Shown: positions 1 to 64,000 of the stretch, in pieces
Position numbering within the stretch: position 1 is the first letter of the stretch
How the letters are laid out: each line of letters opens with the position of its first letter
Assembly: GCA_016286165.1 (NCBI GenBank)
Contig: JAEESE010000006.1
Span: forward strand, 78,633 to 142,632
Source of the DNA: Bacteroidaceae bacterium
GTDB lineage: Bacteria; Bacteroidota; Bacteroidia; Bacteroidales; Bacteroidaceae
DNA: 64,000 bases
Reading direction: 5' to 3'
Notes under the pieces: generated by a model
What the model was told of the DNA's origin: nothing
What the model saw: the letters and a program-made list of their open reading frames with translations, nothing else
The model's database searches: none
Program-made: the position numbers and the translations under genes

Positions 1-874
1 TGGCGCGAGGGAAATCGGTATCAAGCACCACTTTCTGCGTGGCGGTAGTGATGCGCAAGTGAATGTCAGGCTGTACACCGAACTCATGGTTGAAGTTGTC
101 AATGGGATTGAACACTACGCTGTGTGCATGGCGCCCGTCCTTCAGGCGGATGGTGACCCGATGGGGCCGTTCAGACGTTGTGGGCCGTAAGGTGAATCCT
201 TTCCCGTCAATTAGTAAGTGTTGCCAGTCGGCAAGGTATTCGTCGGCCTGCACCGAGATGACTTCGCAGGATTGAGGCGTATCGTGGAGCGGGGTGGGAA
301 AGGCGAGCACTGCGATATCGCGCCAGTCACGCCATTCTTCGGTGAAGGGATGAGCGAGCACGGTGTCAATCAGACCGCCTCCACGAATGTCGGCACGGAC
401 GTAGCTTAGATGACGCATGGCTTGTTCGGGCTTAATCCAAGGTCCGCCGCTTGTAGCCCAGCCCGGACATGTCTGAAGGCTGAACCTTAACCCTAATCGA
501 TGCGCCTCCTCGGCAGTATGCTTGACCAAAGCCTCCCATTTAGGACTTAAACATTCAATGTGTTCCTCTGTGCCAGGCCAGTCGGCGGGATCACCCACTT
601 GTCCATGGAAGAATTGAATGCCTTGGATACCGGATTCCGCAATGGCCTCGAGGTCTTTTGTGATACCTTCTTGTCGTACGCTGCCGTTGATGAAATGGAA
701 CCAAGTCTCGGGATAGAAGATGCGGTCGGGATGAAGGAATGATGTCTCGTCGGTCGTGCTGAAAGGACGATTCAGCAACGAAGAATCAGGAGTGGCTCTG
801 AACGTGTCATGCGACCATGCGGTGAACATGGTGACCAGTGCCAGACAGAAAAGTAAGAATATTTTGTGTCTCAT
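1..874 (-). CDS. Secreted glycoside hydrolase, N-terminal part; the gene runs off the left edge. Family guess: GH106 / alpha-L-rhamnosidase-like.
   Basis: Hand translation of the reverse strand from the ATG (cat at 872-874) gives MRHKIFLLFCLALVTMFTAWS (signal peptide), then ...YPETWFHFINGSVRQEGITKDLEAIAESGIQGIQFFHG...SLQTCPGWATSGGPWIKPEQAM. It was checked stop-free from 874 down to about 421. Beyond that the frame was translated less carefully and appeared open to position 1. It is absent from the ORF track because there is no stop in the window. The family assignment is from memory of similar Bacteroidetes exo-glycosidases. Confidence 0.6.
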   Translation of the reverse strand, partial: MRHKIFLLFCLALVTMFTAWSHDTFRATPDSSLLNRPFSTTDETSFLHPDRIFYPETWFHFINGSVRQEGITKDLEAIAESGIQGIQFFHGQVGDPADWPGTEEHIECLSPKWEALVKHTAEEAHRLGLRFSLQTCPGWATSGGPWIKPEQAMRHLSYVRADIRGGGLIDTVLAHPFTEEWRDWRDIAVLAFPTPLHDTPQSCEVISVQADEYLADWQHLLIDGKGFTLRPTTSERPHRVTIRLKDGRHAHSVVFNPIDNFNHEFGVQPDIHLRITTATQKVVLDTDFPRA

Positions 875-921
875 CTAGGTTCGTTTTTAGAGGTAGATTA
901 TTGCAACTATTATTCTGGCTG

Positions 922-929
922 CAAAGTTA
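922..929 (-). promoter_or_regulatory. Bacteroidetes -7 box (TAACTTTG on the minus strand) for the partial glycosidase gene
   Basis: Plus strand reads caaagtta, which matches TAnnTTTG on the minus strand. It lies 48 nt upstream of the start at 874. Confidence 0.5.
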
Positions 930-1134
930 GGTAAAAGATTTGGCGTGGTCTAAGATTTTGTCCTTTTTTTGTCTTTGCTCGGTGAATACGCTCAAATGCA
1001 CTCGTAGGGCGAGTGTAAAGATTTCATGCTCAAAAGGCCCATTCCGTTACGCAAGAAATGCCTTCAAGAAGCTAAAAGTGCAACGAAGAAAGAAAAAGTG
1101 ACTGAAAAGTTGCGGTTGTTCGGAAATAAAGTTG

Positions 1135-1142
1135 TAATTTTG
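1135..1142 (+). promoter_or_regulatory. Bacteroidetes -7 box TAATTTTG upstream of thrS
   Basis: Exact TAnnTTTG match 75 nt upstream of the ATG at 1217. The leader contains a small hairpin, GAGCG-AGAA-CGCTC. Confidence 0.5.
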
Positions 1143-1216
1143 CAGCCGTGTTGTAAAAAAAGAGCGAGAACGCTCGACCAAAAGGAAATCAATAACAAAA
1201 CGACATAAGATTGACT

Positions 1217-3169
1217 ATGATCAAGATTACACTTCCCGACGGCTCTGTACTCGAACGCGAGGCAGGCGTAACGGGTTACGAGATTGCTGAGAGTATTTCA
1301 CCGGCTTTGGCCCGCAGCGTAGTGAGCTGTGGCGTGAACGGCGAGACTGTGGAGCTGAACCGCCCCATCACCGAGGACGCAGAGTTTGTGCTCTATAAGT
1401 TCGACGATGAGCAAGGCAAGCACACCTTCTGGCACACCAGCGCACACCTGTTGGCAGAGGCTCTGCAAGAGCTCTATCCCGGTGTTCAGTTCGGCTTCGG
1501 TCCTGCTATTGAGAACGGTTTCTATTACGATGTCCTGCTGCCCGATGGCAAGCAGATCAGCGAAGGCGACTTCGCCACGATAGAGGACAAGATGAAGGAA
1601 CTGGCAGGGAAGAAAGAACCCGTAGTGCGCCGTGAAGTGTCTAAGGCAGATGCTCTGAAGGAGTTTGCCGCCGATGGTCAGACTTTCAAAGTGGAGCATA
1701 TCGACCAGGACCTCGAGGATGGCACCATCACCACTTACACCCAGGGCAACTTCACCGACCTATGCCGCGGCCCACACCTTGTGAATACCGGCGACATAAA
1801 GGTCGTAAAGCTGACGAGCGTGGCAGGTTGCTTCTGGCGCGGTGACGCCGAGCGCGAAAGCATGCAGCGCCTCTATGGCATCAGCTTCCCCAAGAAGAAG
1901 ATGCTCGACGACTACTTGCTCATGCTCGAAGAGGCCAAGAAGCGCGACCACCGTAAGATTGGCAAGGAGATGGAGCTCTTTATGTTCAGCGACCGCGTTG
2001 GCAAGGGACTGCCCATCTGGTTGCCGAAGGGTACTGATCTGCGTCTGCGTCTGCAAGAGATGTTGCGTAAGATTCAGAAGCAGTACGGCTATCAGGAGGT
2101 CATCACGCCAAACATCGGTGGCAAGAACCTCTATCAGACTTCAGGCCACTGGGATCACTATGGCAAGGATAGCTTCCAGCCCATACAGACACCTGAGGAA
2201 GGCGAGGAGTACCTGCTGAAGCCTATGAACTGCCCGCACCACTGCGAGATCTTCGCCAATCGTCCCCGCTCCTATAAGGAGTTGCCCTTCCGCTGCGCCG
2301 AGTTCGGTACAGTGTATCGCTACGAGATGAGCGGTGAGCTGCACGGACTTACCCGCGTGCGCTGTTTCACACAGGATGATGCTCACATCTTCTGCCGTCC
2401 CGACCAGGTGAAGAAGGAGTTCACAAACGTTATCGACATCATTCAGCGTGTGTTCTCTACCTTCAATTTCAGCGATGAGAATGTTGAGGTGCAGATTTCA
2501 CTGCGCGACCCGAAGGATAAGAAAAAATATATCGGTTCAGACGAGGACTGGGCAAGCGCTGAACAGGCCATCGTTGATGCCTGTGAGGAGAAAGGCATGA
2601 AGGCTCGCAAGGAAATCGGCGAGGCCGCTTTCTATGGTCCCAAGCTCGACTTCATGGTCAAGGACGCCATCGGTCGTCGTTGGCAGCTCGGAACGATACA
2701 GGTTGACTATCAGTTGCCTCAGCGCTTCCAACTGGAATACACCGGCGAGGACAACCAGAAGCACCGTCCGGTGATGATTCACCGCGCGCCCTTCGGCTCT
2801 ATGGAGCGCTTCGTGGCTGTGCTCATCGAGCACACTGCAGGTCACTTCCCACTCTGGCTCACTCCAGACCAGGTGGCTATCCTGCCTATCTCAGATAAGT
2901 TCAACGACTATGCCAAGCAGGTTCAGGAGGTTCTCGGACAATATGACGTCCGTGCAATCCTCGACGACCGTTCCGAAAAGATAGGCCGCAAGATCCGCGA
3001 CAATGAGATGAAGCACATACCTTATCTGCTCATCGTTGGCGAGAAAGAAGCCGCAGATGGACTTGTGAGCGTAAGAAAACAGGGTCAAGGCGACCAAGGA
3101 AGCATGAAAATCGAAGATTTTGCAAAGAAAATCAACGAAGAAGTGCGTAGTATGACAGAAAAGTATTAA
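1217..3169 (+). CDS. thrS: Threonine--tRNA ligase
   Basis: The N-terminus [10 protein letters not shown] is TGS-like. Also seen: [37 protein letters not shown] and a class II catalytic core. The ATG at 1217 is preferred over the TTG at 1211 used by the ORF track. It heads the conserved thrS-infC-rpmI-rplT order. Confidence 0.95.
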
Positions 3170-3307
3170 CTTTGCGCCCGCTAATTTGACAATTCGACAG
3201 TTGACAGTTCTTGAAGGCTCATGCATCGCAAGCGCTGGGCGGATAGATTACAATAGAGACAGTTGACAGTCGGAACATAGAAAAAGCGGAAACGTAGATT
3301 ATTATTA

Positions 3308-3961
3308 ATGAAGAAAAACAACCTCAAAAGTCAGTATCGCGTTAACGAACAGATACGTGCTGCAGAAGTACGAGTCGTGGGCGATGATGTGGAATCGCAA
3401 GTGCTGCCACTGCGCGACGCCATTCATTTGGCCGAGCAGAAAGGCGTAGACCTTGTAGAGATATCGCCCAACGCCGAGCCCCCCGTGTGCCGCCTCATCG
3501 ACTACTCGAAATTCATCTACCAGCAGAAGAAACGCCAGAAGGAGATGAAGGCCAAGCAGGTGAAGGTGGAGGTTAAGGAGATTCGCTTCGGTCCTCAGAC
3601 CGACGACCACGACTACAACTTCAAGCTGAAGCACGCCCAAGGCTTCCTCTCGGACGGCGACAAGGTGAAGGCTTACGTCTTCTTCCGCGGCCGCTCAATC
3701 CTGTTCAAGGAACAAGGAGAGGTACTGCTCCTGCGTTTCGCTCAGGACCTGGAGGACTATGGCAAGGTAGAATCCATGCCTGTACTCGAAGGTAAGCGCA
3801 TGACGATGTTCATCGCCCCCAAGAAGGTGGCCCCCAAGAAAGCTGAGACCGACGATGACGACGACGATGACGTTGAAGAGCCGGTTCGCAAGAAACCTCA
3901 ACAGAAGGAACGTAAGGAATACACCGGTCCGAAGGTTGAGGGAGAGAACTGGGACGACTAG
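3308..3961 (+). CDS. infC: Translation initiation factor IF-3, with an acidic/lysine-rich C-terminal tail
   Basis: Motifs [39 protein letters not shown] and [21 protein letters not shown]. The tail is ...[27 protein letters not shown]. Confidence 0.93.
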
Positions 3962-4016
3962 TTGATAGTTGACAGTTGATAGTTGATAGTTGGCAGTTGA
4001 TAGTTGACAGTTGAAA
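3961..4016 (+). repeat. Tandem heptamer array, (GTTGAYA) x 8, starting at the infC stop codon
   Basis: gttgata gttgaca gttgata gttgata gttggca gttgata gttgaca gttgaaa. The same GTTGACA word also occurs twice in the thrS-infC spacer, at about 3199-3208 and 3261-3270. Confidence 0.9.
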
Positions 4017-4099
4017 GAAATGAAAAAGGATTGCGCGCTGCGCCCGGTATATGCGCAGCCGCGTCTGTTAATTAATAACAATTAAAAACAAACAAAAAA

Positions 4100-4297
4100 A
4101 TGCCAAAAGTAAAGACTAATTCCGGAGCAAAGAAGCGTTTCACGCTCACCGGAACGGGTAAGATTAAGCGTCACCACGCTTATCACAGCCACATCCTGAC
4201 AAAGAAAACCAAGAAGCAGAAGCGCAATCTGCAGCACAGCGACATCGTTGTCACTGCCAACCGCAAGCAGGTTCGCGAACTCCTCCTTCTTCGCTAA
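4100..4297 (+). CDS. rpmI: 50S ribosomal protein L35
   Basis: A 65-aa basic protein, [14 protein letters not shown]...TGKIKR. It sits between infC and rplT. Confidence 0.93.
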
Positions 4298-4379
4298 TCT
4301 CCTGTACAGGATAGAGAGTTAAACAAGTATTTCTGAAAGGAAATCACCCAAAGTCAAACCGAACGATGGCCTGAAAAGA

Positions 4380-4449
4380 GATTAGGGATTACGGATTAAA
4401 GATTGGAGATTAAAGATTAGAGATTATGGATTAAAGATTAGAGATAATC
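4380..4449 (+). repeat. Tandem heptamer array, (GATTARR) x 10, in the rpmI-rplT spacer
   Basis: gattagg gattacg gattaaa gattgga gattaaa gattaga gattatg gattaaa gattaga gataatc. It is followed by an AATC-rich stretch (4450-4500) that is partly complementary to it. Confidence 0.9.
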
Positions 4450-4530
4450 GCAATCGTAGAATCAAATCTTAAAATCAAATCGCAAGATCCGACAATCACA
4501 GTCCGCCTACGTTCAAAAACAAACAAAATT

Positions 4531-4875
4531 ATGCCAAGATCAGTTAATCACGTTGCTTCACGTGCAAAGAGAAAGAGAATCCTGAAGCTTACACGCGGCT
4601 ACTTCGGTGCCCGCAAGAACGTCTGGACCGTAGCCAAGAACACTTGGGAGAAAGGTCTGACCTACGCCTATCGCGATCGCAAGAACAAGAAGCGTTCATT
4701 CCGCGCTCTGTGGATCCAGCGTATCAACGCTGCCGCACGCATGGAAGGTATGAGCTACAGCCAGCTCATGGGCGCTCTGCACAAGGCTGGCGTTGAAATC
4801 AACCGCAAGGTGCTCGCCGACCTCGCCATGAACCACATGGAGGCTTTCAAGGCTATCGTAGCTAAGGTAAAGTAA
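4531..4875 (+). CDS. rplT: 50S ribosomal protein L20
   Basis: [30 protein letters not shown]...; 114 aa; last gene of the operon. Confidence 0.95.
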
Positions 4876-4912
4876 GTAAGCAAGGGGTCTCGCACCCATT
4901 TTGACTGAACAC

Positions 4913-4957
4913 AAAGAGAGGGCATGTCCAAACGGACACGCCCTCTCTCTTTGTTTG
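4913..4957 (+). terminator. Intrinsic terminator after rplT
   Basis: Stem aaagagagggcatgtcc / ggacacgccctctcttt with loop aaac, followed by tttgtttg. Confidence 0.7.
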
Positions 4958-5023
4958 TATGTGCCGGTGATATAGCAGCTGGCTACCTGTAGGGTAAGCC
5001 TTCTGCTATATCATCACGTTGTT

Positions 5024-6181
5024 TTATTGTTCACCTGGCATTTTGCCGTCCAAGGCATTGATGATCATCTCGAGGAGCTCGTCGGTGGGGCGCGAGAGCA
5101 TCATGTTGCCAATCTTGCGCTGAGCCTTGCGCTTGCCCTGATGAATCTCATCGATACGCTGACGTAGGATTTGCTTCATCTGATCCTTGTACTTGACCTC
5201 GGCATTCGGGTCGGCAAACGGCCTTGCCCAATTAGCCAGTTGCATATCATCGGCATTGAGGTCGGGGTTGGCAAGATATTCGCGGATATAGCGGATGTAG
5301 GCATCGTATTTCTTCTGCTTCTCAGTGAGCGTGATGAGGGTGGAGAGGCGATAGTGGTCGGCATTCTTCACGCCAAGCACGCCAAGGAGAGCCTGGAAGC
5401 GACCGAAGGCAGCCTCGTCGAGGGTGGCAGTGCCGTCGGCTTCGTTGATCATCTGGCGCTGGAAGTTGCTCAGCACGTTCTGTATCTTCATCTGCACGGG
5501 CATCTCACCCATGACGGCGGACAGAGCCTCGGGGTGCTGAGCCGTGTAAACGAACGACTTGGCGAATGGGTTGTTGATGTTGCGGAAGAAAATCATGCGC
5601 AGGGTGCTGTCGGTGGCGAAGGTCTCTTCCTTGCCTTCGAGAATGGCTTCGGCCACGTTGTTAGCTTCGTCGCCCTTGTACGAGGCGGTCAATGTCTTCA
5701 GGTACTGCATGAGGAACTCAGGGTCGCGGTCGCCGGCTTTCCAGCGCTGCTCGAGGTTTGAGGAGCTGTTGTCGGCGCTCTTCTCGGTCACTACCTTGAT
5801 GAACTCGTCGGCAGCCTGATAGCCAAGGAAACGCGAGATTTCCTGAGCGTCGGCGTTGAAGATTACGAAAGTGGGGTAGGCCTGAATCTGCAGTTTCTTG
5901 GCCAACGGAGCGCCATAAGCGCTTTCCATGTCAATCTGCAAGTTGATGAACTTAGGATTCATGAAGGCACCCACTTTCTCGAGCGGGAACACTTCCTTGG
6001 CCATCTTCTTGCAAGGACCACACCATTGGGTATAGCAGTCGAGGAAGATGAGCTTGTTCTCGGCTTTGGCCTTGGCAGAAGCTTGCTCCAGGGTTGTGCC
6101 TGCGGGTTCGAATACTACGCCTTGGGCTGACGCAGTGAGTGCGAAAGCCAGCGTGATGATGGTTGTGAGCAGTTTTTTCAT
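5024..6181 (-). CDS. Secreted thioredoxin-fold protein (WCGPC) with a long helical C-terminal domain
   Basis: Signal peptide MKKLLTTIITLAFALTASAQ and active-site motif YTQWCGPCKKM. It is the last gene of the SusC/SusD/DUF4843/PKD-like locus. Confidence 0.8.
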   Translation of the reverse strand: MKKLLTTIITLAFALTASAQGVVFEPAGTTLEQASAKAKAENKLIFLDCYTQWCGPCKKMAKEVFPLEKVGAFMNPKFINLQIDMESAYGAPLAKKLQIQAYPTFVIFNADAQEISRFLGYQAADEFIKVVTEKSADNSSSNLEQRWKAGDRDPEFLMQYLKTLTASYKGDEANNVAEAILEGKEETFATDSTLRMIFFRNINNPFAKSFVYTAQHPEALSAVMGEMPVQMKIQNVLSNFQRQMINEADGTATLDEAAFGRFQALLGVLGVKNADHYRLSTLITLTEKQKKYDAYIRYIREYLANPDLNADDMQLANWARPFADPNAEVKYKDQMKQILRQRIDEIHQGKRKAQRKIGNMMLSRPTDELLEMIINALDGKMPGEQ

Positions 6182-6191
6182 TATTGTAAAT

Positions 6192-6258
6192 ATGAGTTTT
6201 GAGTTTTTGAGTTTATAAGTTTATGAGTTATTTAGTTCTAGAGTTTATGAGTTTGTTT
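6192..6258. repeat. Degenerate tandem repeat (GAGTTTW, 7-9 nt period) directly upstream of the thioredoxin gene
   Basis: tgagttttgagtttttgagtttataagtttatgagttatttagttctagagtttatgagttt. Confidence 0.75.
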
Positions 6259-6400
6259 CACGTTAGCACATTTATATGTTTGACCGCTTAACAGTTCTTT
6301 GGTTTAAGTCTTGAACTACCGGACTGTCAACTCCCCACTTTGAAAGAAAGGGGAGCCCGAAGGGCGGGGTGAGTCTGATGGGTGAGTCTGCGAATTGTGT

Positions 6401-8092
6401 CTATTGCATAGAGAATTTCCAAGCCATATCCTTGACTCGGCCTGGAATAGGATATTCGTAGTGGTTGTCGGTGTTGAGGATACCGCTGGCGGGATTGATG
6501 AGGTATTCGTAAACACGGCCTTGCTGGGTGTTCTTGTTCCAAGTGGCGATGTGCACCAGTCGGTCCGACGAAGGTACCATGCCGTAGCCGTAGATGGTGC
6601 CGTGGTAGTACTTCATAATTCGTACACAAGTCACCTCTTCGTCCTCTGAAGGCGCCGTCCACGCCACGGATGCAGGCTGCTGGCTATCATAAGCGAAGTT
6701 GTAAACCTTATTGCCGGAAGCGTAGTAGATGAAGCTTCCGACATGGCTGGCGGCCATCGACGTGGCGTTGGCGATGCCTGGGCACAGGTCGTTCATAGGA
6801 TACAGGCCTACGCCTATATTGTTGTCCTGAGGCGTGGAAGTTGAGAAATTAGAAACCGTAAGGTATCGCGCGCCCGCGCGTTCCATAATTATATATTCGT
6901 AAGGACGTAGGGCTACGGCGTAGCTGGTGCCTTTGCCCCAGTCGGCCATCACGAATTCCATGCCTGTGTTGTTGATGTCGAAAGCGCAGAGGTCAGGTTC
7001 CTGCGGTGCAAACTCCTCGAGCTGAGCGCTGTTGTAAGCCGCGTAGCGGAAGCGGTGGTAGGTGTTGTCGTAGACCACTATGCCGTAGTTCAGTGTCTGT
7101 GGAACCTCTGCGTTCCAGGGTGCCAGTTCTCCTATGCCGTGGGCGAACTTTGGCACGCCGAACTTTGTAGCACGCCCTTCGGTGGCGCTGAAGGAGTAGG
7201 TGTTGGTGTAGATATCGTTGGCGTTGAGCAGCACCTCAGAGCTCTGCCCGCTCATCACGCCTGAGCCATGCTGACCATACCAAGTGGGGTGCATCACTGC
7301 AGGCGGTTCGTGGAAGAATTGGTCGAAATCCAAGGCCTTGAGTATGCCGTTCTCGCTCACGCCTACGAGGGTCCAGTCGGTGCATAGGCCTACATAGTTG
7401 TTGCCCGACGCCAATGACACGGCGATGTCAAGGCATCGGATGGGGCGACCTAGCAAGGCTTCGCCGTTGGTGGTCTCGTAGAGGTTGGTGTAGTAGCGGT
7501 TGTAGTTGGCGTTGAGCTTGGTCCAGGGGTTGTAGATGAGGGCGAGATCTGAGTAACCGTGTTTGTCGGCACGCTCATAGAATACCATCCAGCCGCCGTC
7601 GAACACTTCGCTCACGGCCACAGGCACGCGCCAGAACTGACGGATGCCGTCGTTGCGGTTCTGCACCACGAGTTGCACGTAATAGTTGCCGCCCGTACGG
7701 CTGATGACGGCGTTCAGGCGACGCTCGGTGCCGATGGTGTCGATTACGGCGCTCGCTCCTGTGCCGGAGGTGGCGCTGAAGATGGTCCATGTGTAATCGA
7801 GCGGTGCCTCGTCGGCTTTCACTACTTCCTCGCCTCGGAACGTCACCTTAGGCTCCAGCACGAGTGTGTCGAAACGCATGATGGCGTATTCGCTTTGGAT
7901 GCCGGCACCGGTGGTGTCGATTGCCACGGCATCGAGTTCGTGGTAATCGTAGTTGCCTTGGTCGTCGTAGCAGCCTGCAGTTGCGACGGCGAGAGTGAAG
8001 AGTGACAGGGCGAGAAGTGAAGAATAGGAGCTACTCTTCACAACTGCTTTCCTCTGCGCTGTGTATAATCGACTAAAAAATGACTTTCTCAT
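6401..8092 (-). CDS. PKD-like family lipoprotein (typical fourth gene of SusC/SusD/DUF4843 loci)
   Basis: 563 aa with a lipobox ...VATAGC. The N-terminal region CYDDQGNYDYHELDAVAIDT and the gene position match, from memory, the PKD-like lipoproteins that follow DUF4843 genes in Bacteroidales. Confidence 0.55.
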   Translation of the reverse strand: MRKSFFSRLYTAQRKAVVKSSSYSSLLALSLFTLAVATAGCYDDQGNYDYHELDAVAIDTTGAGIQSEYAIMRFDTLVLEPKVTFRGEEVVKADEAPLDYTWTIFSATSGTGASAVIDTIGTERRLNAVISRTGGNYYVQLVVQNRNDGIRQFWRVPVAVSEVFDGGWMVFYERADKHGYSDLALIYNPWTKLNANYNRYYTNLYETTNGEALLGRPIRCLDIAVSLASGNNYVGLCTDWTLVGVSENGILKALDFDQFFHEPPAVMHPTWYGQHGSGVMSGQSSEVLLNANDIYTNTYSFSATEGRATKFGVPKFAHGIGELAPWNAEVPQTLNYGIVVYDNTYHRFRYAAYNSAQLEEFAPQEPDLCAFDINNTGMEFVMADWGKGTSYAVALRPYEYIIMERAGARYLTVSNFSTSTPQDNNIGVGLYPMNDLCPGIANATSMAASHVGSFIYYASGNKVYNFAYDSQQPASVAWTAPSEDEEVTCVRIMKYYHGTIYGYGMVPSSDRLVHIATWNKNTQQGRVYEYLINPASGILNTDNHYEYPIPGRVKDMAWKFSMQ

Positions 8093-8210
8093 CCTTATCT
8101 ATATAATTATTGTGTAATTCTTCTCTGTTGTTTCCCCTTCCTGACGGAAGGGGCACTGGGGCTTTCTTCTTTGGGCTCCCTTCGCTGACTGGAGGGGAAC
8201 GGTGGTTGGG

Positions 8211-8999
8211 TTAGAAGGTTACCGGATTGCCGAATTCATCCGTGAGGGGCTCCTCGTGAGTTTCGTTGTACTCGTTGAGGGCTCGCTGCATGAGCTGCTG
8301 CAGGTGAATGGCATAGGCCACTGATACGACATTCAGTTCCTCGTCGTAGGCGGTCTGGGTGTTGTAGTTTATCTCAAAGTCTACGAGACCGAGGTGCTCG
8401 ATCATGAATTGGTACTTGACGCGGCTGTAGGTGCCGAAGTACTTGGAGAGGGGAATGCGCGGGAAATTGGCTGCGTCCCAGTTGTCGGGCTTGGCGAGGT
8501 AGTTTTTCAGGACTACTGTGAACTGCTGGTGGTTCTCGGTGCCCAATTGGAATTCATCGTTGGGCACTACGCGGAAGTTGATGTGCCCGTCTTTCGTGGT
8601 GAAGAGTGTGGGCGAGCTGAGCGCCTGGCTATTGAAATAGACCTGATAGGTGCCGCCTATCGCGCCTGCGGGGATAATGTAGTCCTCAGTCCGCACTGTG
8701 TTTGCCATGAGGTCGTAGTCGCCGCCGAAAGGCTCGAGGTGGAAAGTGCGGTCGTGGTCGGCCGGCACACCGCTTATCTGGGCGTAGAAAGTCACGGCAC
8801 CTTCCTCGTAGGCGTAGGAATAGTTGTAGGTGGTGGATTCAAACACGGCGCCGGCGGCGTTGCCTACCCATATGTCGAGGCTTGTGCGGTCAGGGTCGTA
8901 GGTCGATATCTCCTCGTGGGTGCATGAGGCGAGCATCGCTGCCATGATGGCGATGAATGAATAGCGGATGTATAAAGAATGGTTGATTCTCATAGACAT
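8211..8999 (-). CDS. DUF4843-like lipoprotein
   Basis: 262 aa with lipobox AMLASC. It lies immediately downstream of SusD and upstream of the PKD-like gene. The family call is based mainly on conserved gene order. Confidence 0.5.
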   Translation of the reverse strand: MSMRINHSLYIRYSFIAIMAAMLASCTHEEISTYDPDRTSLDIWVGNAAGAVFESTTYNYSYAYEEGAVTFYAQISGVPADHDRTFHLEPFGGDYDLMANTVRTEDYIIPAGAIGGTYQVYFNSQALSSPTLFTTKDGHINFRVVPNDEFQLGTENHQQFTVVLKNYLAKPDNWDAANFPRIPLSKYFGTYSRVKYQFMIEHLGLVDFEINYNTQTAYDEELNVVSVAYAIHLQQLMQRALNEYNETHEEPLTDEFGNPVTF

Positions 9000-9125
9000 T
9001 TATATGTGTGTTGTTGTCGGTTCTTGGTTGGCTGTGGGGAACCTTCCTGACGGAAGGGGCACGGTGGCTTTTACTTTTGGGCTCCCCTTCCTGACGGAAG
9101 GGGCACGGTGGCTTTTTTCTTTTGG
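8921..9125. repeat. Copy 1 of a roughly 200-bp direct repeat covering the first 26 codons and leader of the DUF4843-like gene
   Basis: Near-identical to 10523-10722. It contains two copies of ccccttcctgacggaaggggcacggtggctttt. Confidence 0.9.
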
Positions 9126-9152
9126 GCTCCCCTCCAGGGAGGGGGCTTTTCT

Positions 9153-10601
9153 TTATTTATTTGCCTCTCTCTGGGCGGCTTCGGTTTCGGTTATTGGCAG
9201 CGGGAAGGTGTATACTTTCTCGGCCACGGCGTCGACGTCGGAGTAGAGGATGTTGGGGCGGTTCAAGCGTTTGTAGAGGAAGAATAGCTGGCCCTCGCCG
9301 AGGAATTCGCGGCGGTATTCGCGTATGAGTTCAAGCTCGAAATCGGAGGGCAGTTCGCTCATGGCAGGCAGGTTGCGGGCTATGCGCAGCTGGTTGAGGG
9401 CAGCCCGTGCGCCGTCGGTATTGCCTTGGCGCTGCAGTACTTCAGCTCGTATGAGGTACATCTCTGAGATACGCATCAGCGGCATCTTATATCTGTAATA
9501 TGTGTTGTTGCCAGCGGGGTCATCGTATTTGGCCGTGTAGCGGTTGTTGGCATGAGTGGCTGTGCCGGATTTGAACAGGAAGGTGTAGCGATAGTCCTGT
9601 GTGGCGTTGTCGAAATAGTCGAGCAGTCGGTCGCGTGTGACGGCGAAACTGTACTGTGAGCCATCGTCGAAATAGCGGTCGGCGATATCAGCCTTGAGCG
9701 TCAGGTTGTTAAGGGCGAACAGGTGTTCGGTGGCGAAGCAGCGGTCGTAGCCGGCCTGCAGGTTGGACACTGTGGCCCATGGGAATTTCTCGGAATCGAT
9801 TACCTCGTTGGCGGCGTCGAGGGCTTGCTGGTAATCGCCTTGCCACATGTAGACGCGGGCTTCGAGGGCCTTGACGGCGTAGTAGTTGAGGTGTAGCTGG
9901 CGGTTGAGCAGGTAGCCGTTGTCGACGCTCTCGGTGATCTCGCGCCCTGTGACGATGGGGTCGGCACCTTTGAGCAAAGCCTCGGCAGTCTTCAGGTCGG
10001 CGAGCACGGCGGCAGCAGCTTCGCGCACTGTGAGCTGTGGGAAAACACGGTAGCTCAATGCGGTGGAGTAGGGGATTGATGGCTGCTCGGGATTTACGGC
10101 GAAGCTGACGCCGAAGCAGCGCAGAAGGTCGAAGTGGAGGAATGCGCGCAGGGCTATGGCTTCGCCTTTGATGACGTCGTGGTTGTCGGCCGAGAAGAGG
10201 CCGGGCTGGTCGTCGATGTGCTGAAGCAGGTTGTTGGCATTGGCGATTCCGCTATAGCTGTTTGCCCAGATAGCTCGGATGTAGTTTGTCGGGAATGAGG
10301 CGTCGTAGTTGAAGGCTGCAGCGTCGTCGTACTGGCTGGCGTAGTAGAAATCCCATTCGTGGCCGAGCACTCCGAGGAAACCGTAGGTGGCTTCTTTGGC
10401 ATAGGTGGAAGTGCTGACCATGGAGGAATAGACGCCGGCGAGGGCTTCCTTGAAGCCGCTCTCGCTCTTGAACAGCTCTGTGTCCTCGACTTGTGAGCGT
10501 GGCTGAACGTCGAGCCAGTCGTTGCATGAGGCGAGCATCGCTGCCATGATGGCGATGAATGAATAGCGGATGTATAAAGAATGATAGATTCTCATAGACA
10601 T
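9153..10601 (-). CDS. RagB/SusD family nutrient-binding outer membrane lipoprotein
   Basis: 482 aa with lipobox AMLASC followed by NDWLDVQPRSQVEDTELF. It has TPR-like helical content and lies directly downstream of SusC. Confidence 0.88.
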   Translation of the reverse strand: MSMRIYHSLYIRYSFIAIMAAMLASCNDWLDVQPRSQVEDTELFKSESGFKEALAGVYSSMVSTSTYAKEATYGFLGVLGHEWDFYYASQYDDAAAFNYDASFPTNYIRAIWANSYSGIANANNLLQHIDDQPGLFSADNHDVIKGEAIALRAFLHFDLLRCFGVSFAVNPEQPSIPYSTALSYRVFPQLTVREAAAAVLADLKTAEALLKGADPIVTGREITESVDNGYLLNRQLHLNYYAVKALEARVYMWQGDYQQALDAANEVIDSEKFPWATVSNLQAGYDRCFATEHLFALNNLTLKADIADRYFDDGSQYSFAVTRDRLLDYFDNATQDYRYTFLFKSGTATHANNRYTAKYDDPAGNNTYYRYKMPLMRISEMYLIRAEVLQRQGNTDGARAALNQLRIARNLPAMSELPSDFELELIREYRREFLGEGQLFFLYKRLNRPNILYSDVDAVAEKVYTFPLPITETEAAQREANK

Positions 10602-10722
10602 TTATATGTGTGTTGTTGTCGGTTCTTGGTTGGCTTTGGGGCCCTTCCTGACGGAAGGGGCACGGTGGCTTTTTTCTTTCTGAGCTCCCCTTCCTGACGG
10701 AAGGGGCACGGTGGCTTCTTTC
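10523..10722. repeat. Copy 2 of the roughly 200-bp direct repeat (first 26 codons and leader of SusD)
   Basis: See 8921-9125. The encoded N-termini are MSMRIYHSLYIRYSFIAIMAAMLASC (SusD) and MSMRINHSLYIRYSFIAIMAAMLASC (DUF4843-like). Confidence 0.9.
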
Positions 10723-10723
10723 T

Positions 10724-13700
10724 TTAGAATGTGGCGGTTAGACCCAGTGAGAAGGTGCGGGCGTATGGATAGCTGAGACCACGCTCGGCCTTGATGGTTG
10801 CCAGATGGAAGACATCGTTCATATAGGCTGTCACGCGCAGACGCTCGAGCTTGGCTCGCTGGAGCCGTGAGCAGTGCTTGAAGTCGTAGTAGGCTGACAC
10901 GGTGGTGAAGTCGAGCATGTTGTTGCGCTGAACAAAACGTGTTGAGGCATAGGTGGTTGTGGGCGTTGAGGAGATATGCTTGTAGAGGGCTATGTCTCCG
11001 GGTTGACTCCAAGTGTCGCTGAACACGCGGCGGTCAACGTTATTGGCAATATTGACGTTTTCCACGCGGTCCACGAGCGTTTGGTTGTAATAGTCGCCGC
11101 CCATCTGGTAGCTCATGAGCAGGCTCAGTCCGAAGCCTTTCACTTCGCCGTTGAAGCCGAGTGTGCCGTGTACCTTGGGGTTCGAGTCGCCGGCGATGAT
11201 GTAGTCGTCGGTGGTGTATGTGTAGGTGGTTGTGCCGTCCTTCTTGAGGAACATCTCACGGCCTGTGGCGGGGTCGATGCCGAGTGATTTCACAGCCCAG
11301 ATAACGCTCATCGACTGGCCTTCCTCGTAACGGATGATAGGTGAAGTGGTGTTCTCGGCATCCTGTTCGCGGTTGAAGGTCGAGAGTGCGTCGCTAATCT
11401 TAGTCACCTTGTTCACGTTGTGTGCAATACTTCCCGTCAAAGTGAGGTATGACTGGCCACTCTGGTAGAAACGCCAGTTGGCGGTTGCTTCAACGCCTCG
11501 GTTCTGCACATTGCCGAGGTTCTCCATGTACGATGTGAAACCCGTTGACGTCGGGATAGACATGGCAATGAGGGCGTCGCGTGTGCGGCTGTCGTAGTAG
11601 TCGAAGCGCATATTCAGGCGCTTCCACAGCCCGAGGTCGAGGCCGACGGTGAAGTCGCCCGTCTGCTGCCATTTCAGATTGGGATTAGGCATACCCATTA
11701 GGTATGAACCTGAGATATTGTCGTAGATGATGTTGTCGTAGAACTTATATGTCGCCTTGGCCTGATAAGGTGAGAAATTCTGGTTACCCGTGAGACCGTA
11801 GGTGACGCGGAACTTGCAGAGCGACAGCCAAGTAGCATCCTCCATGAAGTGCTCCTTGTGCAGATTCCAACCTACGCCGGCGCTCCAGAATGTACCCCAA
11901 CGGTTGTCGCTGCCGAATACCGATGAGCCGTTGAAACGCAAGCTGGCGTCGAAGAGGTAACGCTCGTCGTAGCTATAGTTGGCGGCTGCCGTGAGGCCGA
12001 GCGAGCGTGTGCGGCCTTCCGAGCCCGAGGGCTTGCCGCCTTCGGCGTATTGCTTGGCGAAGGTGATGTAGTCGACGTGGTTGTTGAGGAAGCCCCAGGC
12101 CGTCATGCCTTCGGATTCGTTGCTGCTCGACTGCAGTGAATAGGCGGCGTTGGCCAGCAGTAGGTGCTTGTCCCACGTGTGAGAGTAGTTGCCCGTGATA
12201 TCCATGTTCAGGCTGTTTGTCTCGCCGTTGTTGATGAAATAGCTGCCGCGCTGGAAATAGCGGTCGCCCGTCCAGTCGTTGAAACGGGTATGGTCACCGG
12301 GGTAGAAGTCCTCGCGCTTGTTGTTCTGGTGGTTGTAGCCCAAGCGTGCCGTGAAGCGGAGGTCCTCGATGGGGCGGTATTCGAGGTAGAAGTTCTCGAC
12401 CACTTCGGTGTACTTAGAGAAATTCTTGGTACCCAAGGTGGCGTTGAACAACGGGTTGTAGTAGGTGGTTGTGCTGCCGTTGGCGCCGGGCGAGGTGTAG
12501 GTGCCGAGCACTTTCTGAACGTTGCCGAAGGCGTCGGTCGACGTGAAATAAGGATTCACTACTACGTAGTCGCTGAAGCTGCCATAGGGGCTGTCGTCGG
12601 CCGTGTTGCCCGTGACTGACAATGAGTTGCGGAACATCCACTGCTTGTAGCGGTAGCTGAGGTTGATGTTGCCCTGGAGTGTGCGGCGCCCGGATTCCTT
12701 CATTACGCCGGCCACTTTGTTGTACATGAGGTTGGCGGCGTAGCGCATCTCTTCGGTGCCGCCTTCGACGTAGGCCGTGTGCTTGTTGCCGACGCCGGAG
12801 CGCAGTGGCTGCGACAGCCAGTAGGTGTCTACGCCGCGGGCTATGTTGGCTGCGATGGCGTTGTACTGCTCATCGAGCAAAGCCTGGTAGTAGGGCGAGG
12901 CTGATGTGTAGCGGCCTGCGTTCTTCTCCACCTGCAGTTTCTCCTGAGCGTTGCAGAGGTCGTAGGTCGACAGGTCGGGCAGCTCCACGTTGACGTCGCC
13001 GGTGTAGGTGATGCGCAGTCGTCCGGCTTCGGGAAGGATGGTTTCTACCACTATCACACCGTTGCTGGCCTTGGAACCGTAGATGGCCTTGGCGGCGCCG
13101 TCCTTAAGGATGGTTACGCTTTTGATGCGGTTTATGTCGAGGTCGAAGATCTGCTGCTGCGACGCCTCGAAGCCGTCGAGGATGAACAGCGGGGCGTTAG
13201 GGTTGCCGCTGTACTCGCCTTGCAGTCCGCTGAACGAGGCCTTACCACGGATGGTGATATCGGCCATGTAGTTGGGGTTAGAACCGTTGATGCTGTTCAT
13301 GTCGACGATGAACGAGGGGTCTATGGACTGAATGATTTTCAGCGTGTTGCTGTTGCCTACGAGCTTCAGTTCCTCTTGCGAATACGACACGGCGGAGCCT
13401 GTGAAGGTCGATGATTTGTAGTCGAACAGACCTGTTACCACCACCTCTTTCATTTCGCCGCTTTCCTGCAGGACTATCACCTCTTTGGTGTAGTTGCGCT
13501 TGCCGTCGTAACGCTTGGTGGTAGGTTTCATGCCAGCGTACGAGAATTCTAATGTCACGGCCTGACCGCGGGGCACGCCAATGACGAAGTTGCCCTCGGC
13601 GTCGGCCACAGCACCTGCTTTGGTCTCACGCACTTTAATGCTGGCCATGGGCAATGTCTCGCCCTGGCTGTCCTTGATGGTACCTTGGACCAATAGGTCG

Positions 13701-13897
13701 CCTGCAGGCAGTTGTCCTTGAGGCCTTTGTGGCGTCACGGAGGTCATGGGCACTGATGTGCTCTTTGTGGTCTGTGAGCTTTTAGCGTCAGTCTTCTTCT
13801 CGTTGCCTTTAGTGTTTTGTGCTGACAATGAGAAGCTTAGCACTAGCAGTCCTGCCAGCGCTACGACCTTTTTTATGTTCAACAGTTCTTTTATCAT
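10724..13897 (-). CDS. SusC/RagA family TonB-linked outer membrane protein
   Basis: 1057 aa with a signal peptide and a carboxypeptidase-regulatory-like domain (GTIKDSQGETLPMASIKV). The plug region reads TILKDGAAKAIYGSKASNGVIVVET. A long beta-barrel ends in ...GLTATF. Confidence 0.93.
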   Translation of the reverse strand: MIKELLNIKKVVALAGLLVLSFSLSAQNTKGNEKKTDAKSSQTTKSTSVPMTSVTPQRPQGQLPAGDLLVQGTIKDSQGETLPMASIKVRETKAGAVADAEGNFVIGVPRGQAVTLEFSYAGMKPTTKRYDGKRNYTKEVIVLQESGEMKEVVVTGLFDYKSSTFTGSAVSYSQEELKLVGNSNTLKIIQSIDPSFIVDMNSINGSNPNYMADITIRGKASFSGLQGEYSGNPNAPLFILDGFEASQQQIFDLDINRIKSVTILKDGAAKAIYGSKASNGVIVVETILPEAGRLRITYTGDVNVELPDLSTYDLCNAQEKLQVEKNAGRYTSASPYYQALLDEQYNAIAANIARGVDTYWLSQPLRSGVGNKHTAYVEGGTEEMRYAANLMYNKVAGVMKESGRRTLQGNINLSYRYKQWMFRNSLSVTGNTADDSPYGSFSDYVVVNPYFTSTDAFGNVQKVLGTYTSPGANGSTTTYYNPLFNATLGTKNFSKYTEVVENFYLEYRPIEDLRFTARLGYNHQNNKREDFYPGDHTRFNDWTGDRYFQRGSYFINNGETNSLNMDITGNYSHTWDKHLLLANAAYSLQSSSNESEGMTAWGFLNNHVDYITFAKQYAEGGKPSGSEGRTRSLGLTAAANYSYDERYLFDASLRFNGSSVFGSDNRWGTFWSAGVGWNLHKEHFMEDATWLSLCKFRVTYGLTGNQNFSPYQAKATYKFYDNIIYDNISGSYLMGMPNPNLKWQQTGDFTVGLDLGLWKRLNMRFDYYDSRTRDALIAMSIPTSTGFTSYMENLGNVQNRGVEATANWRFYQSGQSYLTLTGSIAHNVNKVTKISDALSTFNREQDAENTTSPIIRYEEGQSMSVIWAVKSLGIDPATGREMFLKKDGTTTYTYTTDDYIIAGDSNPKVHGTLGFNGEVKGFGLSLLMSYQMGGDYYNQTLVDRVENVNIANNVDRRVFSDTWSQPGDIALYKHISSTPTTTYASTRFVQRNNMLDFTTVSAYYDFKHCSRLQRAKLERLRVTAYMNDVFHLATIKAERGLSYPYARTFSLGLTATF

Positions 13898-13929
13898 TTA
13901 GTTGCCTGTTTTGTTCTTGTTTTCGAGTG

Positions 13930-13937
13930 CAAAGTTA
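13930..13937 (-). promoter_or_regulatory. -7 box TAACTTTG (minus strand) for SusC
   Basis: Plus strand reads caaagtta, 33 nt upstream of the SusC start. A second identical word lies at 14086-14093. Confidence 0.5.
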
Positions 13938-14246
13938 AGCTTTTTTTTCTAAATATCAGCGTTTTCGCTAATGTTTTGCAAAAAAAATGTTTGTTTATTC
14001 TTTAATGTGTTGTTTTACTGATAGTTGCGATGATTTTTTTTGTCAGAGTTGCCCGAATGGCTCTTTCTCTTTGTTGTTTGCGCTGCAAAGTTACTACTTT
14101 TCTTTGAACTGTGCAATACCCAAAACGCGGTTTCTGACCGTTTTGAAGCAAATGGCTCGTTGAGAACGAGAGATTCTCTGTTAATCTCCGTCAATCAGAA
14201 CGTCAATCAACTTTCCGACCCATCTTCCTCACACGCTAGAAAGTTT

Positions 14247-14510
14247 GAATCGAAAGAAAAAAAGGAAAAAGAAAAGTAGGCAAAAGAAAAAGAAAAATAA
14301 AGAAAGTTCAGCAGCAGCTGCTGCTAACACGCGCGAAGGAAACATCGACTTTGACGATGAAGAATTGAATGACGACCTCAACTCTGAAAGCTGTCCATCT
14401 TCCTCACACGCGTTAACAGACGACGACGATGTTACTTCTTCTTGGGCTTTTTATTCTTTTTCTTTTTGCTTCTTTTTCTTTTCCTTCTTTTTCCCTTCTT
14501 CTTTAAATAG
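14247..14510. repeat. Structured repeat copy A: purine-rich arm, about 125-nt conserved core, complementary pyrimidine-rich arm
   Basis: The 5' arm gaaagaaaaaaaggaaaaagaaaagtaggcaaaagaaaaagaaaaataaagaaag is an imperfect inverse complement of the 3' arm ctttttattctttttctttttgcttctttttcttttccttcttttt. The core (14311-14435) is shared with copy B. Confidence 0.85.
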
Positions 14511-14691
14511 TCGTTTTCTGAGTATTCAGTTTTCGTAAAGCAATAGCATTCATTTTAACCCAATTTTCTTGGCAATGATATAGGGCTTGCAGGTCATCTG
14601 AAACGACATCATTCCCGGCGGCATCTTCGACCACGACGGATGGCATCTCATAGGCCCGGAAACATTGTCGATTGTGGTAGCCAAATATTGA

Positions 14692-14922
14692 GCAGAAAAA
14701 AAGTTAGATTCAAAGAGAAAAAAGAAAAGTATACAAAAGAAAAATAGAGAAAATGCGGCGGCGGCAGCCGCTAACACGCGCGAGGAATACATCGACTTCG
14801 ACGATGAATAATTGGATGACGACCTCAAATGCGAAAGCTGTCCATAACCACGCAGTGCGCGTTAACAGACGACGTAGTTTGTGTGTTTCTTCTCCTTGCT
14901 TCTTTTTCTTTTCCTCTCATTC
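14692..14922. repeat. Structured repeat copy B (same architecture, direct orientation)
   Basis: The core is gcggcggcggcagccgctaacacgcgcgaggaatacatcgacttcgacgatgaa...gaaagctgtccat...gcgcgttaacagacgacg, flanked by a purine arm (14693-14754) and a pyrimidine arm (14886-14922). Confidence 0.85.
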
Positions 14923-15108
14923 TAAAATACCCGTTTCTTAAGCCTTGCTTTGCAGCTCAATTAGCCCGCATTTACAGCCCTTTTATCCTCGCATGATTTT
15001 GGTGTAGATATATATTGGAAAACGCTTAATTGATAGTGATTTAAGCTTTAAGGTTGGAAAAAAGTGAGTATTTCGTCGAAAAACCATTGTTGTATGGGAA
15101 TTTTTTTG

Positions 15109-15116
15109 TATATTTG
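15109..15116 (+). promoter_or_regulatory. -7 box TATATTTG upstream of the GH97 fusion gene
   Basis: Exact TAnnTTTG match 33 nt upstream of the ATG at 15149. Confidence 0.55.
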
Positions 15117-15148
15117 CAGTCGAAAATCAATTAAAACACAATATCAGA

Positions 15149-18100
15149 ATGAAACGAATAATCCTCTTTATCGTTGCCCTGACAACGGCCTTTGCAGCCA
15201 GTGCCATAGACATCACCGGCAAGCAAATCTATATCCCGCAGGAACTGCGCTCCAACGACTTCGAAAGCGACAGCTCCCAGTGGAGCTATTCCCGTATGCG
15301 CCTCACTCCGAACTTCGCCATCTTCTGGCAGCGCGGCTTCGGGGCAGACCTCAGCAATCCGCCACGCCTCGAAGGCCGCCCCATGAGTGTCGACCTCGAC
15401 AACCTGGCTTCACGCCTCGAGGAGTTCTACGCCTTCTACCGTGATTCGCTTAAGTTCATCAAGGCTGGCTCGCTGGCCGAGAAATACCGCATGATGGTAA
15501 TGCTCAACTACTCGCTCGAGGGCACGGCCTACGGTGGCGACTACGACGAGGTGATAGGCGCCTTCTGGGTAGCTCCTAACCGTCTGCAGGACCGCCGCCT
15601 GAACTGCGTCGCCCATGAACTAGGCCACAGCTTTCAGATGCAATCGCACTGCGACCGCCGGGCCCGCGCCGGACAATCGGCTGAGCAAGGCCAGACATCC
15701 GGTCAAAACACGCAATTCATTGATACACAAGATGCACAACGTCCTGACGTACAACGCTGGTTTGGCGGCGGTTTCTTTGAGATGACTTCGCAGTGGATGC
15801 TCTGGCACGTCAACCCCGACTGGGTTAAGGACGAGCTGTACCACTGGCGCGACTATCAGAAGCAGCCTCACCTGGCGCTGTTCAGCGGAGCCAATATCTA
15901 CCACACGCCCTACGCCTTGGAGTGGTGGAGCCAGCAGCACGGCTTGGAAATCATAGGCCAGATTTATCACACCGCCAGCAACCCCGAAGACCCTGCCGAT
16001 GCTTATATGCGCTTGACAGGGCTCAACGTGGAACAGTTCAACGACGAGCTCTTCGAGGCTCATCGCCACACCGTGTTCCTCGACTTCCGTCATGCCTTCA
16101 AGAATACCCGTCCCTACGCAGGCCACTGGCCTCAGGTCGACGAGGCCGGAGCTCCTGAGGCAGGCGGCTTCGACGTCAGACGGATGCCCGTTCCGGCACG
16201 TGGCGAGCGCATTGACGTGGACTTCCGCGGCCGCTCGTCAAAGCCTACCGACGGCTGGCGCTATGGCTTCGTGGCGCAGATGTCCGACGGCACCTGCATT
16301 TATTCCCCGGCCATGAAGGCGCAACAGGGCAAGGCCACCTTCACCGCTCCGCGCAACGCTGACGTACGGGAACTTTATTTCGTAGTAATGGGAGCGCCAA
16401 CGGAGCGCCGCAGCCGCGAAGTGTCCGGCAACTTCCCCTACGAGATGGTGGTTGCCACGGCCGGCGGCCTCTGCTCGCCCAACGGCCGCTTGGCGGTCAG
16501 TCCGCAGATTGAAGGCGATGCCCTTAGTTTCAGCGTCACTCTTGACGGCAACACACTCGTGGAGAGAGTGGGGGATTGCCTCGTTGCCGATGCCAAGGCC
16601 GGTGTCTCGAAGCTCAAGCTGGTGAAGCGTGAAACGAAGCGCGAGCACATAGAAGCCTTCGCCTACCGACAGAAAGCCTTCGACGTGCTCTACACCTCAG
16701 CCCTCTACCACCTCAACAGCCTCTTCGACGTGGAATTCCGCATCTTCGACGACGGCGTGGCATACCGCTTCATACAAACTGCCAAGCGACCTCTCACGAT
16801 TCGCGACGAAGCCTTCGACCTGAAGCCTGCAGGCGATCCGCTCACCTATCTCGCCTTCTCAACCAACGCCAAGAAGCCCGAGGCCATGGCCTTCCAGAAC
16901 ATCTATACTGTGGACTCTCTTTCGCGGTTGCCGCAGGAATGGGCCTTCATGCCTGTGACCTTCGAACTCGGGCAGGCAAAGCTCACCATAACCGAAGCCG
17001 ACCTCGAGGCCTACCCCGGCATGTTCCTCAAGCCCGACGGCAAGAGCCTTCGCAGCGCCTTCGGCCGTTATCCCAGTCGTATGGACTACTACAACCATCG
17101 TGGCATGAGTTATGTGGCTGAGACCGAGGATTTTATAGCCAAGACCAACGGCCGTCGCAACTTCCCATGGCGCGTCTTTGCCGTAGCCACCGACGACCGT
17201 CAGATGCCGGTGTCTAACCTCGTCTACGCCCTGGCGTCGCCAAACCGCATCGGCGACACGTCATGGATCACACCGGGCAAGAGCGCTTGGGACTGGTGGA
17301 ACGACTGGGAACTGCGTGGTGTGCCATTCAAGGCTGGCCTCAATCAGGACACATATAAGTACTACATCGACTTTGCCGAGCGATTCGGTCTGCAATACGT
17401 AATCCTCGACGAGGGTTGGTATGACCCCAAGAAGGCAGATATCATGAACGCCGTGCCCGAAATCGACGTCAAGGAACTCGTGGACTATGCCCGCTCTAAA
17501 GGCGTGAAAATCATCTTGTGGACGGTCTTCAACGTACTCGACGAGCACCTCGAGGAGGCGTGCCGCAAATATGCCGATATGGGCGTGGCAGGCTTCAAGG
17601 TAGACTTCCTCGACCGCGACGACCAGACAGCCGTAGAGATGGCCTACCGCATTGCCGAAACAGCCGCCCGCCACCGCCTCGTGGTCGATTACCACGGCTT
17701 CTACAAGCCCACCGGCCTGAACCGCACTTATCCTAACGTCATCAACTTCGAGAGCGTGTTCGGCATGGAGGAAGTGAAATGGAACAGCGACAAGAAAGAT
17801 ATGCCGCAGTACGACGTCACCTTCCCCTTCATCCGCGGCATGGCAGGCCCCGTAGACTTCACGCCAGGAGCTATGCGCAACGCTCAGCTGAAGGATTTCA
17901 AGGACATCTACTCGCATCCTATGTCAATGGGCACGCGCTGCCATCAACTGGCCACTTACGTCATTCATGACGCACCGCTGTCGATGCTCGCCGATGCCGC
18001 CACCAGCTACGAGGCTGAGCCCGACTACACCCGTTTCCTGGCCGCTATTCCGAGCACCGTAGATGAGACACGCGTGCTGCTCGGCAGCCTGGGCGAGTAC

Positions 18101-18364
18101 ATCGTAGTAGCCCGCCGCGCAGGCTCGTCGTGGTGGATCGCTGGGCAGACCAACTGGCAGGCACGTAAGCTGCAGCTGCCCAACCTCGTCCAAGCCCTCG
18201 GCCTCGAGCCTCGCGCCAACAACAAGGTCACGCTCTATTCCGACGGCCCCAACGCCGCCAAGGTGGCCGAGGATTATTCCGTAAGCAACTTCCGTTTGGA
18301 ACCTGGCCGTCCGCTCACCATCGACCTCGCCCCGGGTGGTGGCTTCGTGATGAGGATAAACTAA
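15149..18364 (+). CDS. Fusion protein: N-terminal HExxH metalloprotease-like domain (about 430 aa) + glycoside hydrolase family 97
   Basis: Signal peptide present. The motif NCVAHELGHSFQMQ lies in the N-terminal part. The C-terminal roughly 630 aa carry GH97-type motifs (YVILDEGWY, GVAGFKVDFLDRDDQ, VVDYHGFYKPTGLNRTYPN). Confidence 0.8.
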   Translation: MKRIILFIVALTTAFAASAIDITGKQIYIPQELRSNDFESDSSQWSYSRMRLTPNFAIFWQRGFGADLSNPPRLEGRPMSVDLDNLASRLEEFYAFYRDSLKFIKAGSLAEKYRMMVMLNYSLEGTAYGGDYDEVIGAFWVAPNRLQDRRLNCVAHELGHSFQMQSHCDRRARAGQSAEQGQTSGQNTQFIDTQDAQRPDVQRWFGGGFFEMTSQWMLWHVNPDWVKDELYHWRDYQKQPHLALFSGANIYHTPYALEWWSQQHGLEIIGQIYHTASNPEDPADAYMRLTGLNVEQFNDELFEAHRHTVFLDFRHAFKNTRPYAGHWPQVDEAGAPEAGGFDVRRMPVPARGERIDVDFRGRSSKPTDGWRYGFVAQMSDGTCIYSPAMKAQQGKATFTAPRNADVRELYFVVMGAPTERRSREVSGNFPYEMVVATAGGLCSPNGRLAVSPQIEGDALSFSVTLDGNTLVERVGDCLVADAKAGVSKLKLVKRETKREHIEAFAYRQKAFDVLYTSALYHLNSLFDVEFRIFDDGVAYRFIQTAKRPLTIRDEAFDLKPAGDPLTYLAFSTNAKKPEAMAFQNIYTVDSLSRLPQEWAFMPVTFELGQAKLTITEADLEAYPGMFLKPDGKSLRSAFGRYPSRMDYYNHRGMSYVAETEDFIAKTNGRRNFPWRVFAVATDDRQMPVSNLVYALASPNRIGDTSWITPGKSAWDWWNDWELRGVPFKAGLNQDTYKYYIDFAERFGLQYVILDEGWYDPKKADIMNAVPEIDVKELVDYARSKGVKIILWTVFNVLDEHLEEACRKYADMGVAGFKVDFLDRDDQTAVEMAYRIAETAARHRLVVDYHGFYKPTGLNRTYPNVINFESVFGMEEVKWNSDKKDMPQYDVTFPFIRGMAGPVDFTPGAMRNAQLKDFKDIYSHPMSMGTRCHQLATYVIHDAPLSMLADAATSYEAEPDYTRFLAAIPSTVDETRVLLGSLGEYIVVARRAGSSWWIAGQTNWQARKLQLPNLVQALGLEPRANNKVTLYSDGPNAAKVAEDYSVSNFRLEPGRPLTIDLAPGGGFVMRIN

Positions 18365-18378
18365 CGCCGAATTCATTA

Positions 18379-18510
18379 CACGAGCGGTCATAAGTGGCCA
18401 CACGAGCGGTCATAAGTGGACATACGAGCGGTCATAAGTGGCTCCACGAACGGTCATAAGTGGACATACGAACGGTCATAAATGGGCTTACATATGGTCA
18501 TGAATACATC
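18379..18510 (+). repeat. Tandem array of five to six 22-bp units (core CGARCGGTCATAAGTGG)
   Basis: The unit starts at 18381, 18403, 18425, 18447 and 18469, with a degenerate unit at about 18491. The units are contiguous with no spacers. Confidence 0.9.
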
Positions 18511-18585
18511 ATTCGTTATGAGAGCCTAAAATGACGTAACATTAAATTATATAGCCGAAAATATGGGACGTAAAGAATTAATAAG

Positions 18586-18593
18586 TATTTTTG
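18586..18593 (+). promoter_or_regulatory. -7 box TATTTTTG upstream of the sialic-acid operon
   Basis: Exact TAnnTTTG match 44 nt upstream of the ATG at 18637. Confidence 0.55.
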
Positions 18594-18636
18594 TGGCGCA
18601 ATTAACAAACTCACTTGATAAAACTAACAACAAACT

Positions 18637-19557
18637 ATGGAAAAAATCAAAGGGCTGATTGATGCCCCGTTCACTCCGATGCTCGCCGACGGCAGCATAA
18701 ACCTTAGTATTATTCCCGAATACGCTTCGCTGCTCTATCGCAACGGGCTGAAAGGCGTGTTCATCAACGGCTCCAGCGGCGAGGGCTATATGCTTACCGA
18801 GGACGAGCGCAAGGCCATCGCCGAGGCTTGGATGGACGCGGTGAAAGGCTTTGAAGACTTCAAGGTCATCGTTCACGTAGGCAGCACCTGTGTGCGTTCT
18901 TCAAAGAAACTTGCCGAGCATGCCCAGGCTATCGGCGCATTCGGTATCGGTGCCATGGCACCTCCTTTCCCCAAGGTAGGCCGCATCGAGGAACTCGTGA
19001 AGTATTGCGAGGAAATAGCCTGCGGAGCACCCAAGCTGCCGTTCTATTTTTACCACATCCCAGCCTTCAACGGTGCCTTCCTCTCGATGCTCGACTTCCT
19101 GCAGGCTGTAGATGGCCGTATTCCTAATTTCGCCGGCATCAAATACACGTTCGAGAGCCTCTACGAGTACAACCGCTGCCGCCGCTACAAGGACGGCAAG
19201 TTCGACATGCTTCACGGTCAGGACGAGACCATTCTTCCATGCCTGGCCATGGGCGGAGCACAGGGCGGAATAGGTGGCACTACCAACTACAATGGCCGCT
19301 GTCTCGTGGGTATCATCAAGGCCTGGCAAGAGGGCGACCTCGAGAAAGCACGTGCCCTGCAGAACTACGCTCAGGACGTCATCGATGTCATCTGCCACTT
19401 CCGCGGAAACATCGTCGGCGGCAAGCGAATCATGAAACTTATAGGCCTCGACCTCGGTCCAAATCGCACGCCTTTCCAGAACGTCACCGACGAAGAGGAG
19501 GCTCGCCTGCGTGCCGAACTCGAAGCTATTGATTTCTTCAACCATTGCAATAAGTAA
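18637..19557 (+). CDS. nanA: N-acetylneuraminate lyase (DapA/NanA family class I aldolase)
   Basis: MEKIKGLIDAPFTPM...GVFINGSSGEGYMLTEDERK has the DHDPS/NAL fold signature. The operon also carries a NanM-like mutarotase, a transporter and an AGE epimerase. Confidence 0.75.
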   Translation: MEKIKGLIDAPFTPMLADGSINLSIIPEYASLLYRNGLKGVFINGSSGEGYMLTEDERKAIAEAWMDAVKGFEDFKVIVHVGSTCVRSSKKLAEHAQAIGAFGIGAMAPPFPKVGRIEELVKYCEEIACGAPKLPFYFYHIPAFNGAFLSMLDFLQAVDGRIPNFAGIKYTFESLYEYNRCRRYKDGKFDMLHGQDETILPCLAMGGAQGGIGGTTNYNGRCLVGIIKAWQEGDLEKARALQNYAQDVIDVICHFRGNIVGGKRIMKLIGLDLGPNRTPFQNVTDEEEARLRAELEAIDFFNHCNK

Positions 19558-19603
19558 AGTGTTTTAAACCACTGGTTATTAACTAATTAAAAAATCAAAA
19601 ATC

Positions 19604-20080
19604 ATGAAGAAAATTCTATTGGTAATGCTGGTACTCGCCGGCTTCTGTGTGAAAGCAAACGCTCAGTTCTTCGTTTCTGGAACTGCAGGTTTTCAGTATC
19701 GCGACGAAGTGTTCAGCATGAAGCTGCTGCCTGGTGTAGGCTATGAAATCTCCGACCGCTGGGCTATTGGAGCTGGTCTCGGCCTCTCCGTGTACGATGA
19801 GAATACCAGAGGTCTTGCGAATCCTTATGTCCGTTTCAATTGCTGGAACAACGATCAGGTGTTCCTGGACGTGAAGGCCACTTCTGAACTCACTTTCGGC
19901 AAACATTACACCACTGCATTTGTGGGCCTCAAGCCTTCATTGCGCTATGCTGTAAACAATCATCTGCAGTTGTCGGCTGACTTCGGAGCCTTCGGTGTAG
20001 ACATCAACGACGGCGATGCTTCACCTGCTATCGGTCTTACACTTTCCGGCATCGACCTCACCGTTATCTACCGCTTCTGA
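19604..20080 (+). CDS. Small outer-membrane beta-barrel protein (OMP_b-brl-like)
   Basis: 158 aa with a signal peptide ending ...KANAQ. It has an alternating hydrophobic pattern and a C-terminal aromatic residue (...VIYRF). Confidence 0.65.
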   Translation: MKKILLVMLVLAGFCVKANAQFFVSGTAGFQYRDEVFSMKLLPGVGYEISDRWAIGAGLGLSVYDENTRGLANPYVRFNCWNNDQVFLDVKATSELTFGKHYTTAFVGLKPSLRYAVNNHLQLSADFGAFGVDINDGDASPAIGLTLSGIDLTVIYRF

Positions 20081-20108
20081 TTCATTCATTTAATTCATTG
20101 ATAGCTGT

Positions 20109-23018
20109 ATGAAAAAACTGCTCTCCATGCTGGGCATTTTTGTCTGCCTGGCTCATCTTTCATTTGCACAAGATTCCACTTCCCTCGCTCCCGAGGGGCT
20201 GGAGAGCAGACCGGCGGTCGGTTCTCCTTCCCACCGCTTCAATACAGCTGATTTCACATCCGTTCCCGCCCTCTCCGCCTTTGGCGGTCAGGGCGTGAGC
20301 GGTGCTTTTGCCGGTGTCGTAAACAATAGCCCGCTCGGCCAGTATGTGATAGTGGCCGGCGGTTGCAATTTCCCTGACACACCGGCAGCCGAGGGCGGAC
20401 AGAAAGTGTTCTACACCGACATCTATGCCCTCCCGCTCGCATATGCTGCTCCTGACGATTATCCCCGTTCAGGAGGTTGGCAACGTGTCGGCGCTATGCC
20501 CTGTGGCCTGGCTTATGGCGCCAGCGTCACCACCCCCGAAGGTGTCGTTTGCCTCGGCGGTACTTCCGACGGACAGAAGAGCGAGGATTTCGCCGTGCTG
20601 CTTACTATGGACGACAGCCTCGGCATCCAATCCCAGGACATTCCTCTTCTGCCTACTTCTCTCGACAATTTCGCTGCCGCCTATGGCGACGGCTATATAT
20701 ATGTGGCTGGTGGTCAGCACAATGGCATCCCCAATCGCAAGGCTTACCGCCTCCGCTGGCCGCTCGGCGCAGCTTGGGAAGAGCTGCCTGACATGCCCGG
20801 CCCTATGCGCCTGCAACCGTCTGCCGCAGTGCAGAAAGGCGCTCTTGCCGCCAATTTCTACCTACTTGGCGGCTTTGATCCTCGCTACGGCAAAGCCGTT
20901 GCCAACGGCGTTTACTATGATACGAGAAAGCGTGAGTGGCTGGCTACTTCCTTAATGCAGACCAGACCGGCCCCCCTGTCGTCCCCCGAGGGGGACACGG
21001 ATGCTTTGCCTTCTGTCAACAATACAATAGAAGCCCCCTCGGGGGCCGTAGGGGGGGCCGCTCTTTCCTTGGTCGGCGCTTCCGCCATCCCCTCCGGCGC
21101 AGCCCATATCCTCTGTTTCGGCGGTGTCGACAAGGACATCTTCGAGGCTGCCCTTGCGCGTAACGCTCTCATCGCCGACACCACGACCACTGCCGACCGT
21201 CTTGCCGAGCTGCGCGACGAAGCTTATTCCTATATGACGCAAGACCCCGCGTGGTACAAGTTCCGCCGCTCCATTCTCGTCTATCACACAGTCACTGATT
21301 CGTGGGCAGAGGTTTTCGATAGCCCCCTTATAGCCCGTGCCGGAGCGGCTGTAGTGCCTGTGCCGTCGGGCACTGGGTCCTCGTCCCTCTCCGCCCTTGT
21401 CATCGGCGGCGAAGAGAAGCCCGGAGTGCGTTCGTCCGATGTCACCCGTGTGGACATCGGTTATACAGCCCATTTCGGTTGGCTCAACTGGACAGTGCTC
21501 ATTCTCTACCTATTGGGCATGGTCTATCTGGGCTACTACTTCATGAAGCGCGCCTCGAACTCCACCGACGATTTCTTCAAAGGCGGCGGCCGCATACCCT
21601 GGTGGGCGGCAGGCATCAGCATCTTCGCCACTATGCTCAGCGCCATCACCTACATGAGTATTCCTGCCAAGGCTTACGCCACCGACTGGACCTACTATCC
21701 CATGCAGATCTGCATCCTGTTGGTGTCGTTCCCTGTCATTAGATATTACTTGCCGTTCTTCCGTCGTCTCAACGTCACCACGGCTTACGAATACCTTGAG
21801 CGCCGCTTCAACTCGGCTACGCGCCTCATGGCCAGCATCCTGTTCATCGTATTCATGGTGGCCAGAACAGCTCTCGTGCTCTTCCTTCCGTCGCTGGCGA
21901 TGACTGCCGTAACGGGCATCAATATCTACATATGTATAGCCCTGATGGCGCTCATCACCATCCTCTACTGCACGATGGGCGGTGTTGAGGCCGTAGTCTG
22001 GGGCGATGTCATCCAAGGCATCATCCTCGTTGGCGGAGCCGTTCTCGCTGCCGTTTATCTTATCGTCAACACAGGCGACAACGGTGCTTCGGATTTCTTC
22101 CATATTGCCACCGACAACGACAAGTTCCGCCTATTCCTCTTCGACCCCGAACATCCGTTCGACTTCGTCAATGCCACCTGGTGGGTGGTCATCCTCGGCG
22201 GCTTGGCCAACAACCTCATCTCCTACACCAGCGACCAGACCGTAATTCAGCGTTACCTGACCACCAGCGACGAGAAGAGTGCAGCGCGTGGTATCCTCAC
22301 CAACGGCCTCATGTCCGTCGTGGTGACCATCGCCTTCTTCACCATCGGCACAGGCCTTTACACCTTCTTCAAGACGCATCCAGCCGAACTCGACATCACC
22401 ATGGCCAAGGGCGATGCCATCTTCCCCTTCTTCATGATGAGCCAGTTGCCAGCAGGTCTCGCCGGCCTCCTCATCGCTGCCGTCTTCGCTGCCACCATGT
22501 CCACCATCGCCTCAAATATCAATAGTATTTCTACGGCATTCACAGTGGATTTGTGGAGCAAGCTGAAGAAGATGACTCCCCTTTCGTCTGCTGACATCGA
22601 AGGTAATGAAGCCCCCTCGGGGGCCGTAGGGGGGGCCGGCACCGTTCGTGTCGCTCGCATCGCAGGCATCTGCGCCGGCATGCTCGGCATGGCTATTGCC
22701 TGGCTGATGGCAACCGTTGATATCCAGTCATTGCTCGACTACTTCAACACCATCCTCGGCCTCTTGAGCGGCGCCATCGGCGGCCTGTTCCTCATGGGTA
22801 TCTTCTTCCCGCGCATCGGTTCCAAGGCTGCCATCATCGGCTTCCTCTGCGGTACAGCCACCGTTCTTTACATGAACTTCTACACCAACGCCAACTTCCT
22901 CCTCTTCGGCTTCGTCTCTATGCTCGTCAGCGTCCTCGTCGCCCTCTTCCTCAGTATCTTTATGCCGCAGACTGAGGAGCAGAAGGGGTTGACATGGAAG
23001 ACATTGCAAAAGGAATAA
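20109..23018 (+). CDS. Fusion protein: Kelch/beta-propeller cyclically permuted mutarotase (NanM-like) + sodium:solute symporter (SSS family)
   Basis: Signal peptide present. The first roughly 450 aa carry Kelch-type GG repeats (VAGGCNF, CLGGTSDG, YVAGGQHNG, YLLGGFD, CFGGVDKD, VIGGEEKP). From about aa 455 there are multiple TM helices with SSS motifs (DFFKGGGRIPWW, TAYEYLERRF, GGVEAVVWGDVIQ). Confidence 0.85.
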   Translation: MKKLLSMLGIFVCLAHLSFAQDSTSLAPEGLESRPAVGSPSHRFNTADFTSVPALSAFGGQGVSGAFAGVVNNSPLGQYVIVAGGCNFPDTPAAEGGQKVFYTDIYALPLAYAAPDDYPRSGGWQRVGAMPCGLAYGASVTTPEGVVCLGGTSDGQKSEDFAVLLTMDDSLGIQSQDIPLLPTSLDNFAAAYGDGYIYVAGGQHNGIPNRKAYRLRWPLGAAWEELPDMPGPMRLQPSAAVQKGALAANFYLLGGFDPRYGKAVANGVYYDTRKREWLATSLMQTRPAPLSSPEGDTDALPSVNNTIEAPSGAVGGAALSLVGASAIPSGAAHILCFGGVDKDIFEAALARNALIADTTTTADRLAELRDEAYSYMTQDPAWYKFRRSILVYHTVTDSWAEVFDSPLIARAGAAVVPVPSGTGSSSLSALVIGGEEKPGVRSSDVTRVDIGYTAHFGWLNWTVLILYLLGMVYLGYYFMKRASNSTDDFFKGGGRIPWWAAGISIFATMLSAITYMSIPAKAYATDWTYYPMQICILLVSFPVIRYYLPFFRRLNVTTAYEYLERRFNSATRLMASILFIVFMVARTALVLFLPSLAMTAVTGINIYICIALMALITILYCTMGGVEAVVWGDVIQGIILVGGAVLAAVYLIVNTGDNGASDFFHIATDNDKFRLFLFDPEHPFDFVNATWWVVILGGLANNLISYTSDQTVIQRYLTTSDEKSAARGILTNGLMSVVVTIAFFTIGTGLYTFFKTHPAELDITMAKGDAIFPFFMMSQLPAGLAGLLIAAVFAATMSTIASNINSISTAFTVDLWSKLKKMTPLSSADIEGNEAPSGAVGGAGTVRVARIAGICAGMLGMAIAWLMATVDIQSLLDYFNTILGLLSGAIGGLFLMGIFFPRIGSKAAIIGFLCGTATVLYMNFYTNANFLLFGFVSMLVSVLVALFLSIFMPQTEEQKGLTWKTLQKE
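21030..21060 (+). repeat. GC-rich palindromic element, in-frame copy 1 (encodes EAPSGAVGGA)
   Basis: gaagccccctcgggggccgtagggggggccg is identical to 22608-22638 and in the same codon phase. A related palindrome, gtcccccgagggggac, lies at 20981-20996. Confidence 0.9.
22608..22638 (+). repeat. GC-rich palindromic element, in-frame copy 2 (encodes EAPSGAVGGA)
   Basis: Identical 31-mer inside the symporter half of the same ORF. Confidence 0.9.
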
Positions 23019-23030
23019 CAGACCCACCCC

Positions 23031-23069
23031 TCACCCTCCCTGTGAGGGAGGGGGTGGTCACCATCAAGA
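23031..23069 (+). repeat. GC-rich palindromic element / hairpin 13 nt downstream of the symporter stop codon
   Basis: gacccacccctcaccctccctgtgagggagggggtggtc is self-complementary. It is an inverted copy of the element at 23161-23197. Confidence 0.85.
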
Positions 23070-23129
23070 AACGCAATCCCAACTAATAATCCTTCATTAG
23101 TCATCAAGAATTATTCATATAGAATCACA

Positions 23130-24386
23130 ATGCAAGAAAAACAATCTTCAAAAGTAATTACTCCCCTCCATCACAGGGAGGGGCAGGGGGGTGGGTCTTT
23201 TAAAGAGTTAGCCCAGCTCTACAAATCAGAGTTGCTCGATCGCGTAGTCCCCTTCTGGCTCAACAAGTCCCAGGACACCGAGTTCGGTGGCTATTTCACT
23301 TGCCTCGACCGCGACGGCTCGGTCTATGATACCGACAAATTCATCTGGCTGCAAGGCCGTGAGGTTTGGATGTTCTCCAAACTCTACAACACCGTTGAGC
23401 CACGTCAGGAGTGGCTTGATGCCGCCATCCAAGGTGCCGAGTTCCTGAAGAAGTACGGCCACGACGGCAACCTCAACTGGTACTTCGCCCTCGACCGCGA
23501 AGGACATCCCCTCGTGGAGCCCTACAACATTTTCTCCTATACCTTTGCCGTCATCGCCTTCGGTCAGCTCTCCATCGCCCTCGCTACTGCTGGACAGAAG
23601 GAAAGAAGTGAGGAGTATGCCTCTATAGCCAAACGCACCTTCGACATTGTCCTCTCCAAGACCGACAACCCGAAAGGCCGCTGGTCTAAGGCCTCACCAG
23701 GCGCACGCGCCATGAAGACCTTCGACCTTCCCATGATTCTCTGCAATGTAGCTCTCGAGATAGAATCGCTCCTCGAGCCCGCCTTCCTGCAGAAAGCCAT
23801 CGACGATTGCCTCCACGAAGTCATGGATGTCTTCTATCGTCCTGAACTTGGCCTCATCGTCGAAGCCTTGGGCAAGGACGGCAACCTCGTTGACAGCTTC
23901 GACGGTCGCAAACTCAATCCCGGTCACGCCATCGAAGCTATGTGGTTTGTCATGGACCTCGGCAAGCGCCTCAATCGTCCCGAGCTTATCAAGCAAGCCG
24001 TTGACATCTGCCTGCAGGAAGTAGAATACGGTTGGGACAAAGAGTACGACGGCGTCTTCTACTTCATGGATCGCTTGGGCAAGCCCCGTCACGAACTCGA
24101 GTTCGACCAGAAACTCTGGTGGGTACACCTCGAAACGCTTATCTCCCTCATCAAGGGCTACCAGCTCACGGGCGACGAGCGTTGTCTCCGTTGGTTCGAG
24201 CGCGTTCACGACTACACCTGGAGCCATTTCCGCGACCCCGACTACCCCGAGTGGTATGGCTACCTCAACCGTCAAGGCGAAGTCCTCCTCCCCCTCAAGG
24301 GCGGCAAATGGAAAGGCTGCTTCCACGTCCCCCGCGGCCTCCTCAACGTATGGAAGATCCTCGAAGATCTCGCTCAAAGAGGATAG
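23130..24386 (+). CDS. N-acylglucosamine 2-epimerase (AGE/RENBP family)
   Basis: 418 aa with (alpha/alpha)6-type motifs VVPFWLNKSQDTEFGGYFTCLDRDG, PGHAIEAMWF, WWVHLETL and KGCFHVPRGL. Codons 12-23 are encoded by a GC-rich palindromic element. Confidence 0.85.
   Translation: MQEKQSSKVITPLHHREGQGGGSFKELAQLYKSELLDRVVPFWLNKSQDTEFGGYFTCLDRDGSVYDTDKFIWLQGREVWMFSKLYNTVEPRQEWLDAAIQGAEFLKKYGHDGNLNWYFALDREGHPLVEPYNIFSYTFAVIAFGQLSIALATAGQKERSEEYASIAKRTFDIVLSKTDNPKGRWSKASPGARAMKTFDLPMILCNVALEIESLLEPAFLQKAIDDCLHEVMDVFYRPELGLIVEALGKDGNLVDSFDGRKLNPGHAIEAMWFVMDLGKRLNRPELIKQAVDICLQEVEYGWDKEYDGVFYFMDRLGKPRHELEFDQKLWWVHLETLISLIKGYQLTGDERCLRWFERVHDYTWSHFRDPDYPEWYGYLNRQGEVLLPLKGGKWKGCFHVPRGLLNVWKILEDLAQRG
23161..23197 (-). 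repeat. GC-rich palindromic element inside the 5' end of the epimerase ORF (encodes PLHHREGQGGG)
   Basis: The reverse complement gacccacccccctgcccctccctgtgatggaggggag aligns with 23031-23069. Confidence 0.85.
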
Positions 24387-24416
24387 GTTAACGAAAACGC
24401 ATAATTCCCCATAGTT

Positions 24417-24872
24417 ATGAAACTCGCTGAAGCTTTAAGCATCCGCAAGGATCTGCAAAAACGTATCCAACAGATAGGGAAACGTTTGGAAGATAACGTG
24501 AAGATACAGGAGGGCGACGAACCAGCCGAGAACCCGAAGGAACTGATGAAGGAATTGGACGAATGCCTGAAACAATTGGAAAACCTGATTTGGCGTATTA
24601 ACCTGACAAACGTTCAGACCGTGAATGAGGCAGGTAAGACCGTCACGCAACTGATGGCAGAGAAAGATGTACTTTCGTTACGCTTGTCGACTTTACGCGG
24701 CACTTTCGACAGGGCTTCTTCGCAACACGATCGTTATTCCCGTTCTGAAATAAAGATGATTACGGTGGTAGATGTCAAGCAACTGAGCAAGCAGATTGAC
24801 GAATACTCAGCTGCGCTACGCAAGCTTGATATGGAAATTCAGACGTTGAATTTCCAGACCGAACTCGTCTGA
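24417..24872 (+). CDS. DIP1984-family (septicolysin-like) coiled-coil protein
   Basis: MKLAEALSIRKDLQKRIQQ...ENPKELMKELDECLKQLENLIWRINLTN...RYSRSEIKMITVVDVKQL...LNFQTELV matches my memory of the DIP1984 family consensus. Confidence 0.6.
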   Translation: MKLAEALSIRKDLQKRIQQIGKRLEDNVKIQEGDEPAENPKELMKELDECLKQLENLIWRINLTNVQTVNEAGKTVTQLMAEKDVLSLRLSTLRGTFDRASSQHDRYSRSEIKMITVVDVKQLSKQIDEYSAALRKLDMEIQTLNFQTELV

Positions 24873-25114
24873 TTTCTATTGGAGACATTCACATTCATAG
24901 GGCGAACTGAAAAACAATTGGTCTCTGATCAATGCCCGTTCGGCCGGGAGCAGGCCTCCTTCTCATTGGAGAACTCACGGAGCAAGCTTAGCACGGCTGC
25001 AATCGCATGCATTGTTCATTTAGCACATTGCACTACCGTCAGTTGACTATGATTGTCGAATGTCTCCTTCCTTTGTTGTCCTTTTATAAATTGTTGTTGG
25101 CGATATAGAAGTTT

Positions 25115-25147
25115 TTCATTGATGAACCCTTGTGTTATTGGCACAAG
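25115..25147. promoter_or_regulatory. Two small palindromes (candidate operators) upstream of the WYL gene promoter
   Basis: TTCAT-TG-ATGAA (25115-25126) and CTTGTG-ttattgg-CACAAG (25129-25147), about 30-60 nt upstream of the -7 box at 25174. Confidence 0.3.
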
Positions 25148-25173
25148 CAAGATTGTTCACCTTTTCCTATTAT

Positions 25174-25181
25174 TATATTTG
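25174..25181 (+). promoter_or_regulatory. -7 box TATATTTG for the WYL-nuclease operon
   Basis: Exact TAnnTTTG match 34 nt upstream of the ATG at 25215. Confidence 0.55.
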
Positions 25182-25214
25182 CCGTAGTCATTTCCCTGCT
25201 TTTGTATTTTTACG

Positions 25215-26126
25215 ATGATTAGCAAAACTTATTATCGATATATCTGGCTGCTGAACTTGTTGCTTGATAGCGACCCTCTCACATTTGATGAGATCTGTAT
25301 GATGTGGAAAATGAATCCGGCGTTCGATGGTCCTTTACCCATCCGTACGTTCCACGAGCATCGGAAGGGCATCAAAGAGATGTTTGGCGTGGACATCGAA
25401 TGCGACCGTTCGAAGGGTAATGTCTATTACGTCAAGAATCCGGAGGTCTTGGGGAAGATGAAACTGGAGAAGTGGTTGTTGCGTAATTATAGCATTCCAC
25501 AGGACTTTGTGACCTTCAACGCTATGAAGGACCGTATCCTGCTGGAGGAGATACCGCTGGGGCAGGCTTTCTTGGATCATATCATCGAAGCGATGAAGTC
25601 GAACGTGGAACTGCGGATAGAATACCAGCGATATGAATACGGGCAGGACACTCATCGACAAACGATTCACATGCAACCATACGCCCTGAAGGTCTATAAC
25701 CGTCGTTGGTATCTGTTGGGCTATCTGAAGGAACAAGATGCCTTGCGCATCATCTCGTTAGACCGCATTCTAAGCTTGCAAGTGCTAAAGACCTTCTTTG
25801 AACTGCCTTCAAACTTCAATGCAAGGAAATACTTCGCTGATGTGGTCGGCATCTTCGTGAACGAAGATCTTCCTGTGACCAAAGTGAAGATTCGCGCCTA
25901 CGGTACTCAGGCAGAATACCTTCGCTCTACTCCGCTCCATAAAAGCCAATCCGAAGGTCGCTCCAAATATCGTGAGTTTGCAGAATTCACCTATAGACTG
26001 TGCATAACACCAGAGTTGGTCACTCAGTTGCTAGCAATGGGGGACAAGGTAGAGGTGCTGGAGCCGGAGGAGTTGAGAGAAGAGATGAAAGAAGAATTAA
26101 TTAAATGTTTAACAAATTATAAATAG
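25215..26126 (+). CDS. WYL-domain transcriptional regulator (wHTH-WYL-WCX, BrxR/CapW-like architecture)
   Basis: 303 aa. It has an N-terminal wHTH-like region (YRYIWLLNLLLDSDPLTFDEI), the WYL signature VYNRRWYLLGY, and a C-terminal extension ending ...VEVLEPEELREEMKEEL. Confidence 0.8.
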   Translation: MISKTYYRYIWLLNLLLDSDPLTFDEICMMWKMNPAFDGPLPIRTFHEHRKGIKEMFGVDIECDRSKGNVYYVKNPEVLGKMKLEKWLLRNYSIPQDFVTFNAMKDRILLEEIPLGQAFLDHIIEAMKSNVELRIEYQRYEYGQDTHRQTIHMQPYALKVYNRRWYLLGYLKEQDALRIISLDRILSLQVLKTFFELPSNFNARKYFADVVGIFVNEDLPVTKVKIRAYGTQAEYLRSTPLHKSQSEGRSKYREFAEFTYRLCITPELVTQLLAMGDKVEVLEPEELREEMKEELIKCLTNYK

Positions 26127-26130
26127 TGTT

Positions 26131-26889
26131 ATGCAAATATCAAATAAAAATGGTAAAATAATTACTTGCCTCTCAACATGGAAAGATGCTTTTATTGAAG
26201 TTGACAATCCAAAGCATTGGAAACCAGGTAGGAGCGCTCATTCTTTAGCTCTTCATTTTACACGCCCATCAATAAATGGTTCTAAAGGAATAGATGTTTT
26301 ATCGGAATATCTTGGATATCTGGGATTTAAAAATGTTTTATTCGATTATGCAGAAATAGAGCATGAGAGCCGTTTTGATACCTTCCGTGGAAATGGACGT
26401 ATTCAAGATTTAATGATTTGGGCAAAAAGCGGAAATCGCCCTTTAGCTATATGTATAGAAGCCAAGGTTGATGAAACATTTGATAAGAATGTACCAGATG
26501 CGTATAAAGAAAGAATGATTTATTCTTCCAAGAGACCTAAGAGCAAAACCCTTGATAGATTAAACTATATTTGTAAGCACTATTATAAAGTTGAACCCAA
26601 TAGTAGTGAACTGAATGATATTCGATATCAACTTCTTTACTATCTAGCAGGCTCTATCACTGAGGCCAAAAAAATTGATGGCGTTGCATTTATGCCAGTC
26701 TTTGTTTACCATACAGATTCATACAACGATCAAAATGGAGATAATAACAAAAAAGACTATGAGACATTTATCAAATCACTTAATTTTTCTTCTATAAGGG
26801 TTAATGACACAATCCAAATGTATAAGAATAAAATTGACGGCGTTGATGTTTATAGTGCATATATCGAAATAGAAAAAAATGATTATTAA
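26131..26889 (+). CDS. PD-(D/E)xK nuclease-fold protein (possibly DUF6946-like)
   Basis: It starts 4 nt after the WYL gene stop. The candidate catalytic pattern is EHESRFD ... IQDLMIW ... ICIEAKVDE (E / D / ExK). The N-terminal WKDAF...HWKPGRSAHSLALHF resembles my recollection of DUF6946. This is unverified. Confidence 0.5.
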   Translation: MQISNKNGKIITCLSTWKDAFIEVDNPKHWKPGRSAHSLALHFTRPSINGSKGIDVLSEYLGYLGFKNVLFDYAEIEHESRFDTFRGNGRIQDLMIWAKSGNRPLAICIEAKVDETFDKNVPDAYKERMIYSSKRPKSKTLDRLNYICKHYYKVEPNSSELNDIRYQLLYYLAGSITEAKKIDGVAFMPVFVYHTDSYNDQNGDNNKKDYETFIKSLNFSSIRVNDTIQMYKNKIDGVDVYSAYIEIEKNDY

Positions 26890-26970
26890 TAATTTAAAAT
26901 AAGAGATACCTTTGTAAAATCTATTTTATCTTCATTTTTAGAATAAATATATAGAATACATCTCCTTTCT

Positions 26971-27011
26971 GCGGCGTTTTTGCATAACAAACAGCAAAAA
27001 CGTCGTTTTTT
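26971..27011 (+). terminator. Intrinsic terminator of the WYL-nuclease operon (first copy of a duplicated cassette)
   Basis: gcggcgtttttgc-ataacaaaca-gcaaaaacgtcg followed by tttttt. The 12-bp stem contains one G-U pair, which is valid only on the plus-strand RNA. Confidence 0.8.
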
Positions 27012-27085
27012 GTGACTTTTCATTCGTATATATATATTTATAGGGGCTGGTATGAAAAGGTGTGCCCCATGATGTTTCACTAAAA

Positions 27086-27093
27086 TATATTTG
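27086..27093 (+). promoter_or_regulatory. -7 box TATATTTG upstream of the 101-aa acidic membrane protein gene
   Basis: Exact TAnnTTTG match 45 nt upstream of the ATG at 27138. Confidence 0.5.
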
Positions 27094-27137
27094 TATATGG
27101 CATTACATATTATTTTATTCGCGACAAAGAAGGTCGC

Positions 27138-27443
27138 ATGGAAAAGATTCTGGACGATAAGGAGTATGATAGTTATCAAATGAGAAAGGGATGCTTTCAG
27201 TTCCTGTTAGCTGCTGCTCTTATAGGCTTGGCGGTTTATGGTAGCACCATGCAAGAGCCTGAAGACTCCTCAGATGCACAGACGGAGACGCCCACAATAG
27301 AGACTGAAGAAACCATTGAAATGAAAGAGGAGGAAGCGTCATCCGAGGAAGAGGACTTAGAAGATGTAAAAACAGAAACCGAAGACACCTCTTCTGTCAT
27401 TGACGAAGATGAATTGGTACAGCGGTTCAAGGAGAATCAGTAA
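27138..27443 (+). CDS. Small membrane-anchored protein with an extremely acidic tail
   Basis: 101 aa with one TM helix (CFQFLLAAALIGLAVYG). The 62-residue tail is about 40% D/E (EPEDSSDAQTETPTIETEETIEMKEEEASSEEEDLEDVKTETED...). Confidence 0.6.
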   Translation: MEKILDDKEYDSYQMRKGCFQFLLAAALIGLAVYGSTMQEPEDSSDAQTETPTIETEETIEMKEEEASSEEEDLEDVKTETEDTSSVIDEDELVQRFKENQ

Positions 27444-27507
27444 GAATAAAAGAATAGATTTATAAACACTTAGCAGTTCGTCCGACACGTAGATAGGGCT
27501 ATGTCAC

Positions 27508-27921
27508 ATGAAAATAACTGAGAAATACGTAAACGAGTCGCATCTTGAAGAGGTTTATCAACTCTTGCATAAAGGTGAAAAGTTGATTGATCTTGACTTG
27601 GAAAACGTGAAGAGTGTGCTTGTAGGAAAAGAGGGCATTCTTTACGAGGCCTATAAAGACGGCGGTGCAGAGAATGGCGCCTTTATGGAAGAATTCTTTG
27701 ATACGGTGAAAAAGATGGAAATGGTTCAAAACTGCACAGGAATACTATTCAACATAACCATGCCGGATGATGATCAATTGATGATGGAGGATATGGACAT
27801 TATCAATTGCTTCCTCAAATTATTTGAAGAAAAGAATATGATGATTCGTTGGGGGTTAAGGGTTGATGAGCAGGGAAGCCAGACATCTATATTAATGATC
27901 TGCACTAAAGATAAACAGTAA
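27508..27921 (+). CDS. Stand-alone FtsZ C-terminal-domain-like protein
   Basis: 137 aa. By eye it aligns along its length with E. coli FtsZ residues about 205-316. The matched pairs are LIDLDLENVKSVL vs LINVDFADVRTVM, CTGILFNITMPDDDQLMMEDMD vs ARGVLVNITAGFDLRLDEFE, and TSILMICTK vs LRVTVVATG. There is no N-terminal GTP-binding domain. Confidence 0.6.
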   Translation: MKITEKYVNESHLEEVYQLLHKGEKLIDLDLENVKSVLVGKEGILYEAYKDGGAENGAFMEEFFDTVKKMEMVQNCTGILFNITMPDDDQLMMEDMDIINCFLKLFEEKNMMIRWGLRVDEQGSQTSILMICTKDKQ

Positions 27922-27982
27922 AAGTGCGGAGCCAGTATTGGGCCTTCTTACACCCAAATTCCACAAATTACATATCCTTTCT

Positions 27983-28022
27983 GCGGTGTTTTTGCACATC
28001 AAACAGCAAAAACGCCGTTTTT
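27983..28022 (+). terminator. Intrinsic terminator (second copy of the duplicated cassette)
   Basis: gcggtgtttttgc-acatcaaaca-gcaaaaacgccg followed by ttttt. The wobble pair is U-G here, versus G-U at the same stem position in copy 1. Confidence 0.8.
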
Positions 28023-28083
28023 GTATCTATTCTTTCGTATATATATAATAGAGGGCTATTCCTCTTAACGAGTAAAAGTAGTA

Positions 28084-28434
28084 ATGATGCAAGAACAGAA
28101 GACACTAACCGTGACAGACATCTTGGGCAACGCAGTCAACACACCGTTGCTCAGTAATGAGGAAGAAATCCGTATGTCAAAGAAGGTAAGAGAGGGTGAT
28201 GAGGCGGCTATCAAGGAGTTCAAACAATGCAATGCGCGCTTCGTGGCGGCAGTCGCCAAGCAGTACACCGACCGAGGCATGACCATCGACGAGCTGATGG
28301 AGGCGGGCTACGACGGACTCATAGAAGCAGCATGTAAGTACGACGAGAAAGACGGATTCAAGTTTATCAGCTATGCCGTTTGGTGGATTCGACAAAACAT
28401 TCTACAAGTCCTATTTGCACCAGCTTCGAACTAA
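28084..28434 (+). CDS. Sigma-70 family protein truncated to regions 1.2-2.4 (sigma-2 domain only)
   Basis: TPLLSNEEEIRMSKKVREGDEAAIKEFKQCNARFVAAVAKQYTDRGMTIDELMEAGYDGLIEAACKYDEKDGFKFISYAVWWIRQNI aligns colinearly with primary-sigma regions 1.2-2.4. The ORF stops 10 codons after WWIRQ. There are no regions 3 or 4. Confidence 0.75.
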   Translation: MMQEQKTLTVTDILGNAVNTPLLSNEEEIRMSKKVREGDEAAIKEFKQCNARFVAAVAKQYTDRGMTIDELMEAGYDGLIEAACKYDEKDGFKFISYAVWWIRQNILQVLFAPASN

Positions 28435-28474
28435 AAAGAATCAAATAGATAACCAATCTCAATACTTACATCTT

Positions 28475-28936
28475 ATGATTACAACAAGACTTACAACCAA
28501 GAAATCCGAATTCCGTGAGATGCTCAGCAAGCTCAACGCCCAGCAAAAGCGTCTCTTCAGTCCCGATGAGGTGGATTACCTCTCGAACTGCAATAGCTTT
28601 GAGTATCTGGAGTTCAAGCAGGAAGATGAGGATGACGATGAATTCCTCAAGCAGTTTTCCACCTGGCTGCACGAGTGCCCCAAGCATCAGGGGCACGTGG
28701 ATTACTATGTCCTGTTCTATCTCTGTATGGGCGAGACGCTGACCCGAGATCAGTTCGAGTACATGGAGCGGAACGTCGCCGAATGCTTCGACACTAGCCA
28801 CGGCTGGATCTACGAGATCAACAACCGTATTCGCTTCAAGATGCGTGTCCGTCTGATATGCAGTTACAAGAACAAGATGCGTCGTCTGACAAGAAAGGAT
28901 TGGAGAGAAGGAACTGAGATTGACGAAAACAAATGA
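28475..28936 (+). CDS. Hypothetical protein with a weak sigma region-4-like HTH (possible second half of a split sigma factor)
   Basis: The ATG at 28475 was chosen because the longer 28373 start overlaps the sigma-2 ORF. YYVLFYLCMGETLTRDQ...VAECFDTSHGWIYEINNRIRFKMR loosely resembles region 4.1-4.2 (xxVLxLRFG...xxEVGxxFGVTRERIRQIExKALRKLR). It also has an acidic stretch, QEDEDDDEF. Confidence 0.4.
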   Translation: MITTRLTTKKSEFREMLSKLNAQQKRLFSPDEVDYLSNCNSFEYLEFKQEDEDDDEFLKQFSTWLHECPKHQGHVDYYVLFYLCMGETLTRDQFEYMERNVAECFDTSHGWIYEINNRIRFKMRVRLICSYKNKMRRLTRKDWREGTEIDENK

Positions 28937-28955
28937 TTGGATTAACCGTAACGTC

Positions 28956-29849
28956 ATGAAAGAGACCACAACGAAGATATTGAAGAGACTTGTCGCCGAA
29001 GGCATGAAAATGCGCTATGGCGACAACCCTGACAGAAAAGTGAAACTGAGAATACTATGGGAGCTGAAGCATATCATAGATGCCGGCTTCGAGGGCCACT
29101 ATATCATGGTCTTTAGGTTATTCAGGCATTATGCTGAGACCGTAAAGATGGGCTATAGGGGGCGCGGCGCGATGTGTTCCTCTATTGTTTGCTACTGCTT
29201 GGGCCTCACAGAGGTTGATCCTCTGCGCTTTGGCCTTCACTCGGCTCGTTTCGTAAACGATGAGCCGCCCAAGTTTCAATTTGACTTCGAGGCATCACAC
29301 TACGATGAGTTCATGCAAGGGGCACAGCATCTGCTTGTAGCTAATGCAAAGGACTACGACATGGAGGTCGTGCGCTTGTCTCTGGATGTCACACCGATGG
29401 CATATCTGAGCAGGAAACGTGAAGCGCCAGAGCCTGAGGACCTCGATGATGAGATAGCGCGTGATGCCCTTATTCGACCTGACACGATGGACTTGTATGA
29501 TGCTTACATGCGTCGCAAAAGTGACGGGCTCTGGACGAGACATGGTGGACGTCTCGATGAGATACTGGCTCCTACCTGCGGATTTTTGGTATATCAAGAG
29601 CAAATGCTGGACATCCTTCGCCAGTTCTTTCACGTGAGCGGAATCAAGGCCAACCAAATCCGCCTGAGCATTCAACGAGGAGACACAGAGCAAGTTGAAA
29701 CTTACAAGCAGGAACTCTTTGCTCACCTCGAAGACCTCACAGAGAAAAAGGCCGAATGGCTCTGGCAACTCCTCACCAGCAATCCTCATGCCTTCCTGAA
29801 AGCTCATGCGGTTAGTCGTGTGCTGGCAAAGTGTCATTTTGAATATTAA
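28956..29849 (+). CDS. Miniature DnaE (Pol III alpha)-like protein lacking the catalytic aspartates
   Basis: Segment 1, ELKHIIDAGFEGHYIMVF...GYRGRGAMCSSIVCYCLGLTEVDPLRFGLHSARFVNDEPPKFQFDF, aligns with DnaE ELQVINQMGFPGYFLIV...[48 protein letters not shown]. Segment 2, ALIRPDT...YMRRKSDG...LAPTCGFLVYQEQMLDILRQ...ANQIRLSIQRGD...FLKAHAVSRV, aligns with the fingers region (ALFRPGP...FIDRKHG...LEPTYGIILYQEQVMQIAQ...ADMLRRAMGKKK...FNKSHSAAYA). The ATG at 28956 is preferred over the TTG at 28920. Confidence 0.65.
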   Translation: MKETTTKILKRLVAEGMKMRYGDNPDRKVKLRILWELKHIIDAGFEGHYIMVFRLFRHYAETVKMGYRGRGAMCSSIVCYCLGLTEVDPLRFGLHSARFVNDEPPKFQFDFEASHYDEFMQGAQHLLVANAKDYDMEVVRLSLDVTPMAYLSRKREAPEPEDLDDEIARDALIRPDTMDLYDAYMRRKSDGLWTRHGGRLDEILAPTCGFLVYQEQMLDILRQFFHVSGIKANQIRLSIQRGDTEQVETYKQELFAHLEDLTEKKAEWLWQLLTSNPHAFLKAHAVSRVLAKCHFEY

Positions 29850-29884
29850 TCGACAAAATAATAGTGAGAATAACAGAAAAAGTG

Positions 29885-29892
29885 TATTTTTG
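29885..29892 (+). promoter_or_regulatory. -7 box TATTTTTG for the PD-(D/E)xK / MBL operon
   Basis: Exact TAnnTTTG match 21 nt upstream of the ATG at 29913. Confidence 0.5.
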
Positions 29893-29912
29893 CAGAGTAA
29901 TAAATCGTTAAA

Positions 29913-30806
29913 ATGAATTTTATGGATAAAAAGTATTTCAAATTAAACAAGGATGCAGCATTATTTGAGTTTTTGTCTCATAAGCCTATGTGGTGGAAAT
30001 TGCTTTTAGAGGACAAGGACTTATATGTGAATATTAGAAAAGAAAACAGGATAAATGTTTATTATCGTGGAGCTTCTATAATGAGCCTTAGTTATAATGA
30101 TGGCAAGGTAACAGCTGAAATTCATAACTATTACTTGGGATTTGAGAAGGATACATGTGCTGCTTTAGGAATCAAATACGGCAATCAAAAGAAAGCCCCC
30201 GAAGAAATCGTTTGCAGACTTCCGATGATAAAGAAACGAGTAGAGGCGAACAAGAAGTACATCGCTTGTTTAGAGGAGGAAGGAATGGTAGGGAACATCT
30301 ATTCAAGTGAAAAGTATGTTCAATCACAACTCTATATGAATGATAACCATTACTTCGATACTGAATTTGCACTCAGGTTGGATGATGGCACAGATATCAG
30401 AATAGATTTGGTAAGAATGTCTGATCATGGCGAAATCTGCTTCGTGGAACTGAAATTGATTGATGACCAGCGACTTTATCCATCAAGTGGAAGAGATGCT
30501 GAGATCATTACCCAGATGGAAAATTATGAAAGATTCCTTTTAGAAGCTAATAAGTTGAAAGGAAAAACTGGTAAACCAATTCTTATCGAATATTATACAA
30601 CAGTCTTGGAAATTATGGAGAAGATAGGTATTCACCGTACATCCATTAAACCTGTAATGGTACATGACAAAGTCTTTCTCTTTATAAAACAAACCTACAC
30701 AAAGAAATCTTCAGGAAGAGAAAAACGCCTGAACACAATTAAAAAAGTATGTGATGGTTTATACTCCAATATTGATGATGTTTTAACGGATTATAATAGC
30801 CTATGA
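29913..30806 (+). CDS. PD-(D/E)xK nuclease-fold protein
   Basis: 297 aa. The candidate core is SEKYVQSQL ... IRIDLVRMSDHGEICFVELKLID (E / D / ExK spacing typical of restriction-endonuclease-like folds). Its stop overlaps the next start (ATGA at 30803-30806). Confidence 0.5.
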   Translation: MNFMDKKYFKLNKDAALFEFLSHKPMWWKLLLEDKDLYVNIRKENRINVYYRGASIMSLSYNDGKVTAEIHNYYLGFEKDTCAALGIKYGNQKKAPEEIVCRLPMIKKRVEANKKYIACLEEEGMVGNIYSSEKYVQSQLYMNDNHYFDTEFALRLDDGTDIRIDLVRMSDHGEICFVELKLIDDQRLYPSSGRDAEIITQMENYERFLLEANKLKGKTGKPILIEYYTTVLEIMEKIGIHRTSIKPVMVHDKVFLFIKQTYTKKSSGREKRLNTIKKVCDGLYSNIDDVLTDYNSL

Positions 30807-32026
30807 CCATTACCATTCATCGCGGCCTTGACCAGATAGGCGGCTGCATAACTGAGATAAGTACAGCAACGTCCCGCATCTTTGTGGATATGGGGCAGAA
30901 TCTACCAGGCAATGGTGAGAAAACCACACCGGCGCAGGACAAGGAGATGGTGGAAGGGCTGTTCAAGAACAACCCCAAAGCACATGAAGCCGTCATCTAT
31001 ACTCATGCACATGAAGATCATATAGGACTCTTTGATTATGTGCCGAAGGGCGTTCCTCAGATGATAGGAGAAGGTGCCAAGGATGTCTTGCTGGAAAAAT
31101 ACAGGTTGCTGTGCAAGGCTGATGAGGCAGCAGGAAATGACCCTGCTACAAATCTTCGGAAACGAGCAAAGCTAAAACGTTTTAAGACGTGGCCTCGAAG
31201 CCGTGATCCCAAACCATTCAGCGTTGGCGATATACAGATTACGCCCTTCTTCAACTGCCATTCCATCTATGACTCCTATATGTTTCTGATTGAGGCCGAC
31301 AGTAAGCGCGTCTGGCATATGGGCGACTATCGTCAGCACGGCTGGATGGGTGGCAAGTTGCTGCAACTGCTGAGATGGAGGGCCACGAATATCGACACCT
31401 TAATTACGGAAGGTACAATGCTTGGGCGTGAAGAGGAATGTATCACAGAAAAAGAGGTGTCTGAAAAGATGGCCCACGTGATGCGTGCCTTTAAATATGT
31501 CTTCGTACTGACCTCTGCCACAGACATTGAGCGTCTTGCCAGCATCAATTTGGCAGCAAGGCAAGTGAACAGGCCGCTCTATGTCAGCTCAGGGCTTTTG
31601 AATGCAGCAATGAAAATCTTTACTCATCGTGAAGCGAAGACACCTGGCGACCTGTTCTTTTTCAAGCCTCGTTACTATGGTGGGTTTAAGCATTTGGAAC
31701 CAATGAGAAAACGTGGTTTTGTGATGATTACCAACGTTGGAAAGTTTGTGGACATGGATAATCTTCGCCGTGAATTGCCAGAGAGTGAAACCCTACTCAT
31801 CTATTCCTCATGGGACGGCTACTACAATGACCCAGAGCAAGTGCGCCTCAATCCGATGTATGCCATGTTTCGCGGAGCGTTTCACAACGTAGTAGATATC
31901 CATACTTCTGGCCATGCCGACCGAAAGACCATCAAGCAGGTCATCGAGACCATCCATCCCAAGGAGGTCATCTGTATTCACAAAGAAAAAGGACAGTCGT
32001 TGGAGTCATTAGGAATACATTATTGA
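30803..32026 (+). CDS. Metallo-beta-lactamase fold nuclease of the beta-CASP / RNase J-like type
   Basis: Motifs HAHEDHIG (HxHxDH), FNCHS, HMGDY, the TEGT beta-CASP motif A-like element, and C-terminal HTSGHADRKTIKQVIETIHPKEVICIHKE (motif C). Confidence 0.75.
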   Translation: MTITIHRGLDQIGGCITEISTATSRIFVDMGQNLPGNGEKTTPAQDKEMVEGLFKNNPKAHEAVIYTHAHEDHIGLFDYVPKGVPQMIGEGAKDVLLEKYRLLCKADEAAGNDPATNLRKRAKLKRFKTWPRSRDPKPFSVGDIQITPFFNCHSIYDSYMFLIEADSKRVWHMGDYRQHGWMGGKLLQLLRWRATNIDTLITEGTMLGREEECITEKEVSEKMAHVMRAFKYVFVLTSATDIERLASINLAARQVNRPLYVSSGLLNAAMKIFTHREAKTPGDLFFFKPRYYGGFKHLEPMRKRGFVMITNVGKFVDMDNLRRELPESETLLIYSSWDGYYNDPEQVRLNPMYAMFRGAFHNVVDIHTSGHADRKTIKQVIETIHPKEVICIHKEKGQSLESLGIHY

Positions 32027-32155
32027 CTAGGGAACTCGATTCATGCAATATTTGAATTAAATATTTCTTTTTTAACCTGAAGAATAGGCGCGTGCCTCAT
32101 AGGGGCAAGGTTAAACTTGGCTGCCGAAAGAAAATGTATGGGCTGAGTGCTTTCC

Positions 32156-32869
32156 CTATTTTACATAGTCTGGGTCGAAGTGGCTATGGTATTCTAAGCA
32201 CAATTGTCGGTAGTATTCTCGCGTGGTGTCGCTTGTCGTGTCAGAACGGATGATCTCATAATAGTAATGTGATAGTCCTGGCTCTAGGCCGGTCTCTGTA
32301 TGGATGACGTTGTATAGCGAATCGCCCAGCACGGGTCGGCAGACGTCCTCGGGATTTGCTGCATAGAACATGCGGTAACTCTTCACCTGTACCTCTGTCT
32401 GCAAATACTCGAATGCCATGTTAAAGAGGTCGCCCCAATAGCCACGGTTGCTGGTCTGGTGCTTGTAACTGCCGAAGATACCGCGCTCAGTGGCTGTTGA
32501 TTTCACGTCGTCGATGACAATACTTATCTTATCATATTCGCAGACAACGGTGGTGCGTGCCAGATCCTTCAGCTCGAATGGCCTGGATTTATCGGAACGG
32601 CATTTGCGCTCGGCGCTCTCACGGGTCTTGTAGTCAAGAGGCGTGGTTTTACCGTTGTGGCGTGCAGCCACCTCTTCGGCAAGTGCCTGTGTCGGTGGGC
32701 CATATATTTGAGCCCACCTAATGGCCTGATCCAGTTCGGCCTGAAATTCTTTTTCTAATTGTTGCTCCGCATCGATAGGGTCGTCTTCGCGGTCGCAGGA
32801 GACGAAGAAGAAGCTGAAGGTGAGGACGGCGATCAGCATCCACAATTGTCGTAAAGATTTCATTATCAT
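32156..32869 (-). CDS. Lipoprotein with a RelA/SpoT-like (small alarmone synthetase-type) nucleotidyltransferase domain
   Basis: The start was moved to the ATG at 32869, giving MIMKSLRQLWMLIAVLTFSFFFVSC (lipobox). Synthetase-type motifs are present in order: YKTRESAERKCR, LKDLARTTVVCE, RGYWGDLF, TEVQVKSYRMFYA. Confidence 0.6.
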   Translation of the reverse strand: MIMKSLRQLWMLIAVLTFSFFFVSCDREDDPIDAEQQLEKEFQAELDQAIRWAQIYGPPTQALAEEVAARHNGKTTPLDYKTRESAERKCRSDKSRPFELKDLARTTVVCEYDKISIVIDDVKSTATERGIFGSYKHQTSNRGYWGDLFNMAFEYLQTEVQVKSYRMFYAANPEDVCRPVLGDSLYNVIHTETGLEPGLSHYYYEIIRSDTTSDTTREYYRQLCLEYHSHFDPDYVK

Positions 32870-32942
32870 GGTAAGTTTGATGTTTCTGTTTGTAAAGGTA
32901 GTGAAAAATACGTGAAAGGCATGCCCTTTAGTGGATTTTTTA

Positions 32943-32950
32943 TATCTTTG
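32943..32950 (+). promoter_or_regulatory. -7 box TATCTTTG upstream of the oxidoreductase gene
   Basis: Exact TAnnTTTG match 29 nt upstream of the ATG at 32979. Confidence 0.55.
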
Positions 32951-32978
32951 CGCCCAGAAACGATAATATCCACAACTA

Positions 32979-33938
32979 ATGAATATCGCAATCATTGGCA
33001 CAGGAAAGATTGTTCACGAGGCGCTGCCGGTGATCGTTGGGACCGAAGGCATCGTGGTGCGCAGCATCTGGTGCCGTGAGCATTCGTTGGCGAAGGCGGA
33101 GGCGTTGGCGGCGCAGTTCGGCATTCCGCAGGTTGCGACGGATTATGCAGCGGTATTGGCTGACCCACAGGTCGATACCGTATATGTTGCTCTCGTCAAC
33201 AGCGTTCATTACGCCTATGCCTTGCAGGCGTTGCAAGCAGGAAAAAACGTTATCCTTGAGAAGCCGGCGTGCATGAGTCATCGCGAGCTTGCCCGTCTGG
33301 CCGAGGAAGCGCGAGGCCGTGGGCTGATGCTCTTCGAGGCCGTCACGCTGTTGCACTTGCCCGCCTTCCATCTCCTTCAAACAGAGCTGCTGCCGCAGTT
33401 GGGCGCCATTCGCCATGTCGAGTGCAACTACAGCCAACGCTCCAGCCGTTATGATGCTTATTTGCGTGGTGAAGTGCTGCCCGCCTTCGACCCGTCGGTT
33501 GGTGGCGGTGCGCTCATGGACATCAATATCTACAATCTCCATTTCGTCATTGCCCTCTTCGGCAAGCCCGATTCAGCTCGTTACTATTGCCGTCGCGGCT
33601 TCAATGGCGTAGATTTGTCGGGGACGGTGGTGATGAACGCGCCGCTCAGCCTCTGTACTGGCGCTAAGGATACCGATGCGCCGAGCTTTGGACTGCTGCA
33701 GGGCGACAACGGATGGTTGCGCATCGAGGGACCTGTCAGCACGATGGCGGCCATGACCATTTGTCTTCGTGGTCAGCAGCCGCGACAAATTCCCCTTGCG
33801 CCCGTCAGCCATCGCCTGGCCCCCGAGTTCGCGGCCTTCGCTGATATCCTCCGTCGGCAGGACTTCGCCACGATGAACAGCCTGCTCGACCATTCCCTCG
33901 CCGTCATGAAGGTGGTGGATGAGATCGTGTCAGATTAA
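32979..33938 (+). CDS. Gfo/Idh/MocA family oxidoreductase
   Basis: N-terminal Rossmann motif MNIAIIGTGKIVHEA plus EKPACMSHRELARL, which is typical of the family. Confidence 0.85.
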   Translation: MNIAIIGTGKIVHEALPVIVGTEGIVVRSIWCREHSLAKAEALAAQFGIPQVATDYAAVLADPQVDTVYVALVNSVHYAYALQALQAGKNVILEKPACMSHRELARLAEEARGRGLMLFEAVTLLHLPAFHLLQTELLPQLGAIRHVECNYSQRSSRYDAYLRGEVLPAFDPSVGGGALMDINIYNLHFVIALFGKPDSARYYCRRGFNGVDLSGTVVMNAPLSLCTGAKDTDAPSFGLLQGDNGWLRIEGPVSTMAAMTICLRGQQPRQIPLAPVSHRLAPEFAAFADILRRQDFATMNSLLDHSLAVMKVVDEIVSD

Positions 33939-33954
33939 ATAAATTGTATTACCT

Positions 33955-35301
33955 ATGATAAACAAATGTTTAAATCGTTCGTTGAGCTTAATGATGCTCG
34001 CGGCCTTTTCCTTCATAACGCTCCCTGCCAAGGCTCAAGTCACGGAGCGTCAACGTCCCGCCGAATGGGCAAGTCTCGTGCCGGGTGCTCGTTTCATGGA
34101 CCGCTTTCGTCCCATGCAGGGCAATGACCTGCGCAGCGATGTCTGGGGCGCTCATTATGTGAAACCCCGCTTGGTGGACAACGGCATCGAGGATGCTTTC
34201 TGGAGCTACTGGGGTGGCAACATCGTCAAGGGCGACGACGGGCGCTGGCATCTGTTCGTGGCAGCCTGGCTGGAAGCCTCGGAGAAAGGACACATGGAGT
34301 GGGGCAACTCATGGGTGGTCCATGCCACGGCTCCCACTTCGCACGGTCCATTCCGTCCGCAGCAGATTGTAGGCCGGGGCCATAATCCCGAGATTTATCT
34401 TACCGACGACGGCACTTGGGTGCTCTATGTTATCGACGCCCGCTACACCTCGCGCAGCCTCAATGGCCCATGGGAAAAAGGTAAGTTTGAGTTTGACCCT
34501 CAGGGCAAGCCCATCATCGAGGGCCTGTCGAACCTCTCGTTTGCGCGTCGTCCCGAAGGCGGATGGCTGATGGTGTGCCGTGGTGGTGGCATCTGGACGA
34601 GCGACGACGGTCTGTCCACATGGCGTCAGGTTTCCGACGGCTCAGTGTACCCTAAGGTTGACGGACGCTTCGAGGACCCCGTGCTGTGGCGCGACTCGGT
34701 GCAGTACAACCTCATCGTGAACGACTGGCTCGGGCGCATCGCCTACTACCTGCGTTCAGCCGATGGCATCCATTGGCAGGTGGACGACGGCGAGGCTTAT
34801 ATGCCTGGTATCGCACGTCATGCTGACGGCAGTCGCGAGGAATGGTTCAAGTACGAACGCATGCGCATCCTTCAGGATGAGCACGGGCGTGCCGTTCAAG
34901 CTAACTTCGCCGTCATCGATACCATCAAGTGGGACGATAAACCGCTCGACCGTCACAGCTCAAAGAACATCTGCATACCTCTCGACCCAGGTCTGTTGCT
35001 CACTATTCCATCCACGGTGAAGGCCAAGGCCGGCAAACTCACCTTGCGCATCCGTGCGGAGGAAGGCTTCGAGCCCCAGCGCGACCTCGACCTGAGCAGT
35101 TTGAGATGCGGCTCGCCTCACGAAGTGGACTATGGCCGAGGCGCTGCTCCCACGTCCTCACGTGTGGATGGTCGAGACCTTGTGCTCACTTTCCGTATGC
35201 GCGACCTGAAGCTCGCTCCCGACGACTTTGCCGCCAAGGTCATCGTGTCCCGTCGCAATGGTTCCGTCACCTTCGGCTTTGCCCGTCTGCCGTGGTTCTG
35301 A
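33955..35301 (+). CDS. Secreted beta-propeller-like putative glycoside hydrolase (family not assignable by eye)
   Basis: 448 aa with a signal peptide. It has repeated W/DG-containing blade-like segments (GDDGRWHLFV, TDDGTWVLYV, SDDGLSTWRQV, SADGIHWQV) and lies in the pectin-degradation cluster. Confidence 0.45.
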   Translation: MINKCLNRSLSLMMLAAFSFITLPAKAQVTERQRPAEWASLVPGARFMDRFRPMQGNDLRSDVWGAHYVKPRLVDNGIEDAFWSYWGGNIVKGDDGRWHLFVAAWLEASEKGHMEWGNSWVVHATAPTSHGPFRPQQIVGRGHNPEIYLTDDGTWVLYVIDARYTSRSLNGPWEKGKFEFDPQGKPIIEGLSNLSFARRPEGGWLMVCRGGGIWTSDDGLSTWRQVSDGSVYPKVDGRFEDPVLWRDSVQYNLIVNDWLGRIAYYLRSADGIHWQVDDGEAYMPGIARHADGSREEWFKYERMRILQDEHGRAVQANFAVIDTIKWDDKPLDRHSSKNICIPLDPGLLLTIPSTVKAKAGKLTLRIRAEEGFEPQRDLDLSSLRCGSPHEVDYGRGAAPTSSRVDGRDLVLTFRMRDLKLAPDDFAAKVIVSRRNGSVTFGFARLPWF

Positions 35302-35347
35302 ACCGTTTGAGTGGCCCCCGAAGAAGTTAATCCTTTATTCTTAAAAA

Positions 35348-38300
35348 ATGAATCTCCGCCTCCCTTACTTTGTCCTCATCCTTCTGCTGACGTTGCCGCT
35401 CCCGAGTCGTGCTTGGGACGATGGCCTGTACGCAGAGATAGAGCGGAGCATCACGCCGCCGCGCTTGTCCGAAAGCACGTTCGATATTACCCGTTATGGC
35501 GCCCGACCCGAAGCTTCGGCGGCGCAGAACCAGCGTGCTATCCAGCGTGCCATCGACGTGTGTTCGCAGAAGGGCGGCGGAAGGGTAGTGGTGCCCTCCG
35601 GCAAGCGTTTCCTGACAGGTGCCCTCACGCTGAAAAGCGGCGTAAACCTGGTGGTGGAGGACAGCGCACGGCTGGAGTTCGCCTTCGAGCCTGCGCTCTA
35701 TCCTATCGTCCGCACGAGTTGGGAGGGGCTGGAGTGTTATAACCTGCAGCCCTGCATCTACGCCTATGAAGCTCATGACGTCGCTATCACAGGGCGTGGC
35801 ACCATCGATGGCGGCGGCACGCGCGAGACGTGGTGGGCGTGGTGCGGCAATCCTAAGTTCGGCTGGCATGAGGGTCTGCCCAGCCAGCGCTTGGGCGGGC
35901 GCGACCGCTTGTTGCGCAACGGTGAGGATGGCGTGCCGATGAATGATGATAAGGGCCAACGGCAGGCGGAGCGTGTGTTCACGGCAGCCGACGGTATGCG
36001 TCCTCAACTCGTGAACTTCGTCCGTTGTCAGCGCGTGCTCTTGGAAGACGTCACGTTGCTGCGGTCGCCCTTCTGGGTGGTGCATCCCCTGATGTCCACC
36101 GATGTCACACTCAGACGCTTGCGCATCATGAACGACGGCCCTAACGGCGACGGCTGCGACCCTGAGTCGTGCGACCGAGTGCTCATCGAGGATTGCTATT
36201 TCAGTACCGGCGACGACTGCATCGCCATCAAGAGTGGCCGCAATAATGACGGCCGCCTGCGTGCCATGCCGTCGCAGAACATCATCGTCCGTCGCTGCGA
36301 GATGCGGAACGGGCACGGCGGCGTGGTCATCGGATCGGAGATCAGCGGCGGCTGCAAGAATGTGTTTGCCCACGACTGCGTTATGGACTCGCCCAATCTG
36401 GACCGCGTGCTGCGCATCAAGACCAATACGTGTCGGGGCGGGGTGGTGGAGAACATCAACATGAAGGACATACGCGTAGGCCAATGCCGCGAGGCGGTGG
36501 TGAAGATCAACCTCGACTACGAGCCGCGCGAGCAATGCTGCCGGGGCTTCCTGCCTATGGTGAGGAATGTCAACGTGGAGCGTGTCACCTGCCAGCAGTC
36601 GCGCTACGGCGTGATGATTGTGGGGCTGGACACGGCGACGTGTGTCAGCGATATCCACCTCCGCGACTGCCGCTTCGAAGGCGTGGCTGAGGGCAACAAC
36701 ATAAAAGGTAAGACGCGCGGCGTAAGCTTCGAGAACCTCTTCATCAACGGCAACTTAGTGCTGTACGAGCTGCCCTACGGCGGCCGCTATTCCGAGTGGA
36801 TGGTGCGTTCAGAGATGCAACGCACGCCGCGGTCCTACCTGCTCGACTTCTCCAAAAAACCCAAATGGAGCTATGTGATGGGCATCGAGTTGGAGGCCAT
36901 GCTGGACACCTATCTTCGCTACGGCGGCGAGGACATCCTTCGCTACTGCCGCGAGTACACGGATACGATGATCAGCGAGCAAGGCGCAATCCGCACCTAT
37001 AAGCTGGAGGACTATAATCTCGACCAAATCCGTACCGGGCATTTCGTGGCTCGCATGTATCAGCTCTATCCCGAGCGCAAGAACCTGCTGGCTCTGCATA
37101 CGCTCATGAAACAGTTGCGCAAGCAGCCGCGCACCACGCAGGACAAGGTGTTCTGGCACAAGGCCATCTATGCCTATCAGGTGTGGCTCGACGGCATCTT
37201 CATGGGCCTGCCCTTCTACGCGATGACCGCCCGCGACCTGCTGAAACCCAAGCAGGCGCTTAAGATTTACGACGATGCCGTGGATCAGATCAACGCCACC
37301 TACCGCCGCACCTTTGATCCGCAGGCAGGCTTGAACCGTCATGCCTGGGACGAGACGGCGGAGATGTTCTGGGCAGACAAGCAGACTGGACAGACGCAGC
37401 ATTGCTGGGGACGGGCACAGGGGTGGTTCACGATGGCGTTGGTGGAGCTGTTGGACGCGCTGCCCGAGGACTACTCTCGGCGTGCGGAAGTCATTGATCT
37501 GCTGCGGCGTGATCTCGATGCCGTCATCCGTTGGCAGGACAGCGCGAGCGGACTTTGGTATCAGGTGATGGATGCGCCCGACCGTCAGGGCAACTACCTC
37601 GAATCCACCTGCTCGTCGATGTTTGCCTACGCGCTGCTGAAGGCCTTCAACCAAGGTTATGTGGGCGAGAAATACCGCGATGCAGGCCTGAAAGCCTACG
37701 AAGGCATCATCAAGCATTTCATCCGCGTGAATGCCGACAGGACGATCTCCCTGACCCGTTGCTGCGAAGTGTCGGGCTTGGGGCCAGGCGTGAGCGACAA
37801 AGTGTTGAAAGCAGCCCCTCATGTGAAGGAAAACCGCCGCCGCGACGGCTCGTTCGAATACTACGTCAGCGAACCCATTCGTGACAATGATGCCAAGGGC
37901 ATTGGCCCCTTCATCTGGGCTTCGCTGGAAGCCGAGAAGCTGGGATTCAACGCCGACAAGGCGACGGCGATAGACCGTCATGCTGTTGTCAGTCGCAACA
38001 GCCCCGTAGTCATGGCAGCCGACAAACTCGTCTCTCTCACTGTCGGCAACGGCCATTTTGCGACCACGGTTGATGTGACGGGCCTGCAGAGCTACCCTTT
38101 CGAGTATGCCTCTGGCGTGCCCCTGACTGCCATGTCCGACTGGGGATGGCATTCGTTCGAGAACGTGCATCACCTGACAGCCTCCGAGAGCCACAAAGCC
38201 TATGACTTCGGCCATGGCCATCAGGAAGTGTATGCTGTGGAGTATAAGAAAGACGAGGACGGGCGCCACAAGGAAGCCACAGCATACTTCCGCGTGAATC

Positions 38301-40117
38301 CCCACCGCCTGAATCTCGGCACGATTGGACTTAACCTTCGCGACCGGCAAGGGCAGCCCGTCTCATGGCAGTCGCTTCAAGCCATACGTCAAGAACAGAA
38401 ACTCTGGGACGGACTGATTGAATCCGCTTTCACGGCCGATGGCGAGAGGGTAGAGGTGACCACGGGTGTTCACCCGACGAAGGACGCTCTTTTCGCAAGG
38501 ATCAAGAGCCGATTGCTGAAGGACCAAAGAGCATTGCTCGCGCTGCGGTTCTCTTATCCTACAGGGCGACATGCCGATGATGCCAACGACTGGAGTCAGC
38601 CCGAGCGCCATCAGTCGGAGATCATCGCAAGGAACGACCGTTGGGCTCTGATCCGCCGGACGCTCGATGAGACCATCTACTACGTTCTTCTTCAATGGGA
38701 AGGAAACGCCACCCTGCGCGAAAGCGGACTTCACACGTTCGAACTTACGACGACCGACGAAGTCCTCGCTTTCGCTGTCGAATACCTGCAGCAGGCACCC
38801 GCCACTGAGCCCACGGTTTTTGCCTTCGACCCATACCATGAGGCCACACGGCGACATTGGAACGGCTGGTGGCAGGCGGGTGCTATCGTGGATTTCTCCC
38901 GATGTACAGACGTGCGTGCCAAGGAGTTAGAGCGCAGGGTGGTGCTCTCGCAGTATCTCACCCAAATCAACTGCGCCAACAACCTGCCACCCCAAGAGAG
39001 TGGACTGACCTACAACACATGGTTTGGGCGTCCACATCTGGAGATGGCGTGGTGGCACGCGACCGATTTCGCGCTTTGGAATCGTCCTGAGACAGTAGCG
39101 CAGATGCTGCGATGGTACAACGAGACCGCCTATCCCGTGGCCCGTCAGATTGCTGAGCGTCAAGGCTTCAAGGGCGCCCGATGGATGAAGATGACCGATC
39201 CCTGGGCAGGCGAAGCGCCGTCCAACACCGGCTCCTTCCTGATTTGGCAACAGCCTCATTACATCTATCTGGCCGAAGAGATGTATCGTGCGCTGCCTAC
39301 TGCCGAAACCTTGAAAACCTACGGCGAGCAGGTGGAGGCGACAGCAGCCTTCATGGCTGACTTCGTGTCGTTTGATGAACAGACGAAGCGTTATCATTTG
39401 AAGGGCGCCACCTCCATGCAGGAGTCCATAACCAAGGACATCGCCTGCGACCAGCCTTTCGAACTCGCCTATTGGCAGTATGGTCTGTCGGTGGCACAAC
39501 GCTGGCGCCAGCGGCAGGGCAAGCCGCGTGTGGCACGATGGGATGACATCATCAACCGCCTCTCACCCCTGCCGGAGGACAACGGTATTTATACAGCCGG
39601 CCTGCCCCTTGGCGACTTCGGCCCGTCGGCAGCCTTTGACCCTTTCGACAGCCCCTCCAAGAAGATGGAGACGTTCAATGACAAGTGCCGCAACGACCAT
39701 CCTGCAGTACTTGGTGCTTGCGGCCTGTTGCCCAGCGAGCGCGTGCCTTACACCTTATTATATAATAAGGACAGGATGCGGGCGACGCTCCATTGGGTGA
39801 TGCAGCATTGGAACTGGCCTACCACCTGGGGCTGGGACTACGGCATGATAGCCATGGCGGCTGCTCGCCTCGGAGAGCCTGATACAGCCCTCAAGGCCTT
39901 GCTGCTCGACACCCCGAAGAACACTTTCCTGTCCAATGGCCATAATTTCCAGACGTCCGACCGCCTGCGCGTCTATCTGCCAGGCAACGGAGCCCTGCTC
40001 ACGGCCGTTGCCATGATGTGTGCGGGATGGGACGGTTGTCAGGAATCACCCAACCCTGGCTTCCCTAAAGACGGCACGTGGGACGTGCGATGGGAGGGTC
40101 TCAAAAAGATGCAATAG
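35348..40117 (+). CDS. Three-module pectin/rhamnogalacturonan enzyme: GH28 + GH105 + uncharacterised C-terminal roughly 800-aa glycosidase-like module
   Basis: GH28 motifs: NGDGCDPES, TGDDCIAIKSG, GHGGVVIGSE, RIKT. GH105/YteR-like motifs: YNLDQIRTGH, WLDGIFMGLPFY, CWGRAQGWFTMALVELLD. The remainder (from about aa 860) is helical-repeat-like with no family recognised. Confidence 0.8.
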   Translation: MNLRLPYFVLILLLTLPLPSRAWDDGLYAEIERSITPPRLSESTFDITRYGARPEASAAQNQRAIQRAIDVCSQKGGGRVVVPSGKRFLTGALTLKSGVNLVVEDSARLEFAFEPALYPIVRTSWEGLECYNLQPCIYAYEAHDVAITGRGTIDGGGTRETWWAWCGNPKFGWHEGLPSQRLGGRDRLLRNGEDGVPMNDDKGQRQAERVFTAADGMRPQLVNFVRCQRVLLEDVTLLRSPFWVVHPLMSTDVTLRRLRIMNDGPNGDGCDPESCDRVLIEDCYFSTGDDCIAIKSGRNNDGRLRAMPSQNIIVRRCEMRNGHGGVVIGSEISGGCKNVFAHDCVMDSPNLDRVLRIKTNTCRGGVVENINMKDIRVGQCREAVVKINLDYEPREQCCRGFLPMVRNVNVERVTCQQSRYGVMIVGLDTATCVSDIHLRDCRFEGVAEGNNIKGKTRGVSFENLFINGNLVLYELPYGGRYSEWMVRSEMQRTPRSYLLDFSKKPKWSYVMGIELEAMLDTYLRYGGEDILRYCREYTDTMISEQGAIRTYKLEDYNLDQIRTGHFVARMYQLYPERKNLLALHTLMKQLRKQPRTTQDKVFWHKAIYAYQVWLDGIFMGLPFYAMTARDLLKPKQALKIYDDAVDQINATYRRTFDPQAGLNRHAWDETAEMFWADKQTGQTQHCWGRAQGWFTMALVELLDALPEDYSRRAEVIDLLRRDLDAVIRWQDSASGLWYQVMDAPDRQGNYLESTCSSMFAYALLKAFNQGYVGEKYRDAGLKAYEGIIKHFIRVNADRTISLTRCCEVSGLGPGVSDKVLKAAPHVKENRRRDGSFEYYVSEPIRDNDAKGIGPFIWASLEAEKLGFNADKATAIDRHAVVSRNSPVVMAADKLVSLTVGNGHFATTVDVTGLQSYPFEYASGVPLTAMSDWGWHSFENVHHLTASESHKAYDFGHGHQEVYAVEYKKDEDGRHKEATAYFRVNPHRLNLGTIGLNLRDRQGQPVSWQSLQAIRQEQKLWDGLIESAFTADGERVEVTTGVHPTKDALFARIKSRLLKDQRALLALRFSYPTGRHADDANDWSQPERHQSEIIARNDRWALIRRTLDETIYYVLLQWEGNATLRESGLHTFELTTTDEVLAFAVEYLQQAPATEPTVFAFDPYHEATRRHWNGWWQAGAIVDFSRCTDVRAKELERRVVLSQYLTQINCANNLPPQESGLTYNTWFGRPHLEMAWWHATDFALWNRPETVAQMLRWYNETAYPVARQIAERQGFKGARWMKMTDPWAGEAPSNTGSFLIWQQPHYIYLAEEMYRALPTAETLKTYGEQVEATAAFMADFVSFDEQTKRYHLKGATSMQESITKDIACDQPFELAYWQYGLSVAQRWRQRQGKPRVARWDDIINRLSPLPEDNGIYTAGLPLGDFGPSAAFDPFDSPSKKMETFNDKCRNDHPAVLGACGLLPSERVPYTLLYNKDRMRATLHWVMQHWNWPTTWGWDYGMIAMAAARLGEPDTALKALLLDTPKNTFLSNGHNFQTSDRLRVYLPGNGALLTAVAMMCAGWDGCQESPNPGFPKDGTWDVRWEGLKKMQ

Positions 40118-40120
40118 CCT

Positions 40121-42226
40121 ATGAACTATAAGAATATCCTCATTCTGCTGGCCGTCGCTTGCCTCTTAGCCATACCCTTGCAGATGGCTGCCCAAGGCGC
40201 GGCCCGTGATCCGTTGCGCGCTACTTCATCGGCTTTCTTCCAAACCGACGAGGCACGGCGCATCGGTGACCAGATGCTACTCTACCAAAGAGCAACGGGA
40301 GGCTGGCCCAAGAACGTCGATATGCAACGGCCGCTCACGCCCGACGAGCGTGCACAGGTCGAACGCGACAAGCAGCGGCGCGACGACTCGACCATCGACA
40401 ACGGCGCCACGACCACGCAGACGGCCTTCCTGGCTCGGCTCTATCAGCAGACCGGCGACAATCGCTACCGTGAAGCCGTACGAAGGGCTGTTGACTACCT
40501 GCTCGCCGGGCAGTACGACAACGGCGGTTGGCCGCAGTTCTGGCCTGAGATGCGCGGCTATCAGGTGCACATCACCTACAACGACGATGCCATGGTCAAC
40601 ACGCTACGCCTCTTGCACGACATCAGGGACCGGCGTGAGCCTTATCAGGGACGCCTCATCGACAAGGCCATGCGCCGACGTGTGGCTGCAGCCTTCGACC
40701 GAGGCATCGAATGCATCCTGAACACACAGATAGTCCACGACGGGCAGCCCACCATCTGGTGCCAGCAGCACGACCGCACGACGTTGCAGCCTACGGGAGC
40801 CCGTGCCTACGAGTTGCCGTCCTATTGTCCCGAGGAGAGTGCTGCTATCGTCGAGCTGCTCATGGCGTTGGAACACCCCTCCGAGCGCGTCAAGAAGGCT
40901 GTGACGGCCGCCATGCGCTGGTTCGACGACCACAAGCTGACGGGCTACCGCGTGGAGCGCGCCTCTGAGCCAGGTTCACCACAGCCCGGCACACGTCTTG
41001 TGCGAGATGTTCAGGCTGCTCCACTTTGGGCGCGCTTCTACGACCTCACCCACGCCGAACCTTTCGTCTGCGACCGCGACGGCATACCCCGCCGTCACCT
41101 CGAACAGATTGGCAGCGAGCGCCGCAACGGCTATGCGTGGTACGGTAACCGCCCTGCACGCCTCTATGCCCTCTACGAACAATGGGCTGACAAGCATCAC
41201 GTCGGCGACCGAGCCGATATCAGCCTCCGAACCCCTGGCGGCAACGAGGCGGGACGCATCGAATGGTTTCGCCGTCCCGCGAAGCACGAGGCGGACTTCG
41301 ACGTCGTTGTGCAGCCAGGCGACAGCATACAACTGGCCATCGAGCAAGCGCCTTTAAAGCCTACGGAACCCTTCAAGATACTCATCCGCAAAGGCGAGTA
41401 TCATCAGAAAGTCATCATCGACCGACCGAATATCGTGCTAGTAGGCGAAGACCGCGACAGCACCATCCTCATCTTGGCTGAGGCCCGTGAGAAGATGATG
41501 GGCACCACCTACCACGGCAAGCCTGTGGGCAACGGCGTCATCATGCTGCAGGAAGGTGCCGACGACTGCATCATCAGCGGGCTGACCGTTTATAACAACT
41601 TCGGCACGGCCGTGGAGCCCGGCAACACCACCCATCAGATGGCCATCTACGGACGCGCCGACCGTACCATCGTCATCAACTGCAACGTATGGGCCGACGG
41701 CAACGACGCCCTGTCGCTGTGGCCTCCGGGCGGCGGCTTCTCCTACCACGCCGACCTCTTCCTGCGCTGCCCGGGCATCGACTTCCTATGTCCTCGCGGC
41801 TGGTGCTTCGCCACGCGTTGTCATTTCCTCGGTGACCGCCGCGCTATCATCTGGCACGACGGCAGTAACGATAAGGACAAGAAGCTGGTCATCACGGATT
41901 CCTACTTCGATGCCCTTTCGCCCACGCCGCTCGGCCGTTACCACCACGATGCCCAGTTCGTGCTCGTCAACTGCCGCATGTCCTCGCAGATCATCGACCG
42001 CAACATCGAGTATGCCTATATCAAGAAGCAACCCGACCCGTGGGGCCTGCGCGCGTATTACTACAATTGTACCCGCGAGGGAGGAGATAGTGGTTGGTTA
42101 AAGAATAACTTTAACCAAATGGACAAAACGCCTGAGCCCCACGAAATTACTGCACGTTGGACATTCCATGATCAATGGGATCCCGAAGCTTGTATCCGCG
42201 ACCTCTGGCACGTGCTGGCTTATTGA
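40121..42226 (+). CDS. Fusion protein: PL10 (PelA/Pel-15E-type) pectate lyase + CE8 pectin methylesterase
   Basis: PL10-like: YQRATGGWPKNVDM, TIDNGATTTQTAFLARLY. CE8-like: IRKGEYHQKVII, HQMAIYGRADRTIVINCNVWADGNDAL, IDFLCPRG. Confidence 0.7.
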   Translation: MNYKNILILLAVACLLAIPLQMAAQGAARDPLRATSSAFFQTDEARRIGDQMLLYQRATGGWPKNVDMQRPLTPDERAQVERDKQRRDDSTIDNGATTTQTAFLARLYQQTGDNRYREAVRRAVDYLLAGQYDNGGWPQFWPEMRGYQVHITYNDDAMVNTLRLLHDIRDRREPYQGRLIDKAMRRRVAAAFDRGIECILNTQIVHDGQPTIWCQQHDRTTLQPTGARAYELPSYCPEESAAIVELLMALEHPSERVKKAVTAAMRWFDDHKLTGYRVERASEPGSPQPGTRLVRDVQAAPLWARFYDLTHAEPFVCDRDGIPRRHLEQIGSERRNGYAWYGNRPARLYALYEQWADKHHVGDRADISLRTPGGNEAGRIEWFRRPAKHEADFDVVVQPGDSIQLAIEQAPLKPTEPFKILIRKGEYHQKVIIDRPNIVLVGEDRDSTILILAEAREKMMGTTYHGKPVGNGVIMLQEGADDCIISGLTVYNNFGTAVEPGNTTHQMAIYGRADRTIVINCNVWADGNDALSLWPPGGGFSYHADLFLRCPGIDFLCPRGWCFATRCHFLGDRRAIIWHDGSNDKDKKLVITDSYFDALSPTPLGRYHHDAQFVLVNCRMSSQIIDRNIEYAYIKKQPDPWGLRAYYYNCTREGGDSGWLKNNFNQMDKTPEPHEITARWTFHDQWDPEACIRDLWHVLAY

Positions 42227-42573
42227 ATTTATATGAAGGTGACGATATCGTATTGCTATCTAAAGAATATGAAGAGTAAGCATGATAAAATAAGGAAATA
42301 ACTGCAAAGCTGCCACCAATCATGGTATTCGAGCTTAAAATCCGAATGCTATATTGGTGGTAGCAATTGTTATATCAGTCTGTAAAAGTGTAGGTCTTAG
42401 TTCTTTTTATTGTGCATCATGCCGAAGGCAAAAGTGCTCTTATTCATACCTTTATTCCTTGTTTTATGCGCAAAGATAATGAAAAGTCAGTGTTTTGAGG
42501 CTTAAAGCCTGAATATTTTCCACTTGCATACGAAATTATTAATTATCAATAACCTGAATTCTCAATTTATTCA

Positions 42574-42581
42574 TATCTTTG
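42574..42581 (+). promoter_or_regulatory. -7 box TATCTTTG upstream of queF
   Basis: Exact TAnnTTTG match 27 nt upstream of the ATG at 42608. This supports the shorter start. Confidence 0.55.
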
Positions 42582-42607
42582 CAACGGATTTCAAACGAAA
42601 AGGAATT

Positions 42608-43069
42608 ATGCAAGAAAGAGAACAAGAAGGGCTGTCGGCCCTTGGACGTAAGACTGAGTATAAGAGCGATTATGCCCCCGAGGTGCTCGAGACATTTGTG
42701 AACAAGCACCCCGACAACGACTACTGGGTGCGCTTCAACTGCCCGGAATTCACCAGCCTTTGCCCCATCACGGGCCAGCCTGATTTCGCTGAGATACGCA
42801 TTAACTATCTGCCGGGCGAGCGGATGGTGGAGTCTAAGAGTCTGAAGCTTTACCTCTTCAGCTTCCGCAATCATGGTGATTTTCACGAGGACTGCGTGAA
42901 CAAGATAATGAAGGATCTTATTAAGTTGATGGATCCAAAGTATATAGAGGTTATAGGTCTGTTTACACCCCGAGGCGGCATCAGTATCTACCCATACGCC
43001 AACTATGGCCGGCCAGGCACTAAGTATGAGGAGATGGCGCAGTACAGATTGCTGCATCACGATTTGTGA
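42608..43069 (+). CDS. queF: NADPH-dependent 7-cyano-7-deazaguanine (preQ0) reductase
   Basis: [27 protein letters not shown]...[20 protein letters not shown] matches the type I QueF signature. Confidence 0.9.
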
Positions 43070-43141
43070 TGAGCTAGTTTATTACCAATTCCTATATGTA
43101 TAGGCCAGTAAGACTTCCGTGTAATACGTAATTTTTCAATT

Positions 43142-44479
43142 ATGAGTTTCAAGGAAATCCTTCGTCGATACTTCGATCTTCGTGCCGATAAAGTCCCGGA
43201 GGAAGAGACCATCGCCAATATCCGTGCTGATGCCTCGTTCCGTGGAGCACAGTTGTGGGTCCTTATATTTGCTATCTTTATAGCTTCGTTGGGGTTGAAT
43301 GTCAATTCCACAGCTGTCATTATCGGCGCAATGCTCATTTCGCCTCTCATGGGACCTATCGTAGGCATGGGTCTTGCAGTAGGTATTAATGACCTTGACC
43401 TTTTGCGTGTGTCGGCCAAGAACTTCGGTGTCGCTACCATCATCAGTGTTGCCACCGCCACGGTCTATTTCCTGTTGTCACCTTACCGGGAACTGCAGAG
43501 CGAATTATTGGCACGCACATCTCCGACACTGTATGATGTTCTCATAGCTTTCTTCGGCGGCGCAGCAGGCATTGTGGCTATTGCCACAGGCGGCAAAGGC
43601 AATATCATTCCAGGTGTAGCCATAGCCACAGCTCTCATGCCCCCTTTGTGCACAGCAGGCTATGGACTGGCTACTGGCCAGTGGGTATTTTTCCTTGGTG
43701 CCATTTATCTGTTCTTCATCAACACTGTTTTCATAGCAGTGGCCACCTTCCTTGGCGTCCGCTTAATGCAGTTCAAGCTTCATCCAGAGCTTAATCACGA
43801 GCGAGCTGTTCGTGCTCGTAGGATACTGATTTTTATGGTGGTGCTCACTCTCGTTCCTGCCGGTTTCATGACCTTCTCGCTAGTACGCAAGAGCCTTTTT
43901 GAACAGCGGCTGGCTAATTTCACCGACACAGAACTGTCGTGGCCCGGTACGCAAATCCTTTCACGAAGCACCGACCGCGAGTCTCGTGCCATAAGTGTGG
44001 CTGTTATAGGCCGTGAGATTGAGGCTGCGCAGATAGCTGCGGCCCGTGAGCGTCTGGCGAATTATGGGCTGGCCGACTATCAGTTGAACATAGTACAAGG
44101 CACTCAGAGCGACAGCCTAATCCACCTGCTTGGCGAACTGCAACATTCAAAGACCGACCTCAGCCGCACCACTTTGCAGCAGAACATGCAAATACATTCG
44201 CTCGAAGTGGCACTCGATGATTATCAGCGTCTCAATCGATTGGCTGAGCAACTGCGCCCAGAATTACGTGCACTGTATCCCGATATCTCGGCAATAAGCC
44301 TTGCCCGCACCACGGAGGTGCTTACTGACACTGCTATCACCGAGGCTGCGAAACCCTTAACTATGGCGGTAGTGAGTATGGCTGGCGGCAAGCGTCTCGA
44401 TACAGAGCAGATGCAACGCCTTGCCGAGTGGTTGGAAGCACGTGTTGAAGCTGACACCTTGGCGTTGGTAGTGAGATGA
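43142..44479 (+). CDS. DUF389 family membrane protein
   Basis: IASLGLNVNSTAVIIGAMLISPLMGPIVGMGLAVG and several TM helices, with a soluble C-terminal extension. Confidence 0.7.
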   Translation: MSFKEILRRYFDLRADKVPEEETIANIRADASFRGAQLWVLIFAIFIASLGLNVNSTAVIIGAMLISPLMGPIVGMGLAVGINDLDLLRVSAKNFGVATIISVATATVYFLLSPYRELQSELLARTSPTLYDVLIAFFGGAAGIVAIATGGKGNIIPGVAIATALMPPLCTAGYGLATGQWVFFLGAIYLFFINTVFIAVATFLGVRLMQFKLHPELNHERAVRARRILIFMVVLTLVPAGFMTFSLVRKSLFEQRLANFTDTELSWPGTQILSRSTDRESRAISVAVIGREIEAAQIAAARERLANYGLADYQLNIVQGTQSDSLIHLLGELQHSKTDLSRTTLQQNMQIHSLEVALDDYQRLNRLAEQLRPELRALYPDISAISLARTTEVLTDTAITEAAKPLTMAVVSMAGGKRLDTEQMQRLAEWLEARVEADTLALVVR

Positions 44480-44524
44480 TAGTCCCGGCGACCATTGCTG
44501 ACAGGAATATAAAAGCAACAAAAG

Positions 44525-46069
44525 ATGAGTTACGTTAAAGCCTTTCTGCCTCTTCTTGCGCTACCCGCATATGCCCAGCAGCGTCCCAACATCCTGTATA
44601 TCATGTGCGATGATATGGGGTGGGGCGATTTGTCGTGCTACGGTCAACAGCGTTTCTCGACGCCTAATATCGATCGCTTGGCACAGCAAGGGATGCGGAT
44701 GACGGCAGCTTACGCGGGCAGTCCCGTTTCGGCGCCTTCGCGTGCTTGCTTCATGACGGGGCAGCACTCAGGGCATACCCATGTTCGAGGCAACCGCGAG
44801 TACTGGCGCAACAGCGGAAGCGTGCAGTATGGGCAATGTGAGGATTTTGCCGTAGTGGGACAAGAACCTTACGACCCCAATCACGTCATCCTGCCCGAAA
44901 TCTTCAAGGCCGAAGGCTATCGGACGGGCATGTTCGGCAAGTGGGCGGGCGGTTACGAAGGCAGTAGCTCGACTCCAGACAAGCGCGGTGTGGACGAGTT
45001 CTATGGTTATATTTGTCAGTTTCAGGCACATCTTTATTTCCCCAACTTCCTCAACCGATTCAGTCGCTCGTTGGGCGATACGGCAGTGGTGCGCGAAGTG
45101 TTGGAGCAGAACGTTCAGCATGCCATGTTCGGCGAGGATTACAACAACCGCCGGCAGTACAGCTCCGACCTGATTCACCAGCGCGCATTGGCTTGGTTGC
45201 GCGAGCAGAAGAAAGGTCGTCCGTTCTTCGGCATCTTCACCTACACTCTGCCACATGCTGAACTGCGGCAGCCCGACGATAGTATCTTACAGGCTTTCCG
45301 AGGCAAGTTGCTCCCTGAACGCGAATACCGTGGCGATAATCCGTCGCGCTACAATCCCACGCCTGAGGCTCACGCTCAGTTTGCAGCCATGATTACGCGC
45401 CTTGATGCCCAAGTGGGTGAGATTATGGCTCTGTTGGAGCAGCAGGGCTTAGCAGACAACACAGTGCTCATCTTCACCAGCGACAACGGCCCTCACGAAG
45501 AGGGTGGAGCAGACCCCGAGTATTTCAACCACGACGGAAAGTTCCGAGGCTTAAAGCGCAGCACGCACGAGGGCGGCATTCGAGTGCCGTTCATAGTCCG
45601 CTGGCCCGGGCATATCCGCGCTGGCAGCGAGAGTGACCAGCCCTTCGCCTTCTACGATCTTATGCCTACGTTCTGCGACTTGGCCGGAATCCGCAACTAC
45701 GAGCAACGCTTTCGCCGTCGGCAACCGGAAACAAAGCTCCAAGGTTCATTTCCCGTAAGAGTAGCCAAGCCCGACTACTTCGACGGTATAAGCATACTGC
45801 CTACCTGGTTAGGCAGACAACAGACACAACAACACGACCACCTATACTGGGAGTTTCACGAGACGGATATGCTGGCAGTTCGTCGTGGTGATTGGAAATT
45901 AGTTGTCCGACGCGGAACACCTGCTCTGTACAACCTGAGCAGTGACCCGCACGAGGACCACGACCTGGCGGCTCAGCACCCCGATGTAGTGCGCCAATTA
46001 GTCAACATCATTTACGCCGAACACTCCGACAATCCGCTCTTCCGTGTAACACTGCCCAATAACTCATAA
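44525..46069 (+). CDS. Arylsulfatase (Ser-type formylglycine motif)
   Basis: NILYIMCDDMGWGDLSCYG plus SAPSRACFMTG (S-x-P-x-R) and FTSDNGP. Confidence 0.88.
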   Translation: MSYVKAFLPLLALPAYAQQRPNILYIMCDDMGWGDLSCYGQQRFSTPNIDRLAQQGMRMTAAYAGSPVSAPSRACFMTGQHSGHTHVRGNREYWRNSGSVQYGQCEDFAVVGQEPYDPNHVILPEIFKAEGYRTGMFGKWAGGYEGSSSTPDKRGVDEFYGYICQFQAHLYFPNFLNRFSRSLGDTAVVREVLEQNVQHAMFGEDYNNRRQYSSDLIHQRALAWLREQKKGRPFFGIFTYTLPHAELRQPDDSILQAFRGKLLPEREYRGDNPSRYNPTPEAHAQFAAMITRLDAQVGEIMALLEQQGLADNTVLIFTSDNGPHEEGGADPEYFNHDGKFRGLKRSTHEGGIRVPFIVRWPGHIRAGSESDQPFAFYDLMPTFCDLAGIRNYEQRFRRRQPETKLQGSFPVRVAKPDYFDGISILPTWLGRQQTQQHDHLYWEFHETDMLAVRRGDWKLVVRRGTPALYNLSSDPHEDHDLAAQHPDVVRQLVNIIYAEHSDNPLFRVTLPNNS

Positions 46070-46081
46070 TTAATTCTTGCT

Positions 46082-47479
46082 TTGAAAAAGTATCTCTCAC
46101 TTATCCCTTTCATTGCGCTTATAGCGCTGATATCCATTTGTGTATCAGTGTTCGGTACTGATGCACTTGACGGTGCTACGCAAGTGTCGTTGCTTATAGC
46201 CTCGGCCATTTGTGTGGCTGTGGGCTATGCCATGAAGCGTGTGGAATGGGAATCGCTTGAGCAGGAGATGACAGATAAGATATCCACTTGTATGCCCAGT
46301 ATCATCATCCTGCTGCTCATAGGCGCTATCGGCGGCACATGGATGCTTTCCGGCATCGTGCCTACGATGATTTACTATGGTGTGCAAGTGCTGCGTCCCG
46401 AGTGGTTTCTGGTAAGCAGCAGTCTGTTCTGTGCACTTGTCAGCTTAATGGTAGGGTCGTCATGGACCACAGTGGCCACTATAGGTGTGGCGCTGATGGG
46501 TATAGGTCGTGCTCACGGTTTCGACGATGGTTGGGTGGCCGGCAGCATCATCACCGGAGCCTATTTCGGTGATAAACTTTCGCCGTTGTCCGACACAACC
46601 GTCCTGGCTTCCAGCGTTTCCGGCACACCACTCTTCACACATATTCGATATATGATGAAGACCACTATTCCCACGTTCTGCGTTTCACTGCTCATCTTTA
46701 CCGTGGCAGGCTTGGTGATGAACGTATCGGGTAGCGGTGAGATGAATTTCCTGAACCAGTTGGAAAGCACTTTCTTGATTTCACCGTGGCTGCTATTGGT
46801 GCCAGTGCTTACAGGTGTGATGATAGCGCGCCGCTGGCCCGCTATGGTGGTACTGTTTCTTGCAGCCTTGATGGCTGCCGTCGTGGCCGTGGTGTGGCAG
46901 CCGTCGCTGTTGTCGCAGATATCCGAAGGCGGCTGGTACGAAAACATCATGAAGGTTGTCTATGGTTCTACTCGCATAGAAACGGGAGCCCCAATGCTCG
47001 ACGACCTTGTACACACCAACGGCATGGCAGGCATGATGCCAACAGTGTGGCTTATCATTTGTGCACAAATCTTCGGAGGTGTAGTCACGGCTACCGGTGT
47101 TCTGCGCGATGTGATGCAGATGATAATGTATTTTGTCCGTGGCACAGCGTCGCTGGTAGCATCAACGGCTTTGACGGGCATCTTCTGCAACGTAGCCCTT
47201 GCCGACCAGTTCCTCAGCATCATCCTTACCAGTTCCATGTTCAAGGACGTTTACCGCGACCATGGTTATGAGTCGCGTTTGCTGAGTCGGACCTGTGAGG
47301 ATGGGGCAACGGTAACGAGTGTCTTGGTTCCTTGGAACACTTGTGGCCTCGTGCAGAGCACAGTCCTTGGAGTGGCAACCCTCGCTTACCTCCCTTATTG
47401 CTTCTTCAACTTGCTTTCGCCGGTGACCAGTGTCATTGTCGCTGCAACAAGGCCCATTCCCCGACAGGATAATAATTAG
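46082..47479 (+). CDS. nhaC: Na+/H+ antiporter, NhaC family
   Basis: 465 aa, polytopic, with NhaC-like segments (GGTWMLSGIVPTMIYYG, SWTTVATIGVALMGIG, GAYFGDKLSPLSDTT). The start codon is TTG in the ORF track. Confidence 0.8.
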   Translation: MKKYLSLIPFIALIALISICVSVFGTDALDGATQVSLLIASAICVAVGYAMKRVEWESLEQEMTDKISTCMPSIIILLLIGAIGGTWMLSGIVPTMIYYGVQVLRPEWFLVSSSLFCALVSLMVGSSWTTVATIGVALMGIGRAHGFDDGWVAGSIITGAYFGDKLSPLSDTTVLASSVSGTPLFTHIRYMMKTTIPTFCVSLLIFTVAGLVMNVSGSGEMNFLNQLESTFLISPWLLLVPVLTGVMIARRWPAMVVLFLAALMAAVVAVVWQPSLLSQISEGGWYENIMKVVYGSTRIETGAPMLDDLVHTNGMAGMMPTVWLIICAQIFGGVVTATGVLRDVMQMIMYFVRGTASLVASTALTGIFCNVALADQFLSIILTSSMFKDVYRDHGYESRLLSRTCEDGATVTSVLVPWNTCGLVQSTVLGVATLAYLPYCFFNLLSPVTSVIVAATRPIPRQDNN

Positions 47480-47492
47480 TGTTTTGGGCGGG

Positions 47493-47545
47493 ACGTGAAG
47501 AGGTTTTTGTTGTCATTTGTTTCAAAAACTTCACGTTTTGTTTCC
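47493..47545 (+). terminator. Intrinsic terminator after nhaC
   Basis: acgtgaag(agg)tttttg ... caaaaacttcacgt followed by tttgttt. Confidence 0.7.
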
Positions 47546-47593
47546 TCGCCTTCAAATTTACTGCTTCACCCATTATAGTTCGCAAATAATAGC

Positions 47594-47601
47594 TATATTT
47601 G
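47594..47601 (+). promoter_or_regulatory. -7 box TATATTTG upstream of the first GH43 gene
   Basis: Exact TAnnTTTG match 41 nt upstream of the ATG at 47642. Confidence 0.55.
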
Positions 47602-47641
47602 CAACGGAAAACAGATCGTTAGTTAATCCGTAAATCTTTAT

Positions 47642-49633
47642 ATGATGAAGCGTTATTGTTTGTTACTTATTTTTTCGTCCTTATTCATTAGCCGTGCCAC
47701 GGCGCAGAACCCGATCATCCGCGACCAGTTCACTGCCGACCCTACAGCACGAGTGTTTAATAATAAGGTCTATCTGTTTCCTTCGCACGACATTCTCGTG
47801 CCGGAAGGCGCACGCAAAGACTGGTTCTGTATGGCCGACTATCACGTGTTCTCGTCGGAGAACCTCACGGAGTGGACCGACCATGGAGTGATAGTGTCGC
47901 AGGAAGATGTTCCGTGGGGAAATCCTACGGGCTATTCCATGTGGGCCCCTGACTGCGTAGAGAAGGGCGGCAAATACTATTTCTATTTCCCCAACGGACC
48001 AAAGGGAGGACGTGGTTTCGCAATAGGCGTGGCCACAGCTGACCTGCCTGAAGGCCCCTACCGTTTGGAGGAAAAGCCCATTGTGGGCGTTTCCGGCATT
48101 GACCCATGTGTGCTTGTCGACAACGATGGTCAGGCTTATATCTATTGGAGCGGAATGGGTATCCGCGGCGCCAAACTGAAGGATAATATGAAAGAGCTCG
48201 ACGGGGAACTGCAGGAAGTGAAAATGCAGCGCCGCGAAGGAGCTCCTGAAATGCCGCCCATGAAGGTAGGAGGACAGCAGATGGAAGGCCTGCCCGACGG
48301 TTTCAAGGAGGGCCCCTATGTATTCCACCGAGGCGATTGGTATTATCTCACCTTCCCTTGGGTGCGCCAGGAAGGGGGCACAGAGACGCTGGCTTATGCC
48401 ATGTCGCACTCTCCGTTAGGGCCTTGGGATTTCAAGGGTATAATCATGGCTGAGCATGCCAACCGCTGCTGGACGAATCACCATAGCCTGTTGGAATATC
48501 GCGGTCAGTGGTATCTGTTCTATCATCACAACGATTTCTCGCCACGCGACGACAAACGTCGCTCGGCGCGAATTGAGAAGATTGGTTTCAATACCGACGG
48601 CACAATCCAAGAGGTCAAACCTACCTTGAGAGGAGTTGGCATCCTGCCTGCCACCTCGCGCGTTGAGGTTGACCGCTACAGCGACGCCAGCAACGGCGTG
48701 ACTTATGCATACAACGATACCGCGAACACCTTCCTCGGCTGGCATGCCACGTTGCCAGGCAAGGGCAGTTGGCTGCGTTTTGCCGACGTGGACTTCAGTG
48801 CTATCACCGATGGTTATGTTATTGCCAAGGTTAAGGCAGAAGGCAACACGGAAGTGATTATTAATGCAAAGGGTGATAAGAAGAAAGGGAAGGAGATTGC
48901 ACGGCTCAAGGTCGCTGTGTCAGGCGCTCAAGGACCCTTCCGCCGCAGCACTCGAGGCCAGTGGCTTACGCTGACGGCTCCTCTGACAAACGTGCCCAAT
49001 GGCGTGGCAGATGTCGAGGTTTTGTGCGGCGACAGCGCGTTGAGCGTGGACTGGCTTCAGTTCAAGAATCGTCAGCAGTATTTTACTCCTGTCGACAAGA
49101 AAGCCACTGCAGCCCAGCCCGACGACCGCGGTTTCATACGCCGCTGGCGGCTGATGGAGCCTCAGAAGCAAGATATTCGTTCCAACACAATCTTCACCGA
49201 TTCGTGGTTGCGCGAGACATTTGCCAAAGAACTGGCTAAGTTGCCAAAACAGAAAGCAAAGTGGTACTCGATGGAAAGCCCGACTTACAATATGAAACTG
49301 TTCCACTTTGCCGAGAAATACGGTAGCCAGGCCTATGGCAACCTGTTCTGGTGTGAAACTGTCGTCAACTGTGCAGAGGAAATCAGTGATATCCGCTTGG
49401 CGGCAGGCAGCAATGGAGCCTCAATGTGGTGGCTCAATGGCGAGGAGGTTCTGCTGCTTGAGGGCGACCGCCGAATGGTCGTTGACGATGGTGTGAGCAA
49501 GCGACTGACGCTGAAGAAGGGGCGCAACACGCTTCGCGGTGCAGTCATCAACGGTCCTGGCCTCAGCGATATGTGCATTAGGTTTATCGACGAACAGGGC
49601 AAGCCGGTCAAAGGTTATGACATAGAGAACTGA
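47642..49633 (+). CDS. GH43 glycoside hydrolase with a CBM6-like module and an extra C-terminal domain
   Basis: QNPIIRDQFTADPTARVFNNKVYLFPSHD, MWAPDCVEKGGKYYFYF and EGPYVFHRGDWYY. The CBM6-like segment is RVEVDRYSDASNGV...WLRFADVDF. Confidence 0.8.
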   Translation: MMKRYCLLLIFSSLFISRATAQNPIIRDQFTADPTARVFNNKVYLFPSHDILVPEGARKDWFCMADYHVFSSENLTEWTDHGVIVSQEDVPWGNPTGYSMWAPDCVEKGGKYYFYFPNGPKGGRGFAIGVATADLPEGPYRLEEKPIVGVSGIDPCVLVDNDGQAYIYWSGMGIRGAKLKDNMKELDGELQEVKMQRREGAPEMPPMKVGGQQMEGLPDGFKEGPYVFHRGDWYYLTFPWVRQEGGTETLAYAMSHSPLGPWDFKGIIMAEHANRCWTNHHSLLEYRGQWYLFYHHNDFSPRDDKRRSARIEKIGFNTDGTIQEVKPTLRGVGILPATSRVEVDRYSDASNGVTYAYNDTANTFLGWHATLPGKGSWLRFADVDFSAITDGYVIAKVKAEGNTEVIINAKGDKKKGKEIARLKVAVSGAQGPFRRSTRGQWLTLTAPLTNVPNGVADVEVLCGDSALSVDWLQFKNRQQYFTPVDKKATAAQPDDRGFIRRWRLMEPQKQDIRSNTIFTDSWLRETFAKELAKLPKQKAKWYSMESPTYNMKLFHFAEKYGSQAYGNLFWCETVVNCAEEISDIRLAAGSNGASMWWLNGEEVLLLEGDRRMVVDDGVSKRLTLKKGRNTLRGAVINGPGLSDMCIRFIDEQGKPVKGYDIEN

Positions 49634-49700
49634 ACTGCAGAATCGTTGACACTTTGAGAATCGTATTACCGTTATATCAAATATCGTAAACCTGTCAATC

Positions 49701-51152
49701 ATGAAACGTTATTATTGCTTATTAATAGTCTTCTCTTTATTCACTGGTCGCGCTGCAGCGCAGGTGGGTGCGCCCTATATCCACGATCCATCGACAATAG
49801 CCGAATGCGATGGTAAGTACTACACCTTCGGCACTGGCGGGGGCGGACTTATCTCAGACGACGGTTGGTCTTGGCACGGCGGAGCCGAGCGTCCGGGCGG
49901 CGGCGCTGCCCCTGATGTGATGAAGATAGGCGACCGCTATCTTGTCATCTACGGCGCCACGGGCGGAGGCCTCGGAGGTGGGCACAACGGACGAATACTA
50001 ACCATGTGGAACCGCACGCTCGACCCGAAGTCGCCCGACTTCCGTTATACTACGGCCATCGAGGTGGCTGCCAGCGACGGACTTGAGGACTGCGATGCCA
50101 TAGACCCTTGCTTGCTGCTTGATCCTACCACAGGCCGCCTTTGGGCTTCCTTTGGTACGTATTTCGGAAATATCCGTCTCATCGAACTCGACCCCAAGAC
50201 GGGCGAGCGTGTTCGTGGCAATCAGGAGAAGGACATTGCCATCGACTGCGAAGCCACGGATCTCATCTATCGCGACGGCTGGTATTACCTGCTTGGCACT
50301 CATGGCACCTGCTGCGACGGCGTAAACTCTACATATAACATTATTGTAGGCCGCTCGCGCTCGGTCGAAGGTCCTTATGTGGACAATGTAGGACGTGATA
50401 TGCTTAACGGTGGCGGTAGAATGGTGATTACAGCCGGCGACCGCGTCTGTGGTCCCGGTCATTTCGGACGGACAGTCATCGACGAAGGGGTAGAGGTGAT
50501 GTCGTGCCACTACGAAGCAGACTTCGACCAAGGCGGTCGCAGTGTGCTCGGCCTGCGTCCTCTGCTGTGGAAGAACGGATGGCCCGAGGCCGGCGACCGT
50601 TTCCATGGCGGCACTTTCGCCATCTTGTCGGAGCGTCGTGGCTATTCTCTGGAGCTGGCCGTTGATTTCGTGAGAATTCAGCACGAGCGCCAAGGCTGGC
50701 GACGAGTCAATCCCGACGAGCCTGTCAAGCCGGTGGCTGACCAACAGCTTGCTGATGTAGCTGGCAATTGGCCTCAAGGTGATATCAAAGTCCGTTGCAG
50801 CGATTATATGATGCGGCCTCATCAACTATGGACTATAACCCCCGTGCCCGAAGCCGGCGGCTTCCTCGGAGGGCCTTATTGCAAGATTGTCATTGCCGGC
50901 ACAGAACGGGCTTTGGCTGCTACTGACGATTTGGAACTTACGGCTGTGCCCGCTTTCACCGGTGCTCCTGAGCAGTTGTGGCGCGTCGAGCAGGCAACCG
51001 ACGGCACCTTCCGTATTATGCCGAAGCAGATTCCAGGGCGCGAAGGCATTAACACCACCTATGTTCTGTACTCCGCTGCCGATAGCACGCCCACGCTGGC
51101 TAAGTGGGATTTCGCATCGGATAATGCCAAATGGAGACTGAAACTGAAATAA
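49701..51152 (+). CDS. GH43 endo-arabinanase-like enzyme with a C-terminal ricin-type (CBM13) lectin domain
   Basis: YIHDPSTIAECDGKYYTFGTG and DAIDPCLLLDPTTGRLW. QxW-type repeats: HQLWTI, EQLWRV, AKWRL. Confidence 0.75.
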   Translation: MKRYYCLLIVFSLFTGRAAAQVGAPYIHDPSTIAECDGKYYTFGTGGGGLISDDGWSWHGGAERPGGGAAPDVMKIGDRYLVIYGATGGGLGGGHNGRILTMWNRTLDPKSPDFRYTTAIEVAASDGLEDCDAIDPCLLLDPTTGRLWASFGTYFGNIRLIELDPKTGERVRGNQEKDIAIDCEATDLIYRDGWYYLLGTHGTCCDGVNSTYNIIVGRSRSVEGPYVDNVGRDMLNGGGRMVITAGDRVCGPGHFGRTVIDEGVEVMSCHYEADFDQGGRSVLGLRPLLWKNGWPEAGDRFHGGTFAILSERRGYSLELAVDFVRIQHERQGWRRVNPDEPVKPVADQQLADVAGNWPQGDIKVRCSDYMMRPHQLWTITPVPEAGGFLGGPYCKIVIAGTERALAATDDLELTAVPAFTGAPEQLWRVEQATDGTFRIMPKQIPGREGINTTYVLYSAADSTPTLAKWDFASDNAKWRLKLK

Positions 51153-51204
51153 AGAATCACCAGTCTTTCGCATAGCCTTTTTCAATTATTAGAAAAAGGT
51201 GCCC

Positions 51205-51316
51205 AAAAATTAGACCGGCCTAACATGCAAATTAGGCCGGCCTAATTCGTCTCTAAGGCTGGCCTATTTCGCCAATAAGCTTGGGCTAATTTGCCAATAA
51301 GATTAGGCTTATACAA
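51205..51316. repeat. Tandem array of about five 20-25-bp units built around the palindrome TTAGGCCGGCCTAA
   Basis: aaattagaccggcctaacatgc / aaattaggccggcctaattcgtctc / taaggctggcctatttcgcc / aataagcttgggctaatttgcc / aataagattaggcttatac. Confidence 0.8.
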
Positions 51317-51448
51317 ATCATGACCGTTCATACAAGCCATCATGACCGTTCATGCAAGCCATCATGACCGTTCATGCAGGCCTTTACGAACGTTCATACA
51401 AGCGAATACGACCGGTCATGTTTGGCAGCACGACCGGTCGTATTTTTA
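51317..51448 (-). repeat. Tandem array of six 22-bp units, related to and inverted relative to the array at 18379-18510
   Basis: atcatgaccgttcatacaagcc x3, then degenerating to acgaccggtcat and acgaccggtcgt. The reverse complement of the core (ATGAACGGTCAT) matches the 18.4-kb array core (CGAACGGTCAT). Confidence 0.85.
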
Positions 51449-53947
51449 TTTCGTTATGAGCATCTTGTGTCCGTTCACTATATATAGTCCCGGACGGAGT
51501 CCGTCGCGGACAGTGTTGTAGGTAGCTCCCGCTTTCAACTTTGTACCGCTGATGTCGTAAACATCGAAAAGCGTAGGCTGTGCTTTTTCGGCAAGAATGT
51601 CGTCGGTATATGGCAGGAAATCGCCTTCAGGATCTTCCTCGTCGTCGGGGACGAGCCCCAGTTCCTCATCGGAAAGCTCATAAGGCGTCATCTTGGAATA
51701 GAGGAACTCCGCTCGCTGGCGCAGCCATTTCTTGGCATTCTCTGCATTTTTGGCGTAATCAGTGTAGTCGGGGTTTGTGTATATGCTACGATTCAACTCA
51801 ATTGTTTCCTTGGCGAAAGCGTAGTAGTCGTCGATGTAGTCTGTGATATCGTCGAGATAAAGGGTCATGAAACGTGTCCAGTACTTGTACATCGCCTTGT
51901 CCACTTTCTCGGAGTTCTGACGGAGTTTCTTGAAGAATGTCACGGCTCCCCAATCGGTGCCGCTGACACCGGTCCAGAATGCCTCCTTGGCTCCGCTGAG
52001 ATAGTAGCTGTGGTTCTTCTCATAACCATAGCTCCAATCGAGGTCCCAAACCGGTCCCCATTTCCATTTGCACGAATCCTCGTATACATTCTCGTGGTAC
52101 AGGAAGGTGCTCTTTGGGTGCATGATTTCGTAGTTTTGAATGAGCTCATTCACGAATAGGAACCGTGCCAGCGACTCAATATCCGTGTGTTCCGATACGT
52201 CGTCGCCGCTCCTTAGCGCCGCTGCCATCTGGTTGAACCTGGTCATAACGTCCTTGTAGGATTCGATTTGCGAGTCCCCGGGGTCTTCAAAGTCCGGCTC
52301 TTTGATTTTAACAGGCTGGTTGTAAGGGCTGGACCTGTAGATTTTCTCGTCGGTATAGGTGTCAAGTTCCACCATGCAGGCAAAAGTCTCGTCGGGCAGG
52401 TCGATACTGTTGTTTGAGAATCCTGATTTTTCCGTGAAGTTGTAGCTGCCCCAATATATGCCGTTCATATAAAGGTCTACGGGCACAATGTGGTTGGCTC
52501 CGTCGGCCCCTATGAGCCCTGCTGCATAATGACCTATGGCGTTGGTGAGCTGCGACCCCGGCTGCTTGTTGGCCAGCAGCACCCAGCTCTTGCCTCCGTG
52601 CAAGCCGAAAGGCTTCATCTTCTGGGGAAATTTGAGGCGGTAAGGATTCTTAGCCCAGTATTGGTTGGACCAGCTGCTGTTGCCGCGGCCCTTGATTTGC
52701 ACGTCAGTGGCTTCCATCGATGGGTAAATGTTTGCCCCGTCGAATGAGATTGTAGCGTTGAGGTAGTAGCTCTTGCTGCTTACGAAGTCCCCGTTCTCTA
52801 CATCTATATAAATGGTTGGAGTGCCAGCCCGTTCGGCAAGCCAGTCGAGTTGCAATTGGTATTTTCGTCCGAAAGGAACGAGGTCGTAGGCGTACTGGGC
52901 TGGCTCAACGATGATTTCCTGATTGCTTATCTTGAAGAGTGCGAACTCGCTCCAACAGAGATAGTTGCTTTGATAGGAACATGCCGTCTGTTCGAAGCGC
53001 AGGTATTTGTATGCAGCCTGAAGGTCGATAGTGGGGGAGAGGAATGTTCCGAGCTGCTCAGTAGGTAAGCCGTCAGTGTCTACAGCGAAGTCGTGGACAA
53101 CAGTCCATGATGCCTTGTTCTTGCTGGCAAACAGACGAAGTCCTGTGGCATAACGTCCTGGATAGTTGCGATTAGTGAAGCTGAACTTGATCTTCTCCAT
53201 TGGTTCCGGCAGCTCTATTTCGAGATATGGGTTTACACCTTCGGGCAGTTTCTCGTAAATGCCTGAGCCCCAAGTGGAGTGGAAGATAGTCTCTACGTCG
53301 CCGTCGAGCAGGTTGCCCGGGTCTTCGCCGTAGTTGCTCGGAGCATTAGTCGAGAGCATGTCGGCTGTAAGAGCGGCCTTCTCCTCTATCTCGTCGCCAA
53401 GCCCAGTGACAGCTTCCTTGGTGAGAACGGAATCAATGATGTTTATGTCGGGATAGGCGGCAGTGATGGTGTGATTCTTCCCCAGTTTCACTCGAGAATA
53501 TTTACTGTACAGGCGGATACTGTCGTCGAGGTAAACCTCGGCTCGTTTGTCGGTTAGCTTGAACGAAGGTGTAGCCCAATGTCCGATGCAGGCCATCTGT
53601 CCGGTGATGAGGCTATCGCCGGTAATCTCGCAGAGAGCGTCGGAGAAGAGCTGATGGTTGAATTTGTTGTTGAACTTGAACGATGTTATCGAGGGCAATA
53701 CCATCTCAAGTTGGTGGTCGTAGTAAAGGATATCGGCCAGGGAATAACGGAACGTGCTGCCGTCTTTCGCCTTGAGCACGAGGGCATTGCTGCCTTCCTG
53801 CACATCAGTAAGAAGCTGTTTGGGATAGATGTCCACTTTCCCTTCGGCACGGACTACGAAAATCGTGTCGGCTTCATCAACAGAGGCTCTGGCAAAGAGG
53901 GCGTTGCACAGAGTCAACACAAGAGCTAAAGAGTAGATTTTCTTCAT
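51446..53947 (-). CDS. CotH-kinase-family protein with an F5/8 type C (discoidin) domain and a T9SS C-terminal sorting domain
   Basis: The start was set at MKKIYSLALVL (cat at 53945-53947), downstream of a minus-strand -7 box. Discoidin-like: NLLDGDVETIFHSTWG. CotH-like: YRLKFPQKMKPFGLHGGKSWVLLAN...VDLYMNGIYWGSYNFTEK. The C-terminus GLYIVNGHKMLITK is typical of T9SS CTDs. Confidence 0.6.
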   Translation of the reverse strand: MKKIYSLALVLTLCNALFARASVDEADTIFVVRAEGKVDIYPKQLLTDVQEGSNALVLKAKDGSTFRYSLADILYYDHQLEMVLPSITSFKFNNKFNHQLFSDALCEITGDSLITGQMACIGHWATPSFKLTDKRAEVYLDDSIRLYSKYSRVKLGKNHTITAAYPDINIIDSVLTKEAVTGLGDEIEEKAALTADMLSTNAPSNYGEDPGNLLDGDVETIFHSTWGSGIYEKLPEGVNPYLEIELPEPMEKIKFSFTNRNYPGRYATGLRLFASKNKASWTVVHDFAVDTDGLPTEQLGTFLSPTIDLQAAYKYLRFEQTACSYQSNYLCWSEFALFKISNQEIIVEPAQYAYDLVPFGRKYQLQLDWLAERAGTPTIYIDVENGDFVSSKSYYLNATISFDGANIYPSMEATDVQIKGRGNSSWSNQYWAKNPYRLKFPQKMKPFGLHGGKSWVLLANKQPGSQLTNAIGHYAAGLIGADGANHIVPVDLYMNGIYWGSYNFTEKSGFSNNSIDLPDETFACMVELDTYTDEKIYRSSPYNQPVKIKEPDFEDPGDSQIESYKDVMTRFNQMAAALRSGDDVSEHTDIESLARFLFVNELIQNYEIMHPKSTFLYHENVYEDSCKWKWGPVWDLDWSYGYEKNHSYYLSGAKEAFWTGVSGTDWGAVTFFKKLRQNSEKVDKAMYKYWTRFMTLYLDDITDYIDDYYAFAKETIELNRSIYTNPDYTDYAKNAENAKKWLRQRAEFLYSKMTPYELSDEELGLVPDDEEDPEGDFLPYTDDILAEKAQPTLFDVYDISGTKLKAGATYNTVRDGLRPGLYIVNGHKMLITK

Positions 53948-53989
53948 GTGTGAGAGCCCAAGACAGGGCGTATTTGGTTTTTCTGCGTG

Positions 53990-53997
53990 CAAAAGTA
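53990..53997 (-). promoter_or_regulatory. -7 box TACTTTTG (minus strand) for the CotH-like gene
   Basis: Plus strand reads caaaagta, 43 nt upstream of the chosen start at 53947. Confidence 0.5.
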
Positions 53998-54040
53998 GTA
54001 AAAAGTTTGGCTTGAAGTGTCTTTGGAAACAATTTTTTTG

Positions 54041-54048
54041 TAATTTTG
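54041..54048 (+). promoter_or_regulatory. -7 box TAATTTTG for the Crp/Fnr regulator gene
   Basis: Exact TAnnTTTG match 20 nt upstream of the ATG at 54068. Confidence 0.5.
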
Positions 54049-54067
54049 CGCGCGAAAAAGCAAAAGA

Positions 54068-54739
54068 ATGCAGGAATCTATGTTTACGATGCTCCTGACC
54101 TTGCCTCTTTTTCAAGGCCTGAGCTATGATGATGTGACACGTATCGTCGAGTCGACGAGGCTCGACTTCAGTACGTTGACGGAAGGGGCTATACTCTGCC
54201 GGCAGGACGAGCCGTGCACCGACCTGCATATCATCATCGACGGACGCCTCAAGGCCCGAACCGCTTCGGCTGACCGCTCGTGGGCCGTTGAGGAGGAGGT
54301 GACGGAGCGCAGCATCGTAGGTTTGGATGTGCTGTACGGTCGCCGTCGTACACATGCGAGCACCTTCACGGCCTTGACCACAACCCGCATACTCAGCATT
54401 GACAAGCGCACTATGGGCGCTCTCTTCCGCTACTTCGAGGTGATGCAGATTAATGCATTCAACGTGCTCACCAGTCAGATTGCCACTCGAGACCGCGTAA
54501 TGTGGCTGCCGCCTGCAGACTCGCTGGAGCAGCGTCTTACGAGATTCATGCTGTCTCACGTTTCACGTCCGGCAGGGCGTAAGCGCTTCGATATTTCCAT
54601 GGCTCTGCTTGGCCGTTATCTCGGCGAGGACCAGCGACGTATAAGCAAAGCCCTCCACAATATGATGGCCGACGGTCTGGTGAATCTGCAGCGCAGAGCC
54701 GTTGAAGTGCCGGCGTTCGAAAAGCTTTTGTTAAGATAA
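54068..54739 (+). CDS. Crp/Fnr family transcriptional regulator
   Basis: A cNMP-binding-like N-terminus (LPLFQGLSYDDVTRIV...) and a C-terminal HTH region (ALLGRYLGEDQRRISKALHNM). Confidence 0.8.
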   Translation: MQESMFTMLLTLPLFQGLSYDDVTRIVESTRLDFSTLTEGAILCRQDEPCTDLHIIIDGRLKARTASADRSWAVEEEVTERSIVGLDVLYGRRRTHASTFTALTTTRILSIDKRTMGALFRYFEVMQINAFNVLTSQIATRDRVMWLPPADSLEQRLTRFMLSHVSRPAGRKRFDISMALLGRYLGEDQRRISKALHNMMADGLVNLQRRAVEVPAFEKLLLR

Positions 54740-54765
54740 ACTTAAAAACAACATTAGAATTCATT

Positions 54766-56907
54766 ATGCAGAATTCCGAATCACATATCAATCCCCTTTT
54801 CAATAAAGACTACGGTACTCCTCATAATACCCCTCCTTTTGACCGCATCCTATTCGAGGACTATGAGCCGGCAATCATGGAGGCGCTGAAGCTTGATAAT
54901 GCTTTCATCGACCGCATAGTGTCGAACCCGGAGCCTCCAACCTTCGACAACACTATTGCCATCACCACCCCTGATGATATGTTGGAGCGTGTGACGAAGG
55001 TATTTTTCAACCTGCTTTCGGCTAATACCAACGATGAAATGGACGCGCTGGCGCAGAAGCTGTCGCCAATCCTCACCGAGCACGCTAACAATATAATGTT
55101 CAACCGCGCTTATTTCGAGCGCGTCGAGGCTGTATACAAACAATATGCAGATGGCTCAGCGTTTGGCGTTGCAGCTACATCGTCGTCGAATCCTTCAGCA
55201 CGCGAACTCACGCCCGAGGAGCAGATGCTCTTGAAGAATGCTTACGAGGGATTCCTCAGAGCAGGCGTGGCATTGCCCGACGATGAACAGCAGCACCTGC
55301 GCGAGATAAACAACAAACTCGGACTGCTGACCTTACAGTTCTCGCAGAACAACCTAAAGGAAACGAATGCCTATGAGCTCAGAATAACCGATGAGGCTCA
55401 GCTCGCAGGCCTCACTCCTACGTCGCGCGAAGCAGCTGCAAATGCCGCCAAGGAGCACGGCTACGAAGGTTGGCTCTTCACACTGCATGCACCATCGTAT
55501 GGCCCGTTTATGACATATGCCGACAACCGTGAACTACGTCGGCAGTTGTACATGGCTAAAAACACTCTTTGCATCAAGGACAACGAATACAACAACGAGG
55601 AAATAGTGCGCCAGATAGTGAACTTGCGCCTCGAACGTGCCAACATCCTCGGCTTCAAAACTTATGCCGATTACGTGCTTGTGCATCGTATGGCTGAAAG
55701 CAAGGAGCGCGTTTACGAGCTGCTCGACCAGCTGCTTAACGCATACCTTGAGCCTGCCCGTAAGGAGATTGCCGAGATAGAGGCTCTGGCACGCCGCCTT
55801 GAAGGCGACGACTTCAAGGTGGAGCCTTGGGATTTCTCGTACTACGGCCATAAGCTGAAGATGGAACGTTTCAATATCGATGCTGAAATGTTGAGGCCCT
55901 ACCTTGAACTCTCGCGTGTGCGCGAGGGCGTCTTCGGCTTGGCTACCCGTCTGTATGGCATAACATTCAAGAGAAACACTGATATTCCTGTATATCATCC
56001 TGATGTTGAGGCCTATGAGGTCATCGATAAAGACGGGTCGTTCCTTGCAGTGCTCTTCACCGATTTCTTCCCACGCGAAGGTAAACAGAGCGGAGCCTGG
56101 ATGACATCGTTCAAGGAACAATGGATAGGACGTGAAGAAACAGAAGAGCTTAAAGGCGAAAAGGCCCCGCTGAAGAACAGCCGTCCTCACGTCTCTCTCG
56201 TCATGAATTTCACTAAGCCGACGCCGACAAAACCGGCCTTGCTTACACTTGGTGAAGTGGAGACTTTCCTCCACGAATTCGGTCATGCGCTGCATGGTAT
56301 ATTTGCCAATACGCGCTACTCTTCACTGTCGGGCACAAATGTTTATTGGGACTTCGTTGAGCTGCCGTCGCAACTGATGGAGAACTTCGCCGTAGAACCG
56401 GGCTTCCTCGACACTTTCGCCCTCCATTATCAGACAGGCGAGCCGTTGCCTCAAGAGTTGATTCAGCGAATCATTGACAGTCGCAACTTCAACGTGGCTT
56501 ATGCCTGTGTTCGACAAGTGAGCTTCGCGTTGCTCGACATGGCATATTATACCCGCACAGAACCTCTTACCGAGGACGTGCCAACATTCGAGCGCGAAGC
56601 CTGGCACAAGGCTATCCTTATTCCTGAAGTGCCCGGAACGTGTATGTCGGTGCAGTTCTCGCATATCATGTCGGGCGGTTATGCTGCCGGCTACTATTCA
56701 TATAAGTGGGCAGAGGTGCTGGATGCTGATGCTTTCGCCCTCTTCAAGCAGGCCGGCATCTTCGACCGTGCTACTGCACAGCGCTTCCGCGACGAGATAT
56801 TGTCGCGCGGCGGCACGGAGCATCCCATGACTCTGTACCGTCGATTCCGAGGCGGTGAACCTACTATCAACGCTCTGTTGGAAAGAAACGGGATAATCAA
56901 GAAGTGA
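54766..56907 (+). CDS. dcp: M3 family peptidyl-dipeptidase
   Basis: 713 aa with the HEFGHALH zinc motif and M3 length and architecture. Confidence 0.85.
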   Translation: MQNSESHINPLFNKDYGTPHNTPPFDRILFEDYEPAIMEALKLDNAFIDRIVSNPEPPTFDNTIAITTPDDMLERVTKVFFNLLSANTNDEMDALAQKLSPILTEHANNIMFNRAYFERVEAVYKQYADGSAFGVAATSSSNPSARELTPEEQMLLKNAYEGFLRAGVALPDDEQQHLREINNKLGLLTLQFSQNNLKETNAYELRITDEAQLAGLTPTSREAAANAAKEHGYEGWLFTLHAPSYGPFMTYADNRELRRQLYMAKNTLCIKDNEYNNEEIVRQIVNLRLERANILGFKTYADYVLVHRMAESKERVYELLDQLLNAYLEPARKEIAEIEALARRLEGDDFKVEPWDFSYYGHKLKMERFNIDAEMLRPYLELSRVREGVFGLATRLYGITFKRNTDIPVYHPDVEAYEVIDKDGSFLAVLFTDFFPREGKQSGAWMTSFKEQWIGREETEELKGEKAPLKNSRPHVSLVMNFTKPTPTKPALLTLGEVETFLHEFGHALHGIFANTRYSSLSGTNVYWDFVELPSQLMENFAVEPGFLDTFALHYQTGEPLPQELIQRIIDSRNFNVAYACVRQVSFALLDMAYYTRTEPLTEDVPTFEREAWHKAILIPEVPGTCMSVQFSHIMSGGYAAGYYSYKWAEVLDADAFALFKQAGIFDRATAQRFRDEILSRGGTEHPMTLYRRFRGGEPTINALLERNGIIKK

Positions 56908-56931
56908 CTTATACATTATTACTTTAGCATT

Positions 56932-57348
56932 ATGAATCCAGATTTAGATAAACGCTATTTGCGCATGGCTCGCATTTGGAGCGAGAACAGCTACTGCCAG
57001 CGCCGACAAGTGGGCGCACTCATCGTCAAGAACAAGATGATTATCAGCGACGGATACAACGGCACGCCCTCTGGCTTCGAGAATATTTGCGAAGAAAATG
57101 GCGTTACCAAGCCCTACGTGTTGCATGCTGAGGCCAATGCCATAACCAAAATAGCACGCTCGGGCAACAACTCCGAAGGAGCGACGCTTTACGTCACCGA
57201 CTCGCCTTGCATAGAATGTGCCAAGCTTATCATCCAAGCAGGAATCAAGCGAGTGGTCTATGCTCGCGACTATCGTCTCACCGACGGCATCGACCTGCTC
57301 AGGCGTGCAAACATCGAAGTGGAGCTCATGCCCATAGAAGAAAAGTAA
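56932..57348 (+). CDS. dCMP deaminase (ComEB family)
   Basis: HAEANAI and SPCIECAKLI zinc-binding motifs; 138 aa. Confidence 0.88.
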   Translation: MNPDLDKRYLRMARIWSENSYCQRRQVGALIVKNKMIISDGYNGTPSGFENICEENGVTKPYVLHAEANAITKIARSGNNSEGATLYVTDSPCIECAKLIIQAGIKRVVYARDYRLTDGIDLLRRANIEVELMPIEEK

Positions 57349-57367
57349 TCCAACACATTATTTATAA

Positions 57368-59074
57368 ATGAACACGAAATCGCGTATCGTTCCTTTGCTT
57401 TTGGCAATAGCCGTTGTGATAGGCATTGTCATTGGAACCTTCTACACAAGCCATTTCTCAGGAAAACGGCTCAATATAATCAACACAGGCAGCAACAAGC
57501 TCAATTATCTGCTGCAGATTATCGACAATAACTATGTCGACACTGTCAACGCACAGATGCTCATTGAAAGTGCTATGCCGCAGATCTTGTCGGAACTTGA
57601 CCCGCATTCAAGCTATATTAGTGCCGAGGATGCCGAAGAAAGCACCGACGAGCTCAAAGGCTCGTTCTCCGGCATTGGAGTTAGATTCACAATGCAGGGC
57701 GACACCGTCAACGTGATGAACGTCATCAAGGGCGGACCGTCAGAGCGAGTAGGTATCCTGCCGGGCGACCGCATTATTGCAGCCGACGACAGCACGCTCA
57801 TCGGGCTCGAGAACCGCGATGTGATGAAGCGCCTGCGCGGACCTAAGAATTCAAAGGTGAAGCTTACCGTCAGCCGTCATGGCACACGTGAACCCTTGAC
57901 GTTCAATGTCGTACGAGGTGATGTGCCCGTTGAGAGCGTCGACGCAGCTTTCATGATCGACGACAAGACGGGTTATATTGCCATTGAGAGCTTTGGCGAG
58001 TCTACTTATCCTGAAATGCTTTCAGCTCTCGCTCAGCTCAGTGCTCAAGGTCTCTCGAATCTCATCATAGACCTACGCGGCAACCGCGGAGGATATATGC
58101 AGACTGCTATTATGATGGTCAACGAGTTCCTGCCGGCAGGTGAACTCGTCGTGTATACCGAAGGGCGTAAATCACCACGCGAGGAATACCGGACCGATGG
58201 GCATGGTTCATTCCAGAAGATGCCGCTCATAGTGCTTGTTGACGAAGGTTCAGCCTCTGCTTCAGAGATTTTTGCAGGAGCCATTCAGGACAACGACCGC
58301 GGTACTATCATAGGCCGTCGTTCCTTCGGTAAGGGACTCGTACAGCAGCCCATAGAATTTAAGGACGGAAGCATAGTTCGTCTTACCATCGCTCGCTACT
58401 ACACGCCATCGGGCCGTTGCATACAAAAGCCTTATGAAAAGGGACATGGCGAGGACTACGAGAACGACCTCATCGCCCGTTACGAGCGCGGAGAGTTCTT
58501 CTCGGCAGACAGTATCCATCAGGAAGGTCCTGAATATAAGACCCGCTTGGGAAGAACCGTATACGGAGGAGGTGGCATTATGCCGGATATCTTTGTACCG
58601 GAGGACACCACTCTCTACACTTCCTACTTCCGCGAAGCTCTTTTCACAGGTCTTACGATTCAGTTTGCCTTCAACTACACAGATCAGAACCGTCAACAAC
58701 TGTCCCGCTTCAAGAGCGCCGACGAACTTGCTGCTTACCTCCAGCGCCAGAACCTTCTCGAGCAGTTTGCGCAGTTCGCTGATCAGCACGGACTTAAGCG
58801 TCGGAACCTGATGTTGCAGCGCAGCGCCCCGTTGTTCCAGCGCAACCTTATCTCAAACATTATTTACAACACTCAGGAACAGCAGTGGCGAATGCAATAT
58901 CTTGTCAAGGAAGATCCTTCAGTTCAGCGTGCTCTACAGCTCTTCCGCGACGGAGCGGCCTTCCCAAAGCTGGATAAGGACAAGAAAATGTCGAGGGCTG
59001 AGTTCTCGAACAAGTTCGGCATGACCAACGTACACCACACGAACGGCTTCCACTATATCACTATTCTTTCCTAA
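57368..59074 (+). CDS. S41 family C-terminal processing peptidase
   Basis: N-terminal TM helix, a PDZ-like segment (GGPSERVGILPGDRIIAAD), and the catalytic region LVDEGSASASEIFAGAIQDN. Confidence 0.88.
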   Translation: MNTKSRIVPLLLAIAVVIGIVIGTFYTSHFSGKRLNIINTGSNKLNYLLQIIDNNYVDTVNAQMLIESAMPQILSELDPHSSYISAEDAEESTDELKGSFSGIGVRFTMQGDTVNVMNVIKGGPSERVGILPGDRIIAADDSTLIGLENRDVMKRLRGPKNSKVKLTVSRHGTREPLTFNVVRGDVPVESVDAAFMIDDKTGYIAIESFGESTYPEMLSALAQLSAQGLSNLIIDLRGNRGGYMQTAIMMVNEFLPAGELVVYTEGRKSPREEYRTDGHGSFQKMPLIVLVDEGSASASEIFAGAIQDNDRGTIIGRRSFGKGLVQQPIEFKDGSIVRLTIARYYTPSGRCIQKPYEKGHGEDYENDLIARYERGEFFSADSIHQEGPEYKTRLGRTVYGGGGIMPDIFVPEDTTLYTSYFREALFTGLTIQFAFNYTDQNRQQLSRFKSADELAAYLQRQNLLEQFAQFADQHGLKRRNLMLQRSAPLFQRNLISNIIYNTQEQQWRMQYLVKEDPSVQRALQLFRDGAAFPKLDKDKKMSRAEFSNKFGMTNVHHTNGFHYITILS

Positions 59075-59095
59075 TACAATAATTCATTATTCCCC

Positions 59096-60553
59096 GTGGC
59101 AAGAAAAAGGAAACCATTGCCCCGAATTGAGGGCGTCAAGATACAAAGCATAGCAGCTGAAGGTAAGTCCATTGTCAGAATCGATGACTTGGTCGTATTC
59201 GTGCCGTTCGTCATTCCCGGGGATGTTGTGGACTTGCAGCTTACGAAAAAGAAACACTCTTATGCCGAGGCTGAAGCGGTTCGGTTGGTCGAGCCTTCGC
59301 CTGACCGCATAGCACCTGTTTGTCCTCACTTCGGAGTCTGTGGTGGCTGCAAATGGCAGATGCTGCCTTACGAGTTGCAGCTGGCAGCAAAGCAACAACA
59401 GGTGATGGACGCGCTGACACGAATAGGTAAGGTTGAACTTCCTGCCTGCTCACCGATACTTGGCTCTAAGCAGACGCTTGAGTATCGCAACAAACTTGAG
59501 TTCGGATTCGCCAATCGTCGCTGGCTGACAAAGGAGCAAATACTCTCAGGAGAGCAGTTTGAACGGCAGGAAAGCGTAGGCTATCATGCCAACGGCACTT
59601 TCGATAAGATTCTGCCTATCGAGGAATGCCACCTCATGTCGCCTGTAAACGACCGTTTGCGCCTGGCAATCCGCGATTATGCCTATGCTCACGACCTCAC
59701 GTTCTTTGATGCTCGCGAGCACACAGGACTGCTTCGTGGCATGATGATCCGCCTGTCAAACACAGGTGGTCTGATGCTCCTCATGCAATTCTGTATAGCA
59801 ACACCCGAGGAGCAGGAGCAGGCCGAAGCACTGTTAGCTTTCATCAGAGACAGTTTCCCCGAAATCACCTCACTGCTTTACGTCAATAATCAGAAGTTCA
59901 ACGACACCTTCTCAGACCTGCCCGTCTATGTCTTTTCAGGCGACGACCACATATTCCTCGAGATGGAAGGCCTGCGGTTTAAGGTCGGCCCGAAGAGTTT
60001 TTACCAGACTAATACCGAGCAGGCATATGAATTATACAAGGTGGCAAGAGAGTTCGCATTTGGACCGGTTGATGGTCAAGATAGTCTCTCATCACAAGGT
60101 GATTTAGAGGGACCTTTGGTCTACGATCTCTACACAGGCACCGGCACCATTGCTAACTTCGTAGCTCGTCAGGCTCGTCAGGTTATAGGTATAGAATATG
60201 TGCCCGAAGCTATCGAGGACGCCAAGGTCAACAGCCAGATCAACGGTATTACCAATACGTTGTTCTATGCAGGCGACATGAAAGACATTCTCACCAACGA
60301 CTTTATCAGTCGCCATGGACGCCCTGACATTATTATCACTGACCCGCCCCGTGCCGGCATGCACGCTGATGTAGTCAACGTCATCCTCAATGCCGAGCCA
60401 AAGCGAATAGTTTATGTCAGTTGTAATCCTGCCACCCAGGCTCGCGATCTTTCGCTGCTTGACGTGGGTTATCGTGTAGCCCGCATCCAGCCAGTCGACA
60501 TGTTCCCGCATACTCAGCATGTCGAAAACGTTGTGTTGCTCGAAAGAAGATAA
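59096..60553 (+). CDS. rlmD: 23S rRNA (uracil-5-)-methyltransferase RlmD/RumA
   Basis: TRAM domain, CPHFGVCGGCKWQ Fe-S motif, SAM motif DLYTGTGTI, and DPPRAG. GTG start. Confidence 0.88.
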   Translation: MARKRKPLPRIEGVKIQSIAAEGKSIVRIDDLVVFVPFVIPGDVVDLQLTKKKHSYAEAEAVRLVEPSPDRIAPVCPHFGVCGGCKWQMLPYELQLAAKQQQVMDALTRIGKVELPACSPILGSKQTLEYRNKLEFGFANRRWLTKEQILSGEQFERQESVGYHANGTFDKILPIEECHLMSPVNDRLRLAIRDYAYAHDLTFFDAREHTGLLRGMMIRLSNTGGLMLLMQFCIATPEEQEQAEALLAFIRDSFPEITSLLYVNNQKFNDTFSDLPVYVFSGDDHIFLEMEGLRFKVGPKSFYQTNTEQAYELYKVAREFAFGPVDGQDSLSSQGDLEGPLVYDLYTGTGTIANFVARQARQVIGIEYVPEAIEDAKVNSQINGITNTLFYAGDMKDILTNDFISRHGRPDIIITDPPRAGMHADVVNVILNAEPKRIVYVSCNPATQARDLSLLDVGYRVARIQPVDMFPHTQHVENVVLLERR

Positions 60554-60625
60554 CTGACCGAGCGTTTCGATAGGCAACATTGCTTCTCTCGTAGTCTTAA
60601 ACCGGTTGACACACTAAAAACCGCC

Positions 60626-61963
60626 ATGCGCAAAATAATTGTCCTTTTTGTCTTCTTTTGCTTCCAGCATCTTAACGCTCAAGACCTTGCCACTCGTCTT
60701 GCAGCTAGCGATTATCGTCTGTCTTATGACGATACGCGGACGCTTGCCGTGGATGTTCATGCGCTTGCGTTCTTCAAGGATAATGAGTTTGGCGGCGATC
60801 AGGCAACTGGCTACACGCTTCCGGGATTTTGGCTACAGCCGCGTCTGACCTATCAGCCCTTGGATGCCGTCCGCCTGGAAGCTGGCCTACATGCCATAGT
60901 CTTCAACGGAGCCAACAAATATCCTTGTTACGCTTACCACGATATCTCTCTTTGGAAAGGAGCTCAGTACCAACGTGGCGCTCACGTTCTGCCATTCTTC
61001 AGAGCCCAGGCTCAGTTGCGGCGGCTCAATTTTGTCTTAGGTGATATCTACGGCGGAGCAAACCACGGCCTTGTGGAGCCTCTGATGAATCATGAAGTCA
61101 ACCTCACCCAAGACCCTGAGATGGGTTTCCAACTTCTTGCAGACCTCCCTCGTTATCACTTTGATGCTTGGATCAATTGGCAGAGTTTCATCTTCCGCGA
61201 GGACAACCATCAGGAAGCCTTCACCGTAGGTCTCTCGCAGCGAATAGGCCTGTTCTCCACGGCTTCTCGCAAAGCTGAATCACAAGGCTCGCTGCGTTCA
61301 GCAGCCTCTTATGTGTCTCCTTTTGCTTCTTTGTCTCAAACTGCAGCCCCCTCCATTTCACTTTACATTCCCATAGACATTCTGATTCAACATCGAGGAG
61401 GTGAGATAGACAATACGGATATGGGCGCGCAGACTATTGACAATGCGGCCATCGGCTTAGGCCTTCGCTGGAATAACAAAGGAAGGATTTTCAATGGATT
61501 GACAGCTGAGGCATTGGCTCTTGGCTGTTTGCAACAATCAGGTAATCTATGGCCTTTCGACAATGGCTTAGGCGCCTCTGTTAGCCTTAGTGCCGATTTC
61601 CTGCGTCAGCTTCGTATCTTCGCTACCACAGTCTACGGAAAGGACTTCTGTCCCATCTACGGTGCTCCGTTCTTCTCTACTTATTCCACTAAGACTGGTG
61701 GTAGTTTCGAACATATTCTTACTTCTCACGTTGGTGCAGAATGGAGCCATACCTTTGCTCGTGACTACGTTCTTGGTGCTAAGGTTGACACTTATCTCTG
61801 CTCAACTGGCGAAGAAACAATTCCCGCAGAAGCCACAACTATTGAGCACGGCGGCTCTCCGTCAGGCCTTGTCACTCGTCCTTCTGCTTTTAAGAACAAT
61901 TTCTCCTTTGGCGTCTTCTTCCGCTGTAGTCCTCGCTTCGAGTTGAAACGGTTCAAGCGATGA
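60626..61963 (+). CDS. Hypothetical outer-membrane beta-barrel-like protein
   Basis: 445 aa with a signal peptide (…FQHLNAQ), alternating beta-strand pattern and an aromatic-rich C-terminus. Confidence 0.5.
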   Translation: MRKIIVLFVFFCFQHLNAQDLATRLAASDYRLSYDDTRTLAVDVHALAFFKDNEFGGDQATGYTLPGFWLQPRLTYQPLDAVRLEAGLHAIVFNGANKYPCYAYHDISLWKGAQYQRGAHVLPFFRAQAQLRRLNFVLGDIYGGANHGLVEPLMNHEVNLTQDPEMGFQLLADLPRYHFDAWINWQSFIFREDNHQEAFTVGLSQRIGLFSTASRKAESQGSLRSAASYVSPFASLSQTAAPSISLYIPIDILIQHRGGEIDNTDMGAQTIDNAAIGLGLRWNNKGRIFNGLTAEALALGCLQQSGNLWPFDNGLGASVSLSADFLRQLRIFATTVYGKDFCPIYGAPFFSTYSTKTGGSFEHILTSHVGAEWSHTFARDYVLGAKVDTYLCSTGEETIPAEATTIEHGGSPSGLVTRPSAFKNNFSFGVFFRCSPRFELKRFKR

Positions 61964-62984
61964 AGTTCACCTCTGGTTCGATGCGGATGCCAAAACGTGC
62001 TTCCACATCTTCTTGAATACGCTCGCACAACGCTGCTATATCTTTACCCGTAGCCCCGCCGCGGTTGACAAGCACCAGTGCCTGCCGTTCGTAAACGCCT
62101 GCTTTTCCCAGTGTCTTGCCCTTCCATCCGCATTGCTCAATCATCCAGCCTGCAGGAATCTTTACGTAATCCTTATCTACTTCATAATGAGGTATATTCG
62201 GATTTTCGTTCAACAATTGCTTGAAGGTTGCCTGTGGTACAATGGAATTGGTGAAGAAGCTTCCTGCGTTGCCCAGTTCCGACGGCTCGGGCAGCTTGGC
62301 TCTGCGTATTTCAATAATCGTCTGGCGTAGTTGCTCGGGTGTGAGGTTCGTCTCGTCAATGTTCCGATCTTCTAATGCCTTGCGAATGCCGCCATAGTCC
62401 AACTTGGGGCGGAAACTATGAGAAAGCTTGAAATGGACATGAGTAACGGCGTATCGTCCTTTTAACTCATGCTTGAAAGCGCTGTCGCGATAGCCGTAGC
62501 GGCACTCCTCAGCCGTGAAATGACGGATCTCGCCCGTCTGCAAGTCCACGGTATCCACGAAAATGATAAAGTCCTTAGCTTCAGAACCGTAGGCTCCTAT
62601 GTTTTGCACAGCCGAAGCACCAACCGTTCCAGGAATGAGCGACAGGTTCTCGAGGCCATACCAATGACTGTCGACGGCGTATTGTACCCAATCATCCCAC
62701 ACTATACCTGCCGTAACACAGACGTACACGTTGTCGCCCTCGTCGGCCGTCACTTGAATCTTCCTCATGTTTGAACGAAGTATCGTTCCGTGGAAATCAT
62801 CTATGAAAAGCAGGTTTGAGCCGCCGCCGATATGGAGTAGGGGAGAACTGTCGGCAGAAGCGTTGCGCTGATGCACAAAAGATTGTAATTCCTCTACGCT
62901 TTCGTATTCTACCATACGGTCGGCTGTAGCTTCAATGCCGAAGGTGTTGTATGTTGCCAATTGGCAGTTGTCCTGAATCTTCAT
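61953..62984 (-). CDS. murB: UDP-N-acetylmuramate dehydrogenase
   Basis: FAD-binding N-terminus (TFGIEATADRMVEY...GGGSNLLF), GAYG, and C-terminal GWMIEQCGWKG. Confidence 0.92.
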   Translation of the reverse strand: MKIQDNCQLATYNTFGIEATADRMVEYESVEELQSFVHQRNASADSSPLLHIGGGSNLLFIDDFHGTILRSNMRKIQVTADEGDNVYVCVTAGIVWDDWVQYAVDSHWYGLENLSLIPGTVGASAVQNIGAYGSEAKDFIIFVDTVDLQTGEIRHFTAEECRYGYRDSAFKHELKGRYAVTHVHFKLSHSFRPKLDYGGIRKALEDRNIDETNLTPEQLRQTIIEIRRAKLPEPSELGNAGSFFTNSIVPQATFKQLLNENPNIPHYEVDKDYVKIPAGWMIEQCGWKGKTLGKAGVYERQALVLVNRGGATGKDIAALCERIQEDVEARFGIRIEPEVNFIA

Positions 62985-63004
62985 CCTATGTTTTTGTCAA
63001 TTAT

Positions 63005-63889
63005 TCAATTTTCATAATCCGTCAGTTGCCATCGTCCGCTTATGTCACGATGGAATATCAGGATGCTTTGCAAGCCGTTGGCAAGGCCGCGCATCTGAAC
63101 TACCATACGGTTTGGGTTGGGGTATGTCTGACCGAAATTGATATTAGTAATCACGTCTTGAGGTATCTCTGGCGCAAACTCAAACCATTGGTCGGTATCA
63201 ATAGTTCCGGAAATAGCCTCATACTCTGAATCCTCGTCTATGGTAGTGTAGTTCAGCGGATTACGTACATGCTGACGTTGGTAAACCGAATCGGTGGCAA
63301 ACTGGCGATAGAAATCGAAGAAACCTTCCATATCGGTGTGCTCAAACGGGATATCGTAAATCTCAGTGAGCATCCATTGACCGTTCAGGCTGTCGCGCTC
63401 GAAAGAATAAGCGTTGACAGTTCGGCTATGAAGATAGATTTGTTCCACGCGTGCTGCAACGACATTTGAATCCTCAGCTAACGACATTTGTTGACGTGAG
63501 TTCCAAAGCACCGTGCAAAAGTCTTGCCCGAGAAACATCGAATGATGGCGCCAGTCAGCACGTTCTATGGTGTGCTCTTCGCCATTTGAATCCATAGAAC
63601 TTAATGGAAAGCGCACACGGGCTCGTTGCAGGCGAGCACTTTGGTCAAACTTGAAAACGAAATCGTTGAACAATTCATCCTCTACCACCGCCAAAGGTTC
63701 AGTAATGGGTTCATTGTCAAGAGCAAAAGTGTCTTCAGATTGGAGAATGGAATCTATAGTGGCAGAATCCTCGGCAGCTTCGTAGGCATCAGCGTGATTT
63801 GTTGTAGCTTGTCCGCCACAACCATTCAAACTAATGTTCACGAGAGCACAGAACATAACGACTGCAAAAACAGTCCATTTCCCTTTCAT
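63005..63889 (-). CDS. Hypothetical lipoprotein
   Basis: The start was set at MKGKWTVFAVVMFCALVNISLNGC (cat at 63887-63889) because a minus-strand -7 box (TACTTTTG) abuts the longer ATG. No family was recognised. Confidence 0.55.
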   Translation of the reverse strand: MKGKWTVFAVVMFCALVNISLNGCGGQATTNHADAYEAAEDSATIDSILQSEDTFALDNEPITEPLAVVEDELFNDFVFKFDQSARLQRARVRFPLSSMDSNGEEHTIERADWRHHSMFLGQDFCTVLWNSRQQMSLAEDSNVVAARVEQIYLHSRTVNAYSFERDSLNGQWMLTEIYDIPFEHTDMEGFFDFYRQFATDSVYQRQHVRNPLNYTTIDEDSEYEAISGTIDTDQWFEFAPEIPQDVITNINFGQTYPNPNRMVVQMRGLANGLQSILIFHRDISGRWQLTDYEN

Positions 63890-64000
63890 TTCCGCTTTCT
63901 TTTGCTTCCTTTTTGCTATTTTCATGCAAAAGTAAGCTTTTATTTTCATTCCACGCACACTTTTTCCCAAGAATTGTGTATCTTTGCGCAGTTTTTTGAA

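Follow-up and report, generated by a model that had tools for sequence, protein, structure and literature searches.

DnaE (Pol III alpha) is a protein of about 1100–1200 residues in which epsilon binds the PHP domain, the clamp binds an internal motif and tau binds the C-terminus; the catalytic carboxylates of the E. coli enzyme are D401, D403 and D555. The protein described here, mini-DnaE, has about 300 residues and is encoded in a window of 64,000 nucleotides (the whole stretch of DNA analysed) from a Bacteroidaceae bacterium. It resembles DnaE (2hpi, 4iqj, 5lew, 2hnh) in two homologous blocks, in fold and in the placement of palm and fingers, and shares with it the motifs GRG(S/A), RF(L/V)N, YQEQ, one arginine of RRAMGKK and F(N/L)K(S/A)H. 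Unlike DnaE it has no PHP domain, second palm half, thumb, beta-binding domain, OB fold or tau-binding tail. Loss of catalysis from a polymerase fold is also seen in ImuB, which persists as a binding or scaffold protein encoded by a stress-induced operon, but the Y-family fold of ImuB and the C-family fold of mini-DnaE are unrelated, ImuB retains a clamp-binding motif and a near-full-length architecture whereas mini-DnaE does not, and neither imuA nor dnaE2 genes were found at the mini-DnaE island. Split or short DnaE proteins of phages (Pseudomonas phage PA5, Corynebacterium phage P1201; BFVD) are likewise DnaE-derived and shorter than the bacterial enzyme; they consist, however, of two parts of 460–650 aa each which together rebuild the polymerase.

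Fragments of essential proteins also have precedents as binding partners. SulA and MciZ bind the C-terminal domain of FtsZ, and plant NLRs carry integrated decoys. The isolated bottom-gate fragment of GyrA, GyrA14, is enough to bind the toxin CcdB (PMC1635281). What these cases have in common with the island described here is that a fragment of an essential protein suffices to bind its attacker, and the pieces kept in the islands (GyrA bottom gate, FtsZ C-domain) are those targeted by known inhibitors, although the precedents are laboratory fragments or eukaryotic immune receptors. We know of no bacterial operon described so far in which mimics of DnaE, FtsZ, sigma or GyrA are naturally encoded as separate proteins. 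Regulators of wHTH-WYL-WCX architecture (BrxR/CapW) head defence islands and sense ssDNA (PMC9122601, PMC9122588, PMC11662680), and in these islands, as here, a WYL-WCX protein heads an operon that varies in content, was acquired horizontally and contains nucleases; the mini-DnaE island differs in that its cargo is uncatalogued and consists of mini copies of essential proteins, and its role in defence is putative. The Mza anti-phage system has a named sigma-70-family component (NCBIfam NF041931).

Blocks, motifs and fold of mini-DnaE

The mini-DnaE reading frame is intact from ATG to stop codon (Table 1) and follows the stop codon of the preceding ORF at a distance of 19 nt, as the preliminary description had it, while the upstream gene itself is the 153-aa frame from 28475 and not the 187-aa ORF from 28373. 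A TTG at 28920 is a possible alternative start, giving 309 aa, but the ATG (MKETTTKILK) is the start used in the homologues. Profile alignment confirms the two-block match to Pol III alpha that had been proposed, with PF07733 (DNA_pol3_alpha; profile 2–118 of 260, E 5e-20) on aa 8–121 and PF17657 (fingers; profile 60–162 of 166, E 4e-14) on aa 159–258, both above the gathering score (72.6 bits against a cut-off of 23.9, and 52.6 against 22). The PDB alignments agree: in phmmer, aa 9–118 correspond to residues 315–427 of M. tuberculosis DnaE1 and aa 142–286 to residues 632–783, so that the alignments skip from 427 to 632 and stop at about 783; the protein itself ends about 12 aa beyond the FLKAHA motif. 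The two blocks are indeed joined, but the linker is shorter than the 45 or so residues first given, at about 20–40 aa, a spread that arises because aligners differ. The regions reported as absent, namely PHP (no match to PF02811), the second half of the palm, the thumb, the beta-binding region, the OB fold and the C-terminus, are without match in the Pfam and PDB alignments. In extent mini-DnaE amounts to no more than about one quarter of a DnaE, and its NCBIfam scores of about 100 bits lie below cut-offs that range from 434 to 1800 (TIGR00594, PRK05673 and PRK05672: 100, 93 and 89 bits against 434, 1002 and 939).

The catalytic motifs are altered as had been read from the sequence. The segment ‘EPPKFQFDFEAS’ aligns opposite ‘PDIDIDFDD’ of the M. 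tuberculosis enzyme and ‘PDIDTDF’ of the Taq enzyme, and therefore the PDxDxDF motif reads PKFQFDF and its two aspartates are K106 and Q108 in mini-DnaE. Of the three carboxylates which a Pol-beta-like palm requires, the first two positions are thus occupied by lysine and glutamine, while the palm half bearing the third aspartate is absent. GPGRGS has become GYRGRGA, with alanine in place of the serine of GRGS, and the second arginine of RRAMGKK is replaced by leucine. Other residues that in DnaE line the nucleotide and primer-end cleft are retained (R70-G71, R98-F99-N101, Q214-E215, R236 and K282-H284).

The homologue search returned 490 matches, and among the best 120 nearly all are of 266–350 aa, the longer ones being three fusions of 414–423 aa; the family accordingly comprises more than 100 proteins of similar short length, all from rumen Prevotellaceae/Bacteroidales. 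About 15 mini-DnaE representatives are followed by a jump to full-length DnaE at about 33% identity. The dN/dS ratio, suggested earlier as a check for purifying selection, has a median of 0.16 (range 0.10–0.37 in 45 pairs). PKFQFD is a family-wide feature: P105, F107 and, further along, E112 do not vary, and Q108 and D110 are each at least 90% conserved. AlphaFold (AF2) models the protein with confidence (pLDDT 89), and the model superposes on Taq Pol III alpha (2hpi/4iqj; TMq 0.81–0.83, E 3e-10), its Foldseek matches being DnaE and PolC only; the first half of the palm and the central fingers are placed relative to each other as in the full enzyme, and in the model the linker contributes a beta-strand that forms the third strand of the mini-palm. 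In some members the fusion partner is sigma, an FtsZ-C-like domain, WG repeats or a membrane helix with an outer domain. The sigma fusions occur in both orders (sigma–mini-DnaE in P0088, mini-DnaE–sigma in P0124), and in P0122 and P0029 the membrane helix and outer domain lie C-terminal to mini-DnaE.

A chance match to Pol III alpha is excluded by the E-values, the structural match and the homologue family. Since mini-DnaE covers only about a quarter of DnaE and its catalytic residues are gone, it could be taken for a decaying copy of dnaE or dnaE2 without function, but hundreds of intact homologues with the same boundaries, the dN/dS values, the confident fold prediction and an operon context conserved over the 112 loci examined refute this reading, to which we attach next to no probability. 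On sequence and model together, mini-DnaE is a conserved mini-protein that descends from Pol III alpha, folds and does not polymerise; the original view of a non-catalytic DnaE derivative, as opposed to a random fragment, is borne out by the same-length homologues, the purifying selection, the family-wide loss of the aspartates and the compact fold. The functions suggested with it (sensor, decoy or inhibitor, through binding of DNA, dNTPs or replisome partners) are putative; among them, binding to known replisome partners is unlikely because the epsilon-, clamp- and tau-binding regions are all absent from mini-DnaE. An origin in phages or on plasmids was considered and rejected, with no family member in IMG/VR (one remote DnaE match only), no match covering 80% of the query among GenBank phages, and only full-length or split DnaE in a BFVD search with the model.

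The island and its other genes

Mini-DnaE lies in an island whose GC content is 33–50% against 54–62% in the flanks, where core sugar-utilisation genes are found. Flanks and gene sets differ from locus to locus. A WYL gene lies within 7 kb of mini-DnaE in 38 of the 40 loci with enough upstream sequence, and a sigma-70-like gene lies at most 2.6 kb away in 54 of 58, being the gene immediately upstream in 22. The mini-DnaE operon is horizontally acquired and WYL-WCX-headed.

Table 1. Features of the mini-DnaE island, in positions of the window.
Feature	Position	Strand	Description
WYL-WCX transcription regulator	25215..26126	+	Pfam WYL E 8e-13, WCX E 2e-10; PADLOC WYL E 3e-32; island head
DUF6946 protein, probable PD-(D/E)xK nuclease	26131..26889	+	Pfam DUF6946 E 3e-24; D...ExK motif
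Island element, copy 1	26957..27036	+	About 80 nt; upstream of the c17/mini-FtsZ pair
c17/c25 small protein	27138..27443	+	One predicted membrane helix, acidic tail
Mini-FtsZ, 137 aa	27508..27921	+	Related to FtsZ C-terminal (T7-loop) domain
Island element, copy 2	27969..28047	+	About 80 nt; about 45 nt upstream of mini-sigma start
Mini-sigma, 116 aa	28084..28434	+	Sigma-70 regions 1.2 and 2 only
c4, 153 aa	28475..28936	+	Conserved partner protein; no Pfam domain
Mini-DnaE	28956..29849	+	297 aa; first half of Pol III alpha palm, linker, middle of fingers; K106, Q108
c20, 297 aa	29913..30806	+	Conserved; D165...E179-x-K181 motif
Metallo-beta-lactamase/beta-CASP (RNase J-like) hydrolase	30803..32026	+	Pfam Lactamase_B_2, RMMBL

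Mini-DnaE is not the only shrunken protein in these islands. Mini-sigma ends just past region 2.4, lacking regions 3 and 4 (Pfam Sigma70_r2 E 2e-11, r1_2 E 6e-6), and its matches to the NCBIfam RpoS/RpoD models (E 1e-25 to 3e-26) fall far short of the scores required of a full-length protein. A full-length sigma is found in some loci. The mini-FtsZ family of the window alone matched no FtsZ in the PDB, but a profile combining it with the 160-aa ORFs of loci L025–L028, which adjoin or are fused to mini-DnaE, retrieved FtsZ only (22 of 22 PDB matches; best E 4e-4, FtsZ residues about 200–340). Comparison by hhalign with an E. coli FtsZ sequence gave E 7e-4 to 2e-3 at low probability and is only suggestive of kinship. 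Sister loci contain a GyrA C-gate fragment (GyrA 369–455), with a PF00521 match in L033, and a second DnaE palm fragment, the palm-only protein c7; the FtsZ and GyrA assignments both rest on profile matches at E of about 1e-4. L033 is a cassette variant carrying an extra DnaE core with intact catalytic motifs, about 38% identical to the full-length DnaE representatives compared, an identity at which its recent capture from a host dnaE is conjectural. Found beside shrunken copies of sigma, FtsZ and, in sister loci, gyrase, mini-DnaE therefore seems to belong to a set of essential-machine mimics not described before.

The c4 gene is the direct upstream neighbour of mini-DnaE in 23 of 58 loci; its protein has 55 homologue clusters, all of 121–167 aa and most of 142–155, with a dN/dS of 0.14. 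Its AF2 model (pLDDT 86) has a beta-alpha-beta-alpha-beta-beta topology that weakly resembles the FtsZ C-terminal domain (Foldseek E 6e-3, TMq 0.45), while a sequence link to FtsZ or DnaE was not found. The idea that c4 is the leftover C-terminal half of a PHP domain, c4 and mini-DnaE together being colinear with DnaE, was rejected: the Pfam PHP match (E 0.005) is below cut-off, a PDB profile search gave nothing relevant and the c4 HMM produced only scattered matches of less than 4 bits against 100 full-length DnaE sequences. Sequence kinship of c4 with the mini-FtsZ, FtsZ or c7 families was likewise set aside (hhalign E 0.2–0.9).

Several of the remaining genes appear to encode nucleases. The DUF6946 protein aligns with the c5 family, in which the D of the motif is near-invariant and the E and K are invariant, and judged by this motif is a probable PD-(D/E)xK nuclease; the only PDB match of the c5/DUF6946 group at the D..ExK motif was AF1548, at a non-significant level. 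Its position is taken in other loci by variable nuclease-like genes, among them REase-ARP/PDDEXK_13 proteins in sister loci (E 1e-37 to 1e-41). The c20 family, found in 12 loci, has no match in Pfam, NCBIfam, PADLOC or the PDB and may be a nuclease, given its invariant motif residues D165, E179 and K181. The beta-CASP hydrolase gene shares 4 nt with the end of c20, at the stop codon, matches the NCBIfam RNase J family at E 5e-17, which is below cut-off, and is present in 25 of the 112 loci examined; of the first 24 loci taken from genomes and having ≥3 kb of sequence upstream, 15 carry it. The c17/c25 family recurs in 20 loci and has no Pfam match, and c10 has no PDB profile match.

The repeated island element of about 80 nt consists of a palindrome (CGGYGTTTTTGC..GCAAAAACGCCG, also given as CGGCGTTTTTGC), a T-run and then a box TCGTATATATA..AGAGGGC, and about 20 related loci have it ahead of their sigma gene as well. 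A search of the island and the element against Rfam gave no match at E≤1, and a known RNA was set aside on this ground. A known defence system was similarly discarded as the identity of the island: PADLOC gave no match for mini-DnaE, c4, c20, the metallo-beta-lactamase or the DUF6946 protein, and its matches in the island are the WYL regulator and a resemblance of the sigma-like protein to MzaA only. The PADLOC and literature searches yielded no description of the island, and the literature held nothing relevant on an inactive DnaE-like protein, on PF07733 in defence or on decoys of FtsZ, sigma or gyrase.

Proposed mimicry and its alternatives

We favour, at a probability of roughly 0.35, the reading that mini-DnaE is a binding-only mimic of the active-site cleft of the replicase and belongs to a conflict island that gathers such target mimics. 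Mini-DnaE would act by binding rather than catalysis, presenting the active-site cleft of the replicative polymerase as a bait or decoy, and the island would be a conflict module directed against phages or toxins. DNA damage or ssDNA would turn it on through the WYL regulator, upon which the mimics would soak up foreign attackers of replication, transcription, division and supercoiling or, alternatively, report them to the island nucleases. That the island as a whole is a new conflict system, in which stand-alone inactive mini-copies (replicase core, sigma region 2, FtsZ C-domain, GyrA C-gate), under WYL control by ssDNA or DNA damage, act as baits or decoys that lure away the phage or toxin factors attacking the parent machines, is a tentative and somewhat doubtful proposal. 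Several observations count against mimicry. To our knowledge the DnaE cleft has no known attacker, and in the retained blocks mini-DnaE is only about 33% identical to real DnaE, which is a low fidelity; the island has no known PADLOC defence protein beyond the WYL regulator and the MzaA-like sigma, the nuclease genes could be independent neighbours, the full-length sigma of some loci could simply be a working sigma, the DnaE core of L033 keeps its catalytic motifs, and FtsZ and GyrA are assigned only at the E-values given above.

The same gene set could instead be a dominant-negative checkpoint or abortive infection device, in which release of the WYL repressor would allow each mini-protein to poison the machine it derives from: the FtsZ C-domain would cap filaments, sigma region 2 occupy core RNA polymerase, the GyrA C-gate piece disturb gyrase and mini-DnaE block primer ends, while the nucleases degraded nucleic acid, leading to growth arrest or cell death. 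The kept parts are indeed protein–protein interface modules (the FtsZ T7-loop domain, sigma region 2, which is the main core-binding region, and the GyrA bottom-gate dimer interface), and nucleases are encoded within the same operon. Toxic immune operons are, moreover, typically under tight WYL repression (PMC9122588). Mini-DnaE, however, is without the thumb, the duplex-binding beta-binding domain and the known partner-binding regions and thus has no obvious route into the replisome, and some loci carry a full-length sigma, so that we regard this account as unlikely. The proximity of sigma and mini-DnaE, the fusions in both orders, the anti-sigma-like topology of P0122 and P0029 and the conserved element ahead of the sigma–mini-DnaE unit would all suit a mini-DnaE that re-uses the DnaE fold as a scaffold and is the dedicated partner (anti-sigma, co-factor or adaptor) of the island sigma, controlling transcription from the island promoter element. 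Such a role would leave unexplained the conservation of the DnaE cleft and the presence of FtsZ, GyrA and second DnaE pieces in the same islands; mini-DnaE has no similarity to any known anti-sigma domain and the region-2-only sigmas are unlikely to be working sigmas, and we consider it distinctly improbable. Conservation of the cleft (R70, G71, R98, R236, R241, K282, H284) would fit a mini-DnaE that senses nucleotides or DNA ends, in which the vestigial cleft binds a 3′ end, dNTPs or a modified nucleotide and a signal passes to partner proteins. Residual or shifted chemistry would then be possible, as the conserved D110 and E112, two positions further along the motif strand, could form a putative new metal site; the third palm strand supplied by the linker and the intact DnaE core of the cassette variant also fit. 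But the strand of the third carboxylate and the lysine of the second palm half are missing, the serine of GRGS and the second arginine of RRAMGKK are replaced, and no nucleotide-signalling partner genes were recognised in the island by PADLOC; we consider a sensor very unlikely.

Implications of the mini-DnaE islands

Mini-DnaE, as modelled, would be a natural minimal palm-plus-fingers core of the C-family that folds alone, of use to those who study or engineer Pol III alpha or seek inhibitors of its active-site cleft. Together with the sigma-like protein it is a constant member of an undescribed operon type which gathers shrunken proteins of replication, transcription, division and supercoiling. 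Were these proteins dominant-negative arrest factors, they would represent new natural inhibitors of four antibiotic-relevant targets. If they are conflict mimics, as we favour, target mimicry would be a new principle of bacterial immunity, its decoys a prokaryotic parallel to those integrated into the immune receptors of plants, and the islands would point to phage or bacteriocin factors which, among Bacteroidales of gut and rumen, attack DnaE, sigma, FtsZ and gyrase.

Mini-DnaE as a non-catalytic gene family

Mini-DnaE, a protein of 297 aa, is encoded by an intact ORF with an ATG start 19 nt beyond the stop of the preceding ORF, and it aligns with DNA polymerase III alpha (Pol III alpha) in two blocks, as the preliminary description had proposed. 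In Pfam, the palm-region model PF07733 covers aa 8-121 (profile 2-118 of 260, E 5e-20) and the fingers model PF17657 covers aa 159-258 (profile 60-162 of 166, E 4e-14), both above curated cut-offs, while phmmer against the PDB equates aa 9-118 and 142-286 with residues 315-427 and 632-783 of M. tuberculosis DnaE1 and finds the identical two blocks in the Taq and E. coli proteins. A linker does join the blocks, although the length of about 45 residues originally given for it becomes 20-40 aa depending on the aligner. No match was obtained to the PHP domain, second palm half, thumb, clamp-binding region, OB fold or C-terminal tail, in keeping with the absences first listed, and the protein scores about 100 bits against full-length NCBIfam models with cut-offs of 434-1800. 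In the PDB alignments PKFQFDF lies opposite PDIDIDF of M. tuberculosis and PDIDTDF of Taq, so that the motif Asp pair corresponds to K106 and Q108, and GRGA lies opposite GRGS; the reading of PDFDVDF as PKFQFDF, with Asp replaced by Lys and Gln, and of an altered GPGRGS thus holds. Both metal-binding Asp residues of Pol III alpha are therefore substituted, and the third catalytic Asp belongs to the absent second palm half. Mini-DnaE is homologous to the C-family polymerases at the domain level but shows none of the features by which a member is defined, and a role as a conventional polymerase is impossible.

A search of 5.8 billion proteins returned 490 matches, the best 120 of which are nearly all 266-350 aa long (three fusion proteins reach 414-423 aa), with query coverage of 94-100% and identity of 55-92%; this bears out the claim that the gene is no random fragment. 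Only about 15 representatives reach E<1e-30 when the library searched is one clustered at 50% identity, and below them scores fall abruptly to full-length DnaE at about 33% identity, indicating a narrow family set clearly apart from real polymerases. All 27 genome matches, mostly MAGs with one isolate (HUN156), are rumen or gut Prevotellaceae, 'Bacteroidaceae' or Bacteroidales. Alignments of 24 and 118 members share the motif P-K/R-F-Q-F-D-h-E, in which P105, F107 and E112 are invariant and Q108 and D110 at least 90% conserved, and retain R70, G71, R98, F99, N101, Q214, E215, R236, K282 and H284, residues that line the nucleotide/primer-end cleft in DnaE. Median dN/dS over 45 homologue pairs (Nei-Gojobori, 0.05<dS<1.5) is 0.16, with a range of 0.10-0.37. 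Under selection, the palm/fingers junction keeps its fold and the cleft keeps part of its lining. The AlphaFold2 model, built from the 118-sequence alignment (pLDDT 89, pTM 0.87), has a three-stranded mini-sheet whose third strand comes from the linker; Foldseek matched it only to Pol III alpha and PolC, with query-normalised TM-scores of 0.81-0.83 over alignments spanning about 500 columns, which places the two blocks as in the enzyme. In a viral structure library it matched only full-length or two-part DnaE. The finding is real: mini-DnaE is a gene family and not debris, decay to a pseudogene is excluded for practical purposes, and the core interpretation as a non-catalytic DnaE-derived protein was right.

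The operon and its reduced copies of essential proteins

Mini-DnaE sits within a block of 33-50% GC that runs from about 24.4 to 33.0 kb, between flanks of 54-62% GC that encode sialic-acid and glycan utilisation genes. The genes from 25215 to 32026 are tightly spaced on the plus strand. Inside the block, between the GlcNAc 2-epimerase and WYL genes, lies a DIP1984/DUF6847-family gene (E 3e-52) that L005 and L006, the closest relatives, lack at this point. On the opposite strand, at the 3' edge of the block, an ORF with a lipoprotein-like N-terminus and no Pfam match shares 23 nt with the start of the oxidoreductase gene downstream. In the flanking sialic-acid cluster (DHDPS-family lyase, GlcNAc 2-epimerase), NanM-like Kelch repeats (sialate mutarotase) are fused to a sodium:solute symporter.

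Features of the window, of homologous mini-DnaE loci (L numbers) and of homologous proteins (P numbers); positions without a prefix are in the window
Feature	Position or protein	Strand
Kelch/symporter fusion, 969 aa	20109-23018	
DIP1984/DUF6847-family gene	24417-24872	
WYL-WCX regulator	25215-26126	+
DUF6946 protein with D..ExK motif	26131-26889	+
80-nt element, two copies	26957-27036; 27969-28047	
Small membrane/acidic protein	27138-27443	+
Mini-FtsZ, 137 aa	27508-27921	+
Sigma-70 fragment, 116 aa, regions 1.2 and 2 only	28084-28434	+
c4 protein, 153 aa	28475-28936	+
Mini-DnaE	28956-29849	+
c20 protein, 297 aa	29913-30806	+
MBL/beta-CASP hydrolase	30803-32026	+
Lipoprotein-like ORF, 281 aa	32156-33001	-
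Other FtsZ C-domain relatives	L025:1005-1487; L027:10866-11348; L028:10866-11348; L026:10901-11299	
c7 (m4), palm-only DnaE	L020:9498-9998; L026:3921-4409; 25 further loci	
c6 (m7), GyrA-like	L003:10849-11286; 19 other loci	
P0127, 606 aa	L033:933-2753	
Mini-DnaE fused to N-terminal sigma	P0088	
Mini-DnaE fused to C-terminal sigma	P0124	
Mini-DnaE fused to FtsZ-C-like domain	L026	
Mini-DnaE fused to WG repeats	L021-23, L030, P0121, P0046	
Mini-DnaE fused to lectin-like domain	P0123	
Mini-DnaE fused to membrane helix, with or without outer domain	P0122, P0029	

Of the 112 mini-DnaE loci taken from genomes and metagenomes, whose ORFs were clustered, 58 include 1.5 kb or more upstream of mini-DnaE, and 54 of these carry a sigma-like gene no further than 2.6 kb away; 40 include 4.5 kb or more, and 38 of these have a WYL gene within 7 kb. 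Directly upstream of mini-DnaE, c4 is the neighbour at 23 loci, a sigma gene at 22 and c7 at eight. Flanks are unlike one another, gene order is shuffled, and one MAG carries two copies. An island-specific element of about 80 nt (87-91% identity between the window copies) consists of a palindrome with 12-bp arms, CGGCGTTTTTGC-N8-10-GCAAAAACGCCG, a T-run and a TCGTATATATA..(A/G)GAGGGGC box. It lies about 45-55 nt upstream of sigma genes in the related loci L001-L030, ahead of sigma in about 20 loci, and likewise precedes the c5, c6, c7, c17 and c28 modules, with just one or two copies per 20-kb locus, always oriented as the genes; the L024-L028 subgroup has a different palindrome, GTGCAAGGTTTTTGCAC. 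The element has no Rfam match and could be a WYL operator, an island-sigma promoter, a terminator/antiterminator or a module-shuffling junction.

Several neighbours are themselves reduced copies. Island sigma proteins range from 89 to 299 aa, with region 2 only, regions 2 and 4, or a full RpoD-like form. Cluster c7 (about 165 aa) is a second, palm-only DnaE fragment, matching DnaE1 336-438 (E 2e-5, PDB profile) and PF07733 above cut-off (E 1.8e-8); it covers the first palm half, also lacks the PDxDxD Asp pair and often sits directly between sigma and mini-DnaE. Cluster c6 (about 140 aa, 20 loci) matches the bottom-gate region of GyrA, residues 369-455 (best E 1.3e-4), 28 of its 30 matches being GyrA/ParC, including every one with E<0.2; a precomputed PF00521 hit in L033 supports this assignment. 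The matched span falls inside the CcdB-binding GyrA14 fragment, and c6 has a dN/dS of about 0.38, above other cassette genes. Detection of mini-FtsZ depended on a profile combining the 137-aa protein with 160-aa ORFs, from L025, L027, L028 and L026, with which all 22 PDB matches were FtsZ (best E 4e-4), in its C-terminal T7-loop domain. These ORFs lie downstream of mini-DnaE in the first three loci and are fused to it in L026; every one of these proteins, the 137-aa one included, retains an Asp that corresponds to D209 in the T7 loop of E. coli FtsZ. Sequence relatives of c4 were found only within its own family, and its model (pLDDT 86, beta-alpha-beta-alpha-beta-beta) has FtsZ C-domains as weak nearest structural neighbours (E 6e-3, TMq 0.45). 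We infer that modules from four essential machines, each a stand-alone interface or pocket, have been gathered into this operon time and again.

Cassette genes also include a calcineurin-like phosphoesterase, an MBL/beta-CASP protein and several of nuclease type, such as REase-ARP/PDDEXK_13 (E 1e-37 to 1e-41). In the c5/DUF6946 group the motif D is near-invariant and the E and K invariant; c10, c12 and c20 show the same motif as judged by eye.

Varied C-terminal extensions suggest that mini-DnaE has been joined to parts that bind ligands or act as sensors. The WG repeats are of KWG type (ORFs of 405-529 aa in L021, L022, L023 and L030) and the lectin-like extension is a 'major paralogous' type domain; both, like the membrane helix, are C-terminal to mini-DnaE. 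P0127 occupies the mini-DnaE position in a cassette variant, beside sigma, a 166-aa ORF and a GyrA-like ORF; after a dead N-terminal mini-palm (PKFQFDI) it carries a second DnaE core, which lacks the thumb, has GRGS, PDIDLDF, FDILGL and FNKSH intact and shares its C-terminal boundary with mini-DnaE. P0129 resembles it and continues into a transposase-like tail. Proteins of this type could be intermediates in the evolution of mini-DnaE, or relatives that are still active.

Possible modes of action

In Pol III alpha, epsilon binds the PHP domain, the clamp an internal motif and tau the C-terminus; all three are absent from mini-DnaE, which is thus left without any known contact into the replisome. 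It would instead act by binding through its vestigial cleft, and the mini-proteins of the island would be target mimics, baits or decoys in a conflict function. This reading, to which we give a probability of about 0.35, is favoured because of the essential-machine modules, the defence-type regulator class, the mobility and variability of the locus and its nucleases. The operon is horizontally mobile, variable and nuclease-bearing, and WYL-type regulators such as that at its head control defence islands and sense ssDNA (PMC9122601, PMC9122588, PMC11662680). A GyrA bottom-gate fragment suffices to bind the gyrase toxin CcdB (PMC1635281), so such a fragment could in principle serve as a decoy.

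A dominant-negative arrest or abortive-infection module would suit the pieces of FtsZ, sigma and GyrA well but mini-DnaE poorly, and we regard it as unlikely. Adjacency, fusions and anti-sigma-like membrane variants form the strongest statistical link in the data and would fit mini-DnaE as a dedicated partner of the island sigma, a proposal we nonetheless hold to be rather improbable. Doubtful to a greater degree is a nucleotide or DNA-end sensor, possibly with a shifted acidic site at D110/E112, for which the sole basis is the retained cleft residues.

As to known systems, ImuB (PMC6511836), a polymerase that is dead but persists as a scaffold, is analogous to mini-DnaE in concept and unrelated to it by descent. 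The split DnaE genes of phages together reconstitute an enzyme, and no member of the mini-DnaE family is among them. On the island PADLOC recognised only the WYL regulator and the sigma fragment's resemblance to MzaA, and full-text literature searches returned no account of such a protein or operon. The operon around mini-DnaE, with a function read solely from gene content, may be a new kind of system, and mini-DnaE is a known fold in a new form, one without catalysis.

Follow-up and report, generated by a model that had tools for sequence, protein, structure and literature searches.

A recurrent pair of predicted nucleases, RecB-type PD-(D/E)xK and beta-CASP, as a candidate conflict module on a mobile island of Bacteroidota

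Do two overlapping genes of a Bacteroidaceae bacterium, which appear to encode nucleases of unrelated folds, form a functional unit, and does that unit correspond to any system already described? The DNA analysed here (the window) is a stretch of 64,000 nucleotides from contig JAEESE010000006.1, and the two genes, called A and MBL, lie near its middle. A first-pass annotation, made from the letters of the sequence, had proposed that they are translationally coupled, that they constitute a two-nuclease module and that they possess their own promoter. The 297-aa and 407-aa open reading frames were found exactly where it had placed them, and the stop codon of A does overlap the ATG of MBL. The features referred to below, all on the + strand and numbered from the first letter of the window, are the following.

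25207..32052, +, low-GC mobile island carrying the A-MBL pair (GC content, comparison with locus L067, Pfam matches of the neighbours)
25215..26126, +, WYL-WCX regulator of the BrxR/CapW type at the head of the island (Pfam)
29885..29892, +, TATTTTTG, match to the -7 promoter box (sequence and motif scan)
29913..30806, +, gene A, encoding a 297-aa uncharacterised two-domain protein (open reading frame)
29913..30293, +, N-terminal domain of A, residues 1-127 (alignment and structure model)
30294..30803, +, predicted C-terminal RecB-type PD-(D/E)xK domain of A, residues 128-297 (invariant columns, domain model, Foldseek)
30803..30806, +, ATGA, overlap of the A stop codon and the MBL start codon, putative translational coupling (sequence)
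30803..32026, +, MBL gene, encoding a predicted beta-CASP metallo-beta-lactamase-fold nuclease of 407 aa (open reading frame, Pfam Lactamase_B_2 and RMMBL)

Most homologues of A in the alignment begin at the second ATG, at 29922 (MDKKYF), which may therefore be the true start. The 4-nt overlap between the MBL gene and its upstream partner recurs in about ten further independent loci, and both genes are under purifying selection, with dN/dS values of 0.07-0.18 (0.07-0.18 for A and 0.16 for MBL).

Protein A gave no match in Pfam, NCBIfam, PADLOC, PHROGs or the PDB sequences, whether searched as a single sequence or as a profile, and its family comprises 849 representative clusters. The E / D / ExK spacing first noticed in it (IRIDLV...FVELK) is indeed present: the 26 homologues aligned all keep D165 and E179-L-K181, together with E133, Q137, D149, E151 and Q201..Y205, so that the catalytic set of a RecB-like PD-(D/E)xK nuclease, made of E151, D165, E179-x-K181 and Q201xxxY205, is complete. 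The structure model has a pLDDT of 93-94 (94 for the C-terminal domain modelled separately) and carries these motifs on strands 152-155, 161-169 and 174-182 and on helix 197-213, as expected for the core; the concern that A might lack a nuclease fold is answered by this predicted PD-(D/E)xK core. The best Foldseek matches of A are nearly all PD-(D/E)xK nucleases, the best E-value being 8e-3, and the whole protein gave no match below an E-value of 1e-3 against PDB and BFVD. Excising the C-terminal domain brought the probability of the top match, SduA, up to 0.95 (TM 0.48) and left the E-values unimproved, at only about 1e-2; its other matches were the R2 endonuclease (RLE, 0.84), Card1, EndoMS, Exo5 and Cas4. 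Motifs and model together point to A as a predicted RecB-type PD-(D/E)xK nuclease. Its N-terminal domain, modelled as helices and a four-strand beta-meander, bears an invariant set rich in basic and aromatic residues (W27, W28, R42, K43, N45, N48, Y50, G53-A-S55, H71 and Y74) and a weak likeness to YdhG/DUF1801 proteins (probability 0.9, TM(target) 0.46); from alignment and model, this domain is presumed to sense a nucleic acid or a ligand.

In the MBL protein, the HAHEDH sequence (68-73) and the downstream His and Asp motifs (H153, D175) are where the first-pass annotation had seen them. When aligned with RNase J1, motifs 1-4 of the metallo-beta-lactamase fold are D29, H68xHxDH73, H153 and D175, and the beta-CASP motifs are A, E203; B, H371 of HTSGH (367-371); and C, H393 of IHKE. 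The alignment with the B. subtilis enzyme corrects one earlier assignment, since HTSGHA had been taken for motif C and is actually motif B, motif C being H393. These residues are invariant in 33 homologues, with the exceptions of D29 (32/33) and H367 (31/33). Pfam recognises Lactamase_B_2 (32 bits; cut-off 27) and RMMBL (23.9 bits; cut-off 21.6), and on its motifs and domains the protein is a member of the beta-CASP subfamily of the metallo-beta-lactamase superfamily. Histidine at motif C is the RNA-type state, and valine the SNM1/Artemis state. The motif C histidine and the RMMBL domain of the MBL protein thus make up an RNA-type signature, whereas the predicted RecB-type partner instead points to DNA.

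The remote NCBIfam matches of the MBL protein are RNase J, aCPSF1 and Cas14. It scores 61.4 bits (cut-off 400) and 56.4 bits (cut-off 820) against the RNase J families TIGR00649 / NF047419, matches the RNase J profile at positions 8-256 only, and is co-linear with B. subtilis RNase J1 over residues 55-272 and 349-395. At 407 aa, compared with about 550 aa, it is without the C-terminal domain. Among 301 genomes of the order, 15 (about 5%) have a member of its family and 7 have A. Clustering with housekeeping RNase J orthologues, an outcome that would have weakened the original proposal, is not what these figures indicate, and score, length and distribution rule out the MBL protein as a housekeeping RNase J.

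The pairing itself is recurrent. An MBL gene lies adjacent or nearly adjacent to A in 23 of 24 A-seeded loci, which include Ignavibacteria, Alphaproteobacteria and Gammaproteobacteria (the first and last as MAGs) and a plasmid of Rhizobium phaseoli, and the pair is found in at least four phyla; cultured carriers include Prevotella sp. tc2-28 and R. phaseoli N671 (plasmid pRphaN671a). In an unbiased sample of 301 genomes, five of the seven A-positive genomes have an adjacent MBL gene, and one of the other two holds an MBL pseudogene. Furthermore, A and MBL are fused in the proteins P0198 (734 aa, from two independent samples) and P0300, and fusions of A to REase-ARP were found as well. Recurrence, the conserved overlap and these fusions bear out the expectation that the two genes co-occur in other genomes and, with the full catalytic motifs of both predicted nucleases, the proposal of a two-nuclease module.

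The association is nevertheless not obligatory. In MBL-seeded loci, the slot upstream of MBL is occupied by A or by relatives of A (family c12, hhalign 98%; a protein of locus L069, 87%), and other proteins in this slot show the same hDhh...ELK...QxxxY pattern. The partner families c18, c5 and c42 match the A profile weakly (hhalign 1-17%, HMM E-values from 2.6e-4 to 0.8) and are candidate homologues of A through their shared motif order. About a quarter of the MBL loci have no recognisable relative of A, and in some close relatives a precise deletion (joint 29841 to 30763) has removed A and left the MBL gene in place, so that A is not strictly required wherever MBL stays; MBL is also the wider of the two families. 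The trees of A and MBL are incongruent (A at 84% with MBL at 31%, versus A at 39% with MBL at 64%) and homology at the DNA level is lost at the A|MBL junction, the two lineages being reshuffled freely and independently at this point. Module shuffling of this sort is typical for defence genes.

The pair lies on an island whose GC content (29-50%) differs from that of its flanks (55-64%), and in L067 the same island is found between different flanking genes, that is, at another chromosomal site. Its gene order is the WYL-WCX regulator, small genes, then A and MBL; the small genes include a stand-alone sigma region 2 and a mini-DnaE, and sister loci carry pieces of DnaB_C and ClpP. A Pfam scan of the open reading frames revealed no integrase or transfer gene in the window's island. 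Many of the related loci are headed by WYL regulators, and the neighbours in these loci comprise WYL/WCX regulators, Type II methylases, AlwI, EcoRII, GmrSD, MmeI, HNH, GIY-YIG and Schlafen-type genes and integrases; no methylase is consistently linked to the pair, and hence no mechanism of self/non-self distinction is evident. Sister loci also encode a REase-ARP nuclease and a metallophosphoesterase, as in the operon of L020 (WYL-A-MBL-REase-ARP-Metallophos); the latter was considered as an Mre11/SbcD-like enzyme, which was ruled out, as it is MPPED2-like instead. Among 50,697 phage records, and in a pattern-seeded scan of the viral contigs of IMG/VR, no relative of A was found, and for the MBL protein there was a single match, 23% identical; these absences rule out a phage origin of the pair.

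Whether the pair is transcribed from its own promoter is a separate matter. Where the first-pass annotation had seen a -7 box, TATTTTTG at 29885-29892 does fit TAnnTTTG, the -7 consensus of Bacteroidota, and is situated within the 63-nt spacer preceding A, 21 nt before the ATG. The motif scan counted 46 copies of TAnnTTTG in the window, compared with 25 expected, so that a single copy is little proof alone, and a -33 TTTG element was not found upstream of the box. In a relative to which the DNA around the spacer is about 92% identical, the spacer itself differs by only 2 changes; the box is kept in L067 and L068, and L008 has TATCTTTG at the aligned position. From these comparisons, a promoter for the pair at 29885 is plausible. 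Contigs from rumen metatranscriptomes include parts of both genes, one of them crossing the A/MBL junction, and neither confirm nor refute this promoter because they are sparse and undirected and may contain DNA.

What, then, might the pair do? Its recurrence across phyla, its occasional fusion and its usual setting among restriction and other defence genes make the pair a probable anti-phage or anti-mobile-DNA module not yet described, and a defence or restriction-like role would be consistent with its neighbourhoods. With moderate confidence, we read A-MBL as a modular two-nuclease effector cassette, carried on a mobile and usually WYL-headed island and drawn from the gene pool of biological conflict, against phages or mobile DNA. 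The WYL-WCX repressor, which is of the BrxR/CapW type, would keep expression of the operon down until infection or DNA damage induces it; the conserved N-terminal domain of A would recognise some feature of a nucleic acid, and its RecB-type PD-(D/E)xK domain would cut, leaving 5'-phosphate ends. The characterised beta-CASP members RNase J, SNM1A and Apollo are 5'-to-3' exonucleases favouring 5'-monophosphate ends, and the beta-CASP enzyme could degrade processively from the ends made by A; this order of action, endonuclease first and exonuclease second, is one that we infer purely. In sister loci, the MPPED2-like metallophosphoesterase and the REase-ARP nuclease may contribute extra end-processing or cutting. 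A more elaborate version, which we think rather improbable, places A-MBL in an immune island of the decoy-guard kind, as its executioner arm. The variable upstream genes, stand-alone pieces of essential host machines, would there bait inhibitors or modifying enzymes encoded by phages; both nucleases would be unleashed once a bait is engaged or repression through the WYL protein is lifted, and the conserved N-terminal domain of A would couple sensing to cutting.

A role in repair or tolerance of DNA damage is unlikely, although several observations speak for it. Here a WYL activator (compare PafBC and DriD) would turn on both a structure-specific nuclease of the PD-(D/E)xK fold and an SNM1/Artemis-like beta-CASP exonuclease, which, with the phosphoesterase and polymerase-related proteins of the sister loci, would process damaged DNA ends or crosslinks. 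In addition to the WYL regulators heading many loci, DnaE-like neighbours occur in 12 of 24 loci, L004 and L006 have a Peptidase_S24 and Y-family polymerase pair (UmuDC-like in L004) after the cluster, and beta-CASP enzymes of the SNM1 group are generally known as repair nucleases. Against this stand the patchy distribution of the pair (about 2-5% of genomes), the foreign GC content and differing chromosomal sites of the island, the rapid shuffling of A and MBL lineages, the restriction-modification and other defence neighbours in several phyla, the histidine rather than the SNM1/Artemis valine at motif C, and a regulator of the WYL-WCX (BrxR/CapW) type.

We regard as similarly doubtful the possibility that the pair serves the mobile island and not the host, be it as an addiction or exclusion module, by degrading nucleic acids of host or competitor during transfer, or as an anti-defence device in which MBL and the phosphoesterase degrade immune signalling nucleotides. 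The mobility of the island and its oddly reduced versions of host proteins (sigma and DnaE, with DnaB_C and ClpP in sister loci) would agree with this, as would the MPPED2-like nature of the partner phosphoesterase, a family with cyclic-nucleotide phosphodiesterase activity, and the weak Pfam matches of some MBL homologues to Apyc1 (anti-Pycsar). However, the MBL protein has the full beta-CASP/RMMBL architecture of polynucleotide nucleases and is not of the small Apyc1 type, the pair also occurs beside restriction-modification genes without the rest of the island, neither the phage collection nor the pattern-seeded IMG/VR scan yielded it or a relative, respectively, and the window's island has no integrase or transfer gene. 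Ordinary RNA processing, by an RNase J-like housekeeping ribonuclease and an accessory protein that are in the island by chance, can be set aside as highly improbable. In its favour, RNase J and aCPSF1 are the best family matches, the RMMBL domain and motif C histidine fit, and no RNase J of the host genome passes the curated cut-off. Yet the score of 61 bits is far from the cut-off of 400, the C-terminal domain is missing, the gene is present in few genomes of the order (15 of 301) and does not track phylogeny, the GC content is foreign and the context mobile, and MBL goes together with a PD-(D/E)xK protein and defence genes.

Should the A-MBL pair prove to act in defence or conflict, it would represent a new two-gene architecture, joining an uncharacterised family of RecB-type nucleases to a stand-alone beta-CASP nuclease; outside housekeeping RNA metabolism, the literature searched showed beta-CASP enzymes used for defence in type VII CRISPR only. 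Defence systems of Bacteroidota are poorly sampled in screens centred on E. coli. Free recombination at a fixed junction, together with natural fusions, would make the pair a tractable system for the exchange of nuclease partners in defence islands of gut and rumen Bacteroidota, as well as a handle on the stranger island that surrounds it.

The comparison with known systems began with PADLOC-DB v2.0, in which neither A nor MBL matched any family (0 for both at E <= 0.01; the Pfam and PADLOC scans covered the ten open reading frames between 24417 and 33001), and the earlier statement that no named defence system could be matched holds in this respect; full-text searches of the literature found no description of the pair. 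The MBL protein resembles the RNase J, CPSF73 and Integrator-11 group (PDB 3zq4, 7pcr, 7sn8) in having all seven catalytic motifs (1-4, A, B and C), a histidine at motif C and the RMMBL domain, and differs from it by the absence of the C-terminal dimerisation domain, its patchy, island-borne occurrence and its coupling to a PD-(D/E)xK protein. In type VII CRISPR-Cas, a beta-CASP nuclease, Cas14, is likewise the cutting part and a separate partner would do the targeting (PMC13069675), whereas the MBL protein scores only 21.7 bits against a Cas14 cut-off of 800; the Cas families matched in the ten open reading frames (24417-33001) were limited to a chance-level Cas8c (E 0.005) and WYL-domain matches, and no CRISPR repeat array was found in 24800-32300. 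Membership of type VII is ruled out by this score, the missing cas genes and the lack of an array.

The anti-phage Hachiman variant HamMAB, which has been validated, combines an MBL-like protein with a protease-HamA nuclease and the HamB helicase (PMC13069673), and there, too, a PD-(D/E)xK-type nuclease has an MBL-fold protein as its partner. The MBL of HamM is described as AVAST-associated and not as beta-CASP (PMC13069673), and the A-MBL locus, having no helicase, no protease and no Hachiman match in PADLOC, is ruled out as a member. With Shedu SduA (DUF4263; PDB 8ps5, 8ti9), A shares a non-catalytic N-terminal domain followed by a PD-(D/E)xK domain, and the two have a defence-island context in common. 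The N-terminal domain of A is a different one, and A comes with a second nuclease, to which it is coupled or fused. Shedu, in contrast, is a single-gene system. Given this second nuclease and the lack of any DUF4263 match to A in Pfam or PADLOC at E <= 0.01, A is ruled out as a member of Shedu.

Finally, the WYL- or Nudix-regulated conflict systems centred on ARG (ADP-ribosylglycohydrolase) employ REase-ARP effectors and phosphatases, as set out in the section devoted to them by Iyer et al. 2022 (PMC9503650), and, going by its Pfam name, REase-ARP (PF22558) is probably the rapidly evolving REase of that work. That section names neither a beta-CASP MBL nor the A family (PMC9503650). Neither an ARG family nor a chaperone family appeared among the Pfam results for the window's open reading frames, for the fetched loci or for the commonest neighbour families (the 25 commonest, in the case of ARG, of the 127 families matched in a survey of 124 neighbours), and with the core ARG gene absent, membership of these systems is ruled out. 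What A-MBL loci have in common with the systems of that section is accessory parts only, a WYL repressor, a calcineurin-like phosphoesterase and, judged by its name, REase-ARP, and, as described there, variable modules that are gained and lost between close relatives (PMC9503650).

The evidence fits a reading of gene A, which encodes the PD-(D/E)xK protein, and the beta-CASP metallo-beta-lactamase (MBL) gene 3' of it as a modular two-nuclease effector cassette belonging to the defence or conflict gene pool. The pair forms the last genes of a 6.8-kb island (25207-32052), whose GC content is 29-50% as against 55-64% in the flanks:

25215: WYL-WCX regulator (Pfam), at the head of the island
29885-29892, + strand: TAnnTTTG box TATTTTTG (sequence and motif scan), 21 nt 5' of the first ATG of gene A
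29913-30806, + strand: gene A, ORF of 297 aa
30803-32026, + strand: MBL gene, ORF of 407 aa
32156-33001, - strand: predicted lipoprotein of 281 aa, just outside the island

The first-pass annotation had placed both ORFs at these positions, with the stop of gene A and the start of the MBL gene overlapping as ATGA, and the window sequence agrees exactly. In most homologues the start aligns with the second ATG of gene A, at 29922. The claim that the pair has its own promoter is plausible. A TAnnTTTG box, a putative promoter element, does lie at 29885, its aligned position in locus L008 reads TATCTTTG, and the 63-nt spacer before gene A shows only two changes in the comparison loci L067 and L068, against 91.6% identity over the 4 kb around it; however, the motif occurs 46 times in the window against about 25 expected by chance, so that the box by itself is weak evidence. 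Rumen metatranscriptome contigs touch both genes, sparsely and possibly including DNA, and one of them (30726-31067, a single mismatch) crosses the junction.

Gene A had no match, profile included, in Pfam, NCBIfam, PHROGs, PADLOC or PDB sequences, and the four profile libraries among these hold no model of its family. The family is real and under constraint, with 75 close homologues in a word-indexed search, 849 clusters at E <= 1e-3 when 1.8 billion representative proteins were searched with a profile, and dN/dS of 0.18 against L067 and 0.07 against L007. The AlphaFold model (pLDDT 93, pTM 0.89) consists of two domains, with a low-confidence linker between them near residue 125. In the C-terminal domain, which reaches pLDDT 94 when modelled by itself, the alignment shows E133, Q137, D149, E151, R163-I-D165, E179-L-K181, D185, R187 and Q201..Y205 to be invariant. 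E / D / ExK / QxxxY is the motif set of RecB-type PD-(D/E)xK nucleases, and the model places these residues on the strands and helix where such motifs are expected. Foldseek lists for the protein consisted mostly of PD-(D/E)xK nucleases, none with an E-value below 1e-3; the top match of the C-terminal domain was the Shedu nuclease SduA from E. coli (probability 0.95, TM 0.48), and further best matches were the R2 retrotransposon endonuclease (0.84), Card1, EndoMS and Exo5. The N-terminal domain, a helix plus four-strand meander unit with many invariant basic and aromatic residues and a weak Foldseek likeness to YdhG/DUF1801 proteins, would be the recognition part.

The MBL protein matches Lactamase_B_2 and RMMBL in Pfam; in NCBIfam it scores 61 bits for RNase J, against a cut-off of 400, and matches aCPSF1 and Cas14, both far under their cut-offs. 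It aligns co-linearly with B. subtilis RNase J1, from which its motifs were assigned. H68xH70xD72H73, H153, D175 and motifs A (E203), B (H371 in HTSGH) and C (H393 in IHKE) are invariant in 33 family members, and D29 is kept in 32 of them. All the motifs proposed earlier are present; HTSGHA, then labelled motif C, is motif B in this alignment, a slip of labelling only. An RMMBL domain with His at motif C is the signature of RNA-type members, and the substrate may therefore be RNA or single-stranded nucleic acid. Ordinary RNA processing was rated lower than the effector cassette. A housekeeping RNase J was rejected for this protein, which is too short, scores under the cut-off and belongs to a patchy family (present in 15 of the 301 genomes of the order that were sampled); nothing in the source genome exceeded the RNase J cut-off.

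The pairing itself recurs, as the two-nuclease proposal required. Among 24 A-seeded loci, drawn from assemblies and one genome per species, the MBL gene adjoins gene A or lies one to two genes off in 23, including Ignavibacteria, Rikenellaceae and one Gammaproteobacteria MAG; a Rhizobium phaseoli plasmid has the order MBL then A, beside two methylases and a GIY-YIG nuclease. An unbiased sample of 301 genomes gave A relatives in seven; in five of the seven an MBL gene lies alongside, and one of the remaining two A relatives is a pseudogene. The 4-nt overlap is seen again in about ten further independent loci, and two representative proteins, P0198 (734 aa, found in two independent samples) and P0300, are A-MBL fusions with gene order kept. 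A genome of the same family carries a decayed remnant of the module (L060, G132:C2:441688-442479): its A relative is interrupted by a TGA stop, and no MBL gene is close by.

Furthermore, the two genes have been shuffled. The MBL family is the larger (> 2,700 matches), and in loci seeded with MBL the position upstream of it is filled by A itself, A relatives or other Pfam-less proteins. Clear relatives are cluster c12 (hhalign 98%) and a 317-aa protein in locus L069 (87%); the other partners, of 200-370 aa, share the order hDhh...ELK...QxxxY and rank next in the A-profile search, with weak scores. The histories of A and MBL disagree: between the window and L007, A is 84% identical and MBL 31%, whereas the window MBL shares 59-64% identity with its counterparts in L020, L024 and L025, where A is 39-40% identical or absent. 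DNA homology to L007 ends at 30855, about 50 nt inside the MBL gene, and that to L069, whose MBL is 80% identical in amino acids behind a different, remotely related partner, begins at 30792, so that the A/MBL junction is a recombination point; the likely site (30792-30855) is the MBL gene's conserved 5' end. P0063, annotated as A in L004, L005 and L006 (8001-8100), opens with MQITIHRGINQIDECI, left over from the conserved N-terminal sequence of MBL proteins (MTITIHRG.NQIGGCI); this piece precedes A as though a cassette had been inserted just 3' of an MBL start. Contigs about 97% identical to the window, from two metatranscriptome runs on bovine rumen, lack gene A precisely (joint 29841 -> 30763); their upstream mini-DnaE ORF runs in frame with the last 14 codons of A (...HF/DSNIDDVLTDYNSL*), and the ATGA overlap is retained.

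Recurrent companions in sister loci are a WYL regulator, DnaE-like proteins of 130 to 888 aa and REase-ARP, and the evidence fits a cassette usually under a BrxR/CapW-type WYL repressor. A 200-aa MPPED2-like metallophosphoesterase, absent from the window, lies directly 3' of MBL in 11 of 40 loci, frequently overlapping it. The fullest operon version, L020 (246-4945) from a horse-gut Bacteroidaceae MAG, has WYL (310 aa), A (279), MBL (430), REase-ARP/PDDEXK_13 (332) and Metallophos (188) consecutively; A is fused to REase-ARP/PDDEXK_13 in at least seven representative proteins. From its name, Pfam REase-ARP (PF22558) appears to be the REase domain of Iyer et al. (PMC9503650). In 27 diverse loci, the 124 genes lying no more than 3 kb from the pair include restriction-type neighbours (Type II and C5 methylases, AlwI, EcoRII-C, GmrSD, MmeI, HNH and a nicking endonuclease), Schlafen/AlbA genes, integrases and IS21. 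Neither 50,697 phage genomes nor a pattern-seeded scan of IMG/VR contigs yielded an A relative.

The island is mobile, because its flanking genes differ in L067, to which it is about 92% identical in the 4 kb on the right (28030-32052) and 80-83% to the left of that; it contains no integrase. At 25215-26889 a DUF6946 protein (252 aa) starts 4 nt 3' of the WYL-WCX regulator; L067 holds a different 253-aa protein without a Pfam match there, so this gene is also swappable. An intergenic element some 80 nt long, in which a GC-rich hairpin precedes TATATATA, is doubled (26957-27036 and 27969-28047, 1,012 nt apart, 87-91% identity) and may be a terminator/promoter unit dividing gene cassettes; L067 also has copies, between cassettes. 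The lipoprotein gene, at 47% GC still lower than the flanks, had no family match in Pfam, NCBIfam, PHROGs or PADLOC. In sister islands, further parts of essential proteins stand as separate genes beside the same WYL / MBL / Metallophos core: a DnaB_C-type ATPase of 184 aa (L024, 998-1552) and a ClpP-like protein of 194 aa (L025, 5004-5588). A function for the island itself, anti-defence included, and a DNA-damage repair module were both rated lower than the effector cassette. In such a cassette, by analogy with the enzymology of the two superfamilies, protein A would recognise its target and nick or cut it, leaving 5'-phosphate ends that would serve as starting points for 5'-to-3' degradation by the beta-CASP enzyme.

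The first-pass annotation had named no defence system, and PADLOC v2 likewise has no match for A, MBL or their pairing, of which the full-text literature searched gave no description. Neither fold is new, and defence modules built on nucleases are common; the island around the pair, with its shrunken host-machine genes, is a more unusual feature than the pairing of A and MBL.
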